62,639 nucleotides of DNA, taken from positions 1-62,639 of the forward strand of contig CANRAI010000001.1 of the NCBI GenBank assembly GCA_947628555.1, read 5' to 3'. A program made the translations under genes and the position numbers. The stretch's first letter is position 1. Every line of letters starts with the position of its first letter. The notes beneath the pieces are model-generated. The model saw nothing but the letters and a program-made list of their open reading frames with translations, ran no database searches and was not told the DNA's origin. Of this stretch, positions 1 through 62,639 are shown piece after piece. Origin of the DNA: an uncultured Clostridia bacterium (GTDB lineage Bacteria > Bacillota > Clostridia > Christensenellales > Borkfalkiaceae).

Positions 1-152
1 TTTATTTTACAAAAAACCTGTTGATTTATTTAACTTTTTTATTTCTAACTGTTGCACTTAGTTTGACAATTCAATTTGCTTATAGTTTACGTTTTTAAAA
101 GACCTTTTAATGCATTTAAGGTTAAAAAACCTTTAATTTCAATCGGAAAGAT

Positions 153-638
153 TCAATGCCGCTTGTCGTAAGCCAACGCTTCGGATTTTTCACGCATTAT
201 ATATCCGAGAAAGCCTTCGCAGCCGTCGCGGATATCCGAATACGCCCGCCCGAAATCGCGTGTGTACCATGGGTCGGCTATGTCGCGCGGGTTCGCGGTA
301 AAAGAACAGAGTTTAAAAATCTTTTCCCCAAATTTCCCGCCCGTAAGGCGAAGCACGTCCATTAAATTCATACTGTCCATTACGAGCACGTAATCGGCGT
401 TAATAACATCCCGCAGGGTAAGCTGCCGCGCGGTATGCCCTTCTTTTATGCCGTGGGCTTCAAGAGTTTTCTTCGCAGGGGTATATACGGGATTGCCCGT
501 TTCCTCGTCCGACGTTCCGAAAGAGGAGACGTTAAAGCTTAAAGACAGCCCCCTTTCCTCTACCATTTTTTTAAAAATAAGTTCCGCCATAGGCGAACGG
601 CAGATATTGCCCAGACAGACAAAAATTACGGATATCAT
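153..638 (-). CDS. low-molecular-weight protein tyrosine/arginine phosphatase (LMW-PTP family)
   Basis: 161 aa ORF. It has the N-terminal P-loop VCLGNICRSP (C-X5-R-S) and a DPWY Asp loop, both typical of LMW-PTP/YwlE-like enzymes. Confidence 0.85.
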   Translation of the reverse strand: MISVIFVCLGNICRSPMAELIFKKMVEERGLSLSFNVSSFGTSDEETGNPVYTPAKKTLEAHGIKEGHTARQLTLRDVINADYVLVMDSMNLMDVLRLTGGKFGEKIFKLCSFTANPRDIADPWYTRDFGRAYSDIRDGCEGFLGYIMREKSEALAYDKRH

Positions 639-1223
639 TTAATCGCCTATTTTAAGCTTCTGCCAGGGCGTGCCGTCGGGTTTGTAGCCTTCGAGATAAT
701 CAAGTAATTCGTCGTCGGAAGTGAAATATGTGTACATTTCATACGCCTTAAAAGTGATGAACTTGCGTTCCGCCACTTCAAGCATAAATTTTTCAAGATT
801 GTCGTAATAGCCGTCGATATTGAATATTGCTATCGCCTTTTCGTGCCTGCCCAGCTGTTTTAAAGTGAGCACTTCGAAAAATTCCTCGAAAGTGCCGATG
901 CCGCCGGGAACGATTATAAAAGCTTCCGCCTCGTCCTCCATAGTCTTTTTGCGCTCCGACATGGTATCGGTGTAAGTAATTTCATCACATTCGGCAAAGA
1001 GCTGCTCTATACCCTCGTCGCGGAAAAATTTGGGAACTACGCCGTGAACTCTGCCTCCGCCCCGCTTCACTCCGCGTGCCGCCGCGCCCATAAGTCCCGA
1101 AGCGCCACAACCGAAAACGAGGGAATGTCCGCGTTTTGCAAGTTTTTCCCCAAGCTGTTCGACGTAATCTATATATTTTTTATCGATGTGCGCGCTTGCC
1201 GCGCCGAAAACGCATATTTTCAT
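639..1223 (-). CDS. LOG family protein (TIGR00730-type Rossmann fold, cytokinin riboside 5'-monophosphate phosphoribohydrolase-like)
   Basis: 194 aa. Motifs GCGASGLMG and PGGIGTFEE are diagnostic of LOG/YvdD-like proteins. An SD (GGAGA) lies upstream of the ATG at 1223, and the gene abuts the phosphatase gene. Confidence 0.8.
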   Translation of the reverse strand: MKICVFGAASAHIDKKYIDYVEQLGEKLAKRGHSLVFGCGASGLMGAAARGVKRGGGRVHGVVPKFFRDEGIEQLFAECDEITYTDTMSERKKTMEDEAEAFIIVPGGIGTFEEFFEVLTLKQLGRHEKAIAIFNIDGYYDNLEKFMLEVAERKFITFKAYEMYTYFTSDDELLDYLEGYKPDGTPWQKLKIGD

Positions 1224-1354
1224 GATGTCTCCAAAGTACGGTTACTTTTATATTATATTTATTCTGCGCGGTTTTGTCAATTGAAATCGCAATCACCTTC
1301 CGCGCCTAAACGCCTCGGGCGGGATTTTCATATTATGGATTAGGGGGTGATTTT

Positions 1355-1762
1355 ATGGAATGGCAGCACATTCTTTGGTCGGCTCTCGGTATAATCGTAA
1401 CTGCGCTTGTAAGCTGGCTTGTGCACAGGCTTACGGCCTTCCTGAACGCAAAAATCAAGGACGCCGAGGCGTTAAAATTGCTGAACGAGGCGCTGGATAT
1501 AATTTCGGGCGTAGTCAAAAGCACCTACCAGACCTACGTCGAGGAGCTGAAAAACAAAGGCGCGTTTGATGAAAGCGCGCAAAAAACCGCTCTTGAAGCG
1601 GCGGTAAAAGCCGCCGAAACGAAGATGTCAGACGGCGTTAAAAAATATATCACCGAAAACTTCGGCGAGCTGACAAGCTGGATTGAAGGACAAATCGAAT
1701 CTACCCTTTACGATTTGAAAAAGGGCAGCAAAAGCGTGGAAAGCTGTAAAAACAAAGCTTAA
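1355..1762 (+). CDS. small membrane protein, phage holin-like (Holin_LLH-like architecture)
   Basis: 135 aa with one N-terminal TM helix (ILWSALGIIVTALVSWLV) followed by a charged alpha-helical tail. A strong SD (AGGGGGTG) precedes the ATG. The resemblance to LL-H type holins is from memory only. Confidence 0.45.
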   Translation: MEWQHILWSALGIIVTALVSWLVHRLTAFLNAKIKDAEALKLLNEALDIISGVVKSTYQTYVEELKNKGAFDESAQKTALEAAVKAAETKMSDGVKKYITENFGELTSWIEGQIESTLYDLKKGSKSVESCKNKA

Positions 1763-1949
1763 CCCGCTGCCCGTCCGCTATTTACGGACGGGTACATAAC
1801 GGACTGAAATTTTTTCCGCAGTTAACGCGTAGCACAAGGCAAGCGCAGTTTTACGCCGTATTGCGCCGCAAATATGCGGCTGAAACCAAAAGCCCTTCGG
1901 GCTTCGGTTCGTCGGGACTTCAAGTCCTTTTCGCTATTCTGTGTCCGTC

Positions 1950-1985
1950 AAAAGCGCCCAAAGGCGTTCAGCCTTTGGGCGCTTT
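1950..1985 (-). terminator. intrinsic terminator of ssrA
   Basis: On the minus strand, a 12-bp GC-rich stem (GCGCCCAAAGGC / GCCTTTGGGCGC) follows directly after the tmRNA CCA end. It has a 5-nt loop and is followed by TTTT. Confidence 0.7.
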
Positions 1986-2378
1986 TGGTGGACCAGTCGG
2001 GACTTGCACCCGAGTCTTACATAGTTCGGAAAAGACTTCTACATACTTATTCCGCCTTTAAACTTGACCGTATTCCCCGGCGGACGGGGAGAATATCGGC
2101 GCATACCGCGTAAAAATTTCGCCTTATGAATCGCACGGCAGGCAATCTGAGGGCTATCCGTTTAATTAACGCCCGAAACCGCCAACGGAGCGCGGCTGCG
2201 GACGGACCGCTTTAAGTTAAGCGGCGCAAGCGGCGAAGCTTCCCGCATTGAATGCAGGGAAAGCTACAACCTTTTCAGAATTATTTTCTGCGTTTAAATT
2301 TAAATTCCGTTTTTACAAAGCCGAGCCTTTGGTATGCTTCTCCTTTCCTCCCTGCGCAATCGAATCTGGAACTGGCCC
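1986..2378 (-). ncRNA. ssrA: tmRNA (SsrA)
   Basis: The minus-strand RNA starts GGGCCAGTTCCAGATTCGAT (cf. the conserved GGGG...GGATTCGAC) and ends CTCGGGTGCAAGTCCCGACTGGTCCACCA. The 7-bp acceptor stem has a G3:U70 wobble and discriminator A73, which are Ala identity elements. A T-arm is present. An internal tag ORF (2217-2291) starts GCA and ends GCC GCT TAA. Length is about 393 nt. Confidence 0.85.
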
Positions 2379-2399
2379 GTAAATTTTTACGGTAACAAT

Positions 2400-2429
2400 A
2401 TTATATAGTGTCGGGCGATAAAAAATCAA
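2400..2429 (-). promoter_or_regulatory. putative sigma-A promoter for ssrA
   Basis: Minus strand reads TTGATT, an 18-nt spacer, then TATAAT. It sits about 20 nt upstream of the mature tmRNA 5' end, consistent with RNase P processing of a short leader. Confidence 0.4.
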
Positions 2430-2449
2430 GCGCTTTATTTTGTTTTTTA

Positions 2450-2478
2450 TTGACAATTTTGCCTAATTGTTTTAAATT
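2450..2478 (+). promoter_or_regulatory. putative sigma-A promoter for fruK (would give a leaderless transcript)
   Basis: TTGACA (2450-2455), a 17-nt spacer, then TAAATT (2473-2478). The fruK ATG is at 2485, 7 nt after the -10 element, with no SD. Confidence 0.5.
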
Positions 2479-2484
2479 TAATGT

Positions 2485-3396
2485 ATGATTTACACGGTTA
2501 CTTTTAATCCGTCGCTGGATTATTACGTAAAAGTGAATAGTCTTAAAAGCGGAATAGTCAACCGTACTGCTGACGAAAGACTGACTATGGGCGGCAAAGG
2601 GCTGAATGTTTCGCTTGCCCTGAACGAGTTGGGCGACGAAAACAAGGCCTTTGCGTTCGTGGCGGGATTTACGGGGAAATTTATAAAAGAACGGGCTATA
2701 TCCCTCGGGTTAAACTGCCATTTTATAAACGTATCGGGGCAAAACCGCATCAACGTTAAAATCAAAAGCAACATAGAAACGGACATAAACGGGTCGGGGG
2801 CGAATGTCTTTCAAAAGGACGTAGATAAGCTTGCGCATAAACTGAAAACTCTTTTAAAGGCGGGCGACTGGTTGATTGTAAGCGGAAGCGTTCCCTCCAC
2901 CCTCAAAGATTCGGTTTACGCCGACCTTTTAAAACACATTAACATAAACGAAAGCGTAAAGACGGTAATCGACGCAAGCGGAAACCTGCTTACGCAAACG
3001 CTTAAATACAAACCGTTCCTTATAAAGCCCAACATCTACGAAATGTGCGAAATCTTCGGGCTGAAAACAGTGCCGGACATAGAGGGCGTGTTCGCTTACG
3101 CGCGGAAATTCCGTGAAATGGGGGCGCGTAACGTCATAGTTTCAATGGGAAGTTCGGGCGCAGCTATGGTGACCGAAACGGAGCAGGCCCTGTACGTACG
3201 CGCCGCGAGAGGTCAGCTTATAAATTCCGTCGGCGCGGGAGATTCGCTTATCGCAGGCTTCATACACGAATTTATAAGTACGGGCAGTTATTTTTCGGCT
3301 TTGAATTTCGGCGCGGCGGCGGGAAGCGCGTGCGCTTTCACAAAAAATATCGCCACGCGCGAACAGATAGCAAGCGTGGAAAAAATTATGTTATGA
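2485..3396 (+). CDS. fruK: 1-phosphofructokinase / tagatose-6-phosphate kinase (PfkB family)
   Basis: 303 aa. It has the canonical FruK N-terminus MIYTVTFNPSLDY, and the GAGDS motif (SVGAGDSLIAGF) of the PfkB ribokinase superfamily. Confidence 0.85.
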   Translation: MIYTVTFNPSLDYYVKVNSLKSGIVNRTADERLTMGGKGLNVSLALNELGDENKAFAFVAGFTGKFIKERAISLGLNCHFINVSGQNRINVKIKSNIETDINGSGANVFQKDVDKLAHKLKTLLKAGDWLIVSGSVPSTLKDSVYADLLKHININESVKTVIDASGNLLTQTLKYKPFLIKPNIYEMCEIFGLKTVPDIEGVFAYARKFREMGARNVIVSMGSSGAAMVTETEQALYVRAARGQLINSVGAGDSLIAGFIHEFISTGSYFSALNFGAAAGSACAFTKNIATREQIASVEKIML

Positions 3397-3866
3397 TAAA
3401 ATTGTATTGCACATATGCGGATACATCGGAAGAACGGCTTAAAAACGTTTTAAAAGCATACGTACCCGCAGATTTTACGATTTCACGCACTCCTCTCGGC
3501 AAACCGTATATAGAGGGGAATCCAGTTTATTTTTCCTTAACCCACAGCGAAAACAGGGCTTTGATAGCGCTTTCCGACAAGCCTGTGGGGGTTGACCTGG
3601 AAATTTACCGAGGACGGGACCGGGAAAGCGTTGTTGCCCGCTGGTCTGAAAGCGAGAAAGCCGAAATTTCAGGCGAAAAAGACTTTTTAAAGCATTGGAC
3701 CGCGCGCGAAGCGTATATAAAGCTTTACGGGTATTCCTTGGCAAAAATGTTGAAACGTGTTGAGTTTTGCGGCGGAAAATTGCTGTTTGACGGCGAACCG
3801 CAGGAAATTTTTCTGCGGCATTACGACTTAGGTTACGGAATGGCGGCGGTCTGCACGGAAAATTAG
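3393..3866 (+). CDS. 4'-phosphopantetheinyl transferase (Sfp-type, compact)
   Basis: Motifs PLGKPYI, FSLTHSE, VGVDLE and WTAREAYIKL match the Sfp/EntD PPTase signature. The start ATG at 3393 overlaps the fruK stop (ATGA). The longer ORF from 3330 has no support. Confidence 0.75.
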   Translation: MIKLYCTYADTSEERLKNVLKAYVPADFTISRTPLGKPYIEGNPVYFSLTHSENRALIALSDKPVGVDLEIYRGRDRESVVARWSESEKAEISGEKDFLKHWTAREAYIKLYGYSLAKMLKRVEFCGGKLLFDGEPQEIFLRHYDLGYGMAAVCTEN

Positions 3867-3901
3867 TTTTTTTAAAATGGCAAAAAAATAATTCTTATCA
3901 A

Positions 3902-3929
3902 AAAACGGCGGAAGCCGTTTTATTTTTTT
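3902..3929 (+). terminator. intrinsic terminator after the fruK-PPTase pair
   Basis: Hairpin AAAACGGC-GGAA-GCCGTTTT followed by ATTTTTTT. Confidence 0.6.
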
Positions 3930-3938
3930 GTCAGATTA

Positions 3939-3967
3939 TTGCCAAACCGCGCGTATTTTGTTATAAT
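3939..3967 (+). promoter_or_regulatory. putative sigma-A promoter (would give a leaderless transcript of the nucleosidase gene)
   Basis: TTGCCA, a 17-nt spacer, then TATAAT (3962-3967). The ATG is at 3974, 7 nt after the -10 element, with no SD. Confidence 0.55.
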
Positions 3968-3973
3968 ACAGTT

Positions 3974-4627
3974 ATGAAATGTTTTATTATCGCTATGCCC
4001 AAAGAGGCAAATCCCGTCATCGAAGCCATGAAAATCCAAAAAGATAAAATTTTTAACGATAAACGCGCCGTCTATGGCACGCTTTACGGCGCCGAAACGG
4101 CGGTCGTTATCTGCGGAGTGGGCAAGGTAAACGCGGCAAGCGGCACGCAGTTCGCCATAGATTGCCTCGGCGCGACAAAAATAATAAATTTGGGTGTTGC
4201 GGGCGGGCTTAATCCGTCCGTCGAGGTGGGAAAAATTTACTCCGTTTCCGAAGTCGTTCAGTACGACTTCGACTTAACCCAGCTTAACGGCACGAAAATC
4301 GGCACGCTTGACGAATGTACGGAAAACTACCTTCCGCTTATTACGGCAGACGGCTTTGAAAAGCGGCGGGTTGCCACGGGCGACCGCTTCAACGACAATC
4401 CCGACGACTATAAGCTTCTTACAAAGGAATTGAACGCGGATATACGCGAGATGGAGCTGGGCGCGATTGCGCAGGTGTGCATGCACGCAAATCTGCCGTG
4501 CAGCGCATTTAAGATAATTTCCGACATCGCTGGAAGCGGCTCCACGACAGAACAATATCTGAAAAATCTTGATACGTGTTTCGTTTCTTTAAAAAATAAC
4601 CTTGAAAAAATTATAAAATCGGTGTGA
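3974..4627 (+). CDS. 5'-methylthioadenosine/S-adenosylhomocysteine nucleosidase family protein (PNP_UDP_1 fold)
   Basis: 217 aa. Motifs GVGKVNAA, LGVAGG, TGDRF and EMELGAIAQVC are typical of MtnN/Pfs-like nucleosidases. Confidence 0.75.
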   Translation: MKCFIIAMPKEANPVIEAMKIQKDKIFNDKRAVYGTLYGAETAVVICGVGKVNAASGTQFAIDCLGATKIINLGVAGGLNPSVEVGKIYSVSEVVQYDFDLTQLNGTKIGTLDECTENYLPLITADGFEKRRVATGDRFNDNPDDYKLLTKELNADIREMELGAIAQVCMHANLPCSAFKIISDIAGSGSTTEQYLKNLDTCFVSLKNNLEKIIKSV

Positions 4628-4628
4628 T

Positions 4629-5303
4629 ATGAAACCTTTAAACGGCGGCTGGGACGAGCTGTTGGCTCCCCTTTTCAGCGACGATAGATATCTTAAAATA
4701 CGCGAATTTTTAAAAGACGAATACTCCCACCATACAGTCTATCCTGATATGTACGATTTGTACAACTGTTTCCGCTTTACGCCTTTCGAAAGCCTTAAAG
4801 CGGTGCTCCTCGGGCAAGACCCCTACCACGAGCCTGGGCAGGCGCACGGGCTGTGTTTTTCAGTGAAAAAGGGCGTGCCCCTTCCCCCGTCGCTGCAAAA
4901 TATCTACAAAGAGATTGAAAACGACCTTAAAATAAAAGAGCCCGACTGCGGCGACTTGACGAAGTGGGCGAAAGAGGGCGTGTTGCTTCTGAACACGACG
5001 CTTACGGTGCGCGCGCACGCCGCAAATTCGCACTCTAAATGCGGCTGGGCGTGGTTTACGGACAACGTAATAAAGCTGATTTCGGACAAAACTACGGGTA
5101 CGGTATTCATTTTATGGGGCGGAAACGCGCGTAGCAAAGCGCCGCTTATAGACGGAAGCAAGCATTTGATTTTACAATGCGCGCATCCTTCCCCCCTTTC
5201 CGCTTACAACGGTTTTTTCGGTTGCAAACATTTTTCAAAGACCAACGAATACCTTATATCCCAAGGGAAAACGCCCATAGACTGGGATTTGAATGAACGA
5301 TAA
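4629..5303 (+). CDS. ung: uracil-DNA glycosylase
   Basis: 224 aa with the family-1 UDG motifs GQDPYH and HPSPLS. Confidence 0.9.
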   Translation: MKPLNGGWDELLAPLFSDDRYLKIREFLKDEYSHHTVYPDMYDLYNCFRFTPFESLKAVLLGQDPYHEPGQAHGLCFSVKKGVPLPPSLQNIYKEIENDLKIKEPDCGDLTKWAKEGVLLLNTTLTVRAHAANSHSKCGWAWFTDNVIKLISDKTTGTVFILWGGNARSKAPLIDGSKHLILQCAHPSPLSAYNGFFGCKHFSKTNEYLISQGKTPIDWDLNER

Positions 5304-5330
5304 ACGGCTTAATTGTAATGCTTATAAGTA

Positions 5331-5367
5331 AAAAAATGCGGAAAACTTACACGTTCCCGCATTTTTT
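5331..5367. terminator. bidirectional hairpin between convergent ung and engB
   Basis: A-run, stem ATGCGG / CCGCAT, then a T-run. It lies between two convergent stop codons. Confidence 0.45.
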
Positions 5368-5371
5368 ATAT

Positions 5372-5959
5372 CTATTCACAGCCTTCGATGACTTGGGATA
5401 TCTTTTCAAGCGTCTTATCCAGCCCGAAACGGGTTTGGGCGGACGTTACCAGCACATTGCCCGCGCCGCATTTGAATGTCGCCGCGATATTTATAACGCT
5501 ACGCTGTATCTGTGCGCGGGAAAGCTTATCCGCCTTGGTTGCGACTATCGTAAATGGAATGATATGGTAGTTGAGAAATTCTATCATCTGTCTGTCGTCG
5601 GCGGTGGGGTCGTGGCGGATATCCACAAGCGAAAAAACGTGGGCTATCGACTCCTTTTCAGCGAAAAAATTTTCCAAAAGCCGACCCCATCTGTCCTTTT
5701 CTTCCTTTGAAACGCGGGCGTAACCGTAACCGGGCAAATCCGCCAAAATAAATTCGCCCATGTCAAAATAATTGACAAGCCGCGTCCTGCCCGGGTCTTT
5801 GGAAACCTTGGCAAGCTTTTTTTCGTTGGCGAGCATATTTATAAAGCTGGATTTGCCGACGTTCGACTTGCCGCATACGGCGATTACCGGCTTTTCCGTT
5901 CTGAGAAACTGTGATTCGTTTGCCGCGCTTAAAAGAAATTTCGCATTTATCTTTATCAT
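5372..5959 (-). CDS. engB: ribosome biogenesis GTP-binding protein YsxC/EngB
   Basis: 195 aa. It has the G1 motif GKSNVGKSSFIN and the G3 motif DLPGYG. Its position downstream of lon matches the arrangement in Bacillus. Confidence 0.9.
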   Translation of the reverse strand: MIKINAKFLLSAANESQFLRTEKPVIAVCGKSNVGKSSFINMLANEKKLAKVSKDPGRTRLVNYFDMGEFILADLPGYGYARVSKEEKDRWGRLLENFFAEKESIAHVFSLVDIRHDPTADDRQMIEFLNYHIIPFTIVATKADKLSRAQIQRSVINIAATFKCGAGNVLVTSAQTRFGLDKTLEKISQVIEGCE

Positions 5960-5976
5960 TTTGTTTAACCCTATAT

Positions 5977-6003
5977 GCCCGCCGGCGGAAACCGCCGGCG
6001 GGC
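5977..6003 (-). other. GC-rich hairpin between lon and engB without a U-tract
   Basis: 12-bp perfect stem GCCCGCCGGCGG / CCGCCGGCGGGC with a 3-nt loop. No T-run follows on the minus strand, so this may be a processing or stability element, or a partial terminator. Confidence 0.5.
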
Positions 6004-6015
6004 TTTAATTTAATT

Positions 6016-8325
6016 TTAAATACCTATTATAGCGTTTTTGAACACCGCGGCCACGTCGGTGACGGGGATGAAATGCAGCTTTTCCCTTATATTTTCGGGA
6101 ATTTCTTCCAAATCCTTTTTGTTGTCGGCCGGAATTATTACGTCCTTTACGCCGACACGGTAGGCTGCAAGCGCCTTTTCCTTCAACCCGCCTATCGGCA
6201 GGACTTTGCCGCGGAGAGTTATTTCACCCGTCATCGCAACCGAGCTTTTGACGGGTTTACCCGTAAACGCCGAAAGTATTGCCGTAGCCATTGTAATTCC
6301 AGCGCTCGGACCGTCCTTGGGCGTCGCGCCCTCGGGCACGTGAATGTGTATATCCGTCGTTTCGAACGTCTGACTGTCGATACCGTACGCCTGCGAGTTG
6401 GCGCGTATATAGCTTATTGCCGCGCGGGCGCTCTCCTTCATAACGTCGCCCAGCTTGCCGGTAAGCAGAATGTCTCCCTTGCCGTGCATTGCGGAAACTT
6501 CAATTGTCAGGGTTGTGCCGCCCACTGCCGTCCAGGCGAGCCCCGTAGCCGCGCCGACCTCGTCGGAGGCTATAAAGTTGTCCCTGTCAAACCTTTTTGC
6601 GCCGAGCATTTCGCCCACGCCTTCCGCGGTGACCGTTATGCTTTCCACAACGCCCGAAGCAAGCTTTACCGCCGCCTTGCGGCAGACTGCGTCGATATTC
6701 CTTTCAAGATTTCTGACCCCCGCTTCCAGGGTGTAGCCGTTTATAATCTCGTCTATGGCTTCGTCGGTTACGGTAAGCTGTTCCTTTCTCACTCCGTTAG
6801 CCTCCCGTCGCTTATCCACAAGATAGCGCTTTGCGATTTCACGCTTTTCCTCCTGTGTGTAGCCGTTCAGCTCTATGACTTCCATTCTGTCGAGAAGAGG
6901 CCTCGGAACGGTGTCCAGCCCGTTGGCTGTGGTTATGAATAAAACCTTGCTTAAATCGTAGGGAAGTTCGAGATATCTGTCGCGGAAAGTGGAGTTCTGG
7001 GCAGGGTCGAGCACTTCCAGAAGCGCGCTGGCGGGGTCGCCGCGCATATCCGAGGACAGCTTGTCAATTTCGTCCAGAAGGAACACGGGATTGCTTGTGC
7101 CCGCCGTTTTTATCCCCGCGATTATCCTGCCCGGAAGCGCGCCTACATAGGTCTTGCGGTGTCCGCGAATCTCCGATTCGTCCTTTACTCCTCCCAAAGA
7201 CATTCTTACGAATTTTCTGCCGAGAGCGCGGGCGATTGAGCTTGCAATAGAAGTCTTGCCGACGCCGGGAGGCCCTACGAAACACAAAATAGGCGCGTTC
7301 ATTCCCCCGGTAAGCTGCAAAACGGCAAGATACTCGGTTATTCTCTCTTTGATTTTTTCAAGTCCATAGTGGTCTTGGTTCAGCACCTTTACGGCTTCGT
7401 TCAAATCCTTTGTATCCTCGGTCGTAACCGACCAGGGCAAGTCGAGAAGCCAGTCGATGTACATTCTGAGAACGTTGTAATCGGGCGAGGACGGCTGCAT
7501 TTTGCTCATTCTCGACAGCTCTTTAAGCGCCTTTTCCTCTACCTCGGCGGGCATGCGGCGCTCCTTTATCCTGCGTTCGAGCTCCGTCTTTTCTTCCTCG
7601 TCGTCGCCGAGTTCGGTGTGTATGGCTTTCAACTGCTCGCGCAGGAAATATTCCTTTTGGTTTTTATCTATATTCTGGCGGACCATGGCGTTGATTTTGC
7701 GTTCAAGGCGCACAATTTCAAGCTCTTCGTTGAGAATCGTATCAAGCATTTTAAGCCGCTCGATAAGGCGGCTACATTCGAGAAGCGCCTGCTTCTGCTC
7801 CACGTTTATCCTGAGATTATGCCCCGCGATATTCACAAGTTGGTCGGGGTCGGGGCAGAGTTCGAGTTCGGCTGCAACATTTTTGGGAATACGCGTTTCC
7901 GTCTGGCAGATTTCGTGCACCATATCCTTCGAAGTGCGGAAGTACGCTTCTTCAAGCTGACTGTCCGAACGGACGGTTTCCAGTTTCTCGACGTCGGAAA
8001 GCATACAGCCATCGACTTCCTCTACGCGCACCGCGGTAGCCCTGAACAGGCCTTCGACAAAAATCCTGACGGTGTTGCCCGGCAGGCGCGTGACCTGCCT
8101 GAGCTTGCAGACCACGCCGACGGCATAGAGGTCGTCGGGAACAATCTGCTCCTTTTCGGCTGTCCTCTGCGCCACGACGAAAAGGTAGGTATCCCCTTCG
8201 GAAGCGTACCTTACGGCGTTTAACGAAACGGGTCTGCCCACGTCGAACGAGGGTGCGGTATCGGGAAATACTACCCTGCCGCGTAAAGCGAGAGTGGGCA
8301 CTCTTTCAATTGTCGTTTTTGCCAT
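6016..8325 (-). CDS. lon: ATP-dependent Lon protease (LonA)
   Basis: It has a Lon N-domain, Walker [10 protein letters not shown], and the proteolytic Ser motif PKDGPSAG. The start is placed at the ATG at 8325 (MAKTT...), which has an AGGAGA SD 5 nt upstream. The track ORF starts 24 nt further upstream. Confidence 0.95.
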
Positions 8326-8422
8326 TTCATCTCCTTGAATAAAGCGCAATTTCTCCTTGGAAGAAATTGCGCGTCAGCTGTTATTTTATGCAAATTTGCA
8401 ATACGTATTGGGTTTTTCCAGC

Positions 8423-9646
8423 TCACGCCGTCTGTTTATAAACGATTTTCGGCTCAGCCCTGTCGGTAACACATTCCTTGGTTACGATGACTTCCTCGAC
8501 GTTCTTTTCGGAGGGGATTTTATACATGACCGAGGTCATAAAGCCCTCTATTATTGTCCGCAGACCCCTTGCGCCCGTCTTCAAACGTATTGCCGTGTTG
8601 GCAATTTCGCGCACTGCGGAATCCTCAACCGTAAGCTTCACGCCGTCCATTGCGATAAGCTTCTGATATTGCTTGATTATGGCGTTCTTGGGCTGCGTCA
8701 AAATGTTTACGAGCGCGTCCTCCGACAGCGGATGCAGGCTTACTACAATGGGAATCCTGCCTACGAATTCGGGGATAAGCCCGAACTGCGTGAGGTCCTG
8801 CGGCTTTACGTCGGAGAGCATTTCGTAAATATTTTCTTCCGTGTTCTTTACCGTGCCGCCGAAGCCGAGAGAGGTGTTGTCCCTGCGCTTCTGCACGATT
8901 TTGTCGAGCCCGACGAACGCTCCGCCGCATATAAACAGAATATTCGTGGTGTCTATACGCAGACACTCCTGCTGGGGATGCTTTCTGCCGCCCTGCGGGG
9001 GCACGTTGGCGACGGTGCTTTCGATAATCTTCAAAAGCGCCTGCTGGACGCCCTCGCCCGAAACGTCGCGGGTAATTGAAACGTTTTCGCTCTTTCTTGC
9101 GATTTTATCTATTTCGTCGATATAGATTATCCCGCGTTCCGCGCGAGCGATGTCATAGTCGGCGTTCTGGATAAGTTTAAGAAGAATGTTCTCCACATCC
9201 TCGCCGACGTAGCCCGCCTCCGTCAGAGTTGTAGCGTCCGCCGCGGCGAAGGGCACGTTGAGAATTTTCGCAAGCGTGCGGGCAAGCAACGTTTTGCCGC
9301 AGCCCGTAGGTCCGAGGAGAAGTATGTTGCTCTTCTCTATTTCGACGTCGCCGTCCGCGTCCTTATCATTGAGGCAGTTTATGCGCTTGTAATGGTTATA
9401 TACGGCGACCGACAGAACTTCCTTTGCCTCGTTCTGCCCGACGATATATTTATCAAGCTCTTTTTTCAAATCCGCGGGGGGCATTAGGGGTACGGGCGCC
9501 GTGACGTCCGTATCAAGGTCCTTTACCATGTCGCGGCAGATTTCGATACATTCGTCGCATATGCACGCGCCGTTCCTGCCCGCAATCAGCCGTTTTACCA
9601 AATCCTCCGGTTTCCCGCAAAATGAACAATATTTCTGATCTTTCAT
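8423..9646 (-). CDS. clpX: ATP-dependent Clp protease ATP-binding subunit ClpX
   Basis: 407 aa. It has an N-terminal zinc ribbon (CSFCGK...CDECI), Walker A GPTGCGKT and the ClpX IGF-type loop region (LGFG). Confidence 0.95.
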
Positions 9647-9736
9647 GAAACTCCTGCTCCACCCTTAAAGCTATTGCCGTCGGGCGGAAGGTTTATTCTT
9701 AATTTTTGCACGGTTTCCCACTAACCGCCCGAAAAC

Positions 9737-10333
9737 TTATCTTTTATAGAATACTCTGTCTATAAGTCCGTATTCGAGCGCCTGCTGCGCGGAAAGATAA
9801 TTGTCGCGGTCGGTGTCGCGCTCAATCACCTCAATGGGCTTGCCCGAATTCTCCGCGAGTATCGAATTGAGTTTCTGCCTCGTCCTTAATATGTGCTCGG
9901 CGGCGATTTTTATGTCGCTTGCCTGTCCCTGGGCGCCGCCCAAGGGCTGGTGAATCATAATTTCGCTGTTGGGCAGAGCGAAGCGCTTACCTTTCTGTCC
10001 GCTGGACAGGATGAACGCGCCCATGCTTGCCGCCATACCTATACATATTGTGGATACGTCGGACTTGATATAATTCATCGTGTCGTAAATGGCAAGGCCC
10101 GCGGAAACGGAGCCGCCCGGGCTGTTTATATAAAGGGATATGTCCTTAGAAGGATCTTTCGCTTCGAGATATATAAGCTGAGCCACCACAGTGTTTGCGA
10201 CGGCGTCGTCGATTTCCCCCGAAAGGAATATTATCCTGTCCTCCAAAAGTCTGCTGTAAATGTCGTACGAACGCTCGCCGCGCGAGGTCTGCTCGACTAT
10301 ATAGGGCACAAGCGCGCCTTTGATATCCTGCAT
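9737..10333 (-). CDS. clpP: ATP-dependent Clp protease proteolytic subunit ClpP
   Basis: 198 aa. The catalytic Ser context is GMAASMGA and the His context is IMIHQP. Confidence 0.95.
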
Positions 10334-10344
10334 TATTATCTCCT

Positions 10345-11877
10345 TTAATCTTCTTTTTTAGTCGGCTTTTCCGCCGTTTTTTTAGTAGGTTTTTTTACCG
10401 TTTTTTCGGCTGTTTTCTCGGCTGTTTTGGGAGCCGTTTTGGGAGTCGTTTTTTTAACGGGCTTTTCGGTGGATTTTTCTGCTTTCTCCTTTTTTTCTCC
10501 TGCGGGAGTTTCGCCACGGTTTTCTGCGGGCTTTTCGGAAACCGCCTTCTTCTTGGCGGATTTCTTTTCCTCATTGACGTCGCCGTCAACCAGCTCGTTG
10601 TTGGCTTTCAGGAAGTCGAAAAGCTTGGTAATTACTATATCGTTGGCGATATATTCGAGCTGTCTGGGCTCGACAGACTTTTTGTACTCTTCAAAAGTTT
10701 TATCCACCGATTTTGCCTGTTCTTCGATTTTCGCGTCAATTTCCTCCTGCTCCGCCTTTATTCCCTCGGCTCTTATAATCTTATCGATAATAAGCTGGCT
10801 GAGAACTCTTCTGCGTGCTTCGGTGACGTACTGTGAGCGGAATTCGGGCATTTTCTGGTTGGTGTATTTAAGATAATCGTCAAGTTTCAGGCCCTGGTAC
10901 ATTAAGCGGTAGGAGAATTCCTGTACAATCCTGTCGATTTCCGATTCTATCATCGCGTCGGGGATATCCACCTTTGTGAAGTTGGCGATTTCGGCGAGAA
11001 TGGAGCCTTCCGTTTCGTCCCTGCCGCGGTTTGCCGCCGACTTTTCAAGCCTTTCACGGGTCTTTTTCCTGTAATCCTCAACCGTTTCGCAGCCCGCGTG
11101 CGCCTTTACGAATTCGTCCGTAAGCTCGGGATAGCGCTTTTCGGAAATTTTATTGAGCTTTACAGCGAACACCGCCGCCTTGCCGCGGAGATTGTCCGCC
11201 TGATAAGTTTCGGGGAAGGTGACGTTGATATCGCGCTGCTCGCCGATTTTCATTCCCTCGACCCTTTCTTCAAAGCCAGGGATGAAAGCGCCGCTGCCGA
11301 GTTCCAGGTCGTAGCCGTCCGCAGTGCCGCCCTCGAATTTTTTGCCGTCAACAGTGCCGGAAAAGTCGATATTCACAACGTCGCCCTTCCTGCACTCCCT
11401 GTCGGAGACTTCGGCGGTCTCGGCTGCGCCCGATTGAAGCCTGCGGACTTCCTTTTCCACGTCTTCGTCGGATACATTATACTCATACTTTCTGATTTTT
11501 AAACCCGTGTATTTTTCAATTTCGACTTCGGGTTTTACGGGCACGACCGCGCCCAGCACGACGCCCTTGCCCTCTTCCATACTCTCGACGTTGAGTTCGG
11601 GCTCGCCTACGGCGGTGAAATTGTCCTTCTCCTTTTCGAGAATCGCGAAGTAGTGCTCGTTGTAAAGAGCGTTGAACGCCTCTTCGAAGAATACGCCCTT
11701 GCCGTAATAATTTTCAAGCACGGGCTTGGGGGCTTTGCCCTTTCGGAAGCCGGGCACGGTAAATTTGCCGCGCGTCTTTATATACGCCTTGTTTATGGCG
11801 CTTTCCCACTCTTCCTCGGTGAAGGTGATTGTAAGTTTTACCGTGCTTTTCTCTCCGGTAGTCTGCGTGTAATTCAT
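10345..11877 (-). CDS. tig: trigger factor with a roughly 80-aa Lys/Thr/Ala/Pro/Glu-rich C-terminal tail
   Basis: 510 aa. The N-terminal ribosome-binding motif is GFRKGKAP and the central FKBP PPIase region is PGFEE. The C-terminal low-complexity tail is encoded by 10348-10584. Confidence 0.9.
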
Positions 11878-12025
11878 AATTATCTCCTAATTGCTTTATT
11901 ATATAATTTCGTGTAAAATCAATTTTAACACAATACTTTGATTTTGAAAAGCGTTTTGCCGCGCGTCAATCAATTTACTTTTGAATTTTTTTGCTGTATA
12001 ATGACAAAAAACCTTTGGGGGAAGT

Positions 12026-13705
12026 ATGCCGCAGGACGCATTCACAATCAAATTCGTAGCCGACGAACTGAAAAATCTGCTTACGGGCGGGAAGATTTCG
12101 AAAATCACCCAGACCGACCGCGAAAACCTTACGTTTATTACATACACCCGAAAAGGCACGGTTAAACTCGATATTTGTCTTTCCGCGCGGAGATGCAGAA
12201 TAAGCCTTACCAACTGCGATAAGCCCGTGCCGAAAGTTGCGCCCGGGTTTTGTATGCTTTTGAGAAAGCATCTTGCGAACGCGGAAATAACCGACGTGGC
12301 GCAGATTCCGTTCGAAAGGGTGGTGACGGTAGATTTCGACTGCACTTCCGAATTCGAACGGCTGAAAATGCGGCTTTACGTAGAGATTATGGGCAAATAC
12401 TCCAACGCGGTGCTGACGCAGGACGGCGTGATTTTAGGCGCGCTTAAAACCACGGCGATAGGCGAAAACACCAGACGGGTACTGTTTTCCGGCGTAAAAT
12501 ACGTTTTGCCCGAGCCGCAGGACAAGATACTTCCCGACGATTTGCCCGCGCTTAACAAGGCTCTTTCGATATATACGGGCGACGCGGCGAAGTTTATCTC
12601 CGACAGGGTAAAAGGCGTGGCGTATTCCACCGCCTGCGACATAGCCGAAATTTACGGCGGGCGTCCATCCGCGGAGGACATCAAGGAATTTATCTGCGGT
12701 GAAAAACTTTCCCCCTGCGTGGTTTATGACGGCGGCGTTCCCGTGGACTTCAAGGCCAAAAACGCGGGCGGAAACATCAAACCTTTTCCTACCGTCCTCG
12801 AAGCGCAGAAGGCATTTTACGACTTCGCGTACAAAAGACAGGTTTTCGAGGACGCCGTAAAGGAGCTGACGGGCGCCCTTTCGTCCGCCGAAAAAAAGCT
12901 GGAAAAGCGGCTTCAACAGATACGTGAAAGACTTCTCGACTGCCGAGACGCGGAGAGCGTAAAACTAAAAGGCGAGCTGATAACCGCAAACATTTACGCA
13001 ATCTCGCGCGGCGACGAAAGTTTCGAGGCGGTGAATTATTACGACGAAAAGGGCGGGAAAATCAGGATACCCCTCGACCGCTCCCTTTCCCCCGCGCAGA
13101 ACGCGCAAAAGTACTATAAGCGGTACGCAAAGCTTAAAAGAACGCAGGAAGCCGTCACCGCGCAGAAAAACGAAACGGAGGAAAGGCTGGACTATCTGAA
13201 CAGCATCGGCGCGCACATAAGCACGGCGGAAAATCTTTCCGACCTCGAAGAAATCCGCGAAGAATTGAAGCGCATAGGGCTTATAAAAGAGAACGAACAA
13301 AAGAAGCGAAAACCCGAAATTCTGCCTTTCCGCACCTTTAAAATCCATGGATTTACGGTGCTTGCGGGGCGCAACAACATTCAGAACGACAGGCTTTTAA
13401 AGCGAATATCCCCCGCCGATTTATGGCTGCACACGCAGGGCTACCACTCCTCCCACGTCGCAATTTTAACAGAGGGGCGGGAAGTTCCCGACGACGTGCT
13501 GCTTGCGGCGGCGGAGATATGCGCCTACTATTCTGACGGGCGCGGCGGCACAAAAATCCCCGTGGATTATACGCGGAGGAAGTTCGTCAGAAAGCCCCCC
13601 GCCTCAAACGCAGGATTCGTGACATATACCGATTATAAAACCATACTCGTCGAGCCTAAAAACCACGCCGACGAATCCGAGGAGCATACAGATGAAAAAA
13701 TTTAG
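12026..13705 (+). CDS. rqcH: ribosome quality control protein RqcH (NFACT / FbpA family)
   Basis: 559 aa. It has an NFACT-N domain, a coiled-coil middle and an NFACT-R region (DLWLHTQGYHSSHV). An SD (GGGGGAAG) lies upstream of the ATG. Confidence 0.85.
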   Translation: MPQDAFTIKFVADELKNLLTGGKISKITQTDRENLTFITYTRKGTVKLDICLSARRCRISLTNCDKPVPKVAPGFCMLLRKHLANAEITDVAQIPFERVVTVDFDCTSEFERLKMRLYVEIMGKYSNAVLTQDGVILGALKTTAIGENTRRVLFSGVKYVLPEPQDKILPDDLPALNKALSIYTGDAAKFISDRVKGVAYSTACDIAEIYGGRPSAEDIKEFICGEKLSPCVVYDGGVPVDFKAKNAGGNIKPFPTVLEAQKAFYDFAYKRQVFEDAVKELTGALSSAEKKLEKRLQQIRERLLDCRDAESVKLKGELITANIYAISRGDESFEAVNYYDEKGGKIRIPLDRSLSPAQNAQKYYKRYAKLKRTQEAVTAQKNETEERLDYLNSIGAHISTAENLSDLEEIREELKRIGLIKENEQKKRKPEILPFRTFKIHGFTVLAGRNNIQNDRLLKRISPADLWLHTQGYHSSHVAILTEGREVPDDVLLAAAEICAYYSDGRGGTKIPVDYTRRKFVRKPPASNAGFVTYTDYKTILVEPKNHADESEEHTDEKI

Positions 13706-14033
13706 AAAAGAAACCACGGAAAAGCTTAATACGGACGTCCGCTCGGACGGCAAAGAGAAAACCCGCGCCCGCTTTTATGCGGCTATTGCCGCGCTTACGC
13801 TTTCGGCGGTTTCGCTGGGGCTTGCGTTTTTGCCGAATTACGGAATATATTTTCTTATCGCTTCCATTATGATTGAAATTTCCGCCTTGTCGTTTTTATC
13901 CTCGCAGAAAAAAATCAGCGACTTCAACGCGGTTAAAGTTGTGCAAATAATCGCATACATGTTGCTTTTTTTAAGTTCCGCGCTGTTTTTGGGCGGGTTC
14001 ATCTACTTCCTTATAAACTCTCCGCAAGTATAA
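13692..14033 (+). CDS. small multi-pass membrane protein, unknown function
   Basis: 113 aa with a basic N-terminus followed by 3 predicted TM helices. Its start overlaps the rqcH 3' end by 14 nt. Confidence 0.5.
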   Translation: MKKFRKETTEKLNTDVRSDGKEKTRARFYAAIAALTLSAVSLGLAFLPNYGIYFLIASIMIEISALSFLSSQKKISDFNAVKVVQIIAYMLLFLSSALFLGGFIYFLINSPQV

Positions 14034-14061
14034 AATCCGTCAAATTCGGCATATTCAGTAT

Positions 14062-14421
14062 ATGGACGGAATTTGCGGAGCTGTTCTGAAAAAAATAGAG
14101 GCGCTCGGCAATGTCGGGCGCTATTTTATCGTTTCGGAAGAAGAATTTCTGGAATGTTTCCCCGAAGGCGCGGAACGCAGCGGAACAGAGCTTAAAAAAG
14201 CGCTTGAAAGCCTCGCCGCAGAGGGATTTATCGACGTTAAATATTCGGGCGGCGGAATGTTCTGCGTAGCGCTTATAAAGAATTATGTTCCCGAAGAACC
14301 CGCCGAAACGGAAAAGCGGAAGCCTAATCCCTATTACCCGCTGTTTTTTTACGCGTTTGCGGGCGGCGCGGCGGGGGGCATCGTCACCGCGCTTTTTGCG
14401 CTGTTGTTTTTATTATGCTGA
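14062..14421 (+). CDS. membrane-anchored winged-helix-like protein (paralog 1)
   Basis: 119 aa. The N-terminal roughly 75 aa resembles a BlaI/MarR-style wHTH pattern (...LESLAAEGFIDVKYSGGGMFCVALIKN). It ends in a C-terminal TM helix. Confidence 0.5.
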   Translation: MDGICGAVLKKIEALGNVGRYFIVSEEEFLECFPEGAERSGTELKKALESLAAEGFIDVKYSGGGMFCVALIKNYVPEEPAETEKRKPNPYYPLFFYAFAGGAAGGIVTALFALLFLLC

Positions 14422-14774
14422 GTAAATGCGAAAACGAAGTTATGACGGCAATATATAGCCTTTGCGACGGCACGGAAAGCTGTCTTGTTTCTCCGGCGGA
14501 CATTCTTGCGATAATGCCCGCCAAAAGGCGCGTGGATTACGACGAGCTGGAAGCTATACTGAACACTTTGCGCTGCAACGGATTTTTCGACTTGATTTAT
14601 TCCGAGCGCAAGGGCGAAAGAATGTACGTAATAAATCTGAAAGACAGCGGCTTTGCGTGGAAACGAACTTCAAAACAGAAACAGCGGGATATTTCCTATA
14701 AAATTTTTCTTGCTTTTCTTGGAGCTATTGCCACCTTCGTTTTCGGACTTATATTAAAGGGGCTATTCGGATAA
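14415..14774 (+). CDS. membrane-anchored winged-helix-like protein (paralog 2)
   Basis: 119 aa with the same architecture, alignable to the preceding ORF (...LNTLRCNGFFDLIYSERKGERMYVINLKD plus a C-terminal TM helix). It overlaps its neighbour by 7 nt. Confidence 0.5.
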   Translation: MLSKCENEVMTAIYSLCDGTESCLVSPADILAIMPAKRRVDYDELEAILNTLRCNGFFDLIYSERKGERMYVINLKDSGFAWKRTSKQKQRDISYKIFLAFLGAIATFVFGLILKGLFG

Positions 14775-14848
14775 GCGGCAGTTTTTTACTTCCCGGCAAA
14801 AAAATTTCGTATTCGGCGCCGCAATTTCAAATAATAACCCTTTATAGT

Positions 14849-14877
14849 TTGCTTTTTCGCTACGGATTTGTTAAAAT
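14849..14877 (+). promoter_or_regulatory. putative sigma-A promoter
   Basis: TTGCTT, a 17-nt spacer, then TAAAAT. It lies about 37 nt upstream of the ATG at 14914. Confidence 0.5.
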
Positions 14878-14913
14878 ATTTTCAACCGACAAAACAAAAG
14901 CAGCGGGGTGTAT

Positions 14914-16191
14914 ATGAAACACAAAAAACTTTTTATCGCGTTGATAGCGATATTCAGCGTAATAGTATGTCTTGGGACGTTTGTAATGATTTGGTTCTGG
15001 GGCGACAGCTATCCCGACTTCGAGGACTTTACCGAAGGCGTGGAAATTCCCGGTTTAGACGAGGGCGCCGTACCGCAGGGTATAGCCAACTATACCACTT
15101 CCGTTTACGACAATGAGGGGCAAGCCACGTCCGATTCACAGGATTATCTGTTCGTATCGGCATATATGAAAGAAGGTCCTTCCCGCATTTACGTAACAGG
15201 TTCGCGCACGGGCTATATAGGCTATGTAACTATAAAGAACGAGGACGGGAGCGATTATTGCGGGCACTGCGGCGGAATCGCCACAAGTTGCGTTAAGGGC
15301 TATTCCAACGGCGTCTTGTGGATAACTTCGGAAAACACCGTTTATTGCGCGAAACGCAGTTCCAACAATTACGCAAATATTGCCGAAGAAGTTATAACGA
15401 AAGCCTTAAATTCCTCCCCTGAAAGTGATAATTCTGAAAACGTCATTCAATTCACGGCTTCTTTCAAAGCTAACTGCAACGCCTCTTTCTGCTTTTTCTA
15501 CGATTCCGACGCCGACCCTACCACTTTTAGTACGGCGAGCGACAAATTTTACGTAGGTGAGTTCTATCGCAAAGGAAGCAACGAAACAGACGGCAATCAC
15601 CATGTCACTACAAAGAACGGGACCGAAAATAAAGCTTTTCTTTACGAATACAGCCTTAACTCTTCGTCGGAATACGGACTTACGAAATTGAGTTCGTCTA
15701 ATATCCCGGAAGAGTACCGTGTGCCTAAAATACAATATATATATTCCATTCCTGCCAAAATTCAGGGAATGGCAAGGCTTAGGGATAAATCGTCAACTTC
15801 AAGTACGAGCGCGGGCAAGCTGGCGCTTTCGCAGAGCTGGGGATTGCCCGATTCCACTATCTATTTGTATGACTGGGGCAAAATCCGCTCGAACAGCGCT
15901 TCCTACGGCAGCCTTGTAAATACTACCGATAATGAAGGAAAAGAAGTAGCTGCGGGCTTCGAGTACGAGGGCGTTCTGACCACTTTGGGCAACAGATATT
16001 TCGAAAACCCCACCGTTTATTTCGTTGACGACAGTTCGCTTGTGCGCGAATATTCCGTGCCCTCCATGTCCGAAGGACTATGCGCTTCGGGCGACAGGGT
16101 TTACTTACTGTTCGAATCCGCAAGTTTTAAGTATAAGAATTTTGTACGCCAGCAGATTCGCAACATATACAGCTTTATACCCAGGCAGTAG
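14914..16191 (+). CDS. N-terminally membrane-anchored extracytoplasmic protein, unknown function
   Basis: About 425 aa. A signal-anchor helix (LFIALIAIFSVIVCLGTFVMIWFW) is followed by a Ser/Thr/Tyr/Asn-rich, probably beta-rich domain. I recognise no motif. The ATG at 14914 is preferred over the GTG at 14908. Confidence 0.55.
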   Translation: MKHKKLFIALIAIFSVIVCLGTFVMIWFWGDSYPDFEDFTEGVEIPGLDEGAVPQGIANYTTSVYDNEGQATSDSQDYLFVSAYMKEGPSRIYVTGSRTGYIGYVTIKNEDGSDYCGHCGGIATSCVKGYSNGVLWITSENTVYCAKRSSNNYANIAEEVITKALNSSPESDNSENVIQFTASFKANCNASFCFFYDSDADPTTFSTASDKFYVGEFYRKGSNETDGNHHVTTKNGTENKAFLYEYSLNSSSEYGLTKLSSSNIPEEYRVPKIQYIYSIPAKIQGMARLRDKSSTSSTSAGKLALSQSWGLPDSTIYLYDWGKIRSNSASYGSLVNTTDNEGKEVAAGFEYEGVLTTLGNRYFENPTVYFVDDSSLVREYSVPSMSEGLCASGDRVYLLFESASFKYKNFVRQQIRNIYSFIPRQ

Positions 16192-16221
16192 TAAACCGAA
16201 TCATTTTTCAATTATAAAATA

Positions 16222-16254
16222 ATGAGTTCCGTAATACGGAGCTCATTTCCTTTT
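16222..16254 (+). terminator. intrinsic terminator of the 14914-16191 gene
   Basis: Hairpin GAGTTCCG-TAATA-CGGAGCTC followed by ATTTCCTTTT. Confidence 0.6.
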
Positions 16255-16263
16255 AAAATGAAT

Positions 16264-16294
16264 ATGCGCCTTGAAAGAACTTTTCAAGGCGCAT
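16264..16294 (-). terminator. terminator hairpin closing the long minus-strand gene train
   Basis: 13-bp perfect stem ATGCGCCTTGAAA / TTTCAAGGCGCAT. It lies 26 nt downstream of the stop at 16320 and has A/T-rich flanks on both sides. Confidence 0.6.
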
Positions 16295-16319
16295 AATTTT
16301 CATTTAGTTTTAAACCGTT

Positions 16320-18470
16320 TCAGCCGTTCAGCGCGGCTTCTATTGCTGGACGGAGATCGTCCTTGCCCGCATTGATAATTGCGCCCTGTCTTACGAAAGT
16401 TATTATTCCCTCCGCGTTGGCCACAAGCGTTATGGGATAGGATGACTTACCTCCGCATCTGGTGAATATTTCGTCGCGCATATCCTCGAATCTTCTGTCT
16501 TGGCCGAAGATAATCTGCCAGTTTGACCAAGAAGATTTATTGTTCTTTTCGTTGATTGCGTCGATGAAATATTGAGGATTTTCATCATTGTTCGCATGAA
16601 TGGCTACCATTACTATCCGGTCGCCGTATTCCTCTTTGACCTGTTCGAAGTAAGGAAGTTCTTCAACGCAAGGTCCGCAACTCGTGTACCAGAAGTTGAG
16701 CACGAATACCTTTCCGAGCGCGTCTTTCGAGGAGAATGTTCCCTCTTTGTATGCGCTTTCATACGTATTTACGGTAAAGTCCATGATTTTATCGCCTACG
16801 ACATACCGGGTATCCTTTTGAACCGCCTTTAACTCTTCCTGTATTTCCTCAACCGCAAGCGGGCGGTTGTGGCGGGAATAGAATCTGGCGTTTTCGTTCA
16901 GAAAGACCGTCGTGGGGAACGAGCCGTCGCCGCCACATTCGGCGTATAACCCGATATCTTTCGTATCCTGTATAAACGGTATATCGTATTTGTTCCAGCC
17001 CTCGCTGTCGATTATGCCCTGAACGATTTCTGCGGTGTCGCTGTTTTCTATGTGCACGGCAACCACTTTCGCCGTATCTTTAATCTGTTCTTGAATTTCG
17101 CCCAAAGACGAAAGATAAGTTTTACTTGCTTCGTTGCGCGAGCTCCAAAATACCAGCACGGCGGGTTTTCTGTCGGATTCATAGTCTTGATAGAAATTGT
17201 ATTCGTCGCCGCCGTAAGCCGTAACGTAAGTCTTTGCAGTGAAATCTTCGATTTTCGCGCCTATCGTCGTAAGCGACGAGGGCTGAATGTTGTAATATAC
17301 AATCGCGCCTACGACAACCGCCGTGGCAAGCACCCAGGCAACCGCTTCCAAAATGAAAGCGCGCTTATTCAGCCTTTTCAAAGCAGTTTTGAATTTGCTT
17401 TTGGACGGCGCGGTTTCGGTTGAATTACCGTCATTAACGCTTTCGGGCTGAGTTACGGGTGTCTCTTCGGCAGGTCCTTCCGTTGCCGCATGTGCGACAG
17501 CCGTCTCCGCAGCCACGGTTGTGCCGTTTGTAAGCAATACGTTAAGCGGCTTGATTTCCTCTGCGGGCGCGCCGTTCGCCGCAGACACGGAAACGGACGT
17601 AGCTTTAAGGAATATCTTGCTGCCCTTCCAACTTATCGCCTTTGTGGGGCAAACGCTGATACATTCGCCGCAGTTGATACATTCGTGGTCGCCCACGTGC
17701 TTAATATCCATTTTACAATGGGCTATACATGCGCCGCAGTCGATACATTGGCTTTTATCCAGCTTAACGCCCAAAAGCGCAACTTTGTTAAAGAAACCGT
17801 AAATCGCGCCGAGCGGGCAAATAAAGCGGCAGAACGCCCTGTAAACAAACACGCAAGCCACAATGCAAACGACCAGAAGAATGGATTTCCAACTGAAAAG
17901 ATATCCGAGCATCGCATACAAGTCGGAGTTGCCGGCGTTCGATAAAAGTCCGCCCGCTCCGCCGAACGTGCCCGCGGGACAGATATATTTACAGAATCCG
18001 GGAACATTGTGATAGATAAGCGGCACGGCTATGACAAGCACTATCAAAAATACGTATTTAAGATAGGATAAAAGCCGCGTATATACGCTCTTTTTGACCT
18101 TAGGCGTTCTTACCTTGTATAAAAGTTCCTGGAAGAAGCCGAAAGGACACAAAAATCCGCATATCGTTCTGCCTAATGCAAGTCCGAAAAGGGCGATAAT
18201 TCCGATTATATAATACGGAGTAGTAGTTCCCGAAGAACCGAGCGAATTTTGCAGCGCGCCCAAAGGGCAGGCTACGACCGCGCCGGGACAGGAATAGCAA
18301 TTCAAACCCGGGGTACAAAGCTTTTTTGTGTTGCCCGTATAAATCTGACCTTCGGCGAAGCCTTTAAGGTTTGCGTTAGTAAGTAACGCCGCGTAAACCT
18401 GAATTATTCTCCGACGGGTGGGCAAGTGGTTTTTGAACCAGCTTCCTATTTTAATAAAAAATTGCTTCAT
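16320..18470 (-). CDS. NapH/MauN-like membrane polyferredoxin fused to two thioredoxin-fold (TlpA/ResA-like) domains
   Basis: 716 aa. The N-terminal multi-TM region carries CxxCP-type motifs (CYSCPGAVVACPLG, CKYICPAG, CRFICPLG). Two 4Fe-4S motifs follow (CIDCGACIAHC, CINCGECISVCP), then an extra TM helix. The first Trx-like domain lacks CxxC (VLVFWSSRNEAS). The second has WYTSCGPC, with its Cys codons at 16668-16679. Confidence 0.75.
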   Translation of the reverse strand: MKQFFIKIGSWFKNHLPTRRRIIQVYAALLTNANLKGFAEGQIYTGNTKKLCTPGLNCYSCPGAVVACPLGALQNSLGSSGTTTPYYIIGIIALFGLALGRTICGFLCPFGFFQELLYKVRTPKVKKSVYTRLLSYLKYVFLIVLVIAVPLIYHNVPGFCKYICPAGTFGGAGGLLSNAGNSDLYAMLGYLFSWKSILLVVCIVACVFVYRAFCRFICPLGAIYGFFNKVALLGVKLDKSQCIDCGACIAHCKMDIKHVGDHECINCGECISVCPTKAISWKGSKIFLKATSVSVSAANGAPAEEIKPLNVLLTNGTTVAAETAVAHAATEGPAEETPVTQPESVNDGNSTETAPSKSKFKTALKRLNKRAFILEAVAWVLATAVVVGAIVYYNIQPSSLTTIGAKIEDFTAKTYVTAYGGDEYNFYQDYESDRKPAVLVFWSSRNEASKTYLSSLGEIQEQIKDTAKVVAVHIENSDTAEIVQGIIDSEGWNKYDIPFIQDTKDIGLYAECGGDGSFPTTVFLNENARFYSRHNRPLAVEEIQEELKAVQKDTRYVVGDKIMDFTVNTYESAYKEGTFSSKDALGKVFVLNFWYTSCGPCVEELPYFEQVKEEYGDRIVMVAIHANNDENPQYFIDAINEKNNKSSWSNWQIIFGQDRRFEDMRDEIFTRCGGKSSYPITLVANAEGIITFVRQGAIINAGKDDLRPAIEAALNG

Positions 18471-18471
18471 A

Positions 18472-19416
18472 TCAGCCCAAACCTATACACTCCGTACAAA
18501 TTCTTATAGCCTTGTTGAACACTTCCATGATACTTCCGTTGAAGCAGCCGGCTATGACGAACGCGACGCCGAGGCAGGCTAAGGCTATTCTTATTGCGAG
18601 TATAAAATATTTACTGTGCACTACCGCCGCAACCTTGCCGTAAACGACAGGTTGGGGTCCTTTTATTCCCTTTGTTATGGCTTTTACATGGGGAAGCTGG
18701 CGCTTTGCCGAACGTTTCAGATAAATAACGTAGGCGCATCCCGCCGCATATACCACCGCCGCTACTGGCAGCAGAAAAGCTGCGGCTTTAAGCACTTCCC
18801 CCGTTTTGTTGACGTTGGGGAAATTGGACGGTATGCACATATATATGATTATATATACGACGTATAAAGCCGCAAAAACATAGAGAGCTATGCGCAGCTT
18901 CTTTAATACAGACTGTTCCTTTTTTACAATGCCGAAGGATTCCTTTAATTCCTCCCCGACTTCATCGGGAATCCGCTTCTGCAAGCGGTAAAGAATGTAA
19001 CGTTCGTCGGAAATCCCCGCCCTTTTCTCCGCAACGGGGAAAATTTCCCACAGAATAAGCCCGACAAAAATCAGCCCTATCCAAATCCAAAGGGGCACAG
19101 CCAATATGCCCGAAACGCGCTCGGACACAAGTTCGTATGTAAAAGGACTTGTTAGTCCCTGCGACGTTCCGCCTAAATAGATATCGAGCACTTGCCAAAT
19201 TACAAGCGCTCCGACTATTATGGTGTAAGCAGACATAATTGTTCCGAAAACCATTCTTACTATCACGTTAGTGGAAAGCGGAACATTTTTGTCTTTCGTC
19301 TTATCAATATATCGCAGTACGGAATACACGGTAATAGCCGCGGTAAGCAGTACGACTAATATTATAAGCACAATAATCGGCGCGGCTAACGCACCGGTTG
19401 CAAGTAATTTATTCAT
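18472..19416 (-). CDS. polytopic membrane protein ending in a C-terminal CxxC motif (RICTECIGLG)
   Basis: 314 aa with about 7 predicted TM helices. The last 45 aa resemble the small clostridial CXXC-motif membrane peptides often found next to NapH-like 4Fe-4S genes (from memory, unverified). Its stop lies 1 nt before the start of the next gene. Confidence 0.55.
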   Translation of the reverse strand: MNKLLATGALAAPIIVLIILVVLLTAAITVYSVLRYIDKTKDKNVPLSTNVIVRMVFGTIMSAYTIIVGALVIWQVLDIYLGGTSQGLTSPFTYELVSERVSGILAVPLWIWIGLIFVGLILWEIFPVAEKRAGISDERYILYRLQKRIPDEVGEELKESFGIVKKEQSVLKKLRIALYVFAALYVVYIIIYMCIPSNFPNVNKTGEVLKAAAFLLPVAAVVYAAGCAYVIYLKRSAKRQLPHVKAITKGIKGPQPVVYGKVAAVVHSKYFILAIRIALACLGVAFVIAGCFNGSIMEVFNKAIRICTECIGLG

Positions 19417-19446
19417 ATTTCCTCTTTACGGGATTCAGCCGAAATT

Positions 19447-19710
19447 TCAGCTTAACCACAGATAGGCAAAACAGACCATCAGTCCGAAAATCAGCATTAT
19501 CAAAAGAATTACGGGCACTGCCGCCGCAAACGCGCCGCGAACCATTTGCCAATACTCGCGGCGGCTTATTTTCGGCGGGACTATTCCCTTCTTTTTATCT
19601 TCGAGCCGCTTTTCGAGAGTCGGATCGTACCACTTGAAACCCTCTACGTTCATATTTACGAAAGTCGTAGTCGTATCAAGTTCGGGTTTTTTTTTCTTCT
19701 TTTTGGCCAT
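19447..19710 (-). CDS. small tail-anchored membrane protein with an N-terminal poly-Lys run
   Basis: 87 aa. It begins MAKKKKKKPE... and has a C-terminal TM helix (GAFAAAVPVILLIMLIFGLMV). The coding strand contains an A9 run (19687-19695). Confidence 0.5.
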   Translation of the reverse strand: MAKKKKKKPELDTTTTFVNMNVEGFKWYDPTLEKRLEDKKKGIVPPKISRREYWQMVRGAFAAAVPVILLIMLIFGLMVCFAYLWLS

Positions 19711-19749
19711 TTGCCTTATCTGTGATTGCTCCTTTTCGTTTTATCGCCG

Positions 19750-20949
19750 TTACTGTTCCGAAACGGACGAAGATTCGGTAGGTTGAACGGGAGGCTGAAC
19801 AACAGGCTCTTCGGCAGGTTCTGCGGCAGGTTCTTCAACAGGCTCCGCCGAATGTTTTCCCTTTGCCGCTTTTGCCTTTTCCTCCTCTATCCTTCTCTGC
19901 TCTTCCTCATACTCGGCCCACAGCCTTGCCTCGTCCGCCTCTGAGTTATAAAGGTGGCACGCACAGAAATGTCCTTGCTCGACCTCTTTATATTCGGGGG
20001 CGATTTTGGAACATATTTCCAAGCAGTTGTCGCATCTTGTGTGGAATTTGCAGCCCGAAGGCGGATTGACGGGCGAAGGAATATCGCCCTTTAAGATTAC
20101 GCGGTTCATCTTGACGTGCACGTTGGGAACGGGCACTGCGGAGAACAGCGCTTTTGTATAGGGGTGAAGCGTATTGTTGAATATGCTTTCCTTTGAGCCG
20201 TATTCAACCATGCTGCCGAGATACATTACGCCCACTTCGTCCGAAATGTGCTTAACGACCGACAGGTCGTGGGATATGAATACGTATGTAAGCCCGAGAG
20301 TTTTCCTGAGCTCTATCAGCATATTTATAATCTGCGCCTGTATGGACACGTCCAGCGCCGAAACGGGCTCGTCGCAAATCACGAGTTCGGGTTTTAACGC
20401 AAGGGCGCGGGCTATGCATATACGCTGTCTCTGTCCGCCGGAAAATTCGTGCGGATAACGCTCGAAATAATGAGGTTGAAGCCCGCACATCTTCATTACA
20501 TTTATAACGTAGTCATAGAAGCCGCTTTTATCTACAAGCCCGTGCTGGCGCGCCGCTTCGCCTATGATTTCGCCCACGGTAAGCCTGGGTGAAAGGCTGG
20601 CGTAGGGGTCTTGGAAAATCATTTGCATATTGGGGCGGCGTTTATCGAATTCGCGGTTGGAGAGCGTGGAAATTTTTTCGCCCTTGAACCAAACCTCGCC
20701 CTTTGTAACGTCGTACAGGCGGAGAATCGTTCTGCCCATCGTCGTCTTGCCGCAGCCGCTTTCGCCGACTATACCCAGCGTTTTGCCCTTTTGCAGTTTG
20801 AACGAAACGTTATCTACCGCTTTCAGCCATGCGTTGGGTCTGCCGAAAAAGTTTTTGCCGACGACAAAGTATTTGCATAAATTTCTGACTTCGAGAAAGG
20901 CGTCCGAGCCGTTTTCTTCAATCGGGGTTTTTATTTCTTCGTCAGCCAT
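19750..20949 (-). CDS. oppF: oligopeptide ABC transporter ATP-binding protein (OppF-type) with an acidic/Pro-rich C-terminal tail
   Basis: 399 aa. It has Walker A GESGCGKT, signature FSGGQRQR and Walker B VICDEP. The C-terminal oligo_HPY region carries a Cys cluster (CKFHTRCDNCLEIC...CACH). The roughly 60-aa tail reads EEEQRRIEEE...PAAEPAEEPVVQPP. Confidence 0.85.
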   Translation of the reverse strand: MADEEIKTPIEENGSDAFLEVRNLCKYFVVGKNFFGRPNAWLKAVDNVSFKLQKGKTLGIVGESGCGKTTMGRTILRLYDVTKGEVWFKGEKISTLSNREFDKRRPNMQMIFQDPYASLSPRLTVGEIIGEAARQHGLVDKSGFYDYVINVMKMCGLQPHYFERYPHEFSGGQRQRICIARALALKPELVICDEPVSALDVSIQAQIINMLIELRKTLGLTYVFISHDLSVVKHISDEVGVMYLGSMVEYGSKESIFNNTLHPYTKALFSAVPVPNVHVKMNRVILKGDIPSPVNPPSGCKFHTRCDNCLEICSKIAPEYKEVEQGHFCACHLYNSEADEARLWAEYEEEQRRIEEEKAKAAKGKHSAEPVEEPAAEPAEEPVVQPPVQPTESSSVSEQ

Positions 20950-22276
20950 TGTTCTCCTCCTTAGCTCCTTCCTTATAAAGATAGCATGCTACCTTGTGCG
21001 TAGGCGTAACCTGAACGTATCCGGGGTATTCGCCCGCGCATTTTTCGGTGCACATTTCGCATCTGTCGCGGAAGTAGCAGTAATTGGGCATATTTATGGG
21101 GTTGGGAACGAAGCCCGGGATACAGTAGAGTTCGTCCGCCACTTGATCGACGGTGGGTTTACTCTTCTGCAAACCGATCGTATATGGATGCAGGGGACGG
21201 TCGAAAATGTCCTCGGCAGTGCCCATTTCTATAACCTTGCCGGCGTACATTACGACGACGTAATCGGCCATTTCCGCAACGACGCCCAAATCGTGCGTGA
21301 TGAGCATTATACTGCCGTTTATCTTACCCTTTATCTCCCTTAAAAGGTCGAGAATCTGCGCCTGAATGGTAACGTCGAGCGCCGTAGTGGGTTCGTCCGC
21401 AACTATAAGTTTGGGGTTGCAGAGAAGCGCTATGGCTATCATTACCCTTTGGCGCATACCGCCCGAAAGTTGGTGAGGGAATTTTTTGTAAACGCCCTCC
21501 GGGTCGGCTATGCCGACAAGCTTCAACATTTCAATAGAGCGCTCTTTGACCTTTTCCTTGGAAATTCCCTCGATATGGAGTCTTCCGACTTCGTCAAGCT
21601 GGTTGCCTATCGTGAACACGGGGTTCAGCGAAGTCATAGGCTCCTGGAAAATCATTGAAATTTCCCTGCCGCGAATCATTCGCATGGCTTCGGTGGGCAT
21701 TTTCGCGATATCGACGACCTGAGTTTCCATCTCGTACATGTTGCCGCCGAGTTCGTTCTTTTTGATTATCTTTTTGCCGCGGGAATCCAGCTTGAACTGT
21801 TTATTCCCGTTTTCGTCCAGAATATCGTTGCCGTTTTCGTCAACTTCCGTCTCATATACGGGAATTTTGTTGCCGTGGGAATCCAGCTTGAACATATCCG
21901 CGCGGAAACGAATCGAACCGGACACAATCTGGCCGCTGGGCGCCTGCACAAGCTGCATAAGCGAAAGGGATGTAACGGATTTGCCGCAGCCGCTTTCGCC
22001 GACGACGCCGACGGTAGAGCCGGCGGGCACCGAAAACGTTACGCCGTTTACCGCTTTTACCGTACCTGCGTCCGAGAAGAAGAAAGTATGCAAATCGTCA
22101 AATTCGACAATGTTCCTTTCGTCCTTCATCTCGGTAATGTATTCCTCGGGGCGGATTTTGCGCTTCTTCTGCTTTTCAAAATTCCTTATCTGCCTGGAAT
22201 TATTTTTAGCAATTTCGCGCGATTCCTTGCGGGATATATAATGTTTTTTCTTATCCTGTGATTTTATGTCCGCCAT
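20942..22276 (-). CDS. oppD: oligopeptide ABC transporter ATP-binding protein (OppD-type) with a basic N-terminal extension and a roughly 60-aa insert
   Basis: 444 aa. It has Walker A GESGCGKS, signature LSGGMRQR and Walker B IVADEP, plus a C-terminal Cys cluster ([14 protein letters not shown]...CYLY). The insert lies between Walker A and the Q-loop (nt 21716-21901). Confidence 0.85.
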
Positions 22277-22279
22277 TTG

Positions 22280-23479
22280 TCACCTCTTCATTTTCGGGTC
22301 GAAAGCGTCGCGCAGACCGTCGCCGACAAAGTTGAAAGCAAGTATAGCCAGGGTAATACAGATACCGGAGCCTATCCACATGTTGGGATAGAATTGCCTG
22401 AATTTCTGTTTTGACGCCGCGTTGATAAGCGTACCCCATGTAGCCGTTTCCAAAGGAGCGCCTATGCCGAGAAAGCCGAGCGTCGCTTCCATTAAAATTA
22501 TACTGCCGAGACCCATAGTCATGGAAACTATAAGCTGAGGAATGACGTTGGGCAAAAGGTGTTTGAATATCTTTGACCTTGTTGACAGACCCGAGCACTT
22601 GGCCGCAAGCATAAATTCCTGCTCGCGCAGCGAAAGTATCTGCCCTCGCACAAGCCTCGCCGTACCTACCCAGCCGATTAGACATAGCGTAGCCATCTCT
22701 ATGTACAGTTTCCATATCGACGCCGTAAGCCCCAATGCGTCCAGCGCCGTGCCGAGAATTATCAAAAGCGGAATCGTCGGGATACAGCTTAACAAATCGA
22801 CTATACGCATAAGTACGTTATCTACCCAGCCGCCGAAATATCCGGCTATGCCGCCTAACACAACGCCCAACAGCGTTTCAAGCAATACGACGACGAAACC
22901 TATCGTAAGCGAAATTCTTCCGCCGTACATAAGCCTTGTAAGGACGTCGCGCCCAAGGTTATCCGTGCCCATCCAGTGATTGCCGGAAACGCCTTCGAGC
23001 ATCGCCATGTTGTCCTGCCAGTCATAGCTGACATAGTATGACTGATATTCCTCCGAAGTGCCGTTCTCCGAAACAATCGTATATGAATACATATTGCCGG
23101 AAACTTTCGGGTCTGTACTCGACATATCGGGGTCAGACTCTCCCCACGGGGAGAACAACGGGCCTACAAAGGCGAACACAAACAACACGATTATAGTTAC
23201 AAGTCCTATAACTGACAGTTTGGAACGGAAGAAACGCTTTGCGACGGTTGCGCCGGGCGACAACGCTTTAACCTTGTCGCCCAGGCTTTCACCGTGTAAA
23301 TCATCCTTATTCTCTCCCTCTTCCGCGTCTGCGGCGGCCATGGCAGAGTTTTCCGCTTCTCTTTTGCTGCGGACATACAGATATATATAAGCCGCTACTG
23401 CCGCAACCAAGAGCACAAGCAGAATTATAAGTACTATATAAGGTGCAGCTAACGCACCTGCTGCAAGCAAACTATTCAT
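22280..23479 (-). CDS. oppC: oligopeptide ABC transporter permease (OppC-type) with an extra N-terminal TM helix and an acidic linker
   Basis: 399 aa. The OppC_N-like TM1 (RFFRSKLSVIGLVTIIVLF) is preceded by about 75 additional residues. A BPD_transp_1 core is present. Confidence 0.85.
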   Translation of the reverse strand: MNSLLAAGALAAPYIVLIILLVLLVAAVAAYIYLYVRSKREAENSAMAAADAEEGENKDDLHGESLGDKVKALSPGATVAKRFFRSKLSVIGLVTIIVLFVFAFVGPLFSPWGESDPDMSSTDPKVSGNMYSYTIVSENGTSEEYQSYYVSYDWQDNMAMLEGVSGNHWMGTDNLGRDVLTRLMYGGRISLTIGFVVVLLETLLGVVLGGIAGYFGGWVDNVLMRIVDLLSCIPTIPLLIILGTALDALGLTASIWKLYIEMATLCLIGWVGTARLVRGQILSLREQEFMLAAKCSGLSTRSKIFKHLLPNVIPQLIVSMTMGLGSIILMEATLGFLGIGAPLETATWGTLINAASKQKFRQFYPNMWIGSGICITLAILAFNFVGDGLRDAFDPKMKR

Positions 23480-23487
23480 ATTTTCTC

Positions 23488-24486
23488 CTATTTCCCGAGC
23501 TTGACTCGAGGGTCAACTACGGCGTACATAATGTCCGAAAGCAGAATACCGAGTATGGTAAGAATCGCGATGAACATATTATATCCCATTGCGAGGGGTA
23601 TATCGCCCTGAATAAGGGAGTCGTACGTTATTTTACCTATACCGGGAATACCGAATACCGTTTCGGTTATCATTGCGCCGCCGAACAGCATGGGAAGGGT
23701 CGAAGCCATAACCGTTACCAAAGGTATCATGGTGTTACGGAATACGTGCTTATAGATGACTTTGTTTTCGGAAAGTCCCTTTGCGCGAGCCGTTCTTATG
23801 TAATCGGCGTTTAGCACTTCAAGGGTATTGGTACGCTGGTAACGCATGTAAGAACCTACGTTCAGCATTACCAATACTATCATGGGCAAAATCAAATGCC
23901 ACATCATATCGCCGAATACCAGAAAACCGGAAGCGTTTGACGGTAGGTTAGACGAAATACCCGAAATGGGGAACCAGCCCAAATCTTCCGAGAACCATTT
24001 AATAAACAGGTTGCCGAGGAAGAACGTGGGGAACGCCATCAAGGTCATACATACGACGGTTGCTACGTAGTCAAGCTTGCCGTATTGGTTTACCGCGCAC
24101 TTTACTCCGAGAGGAATTGCTATCAACAATTCGAGAATCATAGATACGAATGCAACGCCGAAGGAAATACCCATGTACTGCGAAATAACTTTGGATACAG
24201 GTTGAAGCTGAACCCAAGATTCCCCAAGGTCGCCCTGTAAAGCCGAACCGAGCCATCTGAAATATCCCTTTATGATACCCCAAAAACTTTCGTCGTCCAA
24301 GCCGTACTGCACCTTCATTTTTTGAAGCACTTCCTCGCTCATACCCGTGCCGCCTCCGGCGAGAGTCGCAAATTTACCCTCTACAAAGTCGGTGGGCATC
24401 ATTCTCAGTATGAAATAGATAATCATTGTGACGCCGAGAATGATGAACACGGAAAGGAGAAGTCTTTTTATTATATATTTAACCAT
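23488..24486 (-). CDS. oppB: oligopeptide ABC transporter permease (OppB-type)
   Basis: 332 aa with the typical N-terminus MVKYIIKRLLLSVFIILGVTMIIY and the EAA-loop region (YIRTARAKGLSE). Confidence 0.9.
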   Translation of the reverse strand: MVKYIIKRLLLSVFIILGVTMIIYFILRMMPTDFVEGKFATLAGGGTGMSEEVLQKMKVQYGLDDESFWGIIKGYFRWLGSALQGDLGESWVQLQPVSKVISQYMGISFGVAFVSMILELLIAIPLGVKCAVNQYGKLDYVATVVCMTLMAFPTFFLGNLFIKWFSEDLGWFPISGISSNLPSNASGFLVFGDMMWHLILPMIVLVMLNVGSYMRYQRTNTLEVLNADYIRTARAKGLSENKVIYKHVFRNTMIPLVTVMASTLPMLFGGAMITETVFGIPGIGKITYDSLIQGDIPLAMGYNMFIAILTILGILLSDIMYAVVDPRVKLGK

Positions 24487-24511
24487 TGTTCCAATCCTTT
24501 AAGGTTATTTA

Positions 24512-27157
24512 TTAAAGGTAATTTACTTCCCAGATTCTGTCAAGCAAACCGTTCGTTGCATTAGCATTTTTATTCAGCGATTCGGGGTTTATTATATTCT
24601 TGTTATAAACGCAGAGGTCTTTACGCTGATAAACAGGCAACTCTACCGCAAGCTCCATCAAGTAGTCAAGACATGTCGCATATTTCGCTTTGCGGTCAGC
24701 CTTTACGGTTGTCTTTCTTGCTTCGTCGATTTTCTCGCTCATGGCATTTATAATATCACGTTCTTTTTTATACTTCTCGGTGGTATCGTTCAATATTTCT
24801 CTATAACCCCAGTTGAGTACGCTGGTCGCTTTACTGTCCTTATGATATACCTGGAACATATCGGGGTCAACGCCGGAAGACCACGCCGCCGCCCAAATGG
24901 CAAGCTCGCCCGTGGTAAGTTTTTTAAGCGCGTTGACGTCGGGAGTTACGGTTATTTTAAAGCCCGCTTCGTTCAGAAGCCTTGCTGCATTCGTAAACAT
25001 ACCGTATGCGGGGTGGTCGTCAGCAGCCGCGCCTGCAATTATGAAAGTATAAGTTAAGGATTTACCGTCTTTCTGATAAACGCCGTCGCCGGATTTTGTG
25101 TAGCCCAAAGCTTTAACAGCGTCTTCTATATCGGAAGCTTTTGTAAATCTTTCATAATAAGCCGTACAACCTGTCGGATATGCCCAGGATGTAGAGGACA
25201 TAGGTCTGTTAATAACGCTTGCAAGCGAAGAACCGTAGAACCTTATGGAGTCGTTGGGGTTCATAGCCCTCATTATTATTCTTCTTATTTCGATATTCTC
25301 AACATATTTGGGGTTGATACCGACATAACCAAAACCGTTTGTATCGTATGCAGCCTTACCGAAAGTTGCGTCGCCATCTACGGCAGCCTGGTTTTCGCTT
25401 GTAGCGCTGGGTTCGCCGTAATCGACTTCGCCGTTACGGATAGAAGATATAATTCTCTGTTCGTCAACTATTTTGTAACGCAAATATTTGATTTTTGCGT
25501 TTTCGATTCCTTTGCCCATAGTCTCGAAATAAGGATTCCTTTCATAATAAACCAAATCGAGGGGTTTGAAATCATTGCCGCCGCCGTACCCGACTGCGCC
25601 GCCGTTTCTTGTGGAAGCCATGTAAGGACCTGCGCCTACGGGAACGCCGTTCTTTGCGGGGTCTTTGAGCACCTTGTCGAAGAAGCCGCTATCTCCCCTT
25701 TCTACGCCGAAGTTATGTTCGCCGTCGAAAGCAGCTACATAATCCTTTTCCTTTTCCGCATCCTTTGCCTTATAAGTGCCGGAATAATAATGCAAGGGAA
25801 CGACATTTACGCCGAACTGCCAGATAGCCGCGGGGTCAACGTCGTTTATGGCTATTTTAAGTACGTCGTGCTCTTCGCCCAAATCTTTACCGTTGAAAGT
25901 ACTTGTCTTATAAGTGGAAATACCCCTTATATAGTCAATAGGAGTCGCCGTGGGATCGTTCAAAGCTTTATGGCGCTCGTCCGCTAAGAAATAGTTGTAA
26001 GCCGTATTACCGGTAGCCCAATACAGAAGAATATCGTCAAGCTTGTTGCGTATATTGTATTCGGCATACATACGCTGTATGCAATATTCCTTGGTGATCT
26101 GCAATCTTGCATATTCTTCGGCGTTATCGGTATCTATGTTATTGTCGGTTATATACTGTTGGATTTTTTCGGGAGTTGTGCGTTCGGCAATCGCGTCGAT
26201 TTCCGCTTGGCGGCCGGTTTTACCGTCCTCTGCGCCGACTGCGCCTGTCTGCCAAGGATCGAGCGTGGTATATTTTTTGCCGTTTTCATCCTTCATATCC
26301 TCGGAAGAACCGTTTTCATTTTGTTTTCTCTGAACACTAACAAGACCTTCCTGGAAGAGATATGCCTGCCAAGCTTCGGTGAATCTGTATTCCTTGTAGG
26401 TTTCCTGCCAGCTTGTTTCGCAAGTAGCCCAGTCGTTGGTTACTTCCTGCTTGAACCAATCCATTATATTTGCATAGTCCGCCTGAATTTCCGGGTCATT
26501 TTCAAAATTACTTTGTGTATATTGGTCACCCGCCTGGGTGCCTATGCCGTAATTTATAAGTTCTTGAAGTCTGTGCTGGGCTGCTGAACGGTATTTTGAG
26601 TCATCTTCCTTACCATCAACTGCGTTGGCGTTGTTGGTACGATATGCAGTAAGCCCCTGTATATCTACCGAGTACATGGTGTTGGAACCGATATATGCGG
26701 TGTCGAGATATACGTAGAATGTGAACAGGACGTCCTTGATTGTAAGGGGCTCGCCGTCGGAGAACTTCATACCGTTTTTGATAACAAAGTCGTATTCCGT
26801 TCTCTTTGCGCCGGCAGGGTTTTCAAGTACGTTTCCGCCTGTCTGCTGGTCGTAATACGTTTCTGTATAGTCGAGAGCGACCGAGGGATAATCTTCACCG
26901 ACAGCAGGAACCGCCGCGTCATTATCGTTGGGATTGGTCGTTACCGAGATAAGCGAAGCCTGGGTCTGGCTTATAACCTGACCGTCGTTCAGCGACGTAT
27001 AGAAGAAGGGATTGAAAAGTCCTTCGGTAGCGCCGAGCGAAAGCATCAGCGCACGGGTTTCAGGGTCGTTGTTGGAACCACCCGGCTTGCACGCAACAGC
27101 AAACAGCATTGTGCCGCCCAACAGTGCGCAGGTTAAGGTTTTTAATAGCTTATTCAT
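24512..27157 (-). CDS. very large family-5 (OppA/DppA-like) solute-binding lipoprotein
   Basis: 881 aa. It has a signal peptide with lipobox LFAVAC. SBP_bac_5-like segments are scattered across the sequence (e.g. FSDGEPLTIKDV, GAGPYM, YERNPYF). It is about 340 aa longer than the usual OppA. Confidence 0.75.
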   Translation of the reverse strand: MNKLLKTLTCALLGGTMLFAVACKPGGSNNDPETRALMLSLGATEGLFNPFFYTSLNDGQVISQTQASLISVTTNPNDNDAAVPAVGEDYPSVALDYTETYYDQQTGGNVLENPAGAKRTEYDFVIKNGMKFSDGEPLTIKDVLFTFYVYLDTAYIGSNTMYSVDIQGLTAYRTNNANAVDGKEDDSKYRSAAQHRLQELINYGIGTQAGDQYTQSNFENDPEIQADYANIMDWFKQEVTNDWATCETSWQETYKEYRFTEAWQAYLFQEGLVSVQRKQNENGSSEDMKDENGKKYTTLDPWQTGAVGAEDGKTGRQAEIDAIAERTTPEKIQQYITDNNIDTDNAEEYARLQITKEYCIQRMYAEYNIRNKLDDILLYWATGNTAYNYFLADERHKALNDPTATPIDYIRGISTYKTSTFNGKDLGEEHDVLKIAINDVDPAAIWQFGVNVVPLHYYSGTYKAKDAEKEKDYVAAFDGEHNFGVERGDSGFFDKVLKDPAKNGVPVGAGPYMASTRNGGAVGYGGGNDFKPLDLVYYERNPYFETMGKGIENAKIKYLRYKIVDEQRIISSIRNGEVDYGEPSATSENQAAVDGDATFGKAAYDTNGFGYVGINPKYVENIEIRRIIMRAMNPNDSIRFYGSSLASVINRPMSSTSWAYPTGCTAYYERFTKASDIEDAVKALGYTKSGDGVYQKDGKSLTYTFIIAGAAADDHPAYGMFTNAARLLNEAGFKITVTPDVNALKKLTTGELAIWAAAWSSGVDPDMFQVYHKDSKATSVLNWGYREILNDTTEKYKKERDIINAMSEKIDEARKTTVKADRKAKYATCLDYLMELAVELPVYQRKDLCVYNKNIINPESLNKNANATNGLLDRIWEVNYL

Positions 27158-27167
27158 GTTTTCCTCC

Positions 27168-28616
27168 TTAAACTATTACATCATTATTTATTTTCAAAGT
27201 TGCGTTAAGCACTTCTAAATCGGGGTAAATTTCTTCGAACGCAGCGTCCGTTCTGTCAAGATTTTCGTCGTTATCCTTGCCATATCTGCCGTACAGCCAG
27301 TTGTCGGTTTTATAGCTTCCGCTCAACGAAGGAATATTTCTAATTCCCGAGTTAGCGTCCATAGTTACGCTTACCGATATTCCGTCAACGGTAACATTTG
27401 CAATCTTCGCGCCTTCGGTCACCTTTGTGAAGAGAGCATACGCTCTTATCCATGCGCCCGATTTTACACTAGCCGTAACGGAAACATTTTTCAACGTAAG
27501 ATTTTTGATTTCCGCATTGGCGCCTATCTTTCCGAATAGGGATACTTCTCCGTCGTTTGAAACGGAAGAGAGACTTACGGTAAGCCCCGAAATAGATTTT
27601 CCGTTACCGTCGATTACACCGTTGAAGATATACGGTTTTTCCGAAGTGTAAGCGCCGGTATAATTTATATCGTTTACGATAAAGAAGTTGGAAGAACCGT
27701 ACGCGTCGAGCATTTTTTCTACGTCCTTTTCATTCCTTACGGGCGTCCACTTGCCCGAAATAAACTTTGCATAAATCACACGGTTTTCCGTTTCGGGCTT
27801 TTGCACAATGGCGCCTGTATTGACAATGTCCGTACACTCCTTGTCGTAATAGAGATGGATATAGCTGTGTGTGCTTGAAGCGGGGAAAATATTATCTTCG
27901 GGTTTCAATCCCATTTCAGTAAAACCGCCGAAATCCGCATACGCAATCACGTCGCCATTTTTTACTTCCTCTTCAACAGGATTATCGTTTTCGTCGTAAA
28001 CAGGCTTGCCCTCTTCGTTTAATTTTGCAAACTTTACAGTATCCGTATCGCTTGCAAGGCGGTATTCGATTTTTAAATCGGGAATCCAGTTGGCTACAAG
28101 ATATAAATGCTCGTTTTCGCCGATTTTCGGGTGATTGCCGTCAACAAACACGTCCTGTCCGCTTGAAAGCGCGGTGAATTTCTTCTCCGCTTCAGCCTTC
28201 TCCCTTTCGTTCGCGCCGATTATCTCCGCCGTACCCGTTATGTCTTTGACCTTGCAAACCTCGCCCGTTTCTTCATCCGTCAATATGGGAAGCCCGTCTT
28301 TCAGTTCGCAATACTGCCAGCCGGCGAATATAAAGTTGTCCTTTTCAATCGTAAATTTCTGATTCTGGCCTAAACCATCTACGCCGATGTTGAAGATAGG
28401 CTGCCCTGCCTTGAACCTGAAACACATATAGCATTGCTTGTTACCCGTAAATTTACCGCCGTTGGCATAATACGTTACGGTTGAGTCCATTCCGAGTCCA
28501 TGCGCAAGCTCGTCGGGGGTGAGTTCGCCGATACTGCATCCGGCGATAATCCCCGCCGTAAGCGTAAGAACGAATATCGCCGTCAAAATTAACAATGATT
28601 TTAATTTAGCTTTCAC
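27168..28616 (-). CDS. surface lipoprotein with a Listeria-Bacteroides-type repeat and a GLUG-associated FxGxxDGNGxxISxL module
   Basis: 482 aa with lipobox GIIAGC. VTYYANGGKF...FAGWQY resembles the Flg_new/InlB-B repeat. FNGVIDGNGKSISGLTV is the same module seen in the 1929-aa protein. Confidence 0.55.
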   Translation of the reverse strand: MKAKLKSLLILTAIFVLTLTAGIIAGCSIGELTPDELAHGLGMDSTVTYYANGGKFTGNKQCYMCFRFKAGQPIFNIGVDGLGQNQKFTIEKDNFIFAGWQYCELKDGLPILTDEETGEVCKVKDITGTAEIIGANEREKAEAEKKFTALSSGQDVFVDGNHPKIGENEHLYLVANWIPDLKIEYRLASDTDTVKFAKLNEEGKPVYDENDNPVEEEVKNGDVIAYADFGGFTEMGLKPEDNIFPASSTHSYIHLYYDKECTDIVNTGAIVQKPETENRVIYAKFISGKWTPVRNEKDVEKMLDAYGSSNFFIVNDINYTGAYTSEKPYIFNGVIDGNGKSISGLTVSLSSVSNDGEVSLFGKIGANAEIKNLTLKNVSVTASVKSGAWIRAYALFTKVTEGAKIANVTVDGISVSVTMDANSGIRNIPSLSGSYKTDNWLYGRYGKDNDENLDRTDAAFEEIYPDLEVLNATLKINNDVIV

Positions 28617-28628
28617 GATCTTTCACCT

Positions 28629-31600
28629 TCAGTTTTTATTTATTCTGCGGCGAAGCTTTTGAACCAAAAGCAATGCGCCTGCCGTAATAAGAAGCATAAG
28701 TCCCGTTCCGCCGAGAGTCGAACCAATGTCCATAGTGCCGCAACCGGCGCAGTTCCCGCCCCCTTCGGAAGGATTTTCGGGCTGATCATCTCCACCTTTC
28801 GCCGTAACCGTAATAGGAACACGGCAATAGCGACCCTCATACTCCAATTCAACGTAATCGTCGAACGTCTGCAACGCGCCTGCATATTCGGGAAGTATGG
28901 TTAAAAGCGATGTATCGTATATGAGTTCCGTCGAGTAATCGTCGTACGTTACCTGAACTACCAAGCCGGTTATGTCGAACTTTTCACCTTCCACATACTG
29001 CGTTTTGCAGTTTTCAACGGAATAAACTTCGACGCCCGATACCTTAATGGGTAAATTGAAACGCTGTTTTACGGGTTTTAAAGCGGCTTCTATTTCACCG
29101 AGCTTTGCGCGCCTATCTTCGCCTTCGTTAGCAAACTCGAACTGCTTTTCGCTTCTTATATTATTGTAAGCGAGGTGCGCTTCCTTTACCTTTTCGGAGA
29201 ATTCGGAAACAATTTTGGTGTTCGCGTCGTTGACTTCGAGGTTCGCCCAGGCCTTAACCAAATCCAAAACGAAGCTGTTAACAAGGGTTTTGAAGTTTCT
29301 GGTATTGTCGTCGATAAGTTCGCCGAGGTCGTTCTTTACCAAGAAGTAGAGATTGTAAATGTAGCTATCGTAGCCCGAGCCGTTGGAAGGATAGCCTATC
29401 GTCAAATCGCTTTGCGCATTGCCCGTCCAATAGCTGAAGAACCTATCGCAGAAGTTAGAGTAGTACAACGTACGGTAATCCATTGAATTATAGCTGAGCG
29501 GCTCGAATTCGCTCAACAGGGTAGGCGCGTTCATTGCTTCGAAATCGTATCTTTTCACTTTCGAATTATAGAACGCCGCAACGCCTATTGTCTTTAAGCT
29601 GTAAGGAAGGGTCACCGCTTTAAGCCCGTTGTCAACATATGCGAACGCATACGCCTGGATGCTTGCCGTTCCGTCCAATACTCTGTAATGGTTGCTAAGT
29701 GTGTCTCCCGTCGTTCCGATTAAATTCGTGGGATACATGACAAGTTCGTACTTTTCAGTGGTTCCCGTCGCAAAGTCGGTAATTCTTCTGTAAAGAACGT
29801 TGTTATCTGCAAAAAATACTTTGTTGCCGTCATTAACCGTTACGCTTGTCATAAGCGTGGACATAAACGCGCCGTCGCCGAGGCTTACAAGGGTTGCGGG
29901 AATATCTATGGTACGAATCCTGGAATTGGCAAATGCGTGATTTCCTATTCTTTCCGCTACGGGAATTTTAATATCCGTTATCTTCGATTCTGTTACGTAG
30001 AACGCCTGCTCGCCTATGTTCGTTGCCTTGTTGAGGTGGAGAACAGTCAGTTTTGTGTTTGTAAAAGCGAAATCACCGATCTTCTCGAAATTTTCAAGTC
30101 CCGTTACCGTTTCCAACGCCATACATTCCATAAACGCCGCGGCACCGATTTCGGTAACATTTGAAAGGTTTATATTCGTAAGCTTATCACAATGCCAGAA
30201 CGCCGCCTCACCTATTTTCGTAAGCCCGCCTATGTTGACTTCTGTAAGACTACTTTCCTTATAGACAGGAACACGTTCCTGAGTAGCTGTGATGTCGTAT
30301 CTGAGTATTCCGGGGAAGAATGTATATCTGCCCGAATCCTTTGCGGTTACGCCGAAAGTTGCGGTTGTCAAAGCCGTGCAGCCTTCGAAAGTGCGCTCGC
30401 CGAGGGTCTCGACCGAAGGAAGAGTCGCCGCTCCAAGATGTTCGCAGTTGAAGAAGGTATAGCTGCCCATCTTCTTTATGCCAGCGGGCAGTTCAACGGA
30501 CGTCAATGCCGTGTTTGCAAAAGCGTAGTCGCCCGTTTCGGTGATTGCCGAATTAAATTCGACTCCTGAAAGTTCGGTGCATCCGTCGAAAGCGTGGTTG
30601 CCTATACTTTGAACTCCTGCGGGAATTTTAATCGAAGTAATCTTGCTGCCCGCAAACGCAAAATCGGGAATTGCTTTTAAATTTTCAGGCAAAGTTACCG
30701 AAGTAAAATCCGTATTTGCAAATGCGCCTTCGCCGATATCCTCAACAGTCTCGGGTATTATAAGCGAGGTGACGCCTTCAAATTCGCTTTCGGAGAACGC
30801 GTACGCCGCAATTCCCGTAATATTGGCTTTAAACTTGAATTCACTTGTCACGGTTGCGGGTGCGCGGAGAAGGGTATTGCCGCGGTAAACGCCTTCATTT
30901 TCCGCTTCGGTATATCCTTGGCCCCACGTGATGTTCACGTTCTTGTCTCCGAATATGCTGTCGCCGAGTACGGGATTGCCCTTAGGCATATTAAAGCTTG
31001 TGATTGCAGTATTAGCAAACGCGCTGTCGCCGATATAGGATACCGTGCAGTTATCTGCGAATTGGACTGTGGAAAGCTGAGTACAGCCGCGGAACGCATA
31101 GGCGTCGATTCTGAAAATCGTATTCTCCCAGAAAGCTTTATTGCCGTTACTGTCCACAGCGTCCTTGTCTCCGAATTTGACAGTTTCCAGCGAAGTGCAG
31201 TTTTCAAACGCGCCGCCGCCGATGTTTACGATTGTATCGTCGGCAAGCATACCCCATAATACCGGGCTGCCCGAAACGCGGGGATTGTTTATAGTAACTT
31301 CTTCAAGCGAAGTACATCCGTAGAACATACCTTCGCCTATTGCCGAATAATGAGCCGTTTTAATTTTGTTAAGTTTTGTACAGCCTTCGAATACGTTATA
31401 TCCGACGGTATGCAGACCCGTTATGTCGGCTTCCAGAAGTTCGGTGCAATTTTTGAATGCGTAGTCGTCTGCAATACCTATTTTCTCCATGTGTCTGATT
31501 TGTTTAAGCGGGGTATTTGCAAACGCAGCCGTACCTATCGTGACAACCTTAACGTTTGTAAGGTCGAGAATTTTAAGGCTCGTACATCCCATGAACGCGT

Positions 31601-34600
31601 CCGCAAGAATAAGGTTTACAGCCGCCAGGTCGAGTACCGGCTGAGAATTGTCATCCGTTTCATCGATGAAATATACCTCTTCAAGCGCCGTACAGTTGAG
31701 GAACGCTCTTTCGGAAATCTGGGTAACCGTCTTGGGGATGATTACCTTCTTCATTGTATCGTTATCCTTGAAAGCTTCCTCGCCGATAGTCATTATGTTT
31801 CTGTCGTCGGGGATTTTAACCGTTTCGGTACTGCCGTAGTAATGGTTGAGGGTCATATTCTCAACGGTGAAAGAATCTACGACGCTGAGAATTACAACCG
31901 CAGTCACCCGCGTGCCGTTCGCCTGCGTAGCGGTCGCCGTAATAGTAACCGTGCCGCGGGTGTTATTTGTCGTAACCTCGCCATCCTTTACAGTTGCTAT
32001 ATCTTCGTCCGAAGAGCTCCATGTAAAATTCAAATCGCTTACGGGATAGTACCAGGGGTCTGATTCTATATCCAGTGTGAAAGTCTGACCTGCGTTTACG
32101 GGCACCGTTCCGCCCGGGCCGGGGTTGGTTAAACTCAGCTTGGAATTTATAATAGGGCCGAAACTCAGCGTAGGGTCGGGCAGCTTGCGCGTGCTGTCCA
32201 CTATCTTAACGTTCAGCGTTATTGTTTCCCCGTCCTTTGTTGAGACTGTAACGCGCACGTTTTCCGTCGCCTTAACTGCGAACAGCTGGTTATTTTTAAC
32301 CTTTAAGCGGTCTGAACGGCTTGACTTCCATTCGTAGTTGGAAGGATTTGTAGAACCGCAATTCAGCCCAACGGTATAAAGTTCGTTAACTTCAAGCGTG
32401 AGGTTATAAGTCGGGTTGCCGTTCTGGGTGGTGGTTGCAGTAAGTCTGTCGTCCGTAACAAAGCTTATTTTACTGTCGTTCTGGTTGGAATCGTTGGCAG
32501 TTTTGAAATTGATGTTATAAACGCTGTGGTTAAGCGAATAGTCGTCAACCTGAATGTAAAGTTTGTTGCGGTATTTTTCGTAGATATCGGTAACCTCTAT
32601 GGAAACCGTATTAGTAGTATTTCTCTGAGGATTATAGATAGGCGTTACGTATTCCGTAGCCATATTGATTATGGGCGTTTCGGTGCTATTGGGGTCGTAA
32701 TCCTCGTCGGAATAGCAGAGAAGAACGGACTGGGGATAATGGTTATCGTAAATATCGAGGTCGAGATAAATCCTCTGTTTGGTCTCCTTTCCGTCTGTGT
32801 AATCGTAGAAACGAAGGCGCGTACCTTGAAGAATCGGCGAATCGTAATCGACGTAGAAATCGGTACTGAAAGAATTATCGGGATTGAAATTGCCGTTGTC
32901 CTTATCCGACGCCTTCATATAGAACTTGAATTCTATATTGTATTTACCGTTGTTGATAAGTCCAAGCTCATCGGAATCGAGTTTAAGCTCGACAAGTCCG
33001 GGTACAGCGCTGCCGCCGCCCGCATAGCCCTTGCCTACACGGTATTTCGTGCCCTGATATACAAGCTCGCCCGTGTTTACATTGCGGATGTCGTATGCGA
33101 CGAGTTCGGCGTTCCTCAGAAGTCCCGCGTAAAGCGCTCTTAAACCCGTAGAAGTGAGGTAGTTCTCCATACTTGTCGCGCCGTAGAAGTCGTTGAAACG
33201 GGAAATCGAGCAATGCTCTTCCGTAACGTAAATTTGGTCCGCGTTTTCGTCTTGCAGATATGCGAATCCGCCCATGGGCACAGCGTATCTGCCGTTATAA
33301 TAAGTTGAATATAGCTGGGTAGCGAAAATACTCTCGTGGGGCTTCTGCTCATCGGTCAAAGAAGTATCCTGCTCAATAGCGGATATTTCATATGCGTTGT
33401 AGTCGAGCATGGGCGCCGATTCCCAGTCGCCGTAGAAGCCCATGAAAGGCAGGTTGAGGTCGCACTGGTCTTCGTTACTTTCGTCCGATTCGAGGGAAAT
33501 GAAACCCTCGACGTACATGCCGTTTTTGAAATATCTGTCGATATACGCCTTCTCTTCCCTGGAAAGCGTAAGTTTAACGTTGATTGTCGCTTCCTGACTA
33601 CTTGCAACCGTGATTAAATTATTTCCGCTGTCAAACGTTGCGCCGTCAACTTTGAATTCGGCGGGAATGTCGTCAAGCATATAAGCGGCTTCGGCTACGG
33701 CGAGTTCGTTAGTCGAAATCGTTTCGGTCATAAATCTCGAAACAAGTTTGAATTTAAGTTCTTTTTCGCCGAAATTCTTTACTTTGAATTTAAAGCTATA
33801 TACGCCGTTCTTCTGCTCGTCCTCCCCGAGTTCTATCTTGGGTCTGTCGTCCTCGGCGCCGCCGTCATTTTCGTCGGTGGAAAGATATGCTTTGGTTGTG
33901 AATATGTTCTTTAATGTCGCAAGCCCCGCGCCCTGCTTTCTGGGGGAATAGGGCAGGTGGTTTTGATCGTAAAGAAGGGTTGCCGAGCTCATTACAATCT
34001 GGTTTGTAAGCGTTGTAAGCTCTACTGCGTTTATACCCGAGTGAGTATTTTTCAAATAGTCTTTGACAAGCGCCATAAGTCCCGCGAGGTTGGGAGTAGC
34101 CATAGACGTACCGCTCATTTCCTCGTAGCCGCCCGAAACTGCGGAAGTAATCTCGCCGCCGTGAGAGGTTATGTCGGGTTTAAGTCCCAAGTCGGGAGTT
34201 GCGCCCCACGACGAGTAATCGTTCATGAAAGGGCCGGCAAGATTTTTCTTGTTGATTTCTATCTTGCCCTCCGCTCTGGGGCCTCCGGCGGACATGGTAA
34301 GCGCCGAGCCCGCGTCCATATCTACCGAAACGGCGGGTATCCTTTGTTTGGGGTCGATGTCGCCTAAGGACATTCTTATAGTGCCGGGCACGTTGTTATA
34401 GACAATTATGCCGTTCGCGCCGAAGTAGGACGCAGTCTCAACTTTTTCCTTAAAGTCCGTGGTACCGCGCCTTACGACGACGATTATCTTTTCGTTCTCG
34501 GCTTTATTTTGAAGGCGGGCTCTTATAGTCGATGAGTAATCGCCCGCGGAACCGACGCCGCTTATTACAAGATAGGTAAATGTTTCGCTTGGCTTGTCGC

Positions 34601-42481: not shown

Positions 42482-42510
42482 TTGACAATCGGGATAATTT
42501 ATGATATATT
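42482..42510 (+). promoter_or_regulatory. putative sigma-A promoter of tRNA-Ser
   Basis: TTGACA, a 17-nt spacer, then TATATT. It lies about 30 nt upstream of the tRNA 5' end. Confidence 0.6.
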
Positions 42511-42539
42511 TATTAAGCTTTAATTGAATTTGACGTTGA

Positions 42540-42630
42540 GCGGACGTACCCAAGTGGCTCAAGGGGCTCCCCTGCTAAGGGAGTAGTACGGGAAACCGTA
42601 GCGCGAGTTCAAATCTCGCCATCCGCGCCA
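42540..42630 (+). tRNA. tRNA-Ser (anticodon GCU), CCA encoded
   Basis: Hand-folded cloverleaf of 91 nt. The acceptor GCGGACG / CATCCGC has one C:A mismatch. It has a 3-bp D stem, anticodon stem CTCCC / GGGAG with loop CTGCTAA, a long variable arm (TACGG-GAAA-CCGTA), T arm GCGAG-TTCAAAT-CTCGC, discriminator G and CCA. Confidence 0.85.
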
Positions 42631-42634
42631 AAAA

Positions 42635-42662
42635 GAGGACAGGTTTTCCCTGTCCTCTTTTT
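42635..42662 (+). terminator. intrinsic terminator after tRNA-Ser
   Basis: 9-bp stem GAGGACAGG / CCTGTCCTC followed by TTTTT. Confidence 0.8.
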
Positions 42663-42743
42663 GGCGCGACAAACTGTTGCCGAAGCAAACATATCCGCTT
42701 TTACGCAGCGAAATGCGGGATACGTACCCGAATATTCGCAGTC

Positions 42744-43208
42744 TTACATAATTATTGTGCCGTCTTCCGTTCTGTTGAACGGCTCTATAAGAACGAAGTG
42801 CGGCGAACAGTAAATGACTGAGCCGTTATCGGTAATCGGCGGGGTGTGCACGCAATCGCGGGAACGGCAATCCGACTCGGTAACCGAAACGCTGCGCGCC
42901 GAACCGTCTATGCGGACGATATTATATCCGTTCTCCGCGGTTATCTTTAAAATAAGGACGTTTCCCGACTTTTCCGTAATCTCCGCGCAGCCGTCAATTA
43001 TTTCGTAAGAGTTTTCTTCGAAATCGTACTCGAAAACAATTTTATCGCGGACGTATATGTGTATTCCGCGCAAATCGCCGCCGTCGCGGGTGAGAAAAAG
43101 CGCAAAAAAAAGCGCCGCGGCAAACGCCGCGATAACGCCGTAAATTATCAGGTCGGCAAGCCTGAAAAGCTTGTCGCCTTTTACCTGTTCTACCTTTTTA
43201 AGCGACAT
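42744..43208 (-). CDS. NusG domain II-containing membrane-anchored protein
   Basis: 154 aa. It has an N-terminal TM helix and a C-terminal segment (VTESDCRSRDCVHTPPITDNGSVIYCSPHFVLIE) that matches the NusG_II-like pattern CP.K.C...G.I...G..I.CLP......I. Such proteins are commonly found next to apbE. Confidence 0.65.
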   Translation of the reverse strand: MSLKKVEQVKGDKLFRLADLIIYGVIAAFAAALFFALFLTRDGGDLRGIHIYVRDKIVFEYDFEENSYEIIDGCAEITEKSGNVLILKITAENGYNIVRIDGSARSVSVTESDCRSRDCVHTPPITDNGSVIYCSPHFVLIEPFNRTEDGTIIM

Positions 43209-43279
43209 TTATCTGCTCCGATTTCCGAAAAAATTCCGTTACCTGTTCGTTATTGCGCATATGCGGCGGCGTGAAAACG

Positions 43280-44449
43280 TCAGATTTCGCATACCGTATA
43301 GCGTGTATCGGTCAACGTAAACCCTTCCGCGCCCATATTTGTGTAAAGTTTCAAGCCGTCGCCGCGGTCGAGCGTAAAAACAACTCTCCTTCCGGACAGC
43401 TTTTCTTTTATGAATTTTTGCGCTTTTTCCGCACCCATTGCCATTATTGCAGTAGTAAGCGCATCGTTTTCCGCGGCGGAACCGCCCGCCACCGAAGCCG
43501 AAGCGACGCCGCTTTGCACAGGTCTGCCGCTGAAAGGGTCAAACACGTGGCACAGCCTTTCGTCAACTCCGTCGCCGTCGGTATCCAGCATAAAATAGTT
43601 TACGTTATCGCCGCTGGTAGAAAGACAATCGTCCATAATCGGAAAACTTATGTATTCCTGCGGGTCGGAAAAGCTGCCGTTTTCCACCTGCCTGCGCGGA
43701 TTGGAAAGTTTCATTGTAAGATTGTTGCCGTCCGCGGGAAATTTTTTTACGGCTATACTGCTTGAACCGAAGCTGAAATATCCGAACCCGAAACCGCGGC
43801 TGTCCATAACGGCGCTTACACTGTCTGCGGCGTAGCCCTTCGCAACACCGCCCAAATCAATTTTCATCGACAAAACCCGCCCCCCGACTTCTACGGTAAA
43901 TTCGGGCTTGACCGCATAAAATTTTCCGTCCGCTTCTTCCAGCTTCAACTCGCCGAAGTGCGAAGAAAGCGATACGTATTCAGTTATTTCTTTGTCGTCG
44001 GGCAATTCTTCCCGCGAACGGGGAAAATTTTCGTCCGAACCGTTGAAGCCGTAGGCATATAAGCTGTAATAAACGGCGGGGTTGTAATAGCCCTCCGTCA
44101 TTCGGTAAACGTTTTCGGAAATAGTGAGGACCTCGTAAGTTTCCGCCGAAATTTCCACTTTTTCACCCGCTGCTGCGTCGTTAAAACGCGATACGTCCGA
44201 AGTTTTTTCGGTTGCGGACAACTTTTTATCGAGGTCTTGAATAAGTTTGCGAACCTCTTCCGCAAGGGCTTCGAAACGCGCGTCGAACCCGTTTTCTCCG
44301 CCGTGCACGTACGCGACAAGTTCGGCGGTGCTATTCATAACGTCATAGTACGTTCTGCGCCTGTATTTCACCTCGCCGCCGCAACCGCATATAATCGTCA
44401 GCAGGGAAAGCCCCGCAAGCGTTGACACAAACAGTTTTTTCACGGTCAT
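43280..44449 (-). CDS. apbE: FAD:protein FMN transferase (ApbE family) lipoprotein
   Basis: 389 aa with lipobox IICGC. The motif LGGVAKGYAAD matches the ApbE GG(I/V)AKGYA signature. Confidence 0.8.
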   Translation of the reverse strand: MTVKKLFVSTLAGLSLLTIICGCGGEVKYRRRTYYDVMNSTAELVAYVHGGENGFDARFEALAEEVRKLIQDLDKKLSATEKTSDVSRFNDAAAGEKVEISAETYEVLTISENVYRMTEGYYNPAVYYSLYAYGFNGSDENFPRSREELPDDKEITEYVSLSSHFGELKLEEADGKFYAVKPEFTVEVGGRVLSMKIDLGGVAKGYAADSVSAVMDSRGFGFGYFSFGSSSIAVKKFPADGNNLTMKLSNPRRQVENGSFSDPQEYISFPIMDDCLSTSGDNVNYFMLDTDGDGVDERLCHVFDPFSGRPVQSGVASASVAGGSAAENDALTTAIMAMGAEKAQKFIKEKLSGRRVVFTLDRGDGLKLYTNMGAEGFTLTDTRYTVCEI

Positions 44450-44529
44450 AATTATAGATTATAAATTCCGTCAAGTCAAATAATTCGCGGCGGGCGCGAT
44501 TCCGCGCCCGCCGCTTCATTATAATAAAT

Positions 44530-45414
44530 TTAATTTTCCGCGTTCCCGACTTCTTCCGCGGTTTCAGCCTTTGCCTCCGCGCTTTTAAGTTCGGGATGTT
44601 TCATAAATTTGGAGAACACGTACGTCTGTAAAAATACGTATCCCACTCCCGCCGCAACCATTACCAAAGACCATATCTGGGAAGGCGAAAGCGCCGAGCC
44701 TATAAATTCGCCGCGCGCATCGCCGCGGACAAATTCTATGAAAAATCTCCACATACCGTACGCGAAAAGATAGAGCGCAAAGTTGTAATTAAAGCGGAAT
44801 TTGAAATACAGAAGCGCCATAACCGCGGCAAGAATCAACAGGAAAAACATTTCGAAAAGCTGCGTAGGGATAACAAGCTGTTCGGAATGTACTCCATTAG
44901 GCGCGGAACAGGCAAGCCCCACCCAGCTGTCCGTAGGCAAGCCGTAACAGCAACCGCCGAAAAAACAGCCCAAACGCCCGAAAGCGTGCGCGATACATAT
45001 GGCTATCGGAATGAAAGGCAAAGCGTCGGTCAACGTCGCGTTCATATTGTTTTGCAGAAATTTTATCTTCGTGCGGGGGGCTATTACATAAATATACAAT
45101 AGATAAATCCCCACGAAACTTACCACTCCGCCGATAAGTCCGCCCAAAAAGGTCATACTGCCGTTCAGCCTGAACCCCGCGGAGGGATTCTCTATAAAAT
45201 TATACAGCGACTGGAAGAGCATGGCGGCAAAAATTCCGAAAGCCGTGCCGAAAAATCCGATGAATATTATTTTATCGGAAGCGTCGTTGTTGAACTTCAT
45301 TTTAGACATTGTGAACATAAGAAAAAGGAAGCACAGCACGATTCCCGCCGCCATACAAAGACCGTACGCGTAAACGCCCACACTTCCTATTTTAAACAAA
45401 GGCTCGGGATGCAT
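44530..45414 (-). CDS. lgt: prolipoprotein diacylglyceryl transferase
   Basis: 294 aa polytopic protein. The Lgt signature region is HAFGRLGCFFGGCCYG. Confidence 0.85.
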   Translation of the reverse strand: MHPEPLFKIGSVGVYAYGLCMAAGIVLCFLFLMFTMSKMKFNNDASDKIIFIGFFGTAFGIFAAMLFQSLYNFIENPSAGFRLNGSMTFLGGLIGGVVSFVGIYLLYIYVIAPRTKIKFLQNNMNATLTDALPFIPIAICIAHAFGRLGCFFGGCCYGLPTDSWVGLACSAPNGVHSEQLVIPTQLFEMFFLLILAAVMALLYFKFRFNYNFALYLFAYGMWRFFIEFVRGDARGEFIGSALSPSQIWSLVMVAAGVGYVFLQTYVFSKFMKHPELKSAEAKAETAEEVGNAEN

Positions 45415-45521
45415 AGTTTACCTCCTTAACTATATTAACGGCTATAACCGCCATTCGCATATAATTATAACCGCGCAGTAAACATAAGTCAAATATTTGT
45501 TAAAGTAAATTTATGTAAGCG

Positions 45522-47012
45522 CTATTCGCGCTCCCTGTCCCCCTGTTTTGCCGCCCCTTCCGCTAAATTACAGGACGGTTCGGCGGATGATACGCAGGAA
45601 GATTCCTCGGTCAAACCGTCAGGTGTTGAAAAAGATTTTTTGGCGCGGGGAAAGAGTTTTACGCCTTTAAGACAACGTATGTTTATGTAGAATACGACGG
45701 CGAGCACGGTGCTTATACACCAGCCTATCGCCCACGCCCAGCACACGCCGGAAAAGCCCCAGCCCGCCCCGACGAGTATATACACCAGCGCGACCCGAAG
45801 AATAAGGTCGGTAAACGTGCTTACGGCGAAGCCGATATTCCCGCCGCAGCCGCGCACAGCGCCGTCCGCCACGATTTTCAGACATACCACGGGCAAAAAA
45901 CAGGAAACGGTAGTCAAAAACCGGACGGAATACGCCATAGCGTCATCCGTCAGTTTTTCGCTCTGCACGAAAAGCCGCGTAAGCTGTTCGGGCATACACA
46001 CGAACAACAGCACAAAGCATACGCTTGTAACTAAGGCAAAAGTAAGAACAGCCACAAATCCTTGGCGTATTCTTTCGTATTCTTTCGCAGATTTGTTCTG
46101 CGAAGCGAAATTCGCAAGCCCGTTCGTCATGCTCACGACTCCCATATTCGCCATACCTATAAGCTTGAACGCCGTCGTAAAGCCCGTAGTGGCGTCCTCG
46201 CCTATAAGATTTATGCGCTTGCCGACGAAGAAATTCCCTACCGACACGAAGGACTGTTGAAGTATGAGCGGCACGGAAGCCGCCGTCAGTTCTTTCAAAA
46301 GTCCACAGTCGAATTTTTTTGCCTTTTCTTCGGAACGTATCGAATTAAGCTTGCGGACAAGCACTATAACCGTAAGAACGCAGGATATCGCCTGCGATAT
46401 CAGCGTAGCCCATGCGGCACCAGCAACGTCGAGATGGAGAACGCAGACCATAAGAAGGTCGAGCCCCACATTGAGTACGGAAGATATGACGAGGAAAATA
46501 AACGGAGTTTTAGAATCGCCGAGGGCGGAGCATATTCCGCACCCGAGGTTATAGAGGAACACGAACGGCATGGAAGCCGTGTATATGTACAAATATGCAA
46601 TACAGTCTTCAAAGTAACTGCCGTGCACGCTCAGCGCCGAAAGAAGTTGCCGCCCGAAGCCCAGCCCCACTGCCATTACAGCGGCGCAAAGTACGGCGAA
46701 AGAAATTAAAGACGTATTTACCGTTTCCCTGACTTTTACATTGTCTTTCGCGCCGAAATGGCGGGCGATAACAACCGAACAGCCGCCGTTCGCGCCGAGC
46801 GCAAAGGCGAGCAGGATATTTATTACGTTAGTCGCGTTGCCCACTGCGTCAACCGCAAGCGCGCCTTCCGCCGCGAAATTGCCCACTACAAGCAAATCGA
46901 CAAGCGAATACAGCTGCTGGACCATTGCGCTTCCGAACAGCGGAAGGGAATATTTAAGCAACGTGGACCATACCCCGCCGCGCGTCAAGTCAAAAGTTTT
47001 AGCCCTTTCCAT
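45522..47012 (-). CDS. MATE family efflux transporter with a roughly 45-aa C-terminal tail
   Basis: 496 aa with 12 predicted TM helices. The N-terminus (VWSTLLKYSLPLFGSAMVQQLYSLVDLLVVG) is typical of MATE/NorM-like proteins. Confidence 0.85.
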   Translation of the reverse strand: MERAKTFDLTRGGVWSTLLKYSLPLFGSAMVQQLYSLVDLLVVGNFAAEGALAVDAVGNATNVINILLAFALGANGGCSVVIARHFGAKDNVKVRETVNTSLISFAVLCAAVMAVGLGFGRQLLSALSVHGSYFEDCIAYLYIYTASMPFVFLYNLGCGICSALGDSKTPFIFLVISSVLNVGLDLLMVCVLHLDVAGAAWATLISQAISCVLTVIVLVRKLNSIRSEEKAKKFDCGLLKELTAASVPLILQQSFVSVGNFFVGKRINLIGEDATTGFTTAFKLIGMANMGVVSMTNGLANFASQNKSAKEYERIRQGFVAVLTFALVTSVCFVLLFVCMPEQLTRLFVQSEKLTDDAMAYSVRFLTTVSCFLPVVCLKIVADGAVRGCGGNIGFAVSTFTDLILRVALVYILVGAGWGFSGVCWAWAIGWCISTVLAVVFYINIRCLKGVKLFPRAKKSFSTPDGLTEESSCVSSAEPSCNLAEGAAKQGDRERE

Positions 47013-47056
47013 ACCGACATATTATAAGTTTTTCCGACAGAAAAATCAAGAAAATA

Positions 47057-47095
47057 GCAAGCGCCGCGCGGAAATTTTTTCCGCGCGGCGCTTGC
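47057..47095. terminator. strong GC hairpin with A/T flanks
   Basis: GCAAGCGCCGCGCGG-aaatttttt-CCGCGCGGCGCTTGC. It lies downstream of the SSB-like gene on the minus strand. Confidence 0.6.
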
Positions 47096-47120
47096 CGGAT
47101 ATCCGATAAAATTGCAATCC

Positions 47121-47146
47121 GCGTCGGCGGGCTATGGCGCCGACGC
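47121..47146 (-). terminator. hairpin immediately downstream of the SSB-like gene
   Basis: GCGTCGGCG-ggctatgg-CGCCGACGC, located 21 nt after the stop at 47167. Confidence 0.45.
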
Positions 47147-47166
47147 GCATATAGTTTCAAACGTTG

Positions 47167-47853
47167 TTATTCGTTGGTTTCATACGCTTTGGGAGAGGAA
47201 TAAAGGTCAAATTCCTCGTCTATGTCGAATTGGCTGTCGTCGTCGAACGCGGCGAGTTTGGAAATGGAAACTTCGTACGCGGTCATCGTCACAAAACTTT
47301 CGTCCGGCTGCTTTTTCTGGTATTCCCTGCTTTGTATCCTGCCGGAAAGTGCAACCCTGTCGCCCACCTGCAAATTGCGCACGAACCGCGCGTTTCTGCC
47401 CCAGGCTATCGCGGGGATATAGTCGGACTTGTTGTAGCTGCGGTTTACGGCTATAAGAAGGTCTGCGATTTCCCTGTTGAACGGCGTGGTGCGGTAAACG
47501 GGCGGCTTGCAGATGTAGCCCGAAAGGACTATGGAATTGGGATTTTTGCCCGGCTGCGTTTCAAGAAGCTCGCGCACGAAAACGGTGAGCATCAGGCGGG
47601 ATTTCCCTCCTTCGAGCTTATTATAGCTTCTGAATTGCCCCAGCGCGCAAATCGTGCCGCCTACTTTCATCTCGGGCGTCATTATCCTTTCCGATACCGT
47701 CACGGGCAGAATGTCCGCCTGGCCCGAAAGCCGCATAACTTTAACGTAAAATTCGTAAAATCCTTCGCCATAGACTTCGTGGGAAAATTTTGCTTCGGAA
47801 GTAATTTCTCCGTAAAGATATACCTTGTTGTTTTTCTCCGCATTGTAATTCAT
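47167..47853 (-). CDS. single-stranded DNA-binding protein-like, tandem OB-fold
   Basis: About 228 aa. Two internally similar roughly 95-aa halves each start N-x-V-x-L-x-G. The acidic C-terminal tail reads DDDSQFDIDEEFDLY. The ATG at 47853 has a GGAGG SD, while the track start at 47865 is a TTG. Confidence 0.6.
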   Translation of the reverse strand: MNYNAEKNNKVYLYGEITSEAKFSHEVYGEGFYEFYVKVMRLSGQADILPVTVSERIMTPEMKVGGTICALGQFRSYNKLEGGKSRLMLTVFVRELLETQPGKNPNSIVLSGYICKPPVYRTTPFNREIADLLIAVNRSYNKSDYIPAIAWGRNARFVRNLQVGDRVALSGRIQSREYQKKQPDESFVTMTAYEVSISKLAAFDDDSQFDIDEEFDLYSSPKAYETNE

Positions 47854-47923
47854 ATATGCCTCCAAAAAATGTATTTCTTGAAAAAAGGTAATATGTTCGC
47901 GTTAAATGCCCCGAACAAACGCT

Positions 47924-48754
47924 TCATTGCGCCCGCTGCTGTCTGCCCGTTCCGTCGATAGTATAGCCGTCCCTGAAAATCAGTTCGCCGACCGGCACGA
48001 AGGTATAGCCGCGGTTTTTCAACGTTTCCAGAATTATGGGGACAGCTTCCGCCGTATGCAGACCGTTGTTATGCAACAGAATTATAGAGCCGCTCTTTAC
48101 TCCGTTGATGACGCGCATTGCGATATCCGAAGCGGACAGGTTTTTCCAATCGAGACTATCCACGTCCCACTGTATAGTGTAGTAGCCCAGCTCGGTGGCG
48201 GTTTTGATAAGTTCGTCGTCATAATCGCCGTACGGGGGGCGGAAAAGTTCAACGTCCTTGCCCGTAACCGTTTTTATCGCTTCGGAAGAAGAGGTAAGCT
48301 CCTTTTTAATTTCCTCCGAATTAAGCTTAGACATATAGGAATGAGTAGCCGAATGTGTTCCTATTTCGCAGCCGCTTTCATCGATTTTTTTTACGTACTG
48401 CGGGTATTTCTCCGTCCAGAATTCGACCATAAAGAAAGTCGCGCGGACGTTGGAAGCTTTCAGGGCGGAAAGAATTCCGTCAGTATGCTCCGTGCCCCAG
48501 GCGCAGTCGAACGTGATGGAAATAAGCTTGTCGTCCCGCCCTACGCTGTAAATAGGCACAAGACGTGGCGATAAGTTATAATAAACCGCATATGCGTTGG
48601 TAAACCGAGCGGAAAGGCACAGCACGACGGCGACAAGAACCGCCGCCGCGCCCGCGGCGCAGGACTTTAATTTGAATACACCAACCAATTTCTTTGTCTC
48701 CGATTTTAACACCTTTCCATATGCATAATTTGCCGAATAATGGGCAAGGTGCAC
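47924..48754 (-). CDS. polysaccharide deacetylase (NodB homology domain), membrane-anchored
   Basis: 276 aa with an N-terminal TM helix. Motifs FDCAWG, HSATHSYM and LLHNN resemble PdaA/PdaB-type deacetylases. Confidence 0.8.
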   Translation of the reverse strand: MHLAHYSANYAYGKVLKSETKKLVGVFKLKSCAAGAAAVLVAVVLCLSARFTNAYAVYYNLSPRLVPIYSVGRDDKLISITFDCAWGTEHTDGILSALKASNVRATFFMVEFWTEKYPQYVKKIDESGCEIGTHSATHSYMSKLNSEEIKKELTSSSEAIKTVTGKDVELFRPPYGDYDDELIKTATELGYYTIQWDVDSLDWKNLSASDIAMRVINGVKSGSIILLHNNGLHTAEAVPIILETLKNRGYTFVPVGELIFRDGYTIDGTGRQQRAQ

Positions 48755-48868
48755 TAATTTTTTAGAATCTTTTTACGGTTTATCTTATTCCGCACCCGGA
48801 AAGTTTATTACTTAAAATGCGATATCTTCTTTATCGGATTCGCCGAAATCCGCGAACCGTATAAAAAG

Positions 48869-48903
48869 AAGCGTGCGGGCGTCTTAAAAGACGCCCGCAC
48901 GCT
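48869..48903 (-). terminator. intrinsic terminator of galE
   Basis: Perfect hairpin AAGCGTGCGGGCGTCTT / AAGACGCCCGCACGCTT, followed on the minus strand by CTTTTTAT. Confidence 0.75.
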
Positions 48904-48933
48904 TTTCAAATTGCGACAAAACTCAACACGTTC

Positions 48934-49953
48934 CTACATTTTATAGCCTTTGGGGTTCATATGCTGCCACTTCCAAAGGGATTTGCACATATCGTCTATT
49001 CCGAACTCTGCGCGCCAGCCAAGCTCCCTAAAAGCCTTAGAACAGTCGGCGTAACATTCCGCGATATCGCCCGCGCGGCGGGGCTTTATTACATAGGGCA
49101 GCTTCTTTCCGCAAGCCTTTTCGAAAGCGCGGATGACTTCCAGCACGCTGTACCCTTTGCCCGTGCCCAGATTGTAAATATGCACGCCGCTTTTCGAAAT
49201 TTTTTCAAGCGCCGCGACGTGTCCCCTCGCCAAATCAACTACGTGGATATAATCGCGGACTCCCGTGCCGTCCGGCGTGGGATAATCGTTGCCGAAAACC
49301 CCTATCTCTTTCAATTCCCCTATCGCGACTTTCGCTATATAGGGCGTAAGATTGTTGGGGATACCCTGCGGGTCCTCGCCTATAAGCCCGCTTTCGTGCG
49401 CGCCTATGGGATTGAAATACCTCAAAAGCACAACCGTCCATTCGTTGTCGGAGGCATAGAGGTCTTTTAAAATCACTTCCTGAAAGTATTTGGAAGTGCC
49501 GTAAGGATTGGTAGTGCCGCCTACCCTGCAACTTTCGTCGAGGGGCAGCCTTTCGGGCGCGCCGTAAACCGTCGCGGACGAAGAAAATATAATCTTTTTG
49601 CACCCGTGCGCGCGCATCGCGCCCACAAGCGAAAGCGTGCCGTTTATGTTGTTGTCGTAGTACTCCAACGGCATTCTGCACGACTCGCCAACCGCTTTAA
49701 GTCCCGCGAAATGCACCGCACATTCTATTTTATGAGCGCCGAAGATTTTATCGAGCAAAGCGCCGTCGCGGACGTCGCCCTCGTACAGCGCGATTTTTTT
49801 GCCCGTTATTTTCTCCACCCGCTTTAAACTTTCGGGCGAAGAATTGGAAAAATTATCCAAAACCACAACCCCGTAGCCGCTGTTCAAAAGTTCCACGCAG
49901 GTATGCGAGCCTATATATCCCGCTCCCCCCGTCACAAGAATGTTCCTTTCCAT
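48934..49953 (-). CDS. galE: UDP-glucose 4-epimerase
   Basis: 339 aa. It has the NAD-binding motif VTGGAGYIGSH and the catalytic YGTSK motif. Confidence 0.92.
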   Translation of the reverse strand: MERNILVTGGAGYIGSHTCVELLNSGYGVVVLDNFSNSSPESLKRVEKITGKKIALYEGDVRDGALLDKIFGAHKIECAVHFAGLKAVGESCRMPLEYYDNNINGTLSLVGAMRAHGCKKIIFSSSATVYGAPERLPLDESCRVGGTTNPYGTSKYFQEVILKDLYASDNEWTVVLLRYFNPIGAHESGLIGEDPQGIPNNLTPYIAKVAIGELKEIGVFGNDYPTPDGTGVRDYIHVVDLARGHVAALEKISKSGVHIYNLGTGKGYSVLEVIRAFEKACGKKLPYVIKPRRAGDIAECYADCSKAFRELGWRAEFGIDDMCKSLWKWQHMNPKGYKM

Positions 49954-50045
49954 AATTTACTCCCTCTGAAAAATTATAACTTTAATCTCGGCAAAAGTCA
50001 ACACTTTTGGGATTAAATGCGATACGTATCGCGTTTTCGGGAAAA

Positions 50046-50076
50046 GCCCGCCCCTTCGGTGAACGAAGGGGCGGGC
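50046..50076 (-). terminator. intrinsic terminator downstream of the coat-F gene
   Basis: Hairpin GCCCGCCCCTTCG / CGAAGGGGCGGGC, followed on the minus strand by TTTTCCC. Confidence 0.7.
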
Positions 50077-50115
50077 CGCAATTTTTAAATATTTTGCGCT
50101 TTGATTTGTAAAATT

Positions 50116-50409
50116 TTATTGCGCTTTAAGCTGGCTTTTCTGCTTTTTGTAGGTTTCGTTGGCGGTGTCGATAAGATTTTTGTTCGCGGGCTGGGGCTGA
50201 TAGTAGCCGCGGGACGACATCTGCGTGAACAGACAATACTGGTTTTCTGCAACTCCCATAAGGTTTGTGGAAAAGTTTTTGCGCATGGACTTGGTGCTGC
50301 CTTCGAAAAGAGCCGTAGTGTAAATGGTCATAAGCTGCTTTTCCGATTCCAGCATATCCTGCAATGCGTCCTTTTCGTTCAGGGTGACGTCGCTTTTGGT
50401 AAGTTTCAT
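50116..50409 (-). CDS. spore coat protein, Coat F domain
   Basis: 97 aa. LNEKDALQDMLESEKQLMTIYTTALFEGSTKSMRKNF...SSRGYY fits the Coat_F pattern. Confidence 0.65.
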   Translation of the reverse strand: MKLTKSDVTLNEKDALQDMLESEKQLMTIYTTALFEGSTKSMRKNFSTNLMGVAENQYCLFTQMSSRGYYQPQPANKNLIDTANETYKKQKSQLKAQ

Positions 50410-50411
50410 TT

Positions 50412-50600
50412 TTAGCCTCCTATGATGTTCAGAAGCGCGTTGTAGCGCTGTTCGTGTTCGTCTGCAATAGTGCTCATTACCTGCGCCAAATCCACGTCCG
50501 TCAAGGTCTTGGAATAGGCGCGCGCCTTTTTGCAGATAAGTCCTTCCGCCGTAAGGGCGTCGGAGATGAGTTCAAGTTCCTTTGAAGTTATATCCTGCAT
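50412..50600 (-). CDS. small helical protein paired with the coat-F gene
   Basis: 62 aa, with a 2-nt gap to the downstream coat-F ORF. I recognise no clear motif. Confidence 0.4.
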   Translation of the reverse strand: MQDITSKELELISDALTAEGLICKKARAYSKTLTDVDLAQVMSTIADEHEQRYNALLNIIGG

Positions 50601-50656
50601 TTAAAATACCTCCGCCCTTGTTATAGCCGAACAAAGGATTTTTAATACTTACCTTG

Positions 50657-51502
50657 CTATTCCGATTTTTTTGCGCCCGAAAACGCGCCGAAAATATCTT
50701 CGCTTACCCCCTCGCCGTGGTCTTTCAAAAGCTTGTAATATTTATCCTCCGAAAAATCGCGCTCCTTGTTGTACTCCCCGCCGAGTGCCTCTATTGCAAA
50801 CCTCAACTCCCTGTATTCGAGGTATGAAATGCCCTCCTCGTCGATTTTGTCGAGAAGATAAGGCAGCGCGCGTTCGTCGCCGTACGCGGCGAGATATCCC
50901 GCGTGCAGGCAGATATTTTCTATATCCCCGCGGAATACTTTGATAAGGATATCGAAAATCCTATCGTCTTTTATAACGCAGCGGGAAAGAATTTCGCACA
51001 TATATTCGGTCTCTACGCCGCCGTTGAAATTTTCAATGGCTTTCTCCGCCACAAGGTCTGCCTTTTCTTTTATAAGGTCGGCGCATCGGTTTTTCACGTC
51101 CCCGTCGCCGCAGGCGGAAAGGATTTCCATATACTTGCCCATCGCCCTGTCGTCCGAGCCTATCAGATTCATGGCGTACTCGCGTTCGGAACCGCTCCCG
51201 TCCAGCATAGGCAGAAGTTTTTCCGTAAGGTCGCGCCCGTATATTTCGTCGCACAGAAATTCTGGTACGGGCACCCCGCTTTTTAAATGCTGTTTAAGGC
51301 ACTTTACAAGGTCGTCGTCCGACATTTCTGCATAATACTGCCGCGGCGTCATTCCGAGGGATTTCACTTCTGTATCGCCGAATTTGTTATACAGCTTGGG
51401 GATTATGTCCTCCCATTCCTCCTCATTGAATTTTTGGGAATTTTTTGCGATATACGCGCTCAGTTTTTCGTCGAACATGGCGTCGAAATCGTACAGCTTC
51501 AA
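50657..51502 (-). CDS. hypothetical protein, alpha-helical (HEAT-like)
   Basis: 281 aa, acidic and helical. It overlaps the upstream TPR gene by 4 nt (ATGA). Confidence 0.5.
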   Translation of the reverse strand: MKLYDFDAMFDEKLSAYIAKNSQKFNEEEWEDIIPKLYNKFGDTEVKSLGMTPRQYYAEMSDDDLVKCLKQHLKSGVPVPEFLCDEIYGRDLTEKLLPMLDGSGSEREYAMNLIGSDDRAMGKYMEILSACGDGDVKNRCADLIKEKADLVAEKAIENFNGGVETEYMCEILSRCVIKDDRIFDILIKVFRGDIENICLHAGYLAAYGDERALPYLLDKIDEEGISYLEYRELRFAIEALGGEYNKERDFSEDKYYKLLKDHGEGVSEDIFGAFSGAKKSE

Positions 51503-53160
51503 TTTTTGTCACCCCTTATTTTGTCTATTCTCTCCTGCGAGACGTCGAAAAAAGAGCAAAGATTTTCCTTAGTCACGCCCGCGTCCGTCACGCCCGATTC
51601 CGCGAAAATTACCGCGGTAAGGGCTTCCGCGTCCTTCGCCGCGTCCAGCCGCCCCTCTTCTTGGAGCTCCACATAGATTTTTTCGGAAGCCGACGCAAAG
51701 CGTTCGCCGTAATCGTCGTCTATGATTGAAAAATGCGCCACAAGCCTTGCGTATGCCCGCACGAAATATACTCTTCTTACCGCGCCTATATTCAGTCTGC
51801 GCATATTCACGCGCCTGTAAACGTTGCAGACCACCACGCCGAAAACGTTATCCTCGTTTCTCTCGCAAAGGGATGTCAAAAGGTCGATTTTTATTCTGTC
51901 CGAAACGGTCGGGTGAAGCAATAAATCGCGGATATAGTCGTCCATTTTCGCCTTTACCGCCGACTGGGCGGCTACTATCTGCAATTCCTCCGAATTGGCG
52001 GGCGTTGACTCGTCGAAGCACCATTTTATGGGTCCGGAAATGTTTAAATCGTCGGCAAGTTTTTCCGCCTGGCGTTTGGGCAGTTTGATATATGCGGCAA
52101 GCATTTTAAGCGACGACTGTTTTAAGGGCTGGGGCAGGGTATAAAAATAGCTTAATTCCTGCCATTTGCCCTCCTCGCGGAGGGTGCGCGCAACGCCGTA
52201 CCAATACTGCGCCGTAACCGCGTCCGGATATATGGTAAGAAGCTTGTCAAACGCCTCGAAAGACTCGTCGTATTTTTCGGAATTGAACGCCGATACGGCT
52301 TTGAAATACAGAATATTCAGATCGTACGCGTACTCGCTCTCCATTTTGCAGAAAAGGTCGTACGCAGCGGCGTGAAATTTGTTTTCGCAGCATACGGTTG
52401 CGATTTTATAGATATCGTCCGCATCGGAAATGTCGAGGGACAAAAGTTTTTCGGTGATTTTTTTGGCTTCTTCGGGCTTGCCGGCCTCCGTTTTCACCGC
52501 GGCGAGCGTAGTAAGCGCCTGAATGTTATCCGGACACTTTTCAAGGACGTAGTTACATTCCTGTTCCGCCTGCTCGTTCCTGTCCTGCACTATAAGGCAC
52601 ATTGCCATGTAGTTGCGCGCCGTTACCCATTTGGGATTTCCTTCCGCCACGCCCGAAAATTTTTTGTAAGCCTTGGCGTACTCGCCCTGTTTCATAAGCC
52701 CCACGCCCTCGGCAAGAACGTCGGACACGTCCGCGATTTCGGGCGGCCAGACGAACTTCAAAGGATTTTCGTCGGCAGACAGAAAGTCGCGCACAATCTG
52801 TTCGCGCGTGTCGGCGTCAACGTCGTCCGATTCAAGAAGCAACTTATTGTAATAATACGCCGAAAAATGGTCGTCGCCCAGATTCATATATCCGACCGCC
52901 AGCCCTTCGTAACATTCGGACAGTTCGGAGTAGCCGGCTATATCCATATACTTGAACCAGCTGTGGATACTGCGCTCGTACAGCCCCATATCGTCGAAGA
53001 TTTCGGCGTAAAGCATATAGCTGTCCTCGTCGTTGCCCGTGATTTCGGCGTTCTTGTTGAGCATTTTCAACGCGCCTATATAGTTGTGTTCATCGACCAT
53101 GTCCGCGGCTATGGAAATCAGCCTGTCGCCGCTTAAATCGATTTGTACCGTTTTTGACAT
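51499..53160 (-). CDS. tetratricopeptide repeat protein
   Basis: 553 aa. The N-terminal half contains multiple TPR-like 34-aa units (e.g. YMLYAEIFDDMGLYERSIHSWFKY, AKAYKKFSGVAEGNP). Confidence 0.6.
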   Translation of the reverse strand: MSKTVQIDLSGDRLISIAADMVDEHNYIGALKMLNKNAEITGNDEDSYMLYAEIFDDMGLYERSIHSWFKYMDIAGYSELSECYEGLAVGYMNLGDDHFSAYYYNKLLLESDDVDADTREQIVRDFLSADENPLKFVWPPEIADVSDVLAEGVGLMKQGEYAKAYKKFSGVAEGNPKWVTARNYMAMCLIVQDRNEQAEQECNYVLEKCPDNIQALTTLAAVKTEAGKPEEAKKITEKLLSLDISDADDIYKIATVCCENKFHAAAYDLFCKMESEYAYDLNILYFKAVSAFNSEKYDESFEAFDKLLTIYPDAVTAQYWYGVARTLREEGKWQELSYFYTLPQPLKQSSLKMLAAYIKLPKRQAEKLADDLNISGPIKWCFDESTPANSEELQIVAAQSAVKAKMDDYIRDLLLHPTVSDRIKIDLLTSLCERNEDNVFGVVVCNVYRRVNMRRLNIGAVRRVYFVRAYARLVAHFSIIDDDYGERFASASEKIYVELQEEGRLDAAKDAEALTAVIFAESGVTDAGVTKENLCSFFDVSQERIDKIRGDKN

Positions 53161-53162
53161 AT

Positions 53163-53996
53163 TTACTTAAAAAGTTTATCCACGTCCGTCTGCGTGAATA
53201 TGTAATCCTTATTGCAATAGTGGCAATGAACTTTTATTTCGCCCTGCTCCGACAGGATATTTTCAAGCTCGTTTTTGCCGAGCGGCAAAATTACTCCCTC
53301 GATTTTTTTGCGCGAACAGTTGCATTTATATTCGGGAAATGTAAGATATACCCCGCCGTTTTGGGTTTCTTGCGAAAAATATTCGCGCAATATTCCGTCC
53401 GCGCCCAATCTTCCGACTACGTCAGCCGCGTTCACGAACGACTGCATTCTCTGCTCCGCCCTGTCCATATTCTCTTCCGACGTTCCCGGCAGAAGCTGCA
53501 TGATGACGCCGCCCGCAGCCTCGCAAACTCCGTCCTTTATTTTTACGCCTATCGCCACGGCGGTGGGAATCTGTTCGCTTATGTGGAAATACTGCATAAG
53601 ATTTTCGGAAACGTCGTAAGTTTTCAGCTCGCACGCCCCCACGAACGGGCGGGAAAATCCGTCGTCTTTTATGACGGTAAGGGTGCCCCCTTTAAGCCCG
53701 CCGTTTCCGCCGTCGATATAGCCGCGTATATGCCCTTTAATATCCCCCGAAACGCTGACGGTCGCGCTGCCGTCGTTGGATTTAACGGTTAAAGAAATAG
53801 CCCCGCGCTCGCTTTTAAGGCAGCCCGCCATATAGGCCGCGGCAGTCAGCATGCCGCCCAGAATTTCCGCCGACGCGGCGTCCAGATTATGGATTTTTAT
53901 GGCTTTGTTAACGAGTTCCGTAGTTTCGAGTACGGAAAGGGATACCTGGTTGTCATATATAAGACATTTATAAAGTTTATTCATAGTTTTACGCAA
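53163..53996 (-). CDS. hslO: redox-regulated chaperone Hsp33
   Basis: 277 aa. The C-terminal zinc centre is C-x-C (CNCS) ... C-x-x-C (CHYC). Confidence 0.85.
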   Translation of the reverse strand: MRKTMNKLYKCLIYDNQVSLSVLETTELVNKAIKIHNLDAASAEILGGMLTAAAYMAGCLKSERGAISLTVKSNDGSATVSVSGDIKGHIRGYIDGGNGGLKGGTLTVIKDDGFSRPFVGACELKTYDVSENLMQYFHISEQIPTAVAIGVKIKDGVCEAAGGVIMQLLPGTSEENMDRAEQRMQSFVNAADVVGRLGADGILREYFSQETQNGGVYLTFPEYKCNCSRKKIEGVILPLGKNELENILSEQGEIKVHCHYCNKDYIFTQTDVDKLFK

Positions 53997-54706
53997 ATAA
54001 AATTTATTCTTTCTTCCTTGCCGCCGCCGAGATGCCCTTCCGTTCGTACGGTAAAGCCCGCGTCCTTTAATGCGCTTTCGATAAAATTTTCCGAATGGAC
54101 GTACTGCGTCTGCCTTTCGTCCGAGCGCGTGTAAGTTCCGTCTTTATTCAGGGTGAAAAGAGTAATATCCATCTCCACCCTGTCGCCCTTGAAATCGTTG
54201 CACCATATCACGGTTGCATTTTCCAAATCCTTTACGAACGTATTGCTGCCGACGATATTTTTCAGCTTATTTTCCGAACTTATATCGAATATAAACGCGC
54301 CGCCCTTTTTAAGATTTGCATATACGCCCTTGAAAGCCGAGGTTATTTTTTCGGGCGGAACGTAATTTACGCAGTCGTTCACGGCGACGACAAAGCCTGT
54401 CTTGCCGTTCAGTTTTAGTTTGGTTATATCGCCCCTTAAAAATTCCGTGCGGACGCCTTCCGCCGCGGCAAGCCTTACCGCCTCCGACAGCATTTGCGGC
54501 GAAACGTCCATTCCCTTAACGCAAAATCCCGCTTTGCACAGCGCGCGGGTGAAATAGCCGTTGCCGCAACCCATGTCTATACCGTCCCGATACGCCGTAG
54601 CTTCTTTAAGCTTTTTAATTAAATACTGCGACCATTGTAAATAGCCGCAGTCGGAATTCAGATATTCGAAAATCCCGCCTATTGCGGAATAGCTTTCGGC
54701 GCTCAT
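53981..54706 (-). CDS. class I SAM-dependent methyltransferase
   Basis: 241 aa with motif I DMGCGNGYFT. It overlaps both neighbouring genes. Confidence 0.75.
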   Translation of the reverse strand: MSAESYSAIGGIFEYLNSDCGYLQWSQYLIKKLKEATAYRDGIDMGCGNGYFTRALCKAGFCVKGMDVSPQMLSEAVRLAAAEGVRTEFLRGDITKLKLNGKTGFVVAVNDCVNYVPPEKITSAFKGVYANLKKGGAFIFDISSENKLKNIVGSNTFVKDLENATVIWCNDFKGDRVEMDITLFTLNKDGTYTRSDERQTQYVHSENFIESALKDAGFTVRTEGHLGGGKEERINFICVKL

Positions 54707-55965
54707 CTTAAAAGGTTGTCCGCGCTTATTTTCTTGTTTTTACTCTTTTTGCCCTTGTTGCCTTCGGGATTCAACGCCTTTTCGCGTTCGGCGAACATCT
54801 TGTTGTATTCGGCATACACAGGGTCGTTTTCGTGCGCCTTTTCGTAGGCGAGGACTTCGCCGTTCAGTTTTTCACGGTTGGCGGCAGCGGCGGCAACCCC
54901 CGCGCGAGTAAAAGTTTTGCCGAGGCAGGGTACTGCCTCTTCCTTGCCTATCGGCATTATGGGGCGGGCGATAAGTTCGCTTTTGCCCGCGGCGAGAAGT
55001 TGTAAAGCAAGCGTTTTTTCCTCATCCGCCTTTTCCGCGGCGAGCTCCTTTTCGGACTTCTGCACCTTTGCCGCTTCCTTTTCGGATTTTATTGCGGGAG
55101 CGATGTACAAATCGAAAGCCCATTGAGAAAAAGCCAACCAGCATATGAGTATGAACGAAAAGCCGAAAAACGCGAACAACGCGTAGATTATGAATTTAAA
55201 CACGCCGTTGAAAATCAAAACAAGCCAAACGGGTATCAGCGCGAAGCCCGCCATAAACACCGTCTGTATGGGCGTGCCTATCAAAAGCACGAAGGCGTTG
55301 CGGAACAGATATTTAAGTTTCACGCGGTAACTTACGCCCACCGAGAAAACCCATGCGAGATAAAGTCCGGCGAGCACGGTGGCGATTATCGCGAACACGT
55401 ACGCCGTCGTCGCGCCGGCAGTATTTCCGCCGACAGCGTAAGCGTAGTGCATCCAGTCGCCGACAACAAAAGTCATGTAAAGGAATAAAATGAATATTGT
55501 AACGGGCAGAAGGGTATGGAAGTATCCCACCTTCACGCCGTGGAAGAAACCTTTGACCGTAAATTCACCGTGCGTCTGCAACAGTTTTCTTATACAGTAA
55601 GCCGCGCCCGAAATTCCGACGGAGGCAATAAGACCTGCGGCGATAAGCAGGGCGTAAAAGCGCATATCTGCAAAGACGTAAACGCCTTCGGCCAGCCCCG
55701 GAAGCATTTCATGGGGATAAAAAGGATAGCCTATGCTGAAATTGAAAGGATATATCCCGCCCATTCCGAGTACGTACGCGTTGCGGAAAACCACCACCGC
55801 AATGCCCGGGGCAAAGGTTACAAGGACAATTAAATTCAACATTACCAGCTTCCAGAAGTTGCCCTTGAATACCTCCCACGTATCTCTCCACCGGCCGGCC
55901 GCCGAGCCCTTTCTTATAAAATCGTCGGCAATCTCGTTGCCCTGCATTCCGTTAAGTTCCGCCAT
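54703..55965 (-). CDS. YesL/DUF624-like membrane protein with a coiled-coil/basic C-terminal extension
   Basis: The N-terminal region (FKGNFWKLVMLNLIVLVTFAPGIAV) is typical of YesL-family proteins. It has 6 or more TM helices and then about 120 aa of hydrophilic tail. The ATG at 55965 has an AGGGA SD and is preferred over the start at 56007. Confidence 0.55.
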   Translation of the reverse strand: MAELNGMQGNEIADDFIRKGSAAGRWRDTWEVFKGNFWKLVMLNLIVLVTFAPGIAVVVFRNAYVLGMGGIYPFNFSIGYPFYPHEMLPGLAEGVYVFADMRFYALLIAAGLIASVGISGAAYCIRKLLQTHGEFTVKGFFHGVKVGYFHTLLPVTIFILFLYMTFVVGDWMHYAYAVGGNTAGATTAYVFAIIATVLAGLYLAWVFSVGVSYRVKLKYLFRNAFVLLIGTPIQTVFMAGFALIPVWLVLIFNGVFKFIIYALFAFFGFSFILICWLAFSQWAFDLYIAPAIKSEKEAAKVQKSEKELAAEKADEEKTLALQLLAAGKSELIARPIMPIGKEEAVPCLGKTFTRAGVAAAAANREKLNGEVLAYEKAHENDPVYAEYNKMFAEREKALNPEGNKGKKSKNKKISADNLLR

Positions 55966-56195
55966 AAAAATTCCCTGAAAAAATTTTTTACTTTTCAATA
56001 ATATCATATCGCGGGAATTATTTCAATAATTTTGCGGCGAAAGCTCAAAAAAATTTACGACGACAGCCGTAATAACTTTACTTTCGGACTTGGTTATGCT
56101 ATTATTTAAATGCATTTAGAAGAGCGCAAGGGTTGCTTCCTGCGACTGTTACTTTTGTGTCGCTATTTGCCGAATTTTGCAAAAAGATATTTTCG

Positions 56196-56219
56196 GACAG
56201 CGAATGGGCTGTCTTTTTT
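56196..56219 (+). terminator. leader terminator (attenuator) upstream of asd
   Basis: 6-bp stem GACAGC / GCTGTC with a 6-nt loop followed by TTTTTT. It lies 48 nt upstream of the asd ATG. An alternative pairing TCGCT (56160-56164) / AGCGA (56199-56203) competes with the terminator 5' arm. Confidence 0.45.
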
Positions 56220-56266
56220 GATATAAATCCATGGAAGCCGCAAAGTTTCGCGGCGAAGGAGCAGTT

Positions 56267-57343
56267 ATGAAAAAGTATAAAGTGGGTATTCTCGGCGCTA
56301 CGGGCATGGTCGGGCAGAAATTTACAAACATTCTGGAAAACCACCCGTTTTTCGAGGTGACATGCCTTGCCGCGTCGGGCGCTTCCGCGGGCAAAAAATA
56401 CGGCGACGCGGTCAAAGCCCGCCGGAACTATGAACCCGTGCCCGCTAAATTCGCCGATATGCCCGTCTATAACGCTGTGGCAGATTTGGAAAAAATAGCC
56501 GCCATGACGGATTTCTGCTTCTGCGCCGTGGATATGCCGAAAGACGAAGCCGCCGCGCTTGAAGAAGCCTATGCAAGGGCGGAATGTCCCATAGTTTCCA
56601 ACAACGCGGCTCACCGCGCCACCCCCGACGTGCCCATGATAATTCCCGAAGTAAACCCTGAGCACATTGAAATTATTCCCGCGCAGAAGAAACGCCTTGG
56701 CACAAAGCGCGGTTTTATCGCCACGAAATCCAACTGTTCGTTGCAATCCTACGTCACGCTTTTGCACCCTTTGAATAAATTCGGTATAAAAAACGCGGCT
56801 GTATGCACCTATCAGGCTATATCCGGCGCGGGCAAAACATTCGAAACCATGCCGGAAATCGTGGATAACGTAATACCCTATATTGGCGGCGAAGAGGAAA
56901 AAAGCGAAATAGAGCCCCTTAAAGTTTGGGGAAAGATAGAAGGCGGCAAAATAGTCCCCGCCTCCTCTCCCGTAATCACGGCTCAATGCGTGCGCGTGCC
57001 CGTCACCGACGGCCACACAGCCGCAGTATTCGTAAATTTCGAAAATAAGCCGACGGCAGAAGAAATAATTTCGGTTTGGAAGAATTTCAAAAGCGAGCCG
57101 CAGCTTTTGGGTCTGCCCTCAGCGCCCAAACAGTATATACATTACTTCGAAGAGGAAAACCGCCCCCAGCCCAGACTTGACAGAAATCTCGAAAACGGGC
57201 TTGCGGTGTGCGCAGGCAGGCTGCGCGCCGACAGACTGTTCGACTATAAATTCATAGGGCTTTCGCACAATACCCTGCGCGGGGCGGCGGGCGGCGCGAT
57301 ACTCCTTGCCGAATTGCTTGCCGTAAAAGGCTATTTCGGCTGA
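56267..57343 (+). CDS. asd: aspartate-semialdehyde dehydrogenase
   Basis: The N-terminus is MKKYKVGILGATGMVGQKF and the active-site Cys context is SNCS. A GAAGGAG SD lies upstream of the ATG at 56267. Confidence 0.92.
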   Translation: MKKYKVGILGATGMVGQKFTNILENHPFFEVTCLAASGASAGKKYGDAVKARRNYEPVPAKFADMPVYNAVADLEKIAAMTDFCFCAVDMPKDEAAALEEAYARAECPIVSNNAAHRATPDVPMIIPEVNPEHIEIIPAQKKRLGTKRGFIATKSNCSLQSYVTLLHPLNKFGIKNAAVCTYQAISGAGKTFETMPEIVDNVIPYIGGEEEKSEIEPLKVWGKIEGGKIVPASSPVITAQCVRVPVTDGHTAAVFVNFENKPTAEEIISVWKNFKSEPQLLGLPSAPKQYIHYFEEENRPQPRLDRNLENGLAVCAGRLRADRLFDYKFIGLSHNTLRGAAGGAILLAELLAVKGYFG

Positions 57344-57438
57344 TTTAAGATAATTTCCTCCCCTTCCGTGCTCCCCGTGGCGTGTCTCCGGCATATATTG
57401 TAAGTAACGATACAATGCGCACACGCGGCGAGGAGCTT

Positions 57439-58329
57439 ATGACAGGATTTTGCAGCGGAATTATAACAGCTTTGGCAACTCCGTTTAAAAACGGCGGCGT
57501 AAACACGTACGAGCTTGCAAAAATGATAGAATATCAAGTAGAAGGCGGCGCGGACGGGATAGTAATTCTCGGAACTACGGGCGAGGCTTCCACCATGACC
57601 GAAGAGGAAAAGGCAGAAGTCATAGCCACGGCGGTCGGGAATTTCAAAAATAAAATAAAAATCATCGTAGGCACGGGCTGTAACGACACGCGCAGGGCGG
57701 TCTGCGCAAGCGTAAAGGCCGAAGCTTTGGGGGCGGACGGCGTAATTGCCGTGACGCCCTATTATAACAAATGCACTCAGCGCGGTATTTACGAATACTA
57801 TAAGGCAATATGCGGGGCGGTTTCTGTGCCCGTAATAGCCTACAACGTGCCCGCGCGCACCGCCGTAAACATCCTTCCCGAAACGGCGGAACGGCTTGCG
57901 GATATACCAAATCTCGCGGGAATAAAGGAAGCGAGCGGCGACATGCCGCAAGCGGTAGAAACAATGCGCAGAATCCGCGGGAAAACGGATATGTTTTCGG
58001 GCGAAGACTGCTTAAATCTGCCCATACTTTCCATAGGCGGCGCGGGATTGATTTCGGTCGTTTCCAACGTCGCGCCGTCGCTTTCGAAAAGAATTTTCAC
58101 GCTTGTAAAAGAGAACAGGCTGGAAGAAGCCAACGAGGCGCAGGATTTTCTGTTGCCGTTGATTTCCGCGCTGTTTTCTGAGGTAAACCCCATTCCCGTA
58201 AAAGCCGCCTACAATATGATAGGTTTCGACGTCGGGCTGCCGCGCCCGCCCCTTACAGAGCTTACGGATATGAACAAGGCGATTTTAAGAAAACAGCTTC
58301 AAAAGGCGGGGCTGGCATGCGTATGCTGA
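57439..58329 (+). CDS. dapA: 4-hydroxy-tetrahydrodipicolinate synthase
   Basis: Motifs TALATPF and GTTGE are present, and the Schiff-base Lys context is GIKEASG. The start is placed at the ATG at 57439, after a GAGGAG SD. Confidence 0.9.
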   Translation: MTGFCSGIITALATPFKNGGVNTYELAKMIEYQVEGGADGIVILGTTGEASTMTEEEKAEVIATAVGNFKNKIKIIVGTGCNDTRRAVCASVKAEALGADGVIAVTPYYNKCTQRGIYEYYKAICGAVSVPVIAYNVPARTAVNILPETAERLADIPNLAGIKEASGDMPQAVETMRRIRGKTDMFSGEDCLNLPILSIGGAGLISVVSNVAPSLSKRIFTLVKENRLEEANEAQDFLLPLISALFSEVNPIPVKAAYNMIGFDVGLPRPPLTELTDMNKAILRKQLQKAGLACVC

Positions 58330-59075
58330 ATGTTTTGGTCTGCGGGGTCTGCGGCAAAATGGGCGTGACCGTCTGCGATATTTTGCGCGAAAGCAAAAAA
58401 ATGCGAGTTGTCTGCGGCGTGGACAAACGGCAAAAAATTCTGCCCTTCCTCGTTTACTCCGATTTTTCCGAGGTAAAAGAGGACATAGACGTCGTCATAG
58501 ACTTTTCCTCTCCCGCCGTCTTAAAAGAAGAGCTGGAATGGGCGATAACGAAAGACATACCCGTAGTTCTCGCCTCGACGGGTTACTCGGCGGAAGATTC
58601 GGGCTACATCCAAAGACGCTCCGAGAAAATCGCGATTTTCAGAACGGCGAATTTTTCGCTTGGAATAAATCTGCTTTTAAAACTCGCGCGGGAAGCGTCC
58701 CAAAAGTTGGGCGACAGCTTTGACGCAGAAATAGTCGAAAAGCACCACCGCATGAAAACGGACGCCCCGTCAGGCACTGCGCTTATGCTTGCGGATTGCA
58801 TAAAAGAGGCTTGCGGGGGAGCGAAAAAATACGTATTTGGGCGTGATGGCCAAACGGGCGCGCGCGGGAATGAAATCGGAGTTCATTCCGTGCGCGGCGG
58901 CACGATAGTCGGCGAACATGAAGTAATTTTTGCGGGCGAGGACGAAATAATCACCTTATCCCACTGCGCTCTCAGCAAAAAAATTTTCGCCGACGGCGCG
59001 GTGAAAGCCGCCGAATGGATTATAGGCAAACCGTCGGGGCTTTACGGAATGGACGATTTAACCGAAAGTTTATGA
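58317..59075 (+). CDS. dapB: 4-hydroxy-tetrahydrodipicolinate reductase
   Basis: 252 aa with the DapB signature EKHHRMKTDAPSGTA. It overlaps the dapA 3' end. Confidence 0.9.
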   Translation: MRMLNVLVCGVCGKMGVTVCDILRESKKMRVVCGVDKRQKILPFLVYSDFSEVKEDIDVVIDFSSPAVLKEELEWAITKDIPVVLASTGYSAEDSGYIQRRSEKIAIFRTANFSLGINLLLKLAREASQKLGDSFDAEIVEKHHRMKTDAPSGTALMLADCIKEACGGAKKYVFGRDGQTGARGNEIGVHSVRGGTIVGEHEVIFAGEDEIITLSHCALSKKIFADGAVKAAEWIIGKPSGLYGMDDLTESL

Positions 59076-59113
59076 CCTTCGTAAAACAACTGGAAATCTA
59101 CAATAAACTAACC

Positions 59114-59142
59114 CAAACGGCGGCAATCCCTGCCGCCGTTTG
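59114..59142. terminator. bidirectional terminator between convergent dapB and helD
   Basis: 12-bp stem CAAACGGCGGCA / TGCCGCCGTTTG with T-rich sequence downstream. Confidence 0.7.
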
Positions 59143-59206
59143 AGTTTAATTTCATTTTATAATTCGCGCCGTCAAATATTCTTCCGCTTCCCGTAAATCT
59201 TTCCTT

Positions 59207-61579
59207 TCACTTCACAATAGCAAGCTCGTTAAGTGCGCGGGTATAAGCGATATATTTTTCGTTGGGCGACAAGTCCTCGTCGGCAACGACCACGGCCGTA
59301 AATTCAAGCCCTTTGCTTTGGTAAACCGTCATAAGGTTTATCTTTGTTTTGGAGATTTTGCCCGTTACGGCGGGAAGATTATAGGTCTTTCTGAAAAATT
59401 TTTCAAGATTTTTTTCCGAACAGATGACCGCTTTCAAGCCGTTCTTCCCCGACAGAAAGCCGTTCACCGACCGCTTATCAATCCTCGTCACCTCGCTGCC
59501 GTTCAGACCTATGGACTTCATCGCTATGTCAAGATTTTGCGATACGTACTCGACAATCTGGTTGGTATTGCGGTAATTCAGGCTTAAAGAATAGGTCGTA
59601 AGCCCCAATTCCGCCCAATCCTTTATGCCGCGGTATGAAGTTATATTCTGCTTCAAATCGCCGAAAATATTGAAAACCGCCCTGTCGTTTACCGAACGCA
59701 GCACCGAGTATTCGGCGTTGGATATATCCTGCGCCTCATCTACAAACAGGAATGAAAATTTGGGAGAAAGATTAAAGCCGAGCTTCGTCAATAAAAGGCA
59801 GAGAGAAAACGGGTCGCATTTTATTAAAGGCTTTGCGGATAAGTTAAAGCGCGCCTTGAATTTTTTTATGGTTTCGCGGTAGAAAAAACGCAATATATCC
59901 GCGGTACTTTCGCACTTTCCTATCGAAACAAGGAAGTCCTCGCCCCGAATGACGTCGGCAAATTCGTATAAGTCTGCGAACTCGTTTTTTATTTCCTCCA
60001 CCGCCCCCTTTATGCTTTCGATTTCCGAAAGAAGCCGTTCCCTTTTTTCTATGCCCGCGGCGTAAGTTAAGACTTCTTCGTTACCGAGTTTCATTTTATA
60101 GCGTTTCAAATCGGATATTTCGCGTTCGACCGCAATTTTCAAGGCGTCCAAATCGTCGAGCGCGGTAAGACAGATTTTATAAGAATAACGCCTTAAATAT
60201 TTTATGGACTTATAAAAGGACAAAAGCTGTTTGTAGAAAAAGGAATAGTCCTTCATACGGGCGTCCTCTTTTATAAGCCGCAAAAATTCCTCCGCGTCCT
60301 GCACGCAGTTGAACATATATCTGAATTGTTTTGTATAATAAAGCCCGCCGTCGGGCTTTTCCTTTATTTCGCCGAGTACGCAGCGCCTTACGCGTACGCC
60401 CGCGTTTTTGATTTTTTCATACCACTTCCGCTGAACGCCGCAGGCAAAAAGAACGCCCTTTATCACTTCGGATACATCTTCCGAAGCGAACATTCCGTAA
60501 ATCCCGTCGTAGATTTTATTAAGCCTTTTTTCTACGTCCTTTACAAATTCTTCCGAATATATATATTGCAGATACTCTGCGGGAACGGGCGCGGAAAAAT
60601 CGACTTTTTGTTCTATATCCACCCCCGCGCTTTTAAGCGTAAGAATAAAATATTTGTCCAAGGTGCTCGTTCTGACCTTTTCGAGTTCCAGCACGGTGGA
60701 GAGTTCGTCAATGAACGCGTTGAAAGAATCTGACGGCGTAATCACCAGCACGTCGGAATGTCTTATGGCGTCGTTGTTGTACATGATATAGGACAGTCTG
60801 TGCAGCAATACCATGGTTTTGCCGCTGCCCGCCACGCCTTGCAGGACAAATTCGGCTTTTTCGGGAAGAGTGATGATTTCGTACTGCTTTTCCTGAATAG
60901 TTTCGATTATGTCCGTTATTTCCTGCTTTTCCTTGCGGTTTTTTAAAATTTCCTTTAAATACGGGTCGAAGATAAGCGCTTCATCCCTGCCGCCTATCTC
61001 TTCCTTTGAAAGATAATCCGAAAGGTTCAGGTATTCGTTTTTAAAGTCGAGGACTTTGCCGTTCTGCGTGCGGATTGCGCGGCGGAGAATAAGTTTGTAA
61101 TCGTAATCGTTTATCGAAAAAGAAGTGCGGCTTTTCTGATAATATTTCTGCGCGAGGGGGGCGCGCCAATCCACTATTTCCAGCCCCGCGTCGCCGTGCT
61201 TGCCGATATAATAGGAATTGTATCCCTCTTTTTCATCGACAAGGTCCATGCGCGCGAAATACGGCTCTGAAAAGAACGGTTTGTAAGAATCCCTCTTCTG
61301 CTTCAAACGGGCAATCTCCGCGTTCAGTTCAAGCACGCGGCGGTATGCCTCTGCGTTATAGTCGGGCGAAGCCGAAAGGTCGGATTTTTCTTGACGCGCT
61401 ACGTTTATGCGTTTTTTGATTTTTAAAAGATAAAGCGCTTTCAGCGTAAGCATTACGGCTCGCACGCGCGCCGCTTCATATTCCCGCTGGACGTTTTCGT
61501 CGAGGAGGTTCAAAAAAAACTGCCTGTCAGGCTCTTTTTTCGGATTTATCAGGTTTTTCAAAACAGAATATTCCGACAT
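59207..61579 (-). CDS. helD: RNA polymerase recycling motor ATPase HelD (UvrD-like helicase IV)
   Basis: 790 aa. An N-terminal coiled coil is followed by PYFARMDL...YYIGKHG...IVDWRAPLAQKYY, the HelD hallmark. It also has Walker A GVAGSGKT, FVDEAQD and a C-terminal UvrD_C-like motif. Confidence 0.8.
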   Translation of the reverse strand: MSEYSVLKNLINPKKEPDRQFFLNLLDENVQREYEAARVRAVMLTLKALYLLKIKKRINVARQEKSDLSASPDYNAEAYRRVLELNAEIARLKQKRDSYKPFFSEPYFARMDLVDEKEGYNSYYIGKHGDAGLEIVDWRAPLAQKYYQKSRTSFSINDYDYKLILRRAIRTQNGKVLDFKNEYLNLSDYLSKEEIGGRDEALIFDPYLKEILKNRKEKQEITDIIETIQEKQYEIITLPEKAEFVLQGVAGSGKTMVLLHRLSYIMYNNDAIRHSDVLVITPSDSFNAFIDELSTVLELEKVRTSTLDKYFILTLKSAGVDIEQKVDFSAPVPAEYLQYIYSEEFVKDVEKRLNKIYDGIYGMFASEDVSEVIKGVLFACGVQRKWYEKIKNAGVRVRRCVLGEIKEKPDGGLYYTKQFRYMFNCVQDAEEFLRLIKEDARMKDYSFFYKQLLSFYKSIKYLRRYSYKICLTALDDLDALKIAVEREISDLKRYKMKLGNEEVLTYAAGIEKRERLLSEIESIKGAVEEIKNEFADLYEFADVIRGEDFLVSIGKCESTADILRFFYRETIKKFKARFNLSAKPLIKCDPFSLCLLLTKLGFNLSPKFSFLFVDEAQDISNAEYSVLRSVNDRAVFNIFGDLKQNITSYRGIKDWAELGLTTYSLSLNYRNTNQIVEYVSQNLDIAMKSIGLNGSEVTRIDKRSVNGFLSGKNGLKAVICSEKNLEKFFRKTYNLPAVTGKISKTKINLMTVYQSKGLEFTAVVVADEDLSPNEKYIAYTRALNELAIVK

Positions 61580-61636
61580 TCTTCTCCCCTTTTAACGTTT
61601 TTAAGCGGCGAAGCTTTAACGCCCGTCCGAAAGATT

Positions 61637-61665
61637 ATTATACCATAGCATATGCAAAAAAGCAA
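61637..61665 (-). promoter_or_regulatory. putative extended -10 sigma-A promoter of helD
   Basis: Minus strand reads TTGCTT, a 17-nt spacer ending in TGG, then TATAAT. Confidence 0.5.
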
Positions 61666-61701
61666 CGTTTGAATTTAAATGCGGAGCAAATTTTTTACCC
61701 T

Positions 61702-61747
61702 TTCTATATTGCGCACGATACGTTATTCTATATTGCGCGATACGTTA
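61702..61747. repeat. tandem direct repeat (24 + 22 nt) upstream of the helD promoter
   Basis: TTCTATATTGCGCACGATACGTTA is followed immediately by TTCTATATTGCGCGATACGTTA. The two units are identical except for a 2-nt indel. Confidence 0.8.
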
Positions 61748-61762
61748 ATCCGCCCACGTTAA

Positions 61763-61790
61763 ACGGGCGGGCGCATTTGCGCCCGCCCGT
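61763..61790 (-). terminator. GC-rich hairpin downstream of the DUF296-like gene
   Basis: ACGGGCGGGCGCA / TGCGCCCGCCCGT, located 18 nt after the stop at 61808. The U-tract is weak. Confidence 0.5.
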
Positions 61791-61807
61791 AAAATTGCAA
61801 TTCTGCT

Positions 61808-62230
61808 TCAATTAAATTCCAGAAGATTGACGCCCGTAGCGCCGTCGAATTTCCTTTTTGCCGTCGTTTCCAAAATATCTATCGCTATTTCGCACGTTAC
61901 GGAAACGTTCGCGCGGGTCAAATGCCCGCCTACAGTATTTGCGCCCTCCCCCGCAGCCGTCATATGTATATGCGCGTAGGGCTTGCCGTCAATAGCCGAG
62001 ATATTGCCCGAAAGGGAAGTGATTTCATAATCGCCTTTAAAATTGCAGGGCGAATACCGCTTTTCAGAAGTTTTGAAAATTCCCACCGTGAAATCGTCGG
62101 AAGCGCCTATTCCGCTGACCGAGCCCGCTTTTACGCCCTCTTTTGCGGCGACTTCAAGGAGCTTTTCAATAACTTCTTCCCCCTTATCGAGACGGAGAAA
62201 AATTTTGTCTTTACAACGGAAATACTGCAT
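61808..62230 (-). CDS. PPC (DUF296) domain-containing DNA-binding protein
   Basis: 140 aa. The pattern IFLRLDKGEEVIEKL...GSVSGIGA...GKPYAHIHM is typical of DUF296/PCC domain proteins. Confidence 0.65.
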   Translation of the reverse strand: MQYFRCKDKIFLRLDKGEEVIEKLLEVAAKEGVKAGSVSGIGASDDFTVGIFKTSEKRYSPCNFKGDYEITSLSGNISAIDGKPYAHIHMTAAGEGANTVGGHLTRANVSVTCEIAIDILETTAKRKFDGATGVNLLEFN

Positions 62231-62234
62231 TATT

Positions 62235-62639
62235 TTACTCCCATTCGATGGTTGCGGGCGGCTTGGAAGTTATATCATACACTATCCTGTTTACGTGCTT
62301 TACCTCGTTTACTATACGGTTCGAGATAACTTCCAGCACGTCGTACGGGATACGCGCCCAATCCGCCGTCATAGCGTCAACCGAAGTTACGGCGCGTATC
62401 GCGACGACGTTTTCGTACGTGCGGAAATCGCCCTGCACGCCCACCGTTTTACTGTTTGTTATTACGGTAAAGTACTGCCAAATTTCGCCGTCGAGCCCCG
62501 CTTTCGCTATTTCGTCGCGCAGGATATAGTCGCTGTCGCGCAGGGTTTCAAGCTTTTCTTCGGTCACTTCGCCCATAATTCTTATGGCAAGCCCGGGGCC
62601 GGGGAAAGGCTGGCGCATGACCACCGACTTCGGAAGCCC
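62235..62639 (-). CDS. guaA: GMP synthase (glutamine-hydrolysing), C-terminal fragment; the gene continues beyond the window
   Basis: It ends with the canonical ...KPPATIEWE and contains the conserved segment [13 protein letters not shown]. The reading frame is open to the window edge. Confidence 0.9.

Follow-up and report, generated by a model that had tools for sequence, protein, structure and literature searches.

A NapH-like iron-sulfur membrane protein fused to thioredoxin-fold domains, with a CD1871A-family partner, as a candidate supply of reductant to the surface of gut Clostridia

In the textbook routes, thioredoxin-like proteins outside the cytoplasmic membrane are reduced by DsbD or CcdA together with the cytoplasmic NADPH-thioredoxin system, and to our knowledge this is the task of DsbD/CcdA in all characterised bacteria. 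DsbD/CcdA-type routes are also the only ones listed in a 2026 review. For NapH-like modules, an earlier proposal is that they serve as interchangeable conduits leading to FMN domains outside the cytosol, in NosR and PceC/RdhC; the same study does not describe a thioredoxin-linked NapH-like system (Meheust et al. 2021, PMC8238504).

Here we describe the architecture, conservation, predicted topology, obligate gene pairing and module-thioredoxin linkage of a two-gene cassette from an uncultured Clostridia bacterium; the whole stretch of DNA analysed, 62,639 nucleotides, is referred to as the window. We consider it fairly probable that the fusion protein encoded by the cassette, together with the CxxC-tailed membrane protein encoded upstream, is an Fe-S-based transmembrane electron conduit to a surface thioredoxin domain. 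The system is a widespread variant of extracytoplasmic reductant supply, for which we infer the direction and chemistry of electron transfer. Our literature search found no description of the cassette or of any family member.

Architecture and conserved cysteines of the fusion protein

The fusion gene and its parts are listed in the order of the protein, followed by the hairpin that closes the transcription unit 3' of the gene; the basis of each entry is in brackets.

16320..18470, minus strand: fusion gene, 716 aa (ORF list, domain searches, homologs)
18249..18326, minus strand: loop 1 signature, K49..C52-x-PGLN-C58-YS-C61P-x-A-x3-C68P-x-G-x2-Q74 (invariance, NapH alignment)
18144..18221, minus strand: TM2 and then C104-x3-C108P, cytoplasmic face (Fer4_5 match at residues 89-127; common to NapH)
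17976..18080, minus strand: TM3 and then C160-x3-C164P, predicted outer face (conservation, topology, NapH alignment)
17814..17891, minus strand: TM4 and then C214-x3-C218P, cytoplasmic face (common to NapH)
17622..17768, minus strand: ferredoxin-type 2x[4Fe-4S] domain, cytoplasmic (Pfam, NCBIfam and PDB searches)
17400..17603, minus strand: low-complexity linker rich in A, T, E and P (AlphaFold pLDDT <50, unconserved columns)
17292..17360, minus strand: TM5 anchor AFILEAVAWVLATAVVVGAIVYY, residues 371-393, N-in/C-out (positive-inside rule)
16815..17273, minus strand: Trx1, thioredoxin-fold domain lacking CxxC (FWSSRNEAS) (Pfam, AlphaFold, paralogy search)
16323..16814, minus strand: Trx2, a ResA/TlpA-type catalytic domain (Pfam, conservation, PDB profile, Foldseek)
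16668..16679, minus strand: codons of the CGPC active site, residues 598-601 (translation)
16263..16295, unstranded: terminator-like intrinsic hairpin, bidirectional, 15-bp stem (sequence)

The protein opens with a NapH-like membrane module of four helices, followed by the ferredoxin domain, the linker, TM5, Trx1 and Trx2. The reading frame and its division into a NapH-like module, a degenerate thioredoxin and a CGPC thioredoxin, as proposed in the first-pass annotation, were confirmed by Pfam and AlphaFold. Two matches to Pfam Fer4_5 (PF12801; 58.1 bits against a gathering threshold of 22) place the module in the NapH-like superfamily, while its scores against the NapH/MauN models TIGR02163 (65.5 bits, cut-off 213.05) and NF007013 (43.4 bits, cut-off 234) stay far below the cut-offs. 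An unfused relative scored 79.7 and 72.1 bits with the same two models. No FMN_bind domain was matched by Pfam in the fusion protein, and the NosR model gave 24 bits against 1000. We also considered a link to flavinylation through the ApbE gene of the window and discarded it, as that gene lies 25 kb away and the fusion protein has no FMN_bind domain. Matches of the module to Enterococcus plasmids were irrelevant, covering the ferredoxin motif alone (16% of the query).

The three repeated motifs that had been noticed in the membrane module are present, but as CxxxCP rather than CxxCP, and a further N-terminal motif of four cysteines, C52-x5-C58-x2-C61P-x6-C68P, lies in loop 1. All four loop 1 cysteines are invariant and are absent from E. 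coli NapH, where this stretch is deleted; where the module has C160-x3-C164P, NapH has W..NP. The two ferredoxin-type motifs recorded earlier fall within a Fer4 dicluster match at residues 235-290 and comprise C242/245/248/252 and C264/267/270/274P, so that the invariant cysteines of the module number 18.

We collected 120 full-length homologs of the fusion gene and counted conservation over 121 sequences, down to 44% identity. The first-pass reading depended on conservation of the cysteine motifs, and all 20 motif cysteines of the fusion protein proved invariant, whereas none of the four non-motif cysteines (202, 206, 512 and 672) is conserved. As judged from this alignment, the conservation of the motifs in the fusion family is far beyond chance.

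Structure prediction for the full-length protein with 75 close homologs gave the membrane module a pLDDT <50; when residues 1-300 were modelled with divergent unfused relatives, the pLDDT was 91.8. When the PDB was searched with sequences, profiles and folds, matches were returned only for the ferredoxin sub-domain and the thioredoxin domains, the membrane fold being absent from solved structures. The linker is predicted to be disordered and varies in length among homologs.

Both thioredoxin domains were modelled with a pLDDT >90 each, and the two folds found their closest structural counterparts in ResA, StoA, Etrx and CcmG (TM-score about 0.8). As noted in the first pass, the first has no CxxC and the second carries CGPC. 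Trx1 matched Thioredoxin_8 at residues 435-498 (36.9 bits, cut-off 27), and it has lost the CxxC in every homolog while keeping the fold. Trx1 and Trx2 are paralogs, and family members of ~560 aa have no Trx1. Trx1 may be a non-catalytic spacer or a substrate-binding domain, comparable to the b domains of PDI.

Trx2 matched AhpC-TSA/Redoxin at residues 558-691 with 60 bits. A peroxiredoxin reading of this match was rejected, since the motif is WxxxCxPC with the ResA-type E and P and not the peroxiredoxin PxxxTxxC. The signature W594-x3-C598GPC601-x2-E604-x-P606 and the cis-proline P679 are invariant in the homolog alignment, with CGPC or CDPC across homologs. In a PDB profile search Trx2 found ResA at E=1e-13, and its structural neighbours by Foldseek were ResA, StoA, DsbF, Etrx1/2 and CcmG, at a TM-score of about 0.8. 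Against the ResA equivalog model it scored 55 bits and did not reach the cut-off of 170. On these matches, Trx2 is a family-level relative of the ResA/TlpA/CcmG-type reductases and no ortholog.

Membrane topology

An extra transmembrane helix before the thioredoxin domains, noticed in the first pass, was located at residues 371-393 (TM5). Its flanks carry 5.6 K+R before and 1.5 after, with more before than after in 121/121 homologs. Because the positive-inside rule holds at TM5 throughout these homologs, the thioredoxin domains are predicted to be extracytoplasmic and tethered by the TM anchor, in line with the outward orientation suggested earlier. The Fe-S domain of NapH reportedly faces the cytoplasm. 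Loop 1 occupies the position of a periplasmic loop in NapH, and it is from this homology that its outer placement is predicted.

The weak hydrophobicity of TM1 (mean Kyte-Doolittle hydropathy 0.17) makes the helix count uncertain, which leaves some room for an inverted topology where the thioredoxin domains are cytoplasmic and the protein is a membrane-tethered ferredoxin:thioredoxin-type reductase inside the cell. This arrangement is very improbable. Besides the excess of K+R before TM5, the thioredoxin partners of unfused modules in other genomes are lipoproteins with a signal peptide and a lipobox cysteine, split versions of the protein start with a K/R-rich stretch followed by a TM anchor, and the ferredoxin domain, which has no Tat signal, must be cytoplasmic, with TM5 separating it from the thioredoxin domains.

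The CD1871A-family partner and gene arrangements in other genomes

The stop codon of the upstream gene is separated from the ATG of the fusion gene by one nucleotide. The two features that matter here are as follows.

18472..19416, minus strand: partner gene, 314 aa, polytopic membrane protein whose C-terminal domain is of the CD1871A family (ORF list, NCBIfam)
18475..18540, minus strand: C-terminal tail of the partner, NGSIMEVFNKAIRICTECIGLG-COOH (conservation, topology prediction)

The partner matched NF040920 (CD1871A family CXXC motif-containing protein) at residues 278-314 with 37.3 bits (cut-off 32). It differs from typical CD1871A members, which have 45-62 aa, in an N-terminal extension of ~230-270 aa with 4-5 TM helices. 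The protein ends in ICTECIGLG-COOH, with CTEC encoded at 18487-18498, and KAIxICTECIGLG-COOH is invariant in 112/112 homologs. Topology prediction placed the N-terminus inside and the tail outside the cell.

That the preceding gene, with its terminal CxxC, might be a relay partner had been raised from this locus alone, and the comparison of genomes strongly supports it. A CD1871A-family gene lies directly upstream in 70/76 GTDB loci with the fused module, usually with an 8-nt overlap, and is present in 77/77 unfused-module loci (CD1871A identity at 65-74 bits). The minimal unit is two genes, the module and its CD1871A partner. Since this partner accompanies the module nearly always, the earlier idea of a single-polypeptide device is wrong. 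The papers found for CD1871 show only that this locus tag belongs to a conjugative transposon; going by the tag, the system seems to be carried by conjugative transposons, CTn5 of C. difficile being an example. Peptoclostridium acidaminophilum DSM 3953 is a cultured carrier, as C. difficile 630 probably is too.

The same fusion, and adjacent separate genes, were indeed found elsewhere. The fused form accounts for about 72/76 loci in many gut Clostridia genomes (GTDB). In four genomes the protein is split, the TM and thioredoxin part being a separate, overlapping ORF with its own start, a K/R-rich N-terminus and a TM anchor. The unfused 18-cysteine module has a TlpA-like thioredoxin lipoprotein gene upstream in 44 + 21 (up to 65) of 71 loci, directly adjacent in 60 of those 71, and these unfused partners carry a signal peptide and a lipobox cysteine; at the unfused locus of P. 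acidaminophilum, RefSeq itself names the TlpA-like thioredoxin neighbour. The occurrence of fused, split and unfused-adjacent forms is Rosetta-stone evidence that module and thioredoxin work together.

In the window, the cassette closes an array of Opp genes for peptide uptake, and no further thioredoxin client is encoded near it. Genes for an S8 protease and for Opp uptake are neighbours of the cassette here. Two further neighbours, of 87 and 427 aa, were rejected as parts of the system, since they recur in 6/83 and 1/83 loci, respectively. No nap or mau genes were found in the window or among recurrent neighbours, and no conserved cytoplasmic donor gene recurs near the cassette at fused or unfused loci. 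A DsbD/CcdA-like ORF was found neither in the window nor in 2.16 Mb around 163 loci by phmmer with an E. coli DsbD-beta query, a search that had no Firmicutes CcdA positive control; PF02683 was not matched by Pfam in the fusion protein or the partner.

Some neighbours bear on a different role, namely that of a redox sensor that reads the thiol or oxidant status of the envelope, or of a maturation factor for one surface enzyme. NosR, with which such a role may be compared, was long annotated as a regulator, and NosR-type relatives carry that annotation. Two-component genes often adjoin unfused cassettes, with a response regulator in 30/71 and a histidine kinase in 27/71 of these loci, and a giant S8 subtilase surface protein recurs beside the fused cassette in 24/83 loci. 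However, the two-component genes come with an ABC transporter, a combination typical of peptide-resistance modules, and do not occur at fused loci, and neither the fusion protein nor its partner has a DNA-binding or signalling domain. Furthermore, extra thioredoxin-bearing surface lipoproteins are encoded in 46/75 fused loci, and several such lipoproteins per locus suggest a supply network. We therefore regard a sensor or maturation factor as unlikely.

A role in reducing metal ions outside the cell, or small molecules such as the disulfide cystine, with the thioredoxin as a Sco-/TlpA-like metallochaperone or thiol shuttle, was weighed in the same way. CcoG, a Fer4_5 relative, is a cupric reductase, and the module shows weak similarity to the CcoG/FixG and NosR models; TlpA-type proteins assist copper-site assembly elsewhere, and a place at the end of an Opp array would be compatible with nutrient-linked reduction. 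Yet the CcoG score was 21.7 bits against a cut-off of 316.7, Trx2 has CxPC and lacks the Sco-type CxxxC/His motif, and no metal transporter recurs near the cassette at fused or unfused loci. A role of this kind seems to us improbable.

A proposed electron path and its relation to known systems

The suggestion that the Fe-S module takes the place of CcdA/DsbD draws support from the topology, the cysteine invariance, the linkage to thioredoxins and the result that no DsbD/CcdA was found nearby; the direction of flow is a part that we infer, along with the cofactors, the electron donor, the role of each cysteine and the substrates. In the proposed path, a low-potential cytoplasmic donor, most plausibly ferredoxin, would reduce the cytoplasmic 2x[4Fe-4S] domain, from which electrons would reach a centre made by the pair of CxxxCP motifs at the cytoplasmic face, in the part common to NapH. 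They would then cross the thin four-helix core to an outer-face centre specific to this subfamily, made up of the six further invariant cysteines of the module and the C-terminal CxxC of the partner. As in ferredoxin:thioredoxin reductase (FTR) or heterodisulfide reductase (Hdr), this centre would convert one-electron Fe-S chemistry into two-electron dithiol/disulfide chemistry and reduce the tethered ResA/TlpA-type Trx2 through its CGPC. Trx2 would in turn reduce disulfides or oxidised residues of surface and secreted proteins. Ferredoxin at ~-400 mV can reduce ResA/TlpA-type thioredoxins, whose potentials are ~-260 to -340 mV, and the outward movement of electrons is favoured by an inside-negative membrane potential. 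We know of no precedent for outer-face Fe-S clusters on a Sec-inserted protein, and for this reason the outer cysteines may be thiol relays, not cluster ligands.

The path could also run in reverse, with the outward thioredoxin oxidising substrate thiols and the module carrying the electrons inward to a quinone or to an acceptor in the cytoplasm, as in a DsbB-/VKOR-like oxidase. NapH itself is considered to be a quinol dehydrogenase, so that the fold can communicate with quinones; VKOR-Trx proteins likewise fuse a membrane redox module to a thioredoxin domain; and the number of cysteine pairs on the outer face resembles the loop cysteines of DsbB/VKOR. Trx2, however, has the reductase-type signature CxxCxxExP with CGPC or CDPC, every one of its structural neighbours is a reductase and the helical insert of DsbA is missing from it. 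The cassette occurs in gut Clostridia that are strict anaerobes, many of which have no quinones, and moving electrons from disulfides into low-potential [4Fe-4S] clusters against the membrane potential would be thermodynamically unfavourable. We give reverse flow a low probability and retain outward reduction as the preferred direction.

If a route through Fe-S centres at the level of ferredoxin is correct, it would explain how redox is maintained at the surface of strictly anaerobic gut Firmicutes, where the reductant could serve to repair oxidised surface proteins, to keep catalytic cysteines reduced or to open disulfides in proteins from the host or the diet before the neighbouring S8 protease and Opp uptake come into play. 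Hundreds of genes that carry no annotation beyond '4Fe-4S binding protein', 'CD1871A family CXXC' or 'TlpA family' would also gain a function, and such a NapH-like module a first defined output.

Among known systems, E. coli NapH offers a colinear four-TM module with 24% identity. The two share C104/C108P, C214/C218P and the C-terminal 2x[4Fe-4S] domain with all eight ferredoxin cysteines, while the six extra invariant cysteines, found here in the two loops whose NapH counterparts are periplasmic, are not in NapH. NapH/MauN proteins are associated with napA/napG or the mau cluster and act as quinol dehydrogenases; the module described here has no nap or mau genes beside it, and instead has an obligate CD1871A partner, a thioredoxin output and fermentative anaerobes as hosts. 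NosR and PceC/RdhC follow the same modular concept, in which an Fe-S membrane module serves a fused or adjacent extracytosolic redox domain. Their output is an N-terminal flavinylated FMN domain, whereas here it is a C-terminal dithiol thioredoxin after an extra TM helix, and the extra outer-loop cysteines and the CxxC partner set this subfamily apart from the NosR/PceC type.

For the chemistry, FTR and HdrB/HdrD offer a possible mechanistic analogy, since a [4Fe-4S] cluster beside a redox-active cysteine pair uses single electrons to reduce a disulfide. The six cysteines of FTR (four ligands and one disulfide) may be set beside the six outer cysteines and the partner CxxC, although FTR and Hdr enzymes are soluble or on the cytoplasmic side, and neither the FTR catalytic subunit nor the Hdr CCG domain was matched in Pfam, NCBIfam or, by sequence and fold, the PDB. 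VKOR-Trx and DsbB-DsbA likewise join a polytopic redox module to an extracytoplasmic thioredoxin fold through loop cysteine relays, but they oxidise the thioredoxin and use quinones, in contrast to the reductase-type thioredoxin and Fe-S motifs seen here.

DsbD/CcdA and their clients TlpA, ResA, CcmG, StoA and Etrx share the output of our system, a membrane-anchored extracytoplasmic CxxCxxExP thioredoxin with a dedicated membrane protein nearby. It is conceivable, though we would put it at slightly under even chances, that CD1871A and the 18-cysteine module make up a third class of thiol-reductant export, in which a ferredoxin-fed transmembrane Fe-S chain leads to an FTR/Hdr-like site completed by the partner CxxC and from there to surface thioredoxins. 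DsbD/CcdA work with two transmembrane cysteines and take electrons from cytoplasmic thioredoxin; the module here is unrelated, has 18 invariant cysteines including two ferredoxin-type motifs and presumably draws on an Fe-S carrier at the level of ferredoxin. Unlike DsbD/CcdA, it also requires a CD1871A CxxC micro-protein or domain.

Architecture of the fusion protein and its CxxC partner

The fusion gene encodes the domain arrangement that the first-pass annotation had described, with the CGPC codons exactly where that annotation had placed them, and follows a partner gene with a CxxC tail.

16320..18470, minus strand: fusion ORF (ORF listing), 716 aa
16668-16679, minus strand: CGPC codons of the second thioredoxin-fold domain (Trx2)
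18472..19416, minus strand: partner ORF, 314 aa, with its stop one nt before the fusion ATG

Pfam and NCBIfam models matched the fusion protein as two Fer4_5 stretches (58 bits, cut-off 22), a ferredoxin-type dicluster (residues 235-290), a weak Thioredoxin_8 match that is nonetheless over threshold (residues 435-498), and an AhpC-TSA/Redoxin/Thioredoxin domain (residues 558-691). The two CxxCxxCxxxC motifs reported previously are present, but the three motifs described as CxxCP are really CxxxCP (C104/C108, C160/C164, and C214/C218); they lie N-terminal to the CxxCxxCxxxC pair and are preceded by a further four-cysteine motif, C52-x5-C58-x2-C61P-x6-C68P. Across 121 sequences with identity down to 44%, 20/20 motif cysteines were invariant, while the other four cysteines were not. 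The two thioredoxin-fold domains are paralogs (27% identity, E=1e-12). As proposed, the first (Trx1) has lost its CxxC, which was never present in this domain among the family sequences compared, and a size class of ~560 aa lacks Trx1 altogether. Trx2 retains the cis-Pro and the ResA-type CxxCxxExP signature.

The whole partner protein had no Pfam domain match, and its last 37 residues match NF040920, 'CD1871A family CXXC motif-containing protein' (37 bits, cut-off 32). All 112 partner homologs are named 'hypothetical' and end in KAIxIC[TS]ECIGLG-COOH, with no conserved cysteine outside this tail. When 80 GTDB species genomes were fetched with the family profile, the module ORF was recognised in 76, and 70 of these 76 carried a tail-bearing ORF immediately upstream on the same strand, most commonly with an 8-nt overlap. 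These findings strongly support the suggestion that the preceding gene is a partner. They also led us to amend the proposed single-polypeptide device to a conserved unit of two genes, in which the upstream product is predicted to be an obligate partner.

Relative to most homologs (~272 aa), the partner has an N-terminal extension of ~41-44 aa (19254-19416, minus strand) that adds a very hydrophobic TM helix. Since the long start has a good RBS (AAAGAGGAAATATG) ahead of it and a 96%-identical homolog (P0121) has the same extension, it seems real in the window's lineage.

Predicted topology and proposed route of electron transfer

Hydropathy and AlphaFold secondary structure place helices at residues ~19-40 (weak), 84-106, 131-153, 194-216, and 371-393. 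The 15-residue flanks of TM5, the anchor helix before Trx1, contain a mean of 5.6 K+R before versus 1.5 after the helix, and the excess before TM5 is seen in 121/121 homologs. Since the ferredoxin domain lacks an export signal, it is predicted to be cytoplasmic and both Trx domains to lie outside, in agreement with the outward-facing thioredoxin first envisaged.

In a colinear alignment with genuine E. coli NapH, the only cysteines that the module shares are the CX3CP pairs that follow TM2 and TM4 and the eight ferredoxin cysteines, which in NapH reportedly lie on the cytoplasmic side. The remaining six invariant cysteines (52, 58, 61, 68, 160, and 164) fall in two loops whose NapH counterparts are periplasmic; NapH has a deletion at the first site and W..NP at the second, and these six cysteines set the module subfamily apart.

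Residues 1-300, modelled with divergent unfused relatives, reached a pLDDT of 91.8 and a pTM of 0.86, and the predicted membrane helices are short (13-19 residues), which is compatible with an hourglass-shaped core. Foldseek of the module against the PDB matched only the ferredoxin sub-domain (E 0.14 or worse), and the membrane part had no PDB sequence or profile match, leaving the module fold without an experimental template. The Trx domains resemble ResA, StoA, DsbF, Etrx1/2, CcmG, and FetE, with a TM-score of about 0.8.

The simplest reading is that electrons are transferred outward through the module to Trx2. A low-potential cytoplasmic donor would reduce the 2x[4Fe-4S] domain, which would pass electrons to the inner CX3CP centre and from there to the outer six-cysteine centre and the partner CxxC, allowing the Trx2 CGPC to be reduced and to reduce client proteins in turn. 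The ten module cysteines and two tail cysteines may form three four-cysteine sites, or one cluster plus thiol relays; the one- to two-electron conversion would resemble that of ferredoxin:thioredoxin reductase or Hdr enzymes, and an hourglass-shaped core could bring the inner centre close enough to the outer one for tunnelling. Ferredoxin has a potential of about -400 mV and ResA/TlpA of about -260 to -340 mV, which, together with the membrane potential, favours outward flow. Four rival readings each fit less well with the Trx signature, host physiology, neighbours, or charge distribution: electron flow in the opposite direction, as in an oxidase; a function in sensing or maturation; reduction of a metal or small molecule; and an inverted topology.

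Unfused and split forms and the genomic neighbourhood

An exhaustive search with fusion residues 1-295 returned 407 cluster representatives with E<1e-30. A large number of these stand alone at 270-310 aa and retain the full set of 18 cysteines at 37-50% identity; their only names are '4Fe-4S binding protein' or 'NapH'. The module family is widespread, with relatives encoded in at least 593 stretches of GTDB species genomes and in 583/600 candidate metagenome stretches. Among 80 metagenome loci fetched for the unfused form, 77 had a recognisable module, and in 77/77 a tiny ORF (45-62 aa) ending ...KAIxIC[ML]ECIGIG lies immediately upstream of or overlaps it. Against the CD1871A model, the tiny ORFs reach 65-74 bits, and their K/R-rich N-terminus followed by one TM helix and the tail predicts an N-in protein with its tail outside. 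The gene preceding the tiny ORF encodes a lipoprotein with a TlpA/ResA-like CxxC domain in 44 + 21 of 71 loci, directly adjacent in 60 of these. The same trio is present in cultured Peptoclostridium acidaminophilum DSM 3953, where RefSeq names it 'TlpA disulfide reductase family protein', 'CD1871A family CXXC motif-containing protein', and '4Fe-4S binding protein'.

Four independent genomes have a module that stops inside the linker, and their TM anchor and Trx form a separate ORF (L036:10992-11624, L040:10938-11552, L041:6397-7005, and L061:4140-4724) in another frame, with ~20-40 nt overlap with the module end, its own Met, and a K/R-rich N-terminus. These may be natural split genes or programmed or accidental frameshift sites. 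The components also occur as separate adjacent genes in other genomes, as sought, and the fused, split, and adjacent arrangements are classic Rosetta-stone evidence suggesting that module, CxxC tail, and Trx act together.

By locus tag, the name-giving CD1871A falls within conjugative transposon CTn5 of C. difficile 630 (CD1845-CD1878a), and CD18710 is catalogued as 'conjugative transposon'. Unfused cassettes in gut metagenomes adjoin a two-component system and an FtsX-type ABC transporter, resembling an accessory module. The cassette may spread by horizontal transfer.

In the window, the fusion gene ends a minus-strand array with gaps of <=67 nt: GLUG protein, S8 protease, 482-aa protein, OppA-like binding protein, OppBCDF, 87-aa membrane protein, partner, and fusion.

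1986-2378, minus strand: tmRNA gene (113 bits)
16263-16295: strong bidirectional terminator closing the array
19447-19710, minus strand: 87-aa protein between oppF and partner, lysine-rich N-terminus, one C-terminal TM helix
28629-36122, minus strand: 2497-aa surface protein, S8 subtilase, PA, Fn3, and eight BspA-type LRR stretches
36190-41979, minus strand: 1929-aa GLUG protein, only GLUG and DUF5640 matches
42540-42630, plus strand: tRNA-Ser(GCT)
43280-44449, minus strand: ApbE flavin transferase gene (172 bits), beside lgt and a MatE/MurJ-like gene

Within 10 kb of the cassette, 24/83 loci (L026, L044, L047, L067, and L073 among them) encode a giant S8 subtilase/LRR surface protein, at only about 30% identity. 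This recurrence and the array shared with the Opp transporter hint that reducing disulfides at the cell surface could aid proteolysis outside the cell and the uptake of peptides. Relatives of the GLUG protein occur near the cassette in 8/83 loci. The 87-aa protein is kept in only 6 related loci (49-78% identity) and is probably lineage-specific rather than a core component.

Of the fused-type loci, 46/75 additionally encode large surface lipoproteins (one to five each), and about 40% of these lipoproteins have their own Redoxin-type CxxC domain; none lies near the cassette in the window. Close relatives of the window locus carry further genes (L002:8421-9161, L002:12909-14256, and L001:11246-13659) for a 246-aa Redoxin protein, encoded immediately downstream of the fusion, and for ~1000-aa SpaA/Trx surface proteins; the window lacks both.

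The ApbE gene indicates extracytosolic flavinylation in the host organism, and no FMN_bind substrate was found among the window ORFs scanned. The tmRNA, tRNA-Ser(GCT), lon, clpX, clpP, trigger factor, and hsp33 genes show an ordinary chromosomal housekeeping context. An E. coli DsbD-beta query, of limited sensitivity, detected no DsbD/CcdA-like ORF in 2.16 Mb comprising 163 loci and the window.

Comparison with known systems

The fusion protein would share its working principle with the DsbD/CcdA-to-ResA/TlpA pathway without being a homolog of DsbD/CcdA. Its module belongs to the Fer4_5 'NapH-like' superfamily; the protein falls below the NapH/MauN and NosR family cut-offs, and the genomic partners of those families are absent. 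NapH-like modules have been proposed as modular conduits to flavinylated domains (Meheust et al. 2021, PMC8238504), a study that does not describe a Trx-linked version. Since we found no account of the cassette in the literature searched and a 2026 review of envelope reduction names DsbD/CcdA only, we consider it to combine a module class and an output class, each already known, in a way not previously described, together with an undescribed obligate micro-protein partner.
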